Shown here: positions 1 through 24,093 of the stretch, one piece after another
Numbering within the stretch: position 1 is the first letter of the stretch
Layout of the letters: each line of letters begins with the position of its first letter
Origin: a virus
Lineage: Duplodnaviria > Caudoviricetes
IMG/VR virus record: IMGVR_UViG_3300032305_000216
Location: 1-24,093 of that record
Reading direction: 5' to 3' (one strand)
Length of the DNA stretch: 24,093 nucleotides
Position numbers and translations under genes: made by a program
Notes under the pieces: model-generated
Told to the model about the DNA's origin: nothing
The model's input: the letters and a program-made list of their open reading frames with translations, nothing else
Databases searched by the model: none

Positions 1-238
1 CTTTAAACTTTGCATCAGGATTAAATGCATCTGTTAATGATTTGGCATCACCAATTCTATCACGAAGTTCGGCTGCTTTTTGTGCAGCTTTAACTGCCTC
101 TGAAGATGTAGCACCAAACTTATCTGACAAAGATACTACCTCATTCTGTGCTTCTCTAAGTTGCTTTTTAAGTGAACCTATAGAGCTTTCAGCACCTGAT
201 GTATTTACGTTTACGTTTAAATTTAAATTCTCTGCCAT
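1..238 (-). CDS. Tape-measure-like protein, N-terminus (runs off the window start)
   Basis: Not in the ORF track. ATG at 238 overlaps the upstream stop (TAATG). Reads MAENLNLNVNVNTSGAESSIGSLKKQLREAQNEVVSLSDKFGATSSEAVKAAQKAAELRDRIGDAKSLTDAFNPDAKFK with no stop. Ala/Lys-rich coiled-coil character typical of tape measure N-termini, following tail genes. Confidence 0.7.
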   Translation of the reverse strand, partial: MAENLNLNVNVNTSGAESSIGSLKKQLREAQNEVVSLSDKFGATSSEAVKAAQKAAELRDRIGDAKSLTDAFNPDAKFK

Positions 239-2280
239 TAGTATGTTGTTTCAATTACTTTTAATAAACTTATTTTGGTCGTGTTATATTCCATAGGGTT
301 AAAATTTTCAACCGTATTTAATCTAAATAGAACCCCATCTATCCAAATATATTTGCTAAAATCTAAATTATTTATGTCTACTGTATTTAATAAAGCAGAA
401 CAGGTTAATAGTTTACTATCCTTACTTGTTATTTCTGCAATATAATTACTATGATATGCATTAAAAACATTTGCAGTTGGGAATGTAGTTGCAGTATATT
501 GTATTTCAAATGGCGCACCAAAGTTAATATCATTTGTAGGTGTAAAAGGGTCATTAAGATGCCCACCATATCCATAAGTAGTTACAGTATCAACTACTGT
601 TACTCCGTTTAATATATTATGGCTTGTTCTTCCTGTTATCTTTTTAGCTTGTAATATTCTAATAACACAATCCATTGAGTTCTCTTTGGTGTTATTATCT
701 GATACTTTATAAATAGCAGGGTATATCTTATCTGTGCCTACCTTTTGATACAATACACTAGAAGCAAATATTACATCAAGAGTATCTGTTTCTTTGCTAA
801 AATCATATTCAGTATCATAAATTCTATCACCATATCCTTCATTAAATTTTTTAGTATAGTTCTCATTATAAAAATCATTGTCCTGCTTAAACTTATAATT
901 AAAATATCTTGCATTTAATTCACTCATAGGCTTAATACTCAAAGGCTTAGACCTGTCAATTTTATTAGACCAATCTAAAGCATTAGCACTTGTATCAGAA
1001 TAAAAGTTAATGTAAGGCTTTATAATTATTTTTTTATCATTCCAAATATCTTCATAAACATATAAGTTAAACATTTTAACTATGCTTAAAAAGAAATCTC
1101 TTTGAAATACACCTCTAGGTATTGTATCATTAATAACTAATGAATCATTATAATTTACAGGTACAGGAACAAATGAATCTGAAAAAAATGATACCTGTGC
1201 TTCAGTTAATAAAACAGGTGGGTCATCTCTATTAGGTGCAGTATTTGTAAACCTAAATATAATAACATCTCCTGTATTTACTAACAATTCAAATCCTTCA
1301 TCTATTCCAAATCCCCCTACAAAATTAGAAGTATAAACTATAGTGCTATTTTTATAAATATTAAATGTGCCACTTGTAGAATCTCCACCAAAAGTGTATT
1401 GCATCTTTAAGTTTATAGAGACAGAACCTGAATATGTGAAAGTACTACCACCACCACCTACAGTTAATCCTGAACCTGTAATTGTATCAAATGCAACTGC
1501 ACTTGTACCTGTGATTTCTAAATTAGTTGTTCTTGTAGCTACATTTAAATTACCTGTTGTTTTAGTTAAACTTTTTTGATTATGTGGTATTACAAGTCTA
1601 TCAAAAAGTTGTTGGTCTCCTGCTAATAAATCTAATGTATAAGTATAATCTGTACCTGCAAAAATCTTTTGTATATATTCTTTAACATACAAAGCAGGTC
1701 TATATGCACTTACTTGAAAGTTTACTTTGTCAGTACTTACATTGCCATAGTCAATCAATGGGTAATAATACCCTGACCCTGCAATAGTATCCCAACTTGC
1801 TTTAATGTTTGTAATATTATAAGTATGGTTGTATGCGCTAAAATCTAAATCATCATCAATATTAGTATTACCTGATAATCTTTTATTTCCTAATGCAGTT
1901 ATAAAACCACCTAATTCTCCAAAAACAGAGCATTGGTATTCAATAGTTTTGTTATCAACTACAATTTCTAATATTCTTAATGTACCCTTAAATATCTGTA
2001 CTTTATCTATAAAGATTCTACATTGTGCTGACTTTGATGCATTAAAATTATAGTTAACATTAGGTAAACTATTGTCAGTAAAATTTGCATTACCTAAGTC
2101 AAAAATAAAACCAAATATTTTATTATTTGTAGCCGTACCTGAAATATTAATAGTCTTAGAATACGAAGTATTTCTACTGCCAAAGTCTTTAACATCATCT
2201 ATTGTATAATTAAATTCTGTACTTATATCTTGCAATAAGTCTAATTTGTATCCTTCAATATATATCTCTGTACTTATCAT
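238..2280 (-). CDS. Virion structural tail/baseplate protein (680 aa)
   Basis: Long beta-rich ORF coupled by TAATG overlaps on both sides. N-terminal 'LDLLQDISTEFNYTIDDVKDFGSRNTSYSKTINI' and 'YYYPLIDYG' resemble Bacteroidota phage tail proteins. Lies in the tail module. Confidence 0.65.
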   Translation of the reverse strand: MISTEIYIEGYKLDLLQDISTEFNYTIDDVKDFGSRNTSYSKTINISGTATNNKIFGFIFDLGNANFTDNSLPNVNYNFNASKSAQCRIFIDKVQIFKGTLRILEIVVDNKTIEYQCSVFGELGGFITALGNKRLSGNTNIDDDLDFSAYNHTYNITNIKASWDTIAGSGYYYPLIDYGNVSTDKVNFQVSAYRPALYVKEYIQKIFAGTDYTYTLDLLAGDQQLFDRLVIPHNQKSLTKTTGNLNVATRTTNLEITGTSAVAFDTITGSGLTVGGGGSTFTYSGSVSINLKMQYTFGGDSTSGTFNIYKNSTIVYTSNFVGGFGIDEGFELLVNTGDVIIFRFTNTAPNRDDPPVLLTEAQVSFFSDSFVPVPVNYNDSLVINDTIPRGVFQRDFFLSIVKMFNLYVYEDIWNDKKIIIKPYINFYSDTSANALDWSNKIDRSKPLSIKPMSELNARYFNYKFKQDNDFYNENYTKKFNEGYGDRIYDTEYDFSKETDTLDVIFASSVLYQKVGTDKIYPAIYKVSDNNTKENSMDCVIRILQAKKITGRTSHNILNGVTVVDTVTTYGYGGHLNDPFTPTNDINFGAPFEIQYTATTFPTANVFNAYHSNYIAEITSKDSKLLTCSALLNTVDINNLDFSKYIWIDGVLFRLNTVENFNPMEYNTTKISLLKVIETTY

Positions 2281-3506
2281 TATCTAAATTGACTTGTTAT
2301 ATATTTACCAACCTCAATATCTATTTCAAAGTTAAATAGCTTATCTGAAGTTTCTAACTTGTATTCGTAATTTGTGCTGCTAATTGTAACAGGGAAGTAT
2401 GCACCTTGCACCTCCATATAAACTATTGTACTTGCAAATAATTGTGCTAACCATTCGTAATCCTGTTGACTAACCCAATCAGAAATAAGATGAAATTTAT
2501 CCTTATGCTGAATAGCATAGTTTAAAGTCGTTTCATTGTACTTATTGTAAGCATCTATGTTAGTCATTGTATTACCTGATAACTGCCAATCATTGCGCCT
2601 ATATGATGCCCTTTCTACACTTGTTGACCTCTTATTAACTAGGGCAAATTTCATTGTATCCCAACCTCCTAATCTATTTAAGAAATGTAAGTTATACTGC
2701 TTATATTTAGGATAACACTTTTGTTTAAACTGTAGCTTTCTAGATACTGCCACCCCTCTTTTTAAATAAACATTATACCCATATGTATCTTCTGTTATTA
2801 AAGTTCTACCTGCAAAAGTATTAATATGTCCTGCCTGACAATTAAAAAGGTTCATTTCGCCTGTAAACGTAATGCCACCACTAACAGTATCTATAACTGT
2901 TCCTGATTCATTAATAGTTTCTATCCAAGCAAAGTATGTACCTGCAGTAATTTTAAAATATGTAGCATAAAAATTGTCTCCGTATTCTATTGTTATATTT
3001 TCTGCATCCCTTTCTGTAATCCAATCATCTGTAAAGTTTTCTAATAAAAGATTGTCATAATAATCTGATAAAACCAATGGTGTATTATTATTAACAAAAA
3101 GAATATCTGCAAACAATGGTGGGTAATAGTTATAAGCACTTAATGCGCCTGATACTAGACCTGCATTAGTTAGTAAGTTACCACCACTTACATATTCTTC
3201 TCCTACCTGTATTGTAGAATTAACTTTAATTTTATCATTAGATGCAACAAGAATAGAACTACCTGATGGTTCAAAGTAGTTTGTAACATATGCCCTAACC
3301 ATTGGTGATGCGTTAAATACACCATAGCTACCTTCTGCTGATGGTGATGGGTATACCTTAGTTCTGCTTACCTGTGCGCCATTAACGTACACATCATACA
3401 CAAATTTAAATGCAGTTTCTCCTACATTATTTGAACTAGAAACGTACCATAAGTCATCGTGCATACTTGAATAAGGTGCAGGACTACTTTGAATTGTTAT
3501 TGCCAT
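2280..3506 (-). CDS. Virion structural tail protein (408 aa)
   Basis: C-terminal 'LHFLNRLGGWDTMKF...LISDWVSQQDYEWLAQLFAST' motif recalled from Bacteroidota phage structural proteins; tail module context. Confidence 0.6.
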   Translation of the reverse strand: MAITIQSSPAPYSSMHDDLWYVSSSNNVGETAFKFVYDVYVNGAQVSRTKVYPSPSAEGSYGVFNASPMVRAYVTNYFEPSGSSILVASNDKIKVNSTIQVGEEYVSGGNLLTNAGLVSGALSAYNYYPPLFADILFVNNNTPLVLSDYYDNLLLENFTDDWITERDAENITIEYGDNFYATYFKITAGTYFAWIETINESGTVIDTVSGGITFTGEMNLFNCQAGHINTFAGRTLITEDTYGYNVYLKRGVAVSRKLQFKQKCYPKYKQYNLHFLNRLGGWDTMKFALVNKRSTSVERASYRRNDWQLSGNTMTNIDAYNKYNETTLNYAIQHKDKFHLISDWVSQQDYEWLAQLFASTIVYMEVQGAYFPVTISSTNYEYKLETSDKLFNFEIDIEVGKYITSQFR

Positions 3507-4152
3507 TGTTTATTTCTTTACCGATTTGTCTAATTTTAATTTGAATATCTTTGCCTAGTGCAGCCTCCATAATATCATAGAAGTTTTTACCAAATACTTC
3601 TTTTTCTGCATTGTCAAAATAATGAGTAGACCTAATACCTTTTCTATGTATTGACCTAGCTACAACATAAGCTAATGACTTTTTACTATCTATTGCTTTT
3701 AATTCTACACCTAGTTTGCTATATTTTTTTACTGAACTTACCTTTAATTTATTATATCCCAACCATCCCTGTACTGCTGATATTGGAATACTCTTTTTAG
3801 ATGGGTTAAATTTATAAGGTGTCTTTGAATCTGCCTTTATATTTTTAGTTCCTTTTACCCCTTTGTTTATGAAATCCCAATACTTTGAAGCCTTTTCTGA
3901 TTTAGGATACCCCAAAGAAATAGTATATGATGTGCCAAATTTAGTGAAATTCATACGAATATCATCAATAGCACCTGAAGCAATAGACCCATTTGCTTTT
4001 AGGTTTTTTTGAGCAGTTGTGATAAAATCAGCACCAAAGTCTTTTAACAGTCTTTCAATAATAGGTAGTTCTCCCTCTTTCATAGGTTGTTCACCTATTG
4101 TATTTAGGAAGCCATCTGCTATTGCTTGTGCCTGTGCTTTGGATATGCTCAT
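3484..4152 (-). CDS. Putative neck/tail-completion protein (HK97 gp10-like)
   Basis: 'IASGAIDDI...YWDFINKGVKG...VARSIHRKGIRSTHYF' pattern resembles HK97-gp10-like proteins. ATG at 4152 (MSISKAQ) preferred over 4173. Confidence 0.5.
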   Translation of the reverse strand: MSISKAQAQAIADGFLNTIGEQPMKEGELPIIERLLKDFGADFITTAQKNLKANGSIASGAIDDIRMNFTKFGTSYTISLGYPKSEKASKYWDFINKGVKGTKNIKADSKTPYKFNPSKKSIPISAVQGWLGYNKLKVSSVKKYSKLGVELKAIDSKKSLAYVVARSIHRKGIRSTHYFDNAEKEVFGKNFYDIMEAALGKDIQIKIRQIGKEINNGNNNSK

Positions 4153-4175
4153 ACAATAAATAGAATTATACACTT

Positions 4176-4210
4176 AAAATAACTATCCCCACCTTTTTAG
4201 GGATGGGGAA
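4176..4210 (-). terminator. Possible intrinsic terminator after the tail chaperone genes
   Basis: Minus-strand RNA UCCCCAUC-CCUAAAAA-GGUGGGGA (8 bp including one G-U) followed by UAGUUAUUUU; the U tract is imperfect. Confidence 0.45.
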
Positions 4211-4238
4211 GTAAACCAAAAATCCAACTATGAAAACC

Positions 4239-4518
4239 TTATCTAATCTTTTTTATCTGTTCGTTATCGTAATCTGTTTTAGATTTTAGATAGGACAATA
4301 TGTTTAAACACTCTATTGTGCTAAGTTCATACGCTTCGCTAACTTTGCAATTTTCGTACTCTGCAATAAGTTTGGTGGAATATTGCCATCCAAAATAATG
4401 CATAAACTTTGAACCACCTCTTTCGCTTGTTCCTGATTCATCCCTGCTTCCTGCAATTTCTTCTCCAAATAACCCTGTGAAACTTCTATCCAATTTCTGT
4501 ATACTTGATAAAAAAAAA
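4239..4518 (-). CDS. -1 frame extension of the tail assembly chaperone (gpGT-like C-terminal part)
   Basis: This frame is open from the T9 run at 4510-4518 (FFLSSIQKLDRSFTGLFG...FGWQY...CLNILSYLKSK). It has no good ATG start and is reached by a -1 slip from the 4313..4993 ORF. Confidence 0.75.
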
Positions 4519-4993
4519 CCAATGAATGATAAACATCAACAAACTTAGCATTTAGCATATCATTAGCATATTCCTGATGCATACCTGCATCGTACTTTTC
4601 ATTGAACCAAATACCAAATTTTCTCTTTTGTGGTATTACCATTGTAGCTGCTAACTTATGCAGGTTGCCATATAAATCTTCACTAAATACTTTACTTTCT
4701 ATATACCTTGCAAATGGCATCTTGCTAATATCATAGTTAATCTTGTACCTCTTATTGTGTGATATGCCTATATGCTTCTTAGGAGTGCCTTGTATCGGTT
4801 CATTTAAGAAAGCTATAGTTTTACTTAACTCTTTGTATTCATCTAAAGGAAGGCTATCTATTTGCATTTCAGTCAAGTTATTGACTATGCCTACCAATTT
4901 AACTTCTAGGTCTAAGTCAGTTGCATTCTTCTCCTTTGTATTAAGAGCATTGTATATCTGCTGATATTGCCAAACATTTATTTTATTCCACAT
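4313..4993 (-). CDS. Tail assembly chaperone (gpG-like), zero-frame product
   Basis: 226 aa containing GTT TTT TTT TAT (VFFY), a slippery site, with an overlapping -1 ORF; lies upstream of tail genes. Confidence 0.7.
   Translation of the reverse strand: MWNKINVWQYQQIYNALNTKEKNATDLDLEVKLVGIVNNLTEMQIDSLPLDEYKELSKTIAFLNEPIQGTPKKHIGISHNKRYKINYDISKMPFARYIESKVFSEDLYGNLHKLAATMVIPQKRKFGIWFNEKYDAGMHQEYANDMLNAKFVDVYHSLVFFYQVYRNWIEVSQGYLEKKLQEAGMNQEQAKEVVQSLCIILDGNIPPNLLQSTKIAKLAKRMNLAQ
4510..4518 (-). other. Programmed -1 frameshift slippery site (T TTT TTT)
   Basis: Nine consecutive A on the plus strand. The -1 frame stays open for about 90 codons after it, the classic G/GT arrangement. Confidence 0.75.
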
Positions 4994-5030
4994 AATGCCT
5001 TTATTTTAGTAAAGATAATACAATTAAATT

Positions 5031-5098
5031 AAAAAAACCACCCTAAGTTCCGTAATTACTATTTATTGTTTTTTAAATATTTAATATCTCAGGGTGGT
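5031..5098 (-). terminator. Terminator-like stem with a 40-nt loop closing the accessory island
   Basis: Minus-strand RNA ACCACCCUGAG (5098-5088) pairs with CUUAGGGUGGU (5047-5037), 11 bp including one G-U, followed directly by a U run. Confidence 0.55.
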
Positions 5099-5104
5099 AT
5101 GCTC

Positions 5105-5182
5105 TTAAATGTTTTGATATATCGCAACTACTAAGAATGCGAATATAAGAATAATAACGGCTTGTGTGTTTTTGTTTTTCAT
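5105..5182 (-). CDS. 25-aa single-pass membrane peptide
   Basis: Not in the track. MKNKNTQAVIILIFAFLVVAIYQNI*, with an A-rich leader, starting 5 nt after the upstream stop. Confidence 0.5.
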   Translation of the reverse strand: MKNKNTQAVIILIFAFLVVAIYQNI

Positions 5183-5187
5183 AATTT

Positions 5188-5361
5188 TTATTTTATTCTA
5201 TATAAAGATGGGTAATTTTCAAAAGTTTTTTTAGCTATTCTATCATATCCTGAACCTTTGAACCATACAAAAGAATTTGATATTTTATATATTATTGATT
5301 CTACCCAAATACCATTAGCAGTTTTATATTCAATAATAGTTCCTATATTTAAATTTTTCAT
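5188..5361 (-). CDS. Hypothetical protein (57 aa)
   Basis: Not in the track. MKNLNIGTIIEYKTANGIWVESIIYKISNSFVWFKGSGYDRIAKKTFENYPSLYRIK*; co-directional and fills the gap between neighbours. Confidence 0.6.
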   Translation of the reverse strand: MKNLNIGTIIEYKTANGIWVESIIYKISNSFVWFKGSGYDRIAKKTFENYPSLYRIK

Positions 5362-5370
5362 AATAAAAAT

Positions 5371-5394
5371 GTGCGTTGTTCAGTCGCACCCCTG
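5371..5394 (-). repeat. 24-nt hairpin element, copy 1 (CAGGGGTGCGACTGAACAACGCAC)
   Basis: 23/24 identical to 16280-16303 on the opposite strand; GTGCG/CGCAC stem. Confidence 0.85.
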
Positions 5395-5404
5395 TGTGGG
5401 TTAT

Positions 5405-5887
5405 TTAGAAGTTATAGTCATAGTGCTTATAAGGTTTTTCACTCATTCCCCATTTGCCCTTTCCCCAACCTTTGCTTGATAAATGTATTCTAACTATTGG
5501 TGCTTTTTCATTGCTAGTGTACTCATACGCTTGATTGTAATTATCAGAGCAATGAGCAGAAAATCCACCTATGTGAAATTGTTTAGGGAAAACAACCTGC
5601 TTAGTTTCTAATGCTCTTACTTCAACTACAGTAGGACTAACCTGTCTTATTACTTCATATGCTAAAACATCAGAATACATATAATAACTAATGTATTTTT
5701 TAACAGGGTATTTAAGTTTTGGTCTAGCATTTAAATACTTTTTTAATCTTTTTTCTGCATTGTAAATAAACTCATTAACTTCAGAAACTTCAGCTAAAGT
5801 ACATTTACTACCTGCTTCACAAAGTTCACCTGCAGTAATTAAGTTCTTTCTAAATTTGTTTGCTACTTGTAAAAATTGATTGTTCAT
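5405..5887 (-). CDS. Hypothetical accessory protein (160 aa)
   Basis: ATG with an A-rich leader (AAAAAAACCAACATT-ATG) downstream of its own promoter; no recognised family. Confidence 0.8.
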   Translation of the reverse strand: MNNQFLQVANKFRKNLITAGELCEAGSKCTLAEVSEVNEFIYNAEKRLKKYLNARPKLKYPVKKYISYYMYSDVLAYEVIRQVSPTVVEVRALETKQVVFPKQFHIGGFSAHCSDNYNQAYEYTSNEKAPIVRIHLSSKGWGKGKWGMSEKPYKHYDYNF

Positions 5888-5910
5888 AATGTTGGTTTTT
5901 TTTGATACAG

Positions 5911-6003
5911 TAAAGATATACTATGTTATCTACACTTTCCAAACATATTGCCAACTATTTTTAAACTTTGTGATGAACGGTAAATAAAGCTGATGAACGG
6001 TAA
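5911..6003 (-). promoter_or_regulatory. Bacteroidota-type promoter with an upstream 20-bp-phased direct repeat
   Basis: -7-like TATCTTTA at 5918-5911 and -33 TTTG at 5943-5940. TGATGAACGGTAA occurs at 5971-5983 and 5991-6003. Confidence 0.7.
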
Positions 6004-7155
6004 TTACATCATAGAATACCTACCTGACCCCCTTCTAATGCTAAAGTTAGACCACGCTAAAGCCAATGCCATTACGCAGTCATCGTGGAATCCTGATGGT
6101 GCAGAGTATTTAACGCCATTAGCCGTAAACTGATATTCAAAGACCTGCAGTTCATTTGTTATTGCGCCTTCAGGAAATCCTATTTTACGTTGTTGTATGG
6201 CAGTTGCAAGACCCTCCATAAGTTGCTGCTTACTTGAACTCGTAAACTTTAGACCTTCTATTGCAATACCTTCCCTTTGTAAGTCCTCTAGGATAGGGTC
6301 TCCTACACCTGTGCTATCTACCAATATAGGGCATTTAGGCAGCCTCTTTATATTCTCCTTAGTATTATGCCAATCCATTTGATACCTGTCAAAATAAGCA
6401 ACATTCCCTGCATTATCAAGACCTATGATTACTGTATGGTCTACAGACTTTGCAAGGTCAATACCAAATGCAACTATTTGTTGGTTGCTAATTGGCTTAA
6501 CGCAATCCTGAATAAACTTGTTACCAAATGGGTTTGCGCTATTCTCTGATGGGTTAGCCATATACTCCTGCTCAAATACTACATTTGGCAGTTGCATCCT
6601 AGCTTCATCTATTTCTTGTGGGTCTATATATGGATTGTCATAACTCGTAAACTTAAAGGATGCCCAATCATTTTCACCTGCTTTCATAAACAGGCTATAG
6701 AAATAGTTTTTACCTCTAGGGGTAGATAAGAAGATTGCCTTCCCTTTGTAATCGGTTAAAGTTGGTCTAATACTATTTTGCCATCCTGCTTCTAGGTCAG
6801 GTATGAAGGATGCTTCATCTATTATTACTAAATGAAACTTTCTACCTCTTAGGTTATCTAATCGTTCACCTGTAAAGAATTCTACCTGTCCACCATTGGG
6901 AAACTCTATTTTTAAATCAGACTTATTTTTAGGCAATTCTAGAGATTCAGTCAGCTTACTGAAGAAAACCTTAGCTAGTCCATAAGTAGGGGTAATATAA
7001 GCCACAGAGAGACCTTTAACGGCATATGTAACAGAAAGTATCTGTGATAGTTCTGACTTACCAAATCTACGACCACACATCACAACCCTAAAACGCTTAT
7101 CACATTCTAGGATTCTTTGTTGGTTTGCGTGAGGATTAGGTAAGAATATCTGCAT
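6004..7155 (-). CDS. terL: Terminase large subunit
   Basis: Walker A 'CGRRFGKS', 'LRGRKFHLVIIDEA' Walker B, 'STPRG' coupling motif, RNase H-like 'GIDLA' and C-terminal 'HDDCVMALALA'. Confidence 0.95.
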   Translation of the reverse strand: MQIFLPNPHANQQRILECDKRFRVVMCGRRFGKSELSQILSVTYAVKGLSVAYITPTYGLAKVFFSKLTESLELPKNKSDLKIEFPNGGQVEFFTGERLDNLRGRKFHLVIIDEASFIPDLEAGWQNSIRPTLTDYKGKAIFLSTPRGKNYFYSLFMKAGENDWASFKFTSYDNPYIDPQEIDEARMQLPNVVFEQEYMANPSENSANPFGNKFIQDCVKPISNQQIVAFGIDLAKSVDHTVIIGLDNAGNVAYFDRYQMDWHNTKENIKRLPKCPILVDSTGVGDPILEDLQREGIAIEGLKFTSSSKQQLMEGLATAIQQRKIGFPEGAITNELQVFEYQFTANGVKYSAPSGFHDDCVMALALAWSNFSIRRGSGRYSMM

Positions 7156-7532
7156 TATAAAATGGTTTTACCATCTACAAAGATTACTTCTATTTTATTA
7201 TCTGACTTAATATCCATTTGCTCCTTTGGTTTGCCATATACTCTAGTAAGTAAAGTGTCCAAAGAATACAGGCTGCCATTGCTCATAGACTTTAATATGG
7301 CTTTTGCTACTGTCTTTTCTAGTACAGTTGCTTTGTCATTTGTGCTAACTGATTTTAATTCTTCTTCATCCATAGACATTAAAGCCTGAATACTATCATT
7401 TATTTCTGATAGTTTATATCCCTGTTCTTTTAACAGGCTGACATATTTTCTAGGTCTACCATTTGGATTGCCTGATTCTCCTGCTTCAAATGGTTTTGCT
7501 CCTATTGGTGTAACTCCTTTTTCAAATGGCAT
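7155..7532 (-). CDS. terS: Terminase small subunit
   Basis: 'FEAGESGNPNGRP' N-terminal motif and 'RVYGKPKEQMDI'; coupled directly to terL. Confidence 0.8.
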   Translation of the reverse strand: MPFEKGVTPIGAKPFEAGESGNPNGRPRKYVSLLKEQGYKLSEINDSIQALMSMDEEELKSVSTNDKATVLEKTVAKAILKSMSNGSLYSLDTLLTRVYGKPKEQMDIKSDNKIEVIFVDGKTIL

Positions 7533-7549
7533 TTCTGTAATATTTCTGT

Positions 7550-7903
7550 TTATTTATCCAATTTTGCTTTAAAATGTTCACACAATACCTCCATCTTTGC
7601 TATGTAATATGTGCTAAAGTCTTTGTATCCATCGTTGTTCTGTTGATAGTTTATATATAAAATTCCCCTCAATCTTTGTGATGGGGTCTTATTTGTATCT
7701 AGGTCTGTTTTAATATCATCTAAGTTATCTAGTTCATCCTGTTGAAATGATTCCTCTTTGATAGCTATGTAACAGAATCTTTGGTTAAGTTGGAATACCT
7801 GTGCTGCATCTACAGGTGATAGTTCCTGTGTGCCAAAGGTAACTTTAATGGTCTTATCCTTTCTTGATGTTAACCCTTCTATTTGTGCAGGTAGTATTAT
7901 CAT
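7550..7903 (-). CDS. Hypothetical phage protein (117 aa)
   Basis: Co-directional ORF with a 'KTPSQRLRGILY' motif; ATGA-type packing with the HNH gene. Confidence 0.7.
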   Translation of the reverse strand: MIILPAQIEGLTSRKDKTIKVTFGTQELSPVDAAQVFQLNQRFCYIAIKEESFQQDELDNLDDIKTDLDTNKTPSQRLRGILYINYQQNNDGYKDFSTYYIAKMEVLCEHFKAKLDK

Positions 7904-8148
7904 CCTAGTTTTTCTTTATGTTTAGTTTTTAAATAGTCCATATGTGTTTTAGTATCCCCCATAACTAAATGACATTGCCTACATAATGCCATAAGGTTTT
8001 TAATATCATCAGCCTTTTTATCACCCCCCATTCCTCTTGCTTCTATGTGATGTATGTCTACTGCCTTTGCTCCACAGGATTCACACGGAATAAAATCTTC
8101 TATGCCATAACCAAAGTAATCTAGATATATTTTAGTGTGCTTCTTCAT
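7900..8148 (-). CDS. HNH endonuclease (packaging-associated)
   Basis: CESC...DIHHI...NLMALCRQCH; near the terminase genes. Confidence 0.85.
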   Translation of the reverse strand: MKKHTKIYLDYFGYGIEDFIPCESCGAKAVDIHHIEARGMGGDKKADDIKNLMALCRQCHLVMGDTKTHMDYLKTKHKEKLG

Positions 8149-8314
8149 TCATTAATATAAAGTTCAAAGATACGAATATGAATCCTATGTTTAAACTCTT
8201 ATGTAATTGTGCAAACTCATCTACTGAATATCCTATTGATATACCTAATTGTATAGTTTCTGTTAATACTCCTAATGATATTCTAAAGTTACCAAATTGT
8301 ATACAGTATTCCAT
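8132..8314 (-). CDS. Small hypothetical protein (60 aa)
   Basis: Overlaps both neighbours in tight operon packing. Confidence 0.5.
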   Translation of the reverse strand: MEYCIQFGNFRISLGVLTETIQLGISIGYSVDEFAQLHKSLNIGFIFVSLNFILMNEEAH

Positions 8315-8733
8315 TATTTATCTATTTGCTTTAGCTTATTAATTGCCCATTCAATACCTGAAGTACCACCCCAACAATCCCACATCAAGCCACCACAACC
8401 TTCTGAATATGGTACATCTTTACTTTGTTGATGCCTTTTAAATGATGCCATCCTAGCTATAGTATCCCTAGATATGTTTTCTTTATTCGCTAATTGATTT
8501 GCCCTTGCTTTACCTACTGCAGTTCCACAATCACCCCAACCATTTTCATCTGCCCATTTTAATGCTCTCTTTGCATTGTTACTAGCAGATTCAGGATAAT
8601 CATTATAAGTTTCCTCATATTTACCACTAGCTATAATTGCTGCCCATACTTTAGCAGCTTTTTCTTCTGTGTCATAAACGCAACCACCTGTACCAATTCT
8701 GTACTTTCCGTTGCTACATTTGTATATCGGCAT
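8314..8733 (-). CDS. Hypothetical protein with a 'YNDYPESASNNAKRAL...WDCWGG' domain
   Basis: Domain recalled from head-region proteins of aquatic phages, preceded by a short 'MPIYKCSNGKYRIG' module; function unknown. Confidence 0.6.
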   Translation of the reverse strand: MPIYKCSNGKYRIGTGGCVYDTEEKAAKVWAAIIASGKYEETYNDYPESASNNAKRALKWADENGWGDCGTAVGKARANQLANKENISRDTIARMASFKRHQQSKDVPYSEGCGGLMWDCWGGTSGIEWAINKLKQIDK

Positions 8734-9724
8734 TACCTATCAATTTATTATAAATAGCAAATCTCTTGTTATTTATGGTGTGCAGGTTAAAGTTAGTATT
8801 ACAGTAATCAAATAGCTTCTGACCATATTCTACCCTAGCTGCTTCATCAAAGGTTAGTAGCTTAATCCATTTGTACCAATCCTGTTGGTTGTTTACATAG
8901 CATACAGGCATATTTTTATAAGGGTGTACGTTGCTAACTATAGCAGGGTTTTTCTTTGATGCAGTTTCTAATACCTTTAGGTTAGATTTCATAGCACTAA
9001 ACTTATTATCTATTAAAGGAATGATGCTAATGTCAGAATCAGCATAAGCACCCATATACTTGCTTACTTCTGCATAGTCATATATAGTAGGGTTCAGCTT
9101 TAATCCGTTTGTAAATACTCCAATCATTCTATCCCATAAATGTTTCTCACCTAAGTTGTATCCTGCTATAACTGTTCTTACAGGGAAGTTAATCTTCTTC
9201 ATTGGATTTCTAAGAATGTCTAAATCAGGAACGTGAGTGCCTGAACCTGACCAAAATAATCTAACCATATTAGATTCTATTTTGTTATCTTGAAACTGCT
9301 CCTCACCATAAGGTAAAGCATTTGGTAATATTTCTACATTGGTATTGTACTTGTATATTTCTTCTGCTAGTCTTTCGTGCGTACAGGTGCATAGGTCTGC
9401 CACCTTCATATACTCTATAATAATTTCTGTAATGTTACTATCTCTGTATCTTTCTGAAAGTATGTGAGTAGGTGGTAAAATCCAATAATCATCATTATCT
9501 ACAATCAATTTAAAGTTATACTTTAACTTCATCTCAACTAATACCTTTGCATCTGTTGAAGATAAAAATCTATTAAATATTACTATATCGTAATTATTAT
9601 CAAATACTGCTTCATTTATTGTATCTGTTATCATACAATAATCTTTGCGCATATTTACTAATGGCATCATTATTCTATGATACCCAACACCACTAAACTT
9701 ACTTGTTATTGCTAGTATTCTCAT
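8714..9724 (-). CDS. GT-B fold glycosyltransferase (GT4-like)
   Basis: 'SGVGYHRIMMP', 'DNDDYW', 'ILPNA', 'WSGSGTH', 'DISIIPL...KSNLKVLE'. Confidence 0.8.
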   Translation of the reverse strand: MRILAITSKFSGVGYHRIMMPLVNMRKDYCMITDTINEAVFDNNYDIVIFNRFLSSTDAKVLVEMKLKYNFKLIVDNDDYWILPPTHILSERYRDSNITEIIIEYMKVADLCTCTHERLAEEIYKYNTNVEILPNALPYGEEQFQDNKIESNMVRLFWSGSGTHVPDLDILRNPMKKINFPVRTVIAGYNLGEKHLWDRMIGVFTNGLKLNPTIYDYAEVSKYMGAYADSDISIIPLIDNKFSAMKSNLKVLETASKKNPAIVSNVHPYKNMPVCYVNNQQDWYKWIKLLTFDEAARVEYGQKLFDYCNTNFNLHTINNKRFAIYNKLIGNADIQM

Positions 9725-10302
9725 AATGGAATATAAAATGATTTAGTTCCGTTTGAGTATTCAGATACGTTTTGATTATGTAAATCCCAAGTTTTTTTAA
9801 CTAAGTCCATTTTATTATACCCATAAGCATCTACGCCATTCTGTTCAATATGAGTAGCTTTTATATTTGGTATATACTTTGTATGCAATCCTGATGCTCT
9901 ACATCTAGTACAGTAGTCTAAGTCTATTGCTCCGTATGGGTCTAGTTCCTGATTAAATGCTCCAAGTCTTTTTATTGTTTCTGCGCTAATAGTAAAGTTC
10001 CCAATCAGGTCTAATGAATCACCGTTAAAGCCTCCTAATGGAATTGAACAAATACCTACGCTTATATCTTGCATATAGTCATTTCTAATCTGCAACCAAT
10101 TATCAGGCTCTTGTATATCATTACCCATAATCGTTACAAAGTCAATATTATTTAACTGCCTTAATCCTTTATTGATTGCATTAGATATTCCTGTTTCATT
10201 TACAATGCTTATTAAGTCAATATGCTTACCTGCATTTTTAATGTTATGAAACAATGTATCTATGTTTCTATTTTGGTAGTTTAGATATATTATTGCGTTC
10301 AT
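9721..10302 (-). CDS. GT-A fold glycosyltransferase (GT2-like)
   Basis: 'GISNAINKGL', degenerate DxD ('GND'), 'LGAFNQELDPYGAIDLDYCTR...G'. Confidence 0.75.
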   Translation of the reverse strand: MNAIIYLNYQNRNIDTLFHNIKNAGKHIDLISIVNETGISNAINKGLRQLNNIDFVTIMGNDIQEPDNWLQIRNDYMQDISVGICSIPLGGFNGDSLDLIGNFTISAETIKRLGAFNQELDPYGAIDLDYCTRCRASGLHTKYIPNIKATHIEQNGVDAYGYNKMDLVKKTWDLHNQNVSEYSNGTKSFYIPL

Positions 10303-10781
10303 CGTGGCTTGTTTTCTCCTAATTTTATTGCAGGAACTCCTGCATATTTTGTATATTGTTCTGATTCCCCTTTAAAAAATGCACTTGCTCCAATCATACA
10401 ACCTTCTAATATAACTGAAAATTGATGCAATACTGCGTTCAACCCTATGTTACATTTATCATTTATGATAGAATGACCACCAATCTTTGCACCACAACTG
10501 ATTGTAACTTTATTATCTATAATACAATCGTGTCCTATATGTGCGTGTTTCATAATAAAACAATCATTGCCTATATAAGTATTAGTTTCAGTTCCTGCAT
10601 CAATAGTAACTAACCCTGTAATTATATTGTTATTACCTATAAAAACTTTTCCTTTTGTTTTATCCCAATACTTTTTGTGTTCAGCAGGGTCGCCTATAAT
10701 ACAATAAGCACCTATATAATTGTTATCACCTAGTGTAACATTGTCTCCTATAATCGCAGTTGGATGTATAAAATTAGCCAT
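10299..10781 (-). CDS. LpxA-like left-handed beta-helix acyltransferase
   Basis: Hexapeptide repeats with 'IHPTAII', 'IIGDPAEHKKY', 'AHIGHDC', 'VLHQF', 'YAGVPA'. ATG at 10781 preferred; lacks the LpxA C-terminal helical domain. Confidence 0.8.
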   Translation of the reverse strand: MANFIHPTAIIGDNVTLGDNNYIGAYCIIGDPAEHKKYWDKTKGKVFIGNNNIITGLVTIDAGTETNTYIGNDCFIMKHAHIGHDCIIDNKVTISCGAKIGGHSIINDKCNIGLNAVLHQFSVILEGCMIGASAFFKGESEQYTKYAGVPAIKLGENKPR

Positions 10782-11046
10782 TTGTTTTTGGTTTGCGACC
10801 ACGCTTTTTTGGTTCTAAAAGGTTTTCTATTGGTAAACTATTATAGTATTTGTACAATCTAACTACCATATCCATTCTACAGTTACCACACCATATAGTT
10901 AAAATAAAGTTAGGGTCTATATATTTTCTATATATTGCCTCATAGGTTTTCATTATAGATAAATCCAAGTTCCTAAGATAACCACTTTGTGATGTCTCGT
11001 AATTATTGTAATGCTCTTTTAAATATAATCTGTCTACTAATTCCAT
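10774..11046 (-). CDS. Hypothetical protein with CxxC and basic tail
   Basis: 'WCGNCRMD' and C-terminal 'PKKRGRKPK'. Confidence 0.65.
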   Translation of the reverse strand: MELVDRLYLKEHYNNYETSQSGYLRNLDLSIMKTYEAIYRKYIDPNFILTIWCGNCRMDMVVRLYKYYNSLPIENLLEPKKRGRKPKTNG

Positions 11047-11276
11047 ATCTTATAAATTAAAGTTTCTGTAATAGCAGCTAATACACCTGATATAAATAAA
11101 ACACTTGCAATGTCTAAAATTAATTGAGGTGAGAAATATAATACAACTGCAATCCACGAAGCCAAACAACTTCCACAACTGAAAGGCTTGAAGTTGATTC
11201 CCCATTTACGATGCAGGTTGTGGATAGTAATAAAAAATAATGATGCACAGACACTTGTTAAAATTATTTGAATCAT
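11037..11276 (-). CDS. Small membrane protein with CxxC (DUF1360-like)
   Basis: Hydrophobic segments flanking 'KPFSCGSCLASW'. Confidence 0.6.
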   Translation of the reverse strand: MIQIILTSVCASLFFITIHNLHRKWGINFKPFSCGSCLASWIAVVLYFSPQLILDIASVLFISGVLAAITETLIYKIWN

Positions 11277-11755
11277 TTCCGAATGTGTTTTTTTAGTTCA
11301 GTTTTAGTTTGTTTTAGTGTTCTTATAATTGACATATAAGGAATGCCTGTTTGTCTACTTAACTCTTTTGCATTCTTATTAAAATCAAATGTATATAGCC
11401 TTAAAATTTCCTTTTGATACCAATGAAGTTTTTCAACTCCTTTTTCCATTAAACCCATAATACAGTTATCTTGTACATCAGCTACTTCATTACCTTTATA
11501 TTCTGTATAGTTTCTATACTTTTTCCAAAATTGACTTCTATCTGACTTTATCATATTTAGCATAGTTCTAACTATGTAAAATCTAATTTCATTTCTTTCG
11601 TATAGCCCAAATAACTTTGCATCATCCATTTCTAATAAAACCATAAATACCTCAACCTTTAAATCATACTGCAATTCTTCAGGCTGCATCTTTGCAAATG
11701 CCTGATTGACTTCATCATTAAGCCAATATTGCTCTATAATTTTATTTTTATCCAT
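11273..11755 (-). CDS. Phage sigma-70/ECF-like factor (possible late transcription factor)
   Basis: Region-2-like 'DLKVEVFMVLLE' and region-4-like HTH 'LHWYQKEILRLY...AKELSRQTGIPYMSIIRTLKQTKTELK'. Confidence 0.7.
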   Translation of the reverse strand: MDKNKIIEQYWLNDEVNQAFAKMQPEELQYDLKVEVFMVLLEMDDAKLFGLYERNEIRFYIVRTMLNMIKSDRSQFWKKYRNYTEYKGNEVADVQDNCIMGLMEKGVEKLHWYQKEILRLYTFDFNKNAKELSRQTGIPYMSIIRTLKQTKTELKKHIRK

Positions 11756-12048
11756 TCAATTAGTACAGGCTGATTATCTTTTTCAGTACAAATATATACT
11801 AATCCCTGACAATTATGAATATCTTGCAGTCTTTCTTTTTGTTCAGGACTTAATTTGTCGCCTATTTTTTTAACTTCAACTGCAACATACCTACCTTCAG
11901 GTGTGTAACCTTGAAGGTCTGCCCATCCTTTTTGGATAGTTCCTTTACGTTTTCCGTATGGTATATTGTTAACTCTGTTAAGCCTGTACCCAATATATTC
12001 TAAATTTTTTTTTGCCCATTTAGTTAGGTCGTTTGCCGATATGTCCAT
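11734..12048 (-). CDS. VRR-NUC / PD-(D/E)xK nuclease
   Basis: 'KGWADLQG...YVAVEVKKIGDKLSPEQKERL'. Confidence 0.85.
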   Translation of the reverse strand: MDISANDLTKWAKKNLEYIGYRLNRVNNIPYGKRKGTIQKGWADLQGYTPEGRYVAVEVKKIGDKLSPEQKERLQDIHNCQGLVYICTEKDNQPVLIEWIKIKL

Positions 12049-12206
12049 AGTAATTCGTAAAATTGTTTTTTAAATAATAATCTATTTGTGCCATCAATGG
12101 CATCCTGTCTAGTTGGGTAGCAGTCAAAAAAGTTAATAGTATAGCAATATTTTACTGTACTATAGTGTGTATACTTAACTTGATAGACCTTCAAAGTATT
12201 TAACAA
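12024..12206 (-). CDS. Small hypothetical protein
   Basis: Fills the gap between replication genes and VRR-NUC; only TTG starts, so the start is uncertain. Confidence 0.4.
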   Translation of the reverse strand: MLNTLKVYQVKYTHYSTVKYCYTINFFDCYPTRQDAIDGTNRLLFKKQFYELLWTYRQTT

Positions 12207-12915
12207 GTGCTAATTTTTTACATTGTGTATCTACAAAATCATTGTCTTTAATTGATTGTCTAAAATTCTTTGCATCTATCCCATACAATTTATTCATTTT
12301 TTGAAGGTTATCTTCTCTAACAATCTTTATAATTTCTAACATTTCGTGTTCCTGAAACTTTAATTTTCCCTGCTTTATCAAAATTGCAAATACCTTATCA
12401 GCATTAAATACCCTGTTAAAGTCATTTTTAGCCGAATTAAGCCACTCTTTCTTAGTAAATGATACAATGTCATCATCAGATAATTTAGGTGGTTCTATTT
12501 CGTTTACAATAGGTTTTATCATTTTTCTTACTTCTAGTGCTTTTTTTGTATAGGCTGCCATAACTTGACCAATAAATTTTGGACTAAACTTTTCATAGTG
12601 TTCTGTGCTACAATCTAACTTACCCTGTACTGCCATTTTAAAAGCTAGTCTAAACTCCTCAACTGTAAAAAATGGATAGCTAGTCCTAATAAAATCTTCA
12701 ATTACAATCATTTCCTGTGTATCAGGATACTTTGTAAATCCTAGTAAAGTAAAGATATATGCTAAGTTTTCTTTTAGTGTTACAGGAGAAACTAGATTTA
12801 GCTTACTACCTTTAAATGCTTCAGCTATAGCATTATCAACTATGTACCCACTTTGCAAGGGCATCCATTCGTTCTTTGCTTGTGGCAGTTGGGTTAAATG
12901 TTTTTGAATTTCCAT
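12175..12915 (-). CDS. Putative replication accessory protein (helicase-loader position)
   Basis: Directly follows and overlaps the initiator, like lambda O/P. Function inferred from position only. Confidence 0.5.
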   Translation of the reverse strand: MEIQKHLTQLPQAKNEWMPLQSGYIVDNAIAEAFKGSKLNLVSPVTLKENLAYIFTLLGFTKYPDTQEMIVIEDFIRTSYPFFTVEEFRLAFKMAVQGKLDCSTEHYEKFSPKFIGQVMAAYTKKALEVRKMIKPIVNEIEPPKLSDDDIVSFTKKEWLNSAKNDFNRVFNADKVFAILIKQGKLKFQEHEMLEIIKIVREDNLQKMNKLYGIDAKNFRQSIKDNDFVDTQCKKLALVKYFEGLSS

Positions 12916-13471
12916 ATCTTAGTTTGTTTTTAGTCCAAGTATTAATTCTTCTTTTTACATCAAAGAACTTTTCTAGTTCATAACGTAATTTACCATTTTT
13001 ATTTGGTTCACACCAATATTCTACAAATTCTGTAAATGAATCACCTAAAATTTCTTCATACTCTTTTATATTATTTATAAATAAATCTTTAGTATTTACA
13101 TTTATATTTACATTTTCCATATGACCTATCATATGTGTGGTCATATGACCTACTTCTTTTTCTTTGTTTTTAGTATATTGATTTTTACCTGAAACATTGT
13201 TGCGCCTAGATTCCGTGAAAGTTTTCCTTCTTTCTTTTTCTAGGTCTAACCTTTCATTATACCATAGACCATCGGCATCTTTTATAAATTTGTCTTGTAT
13301 CTTGACCCACGTTTGACCAACCGTTTGACCTATCATATGTGTGGTCATATGACCTCTATTAAATTGTAACATTAGTAGTTCCATATATGCTCCTTTTTCC
13401 TCAAAGGTCATACCCATAGTTCCCCCTATGTAATCATTAGGGTAAAATAAAAATGCAGGGTCTTTTGACAT
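12836..13471 (-). CDS. Replication initiator, DUF1376/YdaU-like N-terminus
   Basis: 'MSKDPAFLFYPNDYIGGTMGMTFEEKGAYMELLMLQF' start, internal iteron-like repeats, C-terminal 'FVEYWCEPNKNGKLRYELEKFFDVKRRINTW'. Confidence 0.8.
   Translation of the reverse strand: MSKDPAFLFYPNDYIGGTMGMTFEEKGAYMELLMLQFNRGHMTTHMIGQTVGQTWVKIQDKFIKDADGLWYNERLDLEKERRKTFTESRRNNVSGKNQYTKNKEKEVGHMTTHMIGHMENVNINVNTKDLFINNIKEYEEILGDSFTEFVEYWCEPNKNGKLRYELEKFFDVKRRINTWTKNKLRYGNSKTFNPTATSKERMDALAKWVHS
13118..13355. repeat. Iteron-like repeats, probable replication origin
   Basis: Exact 30-bp repeat TGACCTATCATATGTGTGGTCATATGACCT at 13122-13151 and 13326-13355; CATATG/TGACC at 12-bp period; adjacent AT-rich tract at about 13060-13117. 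Confidence 0.75.
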
Positions 13472-13482
13472 AAAATAAAAAT

Positions 13483-13561
13483 GGGGTTCAGATTCCCTGC
13501 TAGTCGCATTAGCAGTTCATCATCCCCCCAATATTGTTAATAAACTAAATGCGACTTAGTT
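13483..13561 (-). ncRNA. Candidate cis-regulatory RNA (two hairpins with complementary loops) in the initiator leader
   Basis: AACUAA-GUCGCAU-UUAGUU (13561-13543) and CUGCUA-AUGCGAC-UAGCAG (13515-13497); the loops are exact reverse complements. Confidence 0.6.
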
Positions 13562-13566
13562 CTTGA

Positions 13567-13995
13567 TTATTTTGTAGACAAATATAAAGCATATTTATCC
13601 ATTTCCTCACAAAGTTGTTCTATTTTTTCTTTAAACCAATACTCTGTGTGCATAATATCCCTACATTTAGTTATAGAATATAATACTGTTGTATGGTCTT
13701 TTACACCAATATATGATGTAATTTCTGATAAACTCAACCTTGTGTACATTCTCAACATATAAGCTGCTGCCTGTCTGCCAAAGACTGTTTTTTGTTTTCT
13801 ATTGTTTGCTTTAATATCTGTACTAAAAACTTCTTCTACTAACTGAACAATCTTTTCAGGTTTGATATTTTTATCCGTAACAGGCATTCTAACATCATCT
13901 AAAATAACCCCTTCTTTAATTAATAGATTTTGAAGGTAGTTAAAGCTATCTTTTTGCATCACATATGCAGCGTATATTTCTTCTTTGTTTGTCAT
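13567..13995 (-). CDS. Stand-alone DnaA domain IV (Bac_DnaA_C)-like DNA-binding protein
   Basis: 'RKQKTVFGRQAAAYMLRMYTRLSLSEITSYIGVKDHTTVLYS' matches the DnaA C-terminal signature (RQ..MYL...SL.EIG..F..DHTTV). Confidence 0.85.
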   Translation of the reverse strand: MTNKEEIYAAYVMQKDSFNYLQNLLIKEGVILDDVRMPVTDKNIKPEKIVQLVEEVFSTDIKANNRKQKTVFGRQAAAYMLRMYTRLSLSEITSYIGVKDHTTVLYSITKCRDIMHTEYWFKEKIEQLCEEMDKYALYLSTK

Positions 13996-13997
13996 AA

Positions 13998-14192
13998 TTA
14001 AAATTCTAAATCTTTGTTTTCACTTTTCATTACATAAGTATCTTCATAAATCTGATAGTCAGGATGGGAATTTTTATCTTTATATTTGTTTTCCCACATT
14101 GAATATCTTTTACCCTCTATTGTAAAATTAATTACAATACCTTTTGTGGTTTCTTTTTTCCAAGCACCGTACTTCTTTTTTTCTTCTGACAT
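13998..14192 (-). CDS. Small DUF736-like / SSB-like protein
   Basis: 'GAWKK...NKYKDKNSHPDYQIY' and an acidic-aromatic tail (DLEF), near ERF. Confidence 0.5.
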   Translation of the reverse strand: MSEEKKKYGAWKKETTKGIVINFTIEGKRYSMWENKYKDKNSHPDYQIYEDTYVMKSENKDLEF

Positions 14193-14404
14193 TACTTTTT
14201 AGTTTTAATTAGTGAATATTTAGCTACAAATTTAGGGTTATTTTTAGTACCTACATTTACTCTTTCGGTAATAATATTATGCCCTTCATCTTTAAGATTA
14301 AATACTAATGCAGCTAATCTTAATGTTCCATACTTTCTTAATGCCACTAATGGAGTTAATGGTTCTTTTTTAAGGTGATTAAGCACCTGTGTTTGTTGGC
14401 TCAT
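14192..14404 (-). CDS. Winged-helix HTH protein
   Basis: 'QVLNHLKKEPLTPLVALRKYGTLRLAALVFNLKDEGHNIIT...AKYSL'. Confidence 0.7.
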   Translation of the reverse strand: MSQQTQVLNHLKKEPLTPLVALRKYGTLRLAALVFNLKDEGHNIITERVNVGTKNNPKFVAKYSLIKTKK

Positions 14405-14576
14405 ACTGTTTGTTTTTAATGTTTGAAAAATTATAATTTATATTTAAAGAATGATTAAAATTACGATTGTCTTTATAATTAGAAGATACATTAAACATTC
14501 TAACCCATTGATTAAATGATGGCTTCTGTTCAGGTAATGATATTCTACTAATTTTAATTCCCCATTTATTTTCCAT
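14379..14576 (-). CDS. Hypothetical protein (65 aa)
   Basis: Tightly packed between ERF and HTH. Confidence 0.55.
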   Translation of the reverse strand: MENKWGIKISRISLPEQKPSFNQWVRMFNVSSNYKDNRNFNHSLNINYNFSNIKNKQYEPTNTGA

Positions 14577-14577
14577 A

Positions 14578-15123
14578 TTATTTAATTTGATTTTCTTTAA
14601 TACTTTTTAATGCTTTGTTATACTGTTCTAAGGTAGTATATTGGCTTATTCTATTTGCTATTGAATCTTTTGTTGTACTATCATATGTTGTATTTTCTAG
14701 TAGTACAATTAGTTCCATTCTTTTTTCTTCACCTAATTCATCTTTATGCTCATTTGTAGCATCTGAATCCTTAGTATCATCTATTGCGAATAAACCATTT
14801 AAAGCATACTTCCTAGCATAACTAGATGTGCTACCTGTAATCTGTGCAGCATCCATACCCTTTTTTACTTCTTCTTCTCTTGCCCAACCACTTACACTTA
14901 CTGTATCATCTGTATCATCTAAAAGTGTTGCAGTTGCTTTAATATAGATTCTATCACCTACCTGTACTACTTCATCACTTATAACTAATGCAGTTCCATA
15001 TTTGTTTAAAATAGGTTTTACTGCTTCAATAATGTCCTCTGCATTTCGGTATTTGTATTTACCAAATGCATTAAATTGTCCTTTTGGTGCTTTTAATTCA
15101 GCTTGAATTTTTACTAAGTTCAT
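14578..15123 (-). CDS. erf: ERF-family ssDNA annealing recombinase
   Basis: 'KAPKGQFNAFGKYKYRNAEDI' and the ERF signature 'AQITGSTSSYARKYALNGLFAIDDTKDSD'. Confidence 0.9.
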   Translation of the reverse strand: MNLVKIQAELKAPKGQFNAFGKYKYRNAEDIIEAVKPILNKYGTALVISDEVVQVGDRIYIKATATLLDDTDDTVSVSGWAREEEVKKGMDAAQITGSTSSYARKYALNGLFAIDDTKDSDATNEHKDELGEEKRMELIVLLENTTYDSTTKDSIANRISQYTTLEQYNKALKSIKENQIK

Positions 15124-15141
15124 TGTTTGTTTTTTTTAAAG

Positions 15142-15417
15142 TTACTCAATTTCTGCCATTTTATTATATTCTATTTCAGCCTGATGCTGCATCCATTGTC
15201 CGAATGTAAACGCATCATCTTCATAATCATAACCTGCAAATAAGGTTGGCTTTTTATGATAGAATTTAAAATAATCTTCTACAGATACTAATGTATTATT
15301 TACATTAACTCTGCCTTTGTATTGAATTTGCCAATAGATAAAAGTATCTAAAGCATCAATAGTTTCTGTACCGTATTTAATACATAGTTCTGTGTAGGTG
15401 TGTAGTTCTTTAGTCAT
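15142..15417 (-). CDS. Hypothetical early protein (91 aa)
   Basis: ATG at 15417 with an A-rich leader (AAAAACAAACAT-ATG), preferred over the overlapping 15492 start. Confidence 0.65.
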   Translation of the reverse strand: MTKELHTYTELCIKYGTETIDALDTFIYWQIQYKGRVNVNNTLVSVEDYFKFYHKKPTLFAGYDYEDDAFTFGQWMQHQAEIEYNKMAEIE

Positions 15418-15427
15418 ATGTTTGTTT

Positions 15428-15646
15428 TTAATTATTGAAGATTCCCCAAGCATCCTTAGGTAATTGATTATAAACTGATAAATAATATCCACTTAAATGA
15501 ACAAATGCTCCATATCTCATATCACTTACATAATATTGACTTTGTAATTCATCTTTTAATTCTTTTGCAATAGATGGGTATTTTTCAGCAGATTCTTCAA
15601 TAACCTTTAAGATTTCAGGTTTTAATTGTTGTAGTAAATTTTGCAT
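15428..15646 (-). CDS. Hypothetical early protein (72 aa)
   Basis: First gene after a consensus promoter; leader AAACAAACAAACT-ATG. Confidence 0.75.
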   Translation of the reverse strand: MQNLLQQLKPEILKVIEESAEKYPSIAKELKDELQSQYYVSDMRYGAFVHLSGYYLSVYNQLPKDAWGIFNN

Positions 15647-15665
15647 AGTTTGTTTGTTTATAAAG

Positions 15666-15757
15666 CAAATCTACAGGCTTTAAACATACTATCCAACTTT
15701 TATGTACTAAATTTTTGAACTTTGTGATGAACGGTAAATAAGAATGATGAATGGTAT
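15666..15757 (-). promoter_or_regulatory. Leftward Bacteroidota promoter with phased upstream boxes
   Basis: Perfect -7 TAGATTTG (15673-15666), GTTG at 15697-15694, boxes at 15725-15737 and 15745-15757. Confidence 0.75.
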
Positions 15758-15770
15758 TTGTACATAAAAT

Positions 15771-15804
15771 TGTCCGATATTTTGTCCGGACAGAAAACAG
15801 GACA
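15771..15804. promoter_or_regulatory. Palindromic array TGTCC-N7-TGTCC|GGACA-N7-GGACA
   Basis: Four pentamers in mirror symmetry about 15787/15788, midway between two divergent promoters. Confidence 0.6.
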
Positions 15805-15822
15805 TACTAAAAAATTTAGTAA

Positions 15823-15892
15823 TTACCGTTTATCCTTAAATATTACCGTTTGTGTAATAAATTTGGATATGTTGTATATAAGTTGTATATTG
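15823..15892 (+). promoter_or_regulatory. Rightward promoter with phased TTACCGTTT boxes
   Basis: TTACCGTTT at 15823-15831 and 15843-15851; TTTG at 15862-15865; -7-like TATATTG at 15886-15892. Confidence 0.6.
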
Positions 15893-15970
15893 TATTATAA
15901 TTAAGAAGTTAATTATGCTCTTTGAAATAAACCAAAAAAGTGAGGCACACTATAAACTGCGAAACCAACT

Positions 15971-16273
15971 ATGATAAATCCATTTATCAAAATGCAAGTT
16001 AAAGACATCATTAGGCAACTACCAAAAGAATTACCTTTTGACCACCCTGATTTTTTTACTACTTATGAGTTAATGATTTACACAAACCAAGAAGATGGTG
16101 ATTGGGATTTAGAAGACTTTAGCCATTTTAAAGGTATGCGAGAATTAGACAAGGTAATTAAAAAAATTGATAATCAATATGGTGATAGATTAAACCACAT
16201 TGATTTTAAATGGTCAGAAGAAGAAGGTGAGTTTGACCAAATGACAATTTACGTTAGACCTGTAAAAAGGTAA
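15971..16273 (+). CDS. Acidic hypothetical protein, the only plus-strand gene
   Basis: Occupies otherwise empty space, with its own promoter and an AAACCAACT-ATG leader. Confidence 0.75.
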   Translation: MINPFIKMQVKDIIRQLPKELPFDHPDFFTTYELMIYTNQEDGDWDLEDFSHFKGMRELDKVIKKIDNQYGDRLNHIDFKWSEEEGEFDQMTIYVRPVKR

Positions 16274-16279
16274 TATAAT

Positions 16280-16303
16280 CAGGGGTGCGACTGACCAACG
16301 CAC
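16280..16303 (+). repeat. 24-nt hairpin element, copy 2 (CAGGGGTGCGACTGACCAACGCAC)
   Basis: One mismatch to the reverse complement of 5371-5394. Confidence 0.85.
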
Positions 16304-16573
16304 TTATTTACTACCATCCTGTAAAGGTAGATGTTTGCTATTGTCTACCTGTCTGTAGCCTAATGCCCATAGCATTTTAGTTAAGGTAATACTCTTTTCA
16401 ACTACCTGTTCCTCTGTATCTTCAGGATTTAACAGGTGAAAAATTTCGTGGATTATAATTTCCATTTTTTTTCTACCCTTCAGTCTAGGGTCAATATATA
16501 TAATGCCATCACTTTCGGCAATGCCGTGTGCTTGTTCTCTGCCTAGCTTCTTATATATAATTTTTATCTTCAC
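16304..16573 (-). CDS. Small HExxH zinc metallopeptidase-like protein
   Basis: 'GIIYIDPRL...EIIIHEIFHLL...EEQV', a minimal zincin (ImmA/IrrE-like) pattern. Confidence 0.7.
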   Translation of the reverse strand: MKIKIIYKKLGREQAHGIAESDGIIYIDPRLKGRKKMEIIIHEIFHLLNPEDTEEQVVEKSITLTKMLWALGYRQVDNSKHLPLQDGSK

Positions 16574-16755
16574 GCTTTCATTAATATTTCATCAGGTCTA
16601 TCCATCTCTATTAACTCAACCTTTTGACCACCTCTAATCTTTGCTAAGATTCTTCTGTATTCTGTTTCAATAGAATGTATTTCCTGCAACTTGCTATTAA
16701 AATAATTCTCTTGTTCTAATAAAGACCACTTGTTAAAACCTTTTGGCATTTTCAT
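16570..16755 (-). CDS. Hypothetical protein (61 aa)
   Basis: Coupled to its neighbours. Confidence 0.6.
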   Translation of the reverse strand: MKMPKGFNKWSLLEQENYFNSKLQEIHSIETEYRRILAKIRGGQKVELIEMDRPDEILMKA

Positions 16756-16936
16756 TTTGTTTAGTTTTTATAATTTTCTTTAAATAAATAGCTAGGTCTA
16801 ATGCTTCTTCGTATGCGTGTTGCAACCAATCTTCTTCACTTAAATCAGTTCTATCCATTGTTGTTCCATATTCTTTTAATCCTTTATCTTCTCTAATTAA
16901 AAGGTCATCAATGATTGAGTATAAAATTCTGCTCAT
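16733..16936 (-). CDS. Small all-alpha protein, MazG-like nucleotide pyrophosphatase candidate
   Basis: 'GLKEYGTTMDRTDL...WLQHAYEEALDLAIYL' with an EExxD motif. Confidence 0.5.
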   Translation of the reverse strand: MSRILYSIIDDLLIREDKGLKEYGTTMDRTDLSEEDWLQHAYEEALDLAIYLKKIIKTKQNENAKRF

Positions 16937-17670
16937 TATTTATCAGTTTTTGAATGTAGCTTACCACAATTTTTACATTTCATTTGTATCTTAACTAAGC
17001 CTGAAGCCATAACCCTTCTATTATTTTTTACAATTTCATCACTACCACATTCAGGACAACTGTTTCTATCACCTCCAAATATAACTCCGTAATGGGTCTT
17101 AGCAGGTATATGATTATTCAATGCCTTGTGTACTTTCTCTAATAGAACTACATCCTGTATGCAATAGTCAATCATTGTGTTCATAGACTTAGTGCAATTT
17201 TTTAGCATTATATCTTTCCACAAATCAAAGTTAGTATGATTCTTTTGACCTAACCCTAAAAACTTTCCTATATAATCAAGCCTGTTTGAATTAAATCTAA
17301 ACTTAGAACGTGCTATTTTTAAAGTATCTATAGTATTATATGTAGGAAACATATCTATTTTATGTAGTAAGCATCTTGTACGAATCCAAGATAGGTCAAA
17401 CTTATCACCATTGTGTCCTACCAATTCATCAGCTTCATTTGCTACAGTTATAAACTCTTGTAGTAGTTTTTTATCACATTGGTTTTTATCCCATTGCAAA
17501 TAATAGACATCTTTGTCATCTTCCCATTTATAACATATACAAATAACTGCACGTTCTTTGATTATGTTCTCTGTACCAATTTGTAATTTGTAACCTGACT
17601 GCCAAAATAAACCCACGTTTGCACTTACTTCAATATCGAAGTATAGCCTTCTGCGTTTTGTTTTTAACAT
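16936..17670 (-). CDS. DEDD/RNase H-like 3'-5' exonuclease (YprB-like) with C-terminal Zn ribbon
   Basis: 'FDIE', 'GHNGDKFD', 'IDTL', 'YCIQDV'; CPECG...CKNCG. Confidence 0.85.
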   Translation of the reverse strand: MLKTKRRRLYFDIEVSANVGLFWQSGYKLQIGTENIIKERAVICICYKWEDDKDVYYLQWDKNQCDKKLLQEFITVANEADELVGHNGDKFDLSWIRTRCLLHKIDMFPTYNTIDTLKIARSKFRFNSNRLDYIGKFLGLGQKNHTNFDLWKDIMLKNCTKSMNTMIDYCIQDVVLLEKVHKALNNHIPAKTHYGVIFGGDRNSCPECGSDEIVKNNRRVMASGLVKIQMKCKNCGKLHSKTDK

Positions 17671-18128
17671 TATATTTGTTTGTAGTTAGTAATTCCATTA
17701 GTTTTAGTTGCTTTTAAAATTTGCCTCCTGTGTCTATCTGAATATGAAACGTGAACCCACGCAGGATTTAAAGGATTGCCAAATTCCCAAATTAATTGGT
17801 CAAATGGTAGCTTATCTTTTATAAAGTTAAATATGTCTACATTTAAAACATCATAGGTTGTGCCATCCATATCAATGTCAATAGCCTGTCCTAATGAATG
17901 TTGTGATGTATTAGACCCCCCAATTTTGGCATTTAATTCCTTAGACCTGTAACCACTAGATATTAAAATAGGGCATCTAAAATTGGCTCTAATTGGCTCA
18001 AATATATGTTCTGCTAATAGTTTAAGATTAGCTATATGTTCAGGTGTTGGCATATTGGTAATGCCACTACGTTTAGCTGATTCACTACGAGTTAATTCTG
18101 CTAATGTAAGGTGTTCAGAAATGACCAT
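17670..18128 (-). CDS. Endolysin, peptidase M15 family
   Basis: 'ISSGYRSKELN', 'SQHSLGQAIDI', 'WVHVSY' zinc-peptidase motifs. Confidence 0.9.
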   Translation of the reverse strand: MVISEHLTLAELTRSESAKRSGITNMPTPEHIANLKLLAEHIFEPIRANFRCPILISSGYRSKELNAKIGGSNTSQHSLGQAIDIDMDGTTYDVLNVDIFNFIKDKLPFDQLIWEFGNPLNPAWVHVSYSDRHRRQILKATKTNGITNYKQI

Positions 18129-18613
18129 ATAAATCTTTTAATTAATATGAATCCAATTAAAATGCCTAATAAACCCCAAAATCGAAGCCTCCACTTTTTG
18201 CTTGTATCTTTACTTTGCTGCAAAGATTCCTTATAATAACGTACAGAATCAATAGTTATTGCTAACCTTCTAGTATCTACAATATAGCCTGTATGAACTT
18301 TATTGACAGTAACTGTCTTTACGATTGTTTTAGGTTTCTCTTTTATAGTTATGTATTCAATCCCATTAATATTGATTGTATCTGTTTTGTAGTTAGTAAT
18401 GGTATCAATAATGGTGGTAGTGTCATTTTTTGTAATTATAGTTGTATCATTTGCGCAGGGTCTAGTTTTCTCTAATTCTCTAAAAACTCTTTCGCTACTT
18501 TCTATATTATTTAAAACTTTACGTTCTGCTTTTAACACAGGATTGCAGCTAAATGCAATAAGTAAAAATATACATATTAAATAAATTGCAAATATCTTAG
18601 ATTTATTTCCCAT
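18101..18613 (-). CDS. Lipoprotein with C-terminal TM helix, unimolecular-spanin candidate
   Basis: Signal MGNKSKIFAIYLICIFLLIAFSC, Thr-rich middle, C-terminal 'FWGLLGILIGFILI'; lies in the lysis cassette. Confidence 0.65.
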   Translation of the reverse strand: MGNKSKIFAIYLICIFLLIAFSCNPVLKAERKVLNNIESSERVFRELEKTRPCANDTTIITKNDTTTIIDTITNYKTDTININGIEYITIKEKPKTIVKTVTVNKVHTGYIVDTRRLAITIDSVRYYKESLQQSKDTSKKWRLRFWGLLGILIGFILIKRFIWSFLNTLH

Positions 18614-18794
18614 ATCTAGTATCATTAGGATTGAGATAGTTTATAATAATAGGCAAAATTGATATAACTCCTGCACTAATGCATTCTTCTAATGTTACTA
18701 AATAAATATTTCCTTTACTTATTATCATTGTAAGAACAGCAGATACAAAGACTTTTATCCAACTGCCATAAATACTATTTAGAAACTTCATCAT
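18603..18794 (-). CDS. Holin-like membrane protein
   Basis: Two hydrophobic segments and a 'YLNPNDTRYGK' tail; ATG ATG at 18794/18791 preferred over the 18836 start. Confidence 0.6.
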   Translation of the reverse strand: MMKFLNSIYGSWIKVFVSAVLTMIISKGNIYLVTLEECISAGVISILPIIINYLNPNDTRYGK

Positions 18795-18966
18795 CTTTGT
18801 ATTTTTTAGTTGCATTGTAATAATAACGAATCGCAAAGATACCTGAAATAATAGCAGTCAAACCTGCTACCAAAGTTACAAAAGGTTGTACCTGTGTTAG
18901 TGTTAGTGAGGCTGCAGTTAAACTGATGCCTGTATTAACCAATGCTTGACTGCTATCTTGTGTCAT
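18775..18966 (-). CDS. Small membrane protein (holin/antiholin candidate)
   Basis: Hydrophobic 'FVTLVAGLTAIISGIFAIRYYY' followed by a charged tail. Confidence 0.55.
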   Translation of the reverse strand: MTQDSSQALVNTGISLTAASLTLTQVQPFVTLVAGLTAIISGIFAIRYYYNATKKYKDDEVSK

Positions 18967-18967
18967 C

Positions 18968-19111
18968 TTAATCTTCTTTTACTTCTGTTTGAGGATTTTG
19001 TTCAGCGTTTAACTTACCCAAAAATTGCAATAATGGTAAACCATACGCAGTAGGGATTGTGTTAATAAACTGCTCTAATTCCTTAACTTGTTGTTCGTTT
19101 AATGTAATCAT
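18968..19111 (-). CDS. Hypothetical protein (47 aa)
   Basis: Not in the track. MITLNEQQVKELEQFINTIPTAYGLPLLQFLGKLNAEQNPQTEVKED*; ends 1 nt before the next ATG. Confidence 0.65.
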   Translation of the reverse strand: MITLNEQQVKELEQFINTIPTAYGLPLLQFLGKLNAEQNPQTEVKED

Positions 19112-19128
19112 TTTTTTAAATTTTACTA

Positions 19129-19136
19129 CAAATATA
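19129..19136 (-). promoter_or_regulatory. Bacteroidota -7 element upstream of the lysis cassette
   Basis: TATATTTG (perfect TAnnTTTG) 17 nt before the ATG at 19111; no clear -33 element. Confidence 0.45.
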
Positions 19137-19160
19137 CTTATTATCTAAATATGTTTATAA

Positions 19161-19466
19161 TTATTTTACAATTTCAGTTTCTTCACTTATTAAAACTAAT
19201 TTTAATTTGTTAGCTGCCCAATCGTAAATCCAAGTGTTAGCATCAGGAGTAGCTGACCACTCTTGATAATCAGCACCATTGATGTCTAAATTAGCAGTAA
19301 TTAAGTTTTCATAGCTTACTGATTCCTCATTTACTATCTCTTTTTGAAGTTCATAGTAAAGGGTAGCACTTGATGTAAAATCATCTGCAATGCTTCTTAA
19401 TGTGAAGTTAGATGCAGTTTGTGGTTCACCGTTGAACCAAGTTGTAATCGGTTGAATTTTTGCCAT
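19161..19466 (-). CDS. Hypothetical tail-fibre-associated protein (101 aa)
   Basis: Small acidic protein after the fibre genes; 'DYQEW...WIYDWAANKLKL'. Confidence 0.6.
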   Translation of the reverse strand: MAKIQPITTWFNGEPQTASNFTLRSIADDFTSSATLYYELQKEIVNEESVSYENLITANLDINGADYQEWSATPDANTWIYDWAANKLKLVLISEETEIVK

Positions 19467-19512
19467 TTTTTTTGTTTTATTTGTTTTAAATATTTATGTA
19501 AAATTAATGAAT

Positions 19513-20298
19513 TTAAGGACAAGAACCATCAAACATACTAACTGTTACTGTACCACTTGCTGATACAACTTGTCCACTAAATGTTCTACTTGTTGATGTT
19601 GCGCTTATGCAAGTAAGATTAGAAGCAGTATCTATAACCTCAACAGAATCATTGCTTACATTTGTATAAGATACAACTATTGTTAAAGATAAACCTATTT
19701 GCGTTGTTGTTGCACTTGCTCCATCTCCTGCAACAATAGGGAAAACTGCTCCATCTACTTGTACGCCATTTATAGTAATATTAGTAATATTTGTACCTGC
19801 CGTATTATTATAAATATCTACTGCTGCAGTTGATGCTCCACATACAAGATAGCTAAATACTGTTGCAACATCTGTTTCAAATGAATACCCACCTAATGAA
19901 AAATAACCACTACCATCAAATTGGTCAATACCATCAGCATCTAAATAAAGAACTGTGCCATTTCCAAATGAACCACTCCAATAAACTGTAACTGAACCTC
20001 CTGTACTATGTGCGCAAGCTGCTGCACGAGTACTAAATCCTGTATAAAAAACAGGTTCTGTCGATACACTTGAATAATAAAGAGTTCCTGAATTTGTAAA
20101 ACCTGCTTCTATAGTTTGATATGGAGGGCATCTTAAACTTGTATATGTATTATAAGGGGATGCAGATTGATTTACATAATAATTAGAATTAATAAATGAT
20201 TTAGTAGCAATACGACTTCCTGTTGCAGGAGTTCCCTTAGCAACTAATCCCATAGTTGTTAAATCCGTATATGTTACTAATGCATTTGTAGTTTTCAT
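19513..20298 (-). CDS. Putative distal fibre / receptor-binding accessory protein
   Basis: Thr/Ser/Gly-rich beta protein, TAATG-coupled to the fibre gene. Confidence 0.55.
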   Translation of the reverse strand: MKTTNALVTYTDLTTMGLVAKGTPATGSRIATKSFINSNYYVNQSASPYNTYTSLRCPPYQTIEAGFTNSGTLYYSSVSTEPVFYTGFSTRAAACAHSTGGSVTVYWSGSFGNGTVLYLDADGIDQFDGSGYFSLGGYSFETDVATVFSYLVCGASTAAVDIYNNTAGTNITNITINGVQVDGAVFPIVAGDGASATTTQIGLSLTIVVSYTNVSNDSVEVIDTASNLTCISATSTSRTFSGQVVSASGTVTVSMFDGSCP

Positions 20299-23200
20299 TA
20301 TAGTAAACTTTTTATAAGTTGTTTTAACTCTGCAACCTCTGCTTCTAAGTAAGCAATCTTTGCAGTATGTACTTGACTATATGATAAGTTTAAAAATCCA
20401 TCTTCTCCTTCGCTAACTGCACTTGGCAATATTTCTTGTAAGTCTTGTGCGTAATATCCTAATTCTTGTTTGTTATTTTTAACATACATTCTTGCAGCAA
20501 CATTTTCTATTCCTTTAGGTTGTTCGTAATCTTTAACAGGAATCTTTAATCTACTATCAGAAGATTCAAAGAATGATGTTGCAGTAACCGAAGATGAAAA
20601 TGTAGCAGCACCGGTAGAAGCTATTGTAAGTCTTGCCGTATTATTAGTTCCGAATATTAATGACCTTGCACCTCTTGCATTTATACCAAAAGTATCATTA
20701 CCACCACTACCAAATATTTGTTGAGCAGTACCAATATCTGCAATCGTTGTACCACTTGTTTGCCAAGTTAAATAACCACCATTTGCATTGGTTGAATTAA
20801 TATTTCCAACTACACCATTTGAGGTTGATAAATATACTTCTGTTGCCGTTACACTACTTGAGAATGTACCTGCATTAGCAGATAAACTTGCAAAGCCATT
20901 TGCAGTAGTTAATAAAGTAAATGTACCTGATGAATGTTGAATCCTTGCAGCACCTGCTAACTCTCCTATTGTCCAACCATAAGTATTAGCACTTTGTATA
21001 ACACCTGCAACTAATAACCCATTAGTAGGAGCAGCAGTTGATGCACTATATCCAATAGCAGCATTACCATTGACCTGAATAGTACTACCAATAGTAGTTG
21101 TTAAAAGTCCTAAAGCACCTGATGATGTTACAACACTTAATGCCGTACCACCTGAGTTTCTCCATTGCTGAATACTTGCAGTTTGTGATGCACAAGCAGT
21201 TACTACTAAAGTAGGTCTTGTTGTTTCAGTTCCTATTACGTTTAATGATGGGTCTGTATTCGATACTGAAGTAACAAAAGGTGTTGCAACAAATGTTCTA
21301 CCACCATAAATTTGCATTGCGTGGTAGGATATAATTTGCATAAAACCACCATTTGCATTTTGAAAACAATTTAAAGCATCACCAAATTGAAACCTTGCAG
21401 CATTTCCTGCACCAAATCCGTTAACACCTACAATTCTTGGAGTAGTGGTTGAGCTACCTGTTCCGGCTACTTGTATATCCCCTGCTACTTGTAAACCATT
21501 TGTTGGTGCAGCAGTTGATGCACTATATCCGATAGCAGCATTTCCGTTTACTTGGAAAGTACTACCAATTGTGGTTGTGTTCAAACCCAATGTACCACCG
21601 GCAGTTAGATTTAAAAGATTATCCGCATCAAAGAATCCCCAAGATAATCTGTTTGAATTACTACCATTTGCAACGTGTATGTAAGCAGTCTTACCTAAAT
21701 TCTTTGTACTTGCAGCCTTACCAATATTAAAAGACAAACCACCACCCGTTTGGTTTGCGGCTAAGATTTGAAATATATCTAAAAATCCACTTGAAAATGA
21801 TTGAGAAGTAGTAATATTCGCAGCATTACCACTTGTTAAAGAAATAGTTAAAGGAGCAGTAGCAGTATTAGTACCAATTGAAATATTACCACTAACTGCC
21901 AAGCCATTCGTAGGTGCAGCCGTACTCGCTGAATATCCTATGGCTGCATTGCCGTTAACTTGTAGAGTAGAGCCAATGGTTGTAGTTCCTATACCAACTG
22001 AATTAGAAGATGATATTCTCATAGTAACAGATGCGTTACTATATATATCTGTATACTTGCCTGAACCTGAATATAAATAAGCATTTCCTGTGCTAATTGA
22101 ACCAAAAGAAACTACGTTAGTTCCATTATTATCACTAACTTGAATATAGTTATTAGCATTATTATTGTTAAATGTTACAATTCCTGTTGACTTTGTAATT
22201 TTTATAATTTCAGAACTATTACCATAAGAGTATAATGATAAATCTGAAGTAGAATTACCTAATGGTGATGAACCTAAAAACCAATCATTAGTGCCTGATG
22301 TTTTCCATATAATAGCATTTGATAATGTAGCAGAACCTCTGTTTAAATCTAAACCTACTGATGTACTTGCATTTACTAAACTTAATGTGGATGCCATAGT
22401 TACTGAACTACTAAATGACTTTGCTCCGGCAAAAGTTTGTGTTCCGGTTGTAACCACACCACCAAAAGAAGCCGAAGCCGGTTCTAAGTTTAATACTGAA
22501 CCGGTTAATGTAGCTGCGTTTGCATTAGGAGTAGAACCAATAGCAGCTAAAGATATTGAACCACCACCACCACTATATTGAGGAATATTTAAAGTATTAC
22601 CTACTAACGTTGCAGCACCACTCGTTCCTGTGGTTGTTAATGTTAAAGAACCTTGATAAGTAGTTGAGTCTACACTTCCGTCAGCCTTTAAAAATTGACT
22701 TGAAGTACCACCACTTTTTATTAAACTTGATGCAGTAACACTACTTGAGAATGTAGCTGCACCACTTGATGCTATTGTTAATCTTATTGCATTTTGATTA
22801 TAAAATAATAATGTATTATCAACAGACTTATAAGTAATTTGAGCAGCATATACACCACCCCCACTTGAAGCATTTGCAAATGTTAATCTTGCTTCATTAC
22901 CTGATGCACTTCCTGAATAAATTGTCATTCCTTGTGAACCACTACCACTACCAACTACTAATGTTCCACTACCATTATTGCCATCAATCGTATTTGGTAT
23001 TGCATTTCCAACTCCTACTTGTCCACTTGATGCTATTGTTAAATACAATGTATTATTTGTTCCAAAAATTAATGGAGCATTTGCCCTATTCAATAGATAT
23101 GCACTTGCATCACCACTACCACCTAAAAGACCAACATCAAATCCACTTGTATTTGTTGTGTTTCTTAAAACTAATTTACTACCTATATTATCTAAAGTGT

Positions 23201-24093
23201 AAGTATTTGTTGTAGATGCAATATTGCCACTAAACGTAGCACTTGTTCCACTTAATGCTCTTGAAACTAAAGTAACTGTTGTTCCATCATCTGTAATTGC
23301 ACTATCACCTATCGTACTTGCACCTGTAAACTTAGGTAGGTAGTTTGTTGTACCTGTTCCTGTTACAGGATTTGTAAGCACACTTTGATATTGTGGGATA
23401 TTAAATACTCCTGTTGTTGAGTTATAAGTTGCAGCTCCACTTGTACCTGTTGTGGTCAAGCTAATTGATGCTCTTGCCAACGCATCTGTATATTGAGTAA
23501 TCGTTGAAGCTATCGTAAACGAAGGATAAGTACCACTAATTGATATTCCTGCACCTTCCGTTAAAGAAACAGTTTGGTCAGGAGCAGAGTTAGTAATTAC
23601 CCCTGTTGTATTGTTGTAGCTTATTCCTACACCTCCACTTAAAGAAGTTAAGGTTATAAAGTTAGAACCATTTGTGATTTGGTTATTATTTGTAGGTATT
23701 GTGATTACCCCTGTTGTGCTATTATAAGCACCACTACCTGCAGCAAAACTTAAAGCAGCTCTTGACCTTGCATCTGTAAAGTAAAGGTTTGTTGCTTCTA
23801 CAACTGCCGTTGTATTTAAAGTTTGAAAAGTTTTATCGCCTCTATAATATTGTGCAGTAGTACCTGCAGTAATAGCAGATTCTTTAGAATTAAATACCGA
23901 CCAATCCGATGAACTAAGTTTTCCTGTATTTATAGCCGAAGCAATAGGTAAATTAAAAGTATGAGTAGCCGTTGCACTTGATATATTAAAGTCAGTTCCA
24001 CTTGTTCCTGTGCCAAAGAATTGGTTTTGTCTTGTAAGGTTATTTAAAGAAATCAAACCTTTTGAGAAAGTAGTAACTACTTGACACAAATGA
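20298..24093 (-). CDS. Long tail fibre protein with C-terminal intramolecular chaperone (peptidase S74-like); 5' end outside the window
   Basis: Gly/Ser/Thr-rich repeats and 'FFESSDSRLK...LGYYAQDLQEILPSAV...LNLSY' plus a terminal coiled coil. The frame stays open to the window end, so the TTG at 24089 is probably not the start. Confidence 0.9.
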   Translation of the reverse strand, partial: HLCQVVTTFSKGLISLNNLTRQNQFFGTGTSGTDFNISSATATHTFNLPIASAINTGKLSSSDWSVFNSKESAITAGTTAQYYRGDKTFQTLNTTAVVEATNLYFTDARSRAALSFAAGSGAYNSTTGVITIPTNNNQITNGSNFITLTSLSGGVGISYNNTTGVITNSAPDQTVSLTEGAGISISGTYPSFTIASTITQYTDALARASISLTTTGTSGAATYNSTTGVFNIPQYQSVLTNPVTGTGTTNYLPKFTGASTIGDSAITDDGTTVTLVSRALSGTSATFSGNIASTTNTYTLDNIGSKLVLRNTTNTSGFDVGLLGGSGDASAYLLNRANAPLIFGTNNTLYLTIASSGQVGVGNAIPNTIDGNNGSGTLVVGSGSGSQGMTIYSGSASGNEARLTFANASSGGGVYAAQITYKSVDNTLLFYNQNAIRLTIASSGAATFSSSVTASSLIKSGGTSSQFLKADGSVDSTTYQGSLTLTTTGTSGAATLVGNTLNIPQYSGGGGSISLAAIGSTPNANAATLTGSVLNLEPASASFGGVVTTGTQTFAGAKSFSSSVTMASTLSLVNASTSVGLDLNRGSATLSNAIIWKTSGTNDWFLGSSPLGNSTSDLSLYSYGNSSEIIKITKSTGIVTFNNNNANNYIQVSDNNGTNVVSFGSISTGNAYLYSGSGKYTDIYSNASVTMRISSSNSVGIGTTTIGSTLQVNGNAAIGYSASTAAPTNGLAVSGNISIGTNTATAPLTISLTSGNAANITTSQSFSSGFLDIFQILAANQTGGGLSFNIGKAASTKNLGKTAYIHVANGSNSNRLSWGFFDADNLLNLTAGGTLGLNTTTIGSTFQVNGNAAIGYSASTAAPTNGLQVAGDIQVAGTGSSTTTPRIVGVNGFGAGNAARFQFGDALNCFQNANGGFMQIISYHAMQIYGGRTFVATPFVTSVSNTDPSLNVIGTETTRPTLVVTACASQTASIQQWRNSGGTALSVVTSSGALGLLTTTIGSTIQVNGNAAIGYSASTAAPTNGLLVAGVIQSANTYGWTIGELAGAARIQHSSGTFTLLTTANGFASLSANAGTFSSSVTATEVYLSTSNGVVGNINSTNANGGYLTWQTSGTTIADIGTAQQIFGSGGNDTFGINARGARSLIFGTNNTARLTIASTGAATFSSSVTATSFFESSDSRLKIPVKDYEQPKGIENVAARMYVKNNKQELGYYAQDLQEILPSAVSEGEDGFLNLSYSQVHTAKIAYLEAEVAELKQLIKSLL

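Follow-up and report, generated by a model that had tools for sequence, protein, structure and literature searches.

A leader RNA with complementary hairpin loops at the head of replication genes in putative Bacteroidota phages

We describe a family of small leader RNAs, built from two hairpins with complementary loops, that was not found in Rfam or in the literature searched and that shows unusually clean covariation. The leader is almost certainly a real structured RNA, and it probably exerts cis control over the replication operon in some form. The form that we favour, judging from sequence and with a probability of about 0.5, is an attenuator that gates the operon and whose ON state would be a kiss between the two loops. 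The family suggests that Bacteroidota phages may gate replication by a 7-base kiss on a terminator-like hairpin, i.e. without antisense RNA or leader peptide.

Results

Architecture of the leader in the window

The whole stretch analysed here (the window) is a 24-kb virus record of 24,093 nucleotides, the genes of which lie nearly all on the minus strand. According to Pfam and PHROG, the minus-strand set includes an ERF annealing protein, a winged-helix protein, a DnaA C-terminal HTH protein, a DUF1376-like protein, a VRR-NUC nuclease, an HNH protein and a terminase. The leader occupies a gap of 95 nt (13472-13566, minus strand) between the ORF 13567-13995 (minus), which codes for a DnaA C-terminal helix-turn-helix (Pfam Bac_DnaA_C, E 8.6e-15), and the ORF 12836-13471 (minus, 211 aa), a predicted replication initiator with a DUF1376/YdaU-like N-terminus. 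The sequence-only reading had named the latter a DUF1376 initiator; a match to this family is indeed present (residues 9-45, E 3.4e-6), but with 27.8 bits it stays below the Pfam cut-off of 30.1 bits. Moreover, the ORF matches a PHROG of primosomal proteins (E 6e-9), and its close relatives bear the source name YdaU. We infer the role as replication initiator from the sub-threshold Pfam match, the PHROG primosomal match, the gene position and a 35-nt direct repeat within the gene, the two copies of which (13117-13151 and 13321-13355) are 94% alike, lie 204 nt apart, each contain the palindrome GGTCATATGACC and may represent origin iterons. The ORF that overlaps the end of the initiator gene (12175-12915, minus; PHROG of unknown function) is, by position, likely a replication partner of the initiator.

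All elements of the leader are read on the minus strand. A -7 promoter box, TATATTTG (13579-13586), which matches the Bacteroidota primary-sigma consensus, sits within the last codons at the 3' end of the ORF 13567-13995, and the transcription start is predicted near 13574. The box is followed by hairpin P1 (13542-13562; arms 13556-13562 and 13542-13548, six Watson-Crick pairs plus a G-U pair) with loop L1, GUCGCAU (13549-13555), by an A/U-rich single-stranded linker (13531-13541) and by the long hairpin P2 (13482-13530), the predicted terminator stem. P2 consists of an outer stem (UGGGG, 13526-13530, and CCCCA, 13482-13486), a middle part with a 3-bp stem and a GAA/GGA internal loop, and a 6-bp inner stem (CUGCUA, 13510-13515, and UAGCAG, 13497-13502) that carries loop L2, AUGCGAC (13503-13509). 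The CCCC of the outer stem stops 11 nt 5' of the AUG (13469-13471) and is followed by AUUUUUAUUUU; the U-tract, UUUUUAUUUU (13472-13481), lies between P2 and the start codon. Two hairpins with exactly complementary 7-nt loops in the 95-nt gap, the second one inside an outer GGGG...CCCC stem about 11 nt before the AUG, had been proposed from the letters of the sequence, and all of these elements are present at coordinates that confirm the proposal. The promoter box and the 3-bp middle stem with its internal loop had been overlooked in that reading.

None of 3000 dinucleotide shuffles of the gap contained two stems of at least 6 bp together with at least 7 complementary loop bases. As a lax form of this test (stems 4, match 6) is passed by 257 of 3000 gap shuffles, only the strict form is informative; a kiss detector with the same lax settings, which responded to 35 of 61 leaders and 425 of 1220 shuffles, was rejected as too permissive and is not used as evidence. 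The folding energy of the gap is modest (z -2.17). Both loop 7-mers are unique within the window, where the covariance model finds one copy of the leader. The RNA data comprise seven short contigs from two runs with small shares, which may be DNA. One RNA-run contig (13423-13573), which may likewise be DNA, crosses the U-tract into the initiator gene and ends one base off the predicted start (contigs cannot show ends).

Covariation and loop codes across the family

Among 80 viral loci chosen by their initiator protein, the leader was found at the initiator in 31 and further upstream in three (34 of 80); 31 carried a sister design, two a third design, and in 13, some of which lack the upstream DNA, no leader was recognised. 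Counting the two sister designs, leaders are present in 67 of the 80 loci. A covariance model was built from 34 leaders and run on 97 of 111 loci picked by two other initiator proteins. In 80 metagenome loci, a second model returned 17 matches at E<=1, of which 14 were strong. Our set of 102 distinct leaders contains 12 loop codes, with L1 reading GUCGCAU in 34, GUCGGAU in 31, GUAGGAU in 12, GUUGCAG in 7, GUACGAG in 5 and the swapped AUGCGAC in 3; the two loops are swapped in L047 and L293. Before this count 17 candidates that failed the two-stem test were dropped, i.e. the diverged L014 and L015, the cut L215, the kiss-less L283, L309 and L310, the stemless L085, L101, L129 and L138, and L110, L124, L143, L163, L181, L183 and L190 with a short inner stem. 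Two opposite-strand reads were excluded as well.

As the 102 leaders are complementary by selection, we argue for complementarity from covariation, from a tree and from two scans, one with free loop positions and one based on the promoter. Model R1, to which alignment A2 was fitted, includes the nested stems and leaves out the kiss. The 49 distinct rows that entered the covariation analysis came from the run on the 97 loci, with relatives chosen for the most part by protein. All 315 cells of the loop-loop helix are Watson-Crick, and six of its seven pairs change on both sides, whereas slid controls are 38-45% paired; the claim that homologous leaders keep complementary, covarying loops is borne out, and the covariation excludes chance as the origin of the loop match in this family. 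Not one of the 82 rows with both loops is non-complementary, and the kiss contains no G-U pair. In the 49 rows, both sides also change in each of the 17 stem pairs, including 5/5 modelled pairs of P1, in which 98.3% of cells are paired, and the outer and inner stems of P2 are 99% paired and show compensatory changes. Read on the coding strand, the inner P2 stem holds 35 G-U and one A-C combination, which points to an element that acts as RNA of the coding strand.

On a tree of 93 leader scaffolds, from which the loops had been removed, the loop code switches at least 22 times. Leaving one position free per loop, a scan returned 86 distinct matches, complementary in 82 of 82 with the first stem (two of the 82 are the same element read on the other strand) and in two of four without it. 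A further scan, requiring only promoter and loops, returned 94 distinct matches: all eight that form two hairpins are complementary and carry U-tract and AUG, and among the other 86 complementarity occurs in 29.

Template switching can homogenise inverted repeats, but is an unlikely source of these loops, which match over seven bases, lie 40 nt apart and have non-complementary flanks. A box C/D or kink-turn element was also considered, as the window contains AUGAUGA...CUGA (weak SNORD43 match, E 7.9), and was rejected since this feature is not kept across the family.

Promoter, linker, P2 and U-tract

In 96 of 100 leaders, as compared to 7 of 599 coding windows, a TAnnTT(T/C)G box is found in the 45 nt that precede loop 1, and in 68 of the 96 leaders that bear it this -7 box is 8-10 nt away from loop 1. 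The Bacteroidota consensus of this box and its placement at -12 to -5 are given in PMC6847099 and PMC9723704 (both in part); such a placement would put the first RNA base at the foot of P1 in most members, whereas in the window it would lie roughly 12 nt before P1. The -33 element TTTG, at a distance of 15-24 nt, is present in only 29 of 95 leaders.

The linker has a length of 11-15 nt in 96 of 102 leaders, commonly with the motif AACUUAUU or AACAAUAUU, and the P2 arms measure 19-21 nt in 101 of 102, i.e. P2 has a fixed height. Its internal loop is GAA/GGA in 49 and GAA/GAA in 24 leaders. In 92 of 102 leaders the loop-loop complementarity spans 7 bases and no more (9 in the window), which speaks against the extended duplex that had been put forward as a counterpart to the loop-loop contact. 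YUNR, the U-turn motif of antisense loops, was found in the recognition loops of 0/102 (L1) and 7/102 (L2) leaders.

In 91 of 102 leaders the 8 nt downstream of the last G-C pair contain at least six U, i.e. these 91 show a G/C stem directly followed by a U-tract, a trait of an intrinsic terminator. P2, which has a 20-nt interrupted arm and a loop far above 3-8 nt, was not listed by a simple terminator scan that allows loops of this size. Between -12 and -1 the leaders contain 9.2 T on average and 106 other gene starts of the same loci, called mechanically as ORF starts, contain 3.5; at least 9 T are found in 70% of the leaders and in none of the 106. These other starts are A-rich (mean 5.6 A at -12 to -1), and in Flavobacterium initiation is favoured by A at -3, -6, -12 and -13 and lowered by structure near the start codon (PMC6847099, in part). 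The AUG lies 9-13 nt past the P2 stem in 98 of 102 leaders, whichever gene comes next. From the promoter box and the A-rich starts of the other genes we infer Bacteroidota as the host phylum.

Genes behind the leader

Compared by their first 90 residues, the downstream proteins fall into 15 clusters, which comprise DUF1376-like, HTH_36, Lin1244_N and DUF6291 families and several without Pfam match, together with N6/N4 and C5 methylases, an ATPase/acetyltransferase and proteins that we take to be HNH-like by their HNH motif. Near-identical leaders precede different families (e.g. in the window and in L142), and because different genes are swapped behind a near-identical leader, the leader does not have a specific coding sequence as its pairing partner. 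The leader is independent of the gene that comes after it. Where a gene has been inserted, the leader heads the inserted gene, 400-1000 nt before the initiator (L033, L066, L077, L205, L276, L289, L308). In L077 the inserted methylase gene abuts the initiator (stop 2499, start 2501), so that the displaced leaders are accounted for equally well by translational coupling and by attenuation. The tie to the initiator that had been suggested holds insofar as the leader stands at the head of replication genes, but it also heads methylase, HNH and ATPase/acetyltransferase genes.

Out of 40 whole records, 33 match the model, 31 of them once; of the misses, up to six or seven carry the sister design. 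Two phages, L057 and G174, carry two full leader copies each, with codes that differ within each phage. The second full leader of G174 (L585, G174:C1:2853-2949, minus) has a 13th code, GUACCAG/CUGGUAC, and lies far from the initiator, before a gene that presumably, by its motif, encodes an HNH-type endonuclease. As tyrosine integrase, resolvase and HTH_3 repressor (PF00589, PF00239, PF01381) were found in none of five near-complete relatives, these look lytic. The initiators themselves are mosaic: L201 and L202 share the C-terminal part with the window and carry another, Lin1244_N-like N-terminal domain, and in L237 (1039-1914) a T5orf172-like domain is inserted in the initiator.

Related designs

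The sister leader (L017, L019, L046 and others) lies about 105 nt before the initiator start and is composed of a long first hairpin, a compact 11-bp terminator-like hairpin, a U-run and the AUG. In each of 21 distinct leaders of this design, a loop CUGCGAA, GUACGAA or CUACGAA is the complement of the second loop. A compact terminator stem with a short loop is a feature of the sister design, but not of P2. In the third design (L030, 2244-2503; L039, 1164-1423) UGCUAAA stands right after the promoter box and UUUAGCA in a 3'-side bulge of a long terminator-like stem, followed by U-tract and AUG. L283 (990-1090), L309 (992-1092) and L310 (915-1015) contain a hairpin, the same linker motif, a U-tract and an AUG without kissing loops; these hairpins precede ORFs of 23-38 codons.

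Discussion

Among the options raised by the sequence-only reading an attenuator fits best. Transcription would start at the foot of P1, and L1, being made first, could catch L2 once the inner hairpin is made, at a time when the 3' strand of the outer stem has yet to emerge from the polymerase; the kiss would have this head start because P1 and the inner hairpin are completed ahead of that strand. The kiss would then strain or delay closure of the outer stem, the polymerase would read through the U-tract, and positions -12 and beyond would be open for the ribosome (ON). If no kiss is formed, the outer stem would close, transcription would end at the U-tract, and any read-through mRNA would be poorly translated (OFF). 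The balance may be tipped by folding kinetics, by a protein or by leader RNAs that have been released and share the loop code. The kiss, calculated as plain duplex, and the outer stem are of like strength (-8.8 and -9.7 kcal/mol), and a rough estimate based on general geometric constants suggests that a straight P2 needs 83-93 A (at 120-180 degrees) and that the linker reaches about 83-98 A; the TAR kissing complexes that have been solved show a bend of about 28-48 degrees (PMC2602780, in part). With like energies and a linker near full stretch at a straight P2, kiss and terminator stem would compete. The direction of the switch, i.e. the kiss as ON state, is proposed from this modelled geometry alone.

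The attenuator is supported by the sister design, in which a 7-base kiss is combined with a compact 11-bp hairpin and a U-run, and by the G/C stem and U-tract in 91 of 102 leaders, U-rich where Flavobacterium favours A (PMC6847099, in part). Against it count the absence of P2 from the simple terminator list, the low frequency of TTTG at -33 and the finding of no alternative antiterminator helix in the leader. Moreover, P2 may be bent at its purine-rich internal loops, in which case the kiss could exist alongside a closed outer stem; this, too, would count against an attenuator.

Control may instead be confined to translation, the kiss setting ribosome access to the first gene (IncI-like in effect), the downstream genes being coupled and the U-rich stretch serving as ribosome landing site. 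We regard this as somewhat unlikely: the position of P2, which stops 9-13 nt before the AUG with any gene behind, the lowered initiation in Flavobacterium if the start codon is structured (PMC6847099, in part) and the abutment of inserted genes and initiator would all suit such control, but the stretch is U-rich, unlike the A-rich starts of other genes in these loci, it directly adjoins the foot of a G/C stem, and the sister design bears a compact terminator-like hairpin. A static fold, in which kiss and P2 coexist and either protect the 5' end of the mRNA or fix a constant read-through of a leaky terminator without any switching, would leave unexplained why the leader mostly heads a replication operon and why its code has changed repeatedly. 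We consider it quite improbable, even though the fixed P2 height and the conserved purine-rich internal loop are compatible with a defined tertiary fold, no trigger was found, and the kiss-less hairpins of L283, L309 and L310 precede small genes with the same U-tract and AUG.

The leader might also be released as an RNA of about 90-100 nt, from promoter to U-tract, that pairs loop to loop between molecules to form dimers or rings or that acts on transcripts of co-infecting phages of the same code. It has its own promoter and a terminator-like end, the kiss in cis lies at the limit of the linker reach, 12 codes plus the 13th in L585 exist, the kiss contains no G-U, and both two-copy phages combine different codes. 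Yet the distance to the AUG is fixed, as for a cis element, differing codes in two of two phages are expected by chance given the many codes, and prophage immunity is improbable with no integrase, resolvase or repressor in 5/5 near-complete relatives; such a role is thus unlikely. The loops could finally act as DNA, either as two inverted operator half-sites or as a single-stranded fold near the origin, since they constitute a strictly Watson-Crick inverted repeat about 150 nt from the repeat inside the initiator gene. This is highly improbable in view of loop letters that vary freely and are even swapped (L047, L293), of stems that covary with the G-U excess on the transcribed strand, and of an element that lies between promoter and U-tract and is shifted 400-1000 nt from the initiator along with inserted genes.

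As an extension of the attenuator, the leader may be self-addressed, i.e. its own 5' loop would unlock the terminator and terminated leaders would act in trans on nascent leaders of the same code. Although we hold this for rather doubtful, it would provide feedback on replication-gene dose in lytic Bacteroidota phages that needs neither protein nor antisense RNA, and it would entail code-specific interference between co-infecting phages, with the loop codes as specificity groups.

The description of the leader as a new RNA family agrees with the searches in Rfam 15, which gave no match for the window at E<=5 (with the gathering score as criterion), two chance matches far below the cut-off for 13400-13650 (E 7.9-8.2) and no match at E<=1 for 14 related loci, some of which are without leader. 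No description of such a leader was found in the open full-text literature, most subscription papers being outside the search, and four supplementary files of Fremin 2023 (PMC10690425) contain no match, although its alignment archives may hold the motif.

In plasmids of the IncI/IncB type a translated leader peptide exposes the downstream pairing partner, and IncB pMU720 repA is a like system to ColIb-P9 repZ. The phage leader resembles ColIb-P9 (IncI-alpha) repZ in its loop-based pairing within the leader of an initiator mRNA; repZ translation depends on a leader pseudoknot, which is blocked by the Inc antisense RNA (PMC8383071, in part). In the phage leader, however, both partners are hairpin loops, the end is terminator-like, and there is no tie to one rep family. 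Nor does it have a conserved antisense promoter or leader ORF: eight of 102 leaders, taken with 90 nt more, contain a -7 box on the opposite strand, and so do 15 of 599 downstream windows (a test of the promoter motif only), and AUGs in 90 of 102 leaders share no place, frame or length, the AUG in L2 being lost in most loop codes. To our knowledge, Bacteroidota lack Shine-Dalgarno control.

With P4 immunity (CI RNA, seqA, seqC) and C4 RNA the leader would share the limitation of replication genes by RNA-RNA pairing and premature termination in a phage leader (PMC4825925, in part). It differs in having two complementary sites only, without an Rfam C4 match, and in the absence of integrase and repressor from the relatives tested; premature termination is suggested by its terminator-like anatomy. 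No third site is conserved, as extra 6-mers at -500 to +300 occur in 21 of 102 leaders and are scattered. Because a conserved antisense promoter, a leader peptide, a third site and an extended duplex were not found, we regard the leader as neither an IncI/IncB system, as the IncI/IncB-type mechanism proposed earlier would have it, nor a P4 system. The rep attenuators of the pT181/pIP501 type would be similar insofar as an RNA-RNA contact decides on premature termination ahead of rep (PMC8383071, in part). In the phage leader, by contrast, the partner lies in the same transcript, and we found no evidence of a counter-transcript. The kissing loops of ColE1 RNA I and RNA II also comprise seven bases. 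These are fully complementary hairpin loops in replication control as well (PMC2602780, in part), but RNA I and RNA II, which control a primer, are transcribed separately from one and the same DNA, whereas the two phage loops have separate coding sites and have to mutate together.

With its small size and its natural orthogonal codes, the leader lends itself to direct tests in Flavobacterium reporters. Should it act as a switch, it would provide tunable parts for a phylum that has few RNA tools, and replication-gene dosing in abundant uncultured phages would become a testable question.

Occurrence in genomes and further features of the window

In genome contigs 73 pattern matches were obtained, none of them a true member, and the best covariance-model match was non-complementary. 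Model R2 found no leader in 151 genomes from the phylum to which a Bacteroidetes MAG belongs, and the leader was found in 0 of 5 genomes that carry the initiator protein. Searches of GenBank gave one weak, unannotated phage match to the initiator protein and, with the leader as query, chance matches only.

Elsewhere in the window, the early genes are headed by an intergenic region (15647-15970) that contains a -7 box (15666-15673, minus) and the inverted repeat TGTCCG...CGGACA (15771-15792); the sole sizeable plus-strand ORF (15971-16273) diverges from this region. At 8714-10802 a hexapeptide acetyltransferase (Pfam) adjoins two ORFs without Pfam match, which in our view resemble glycosyltransferases, and this region is possibly a DNA or virion modification cluster.
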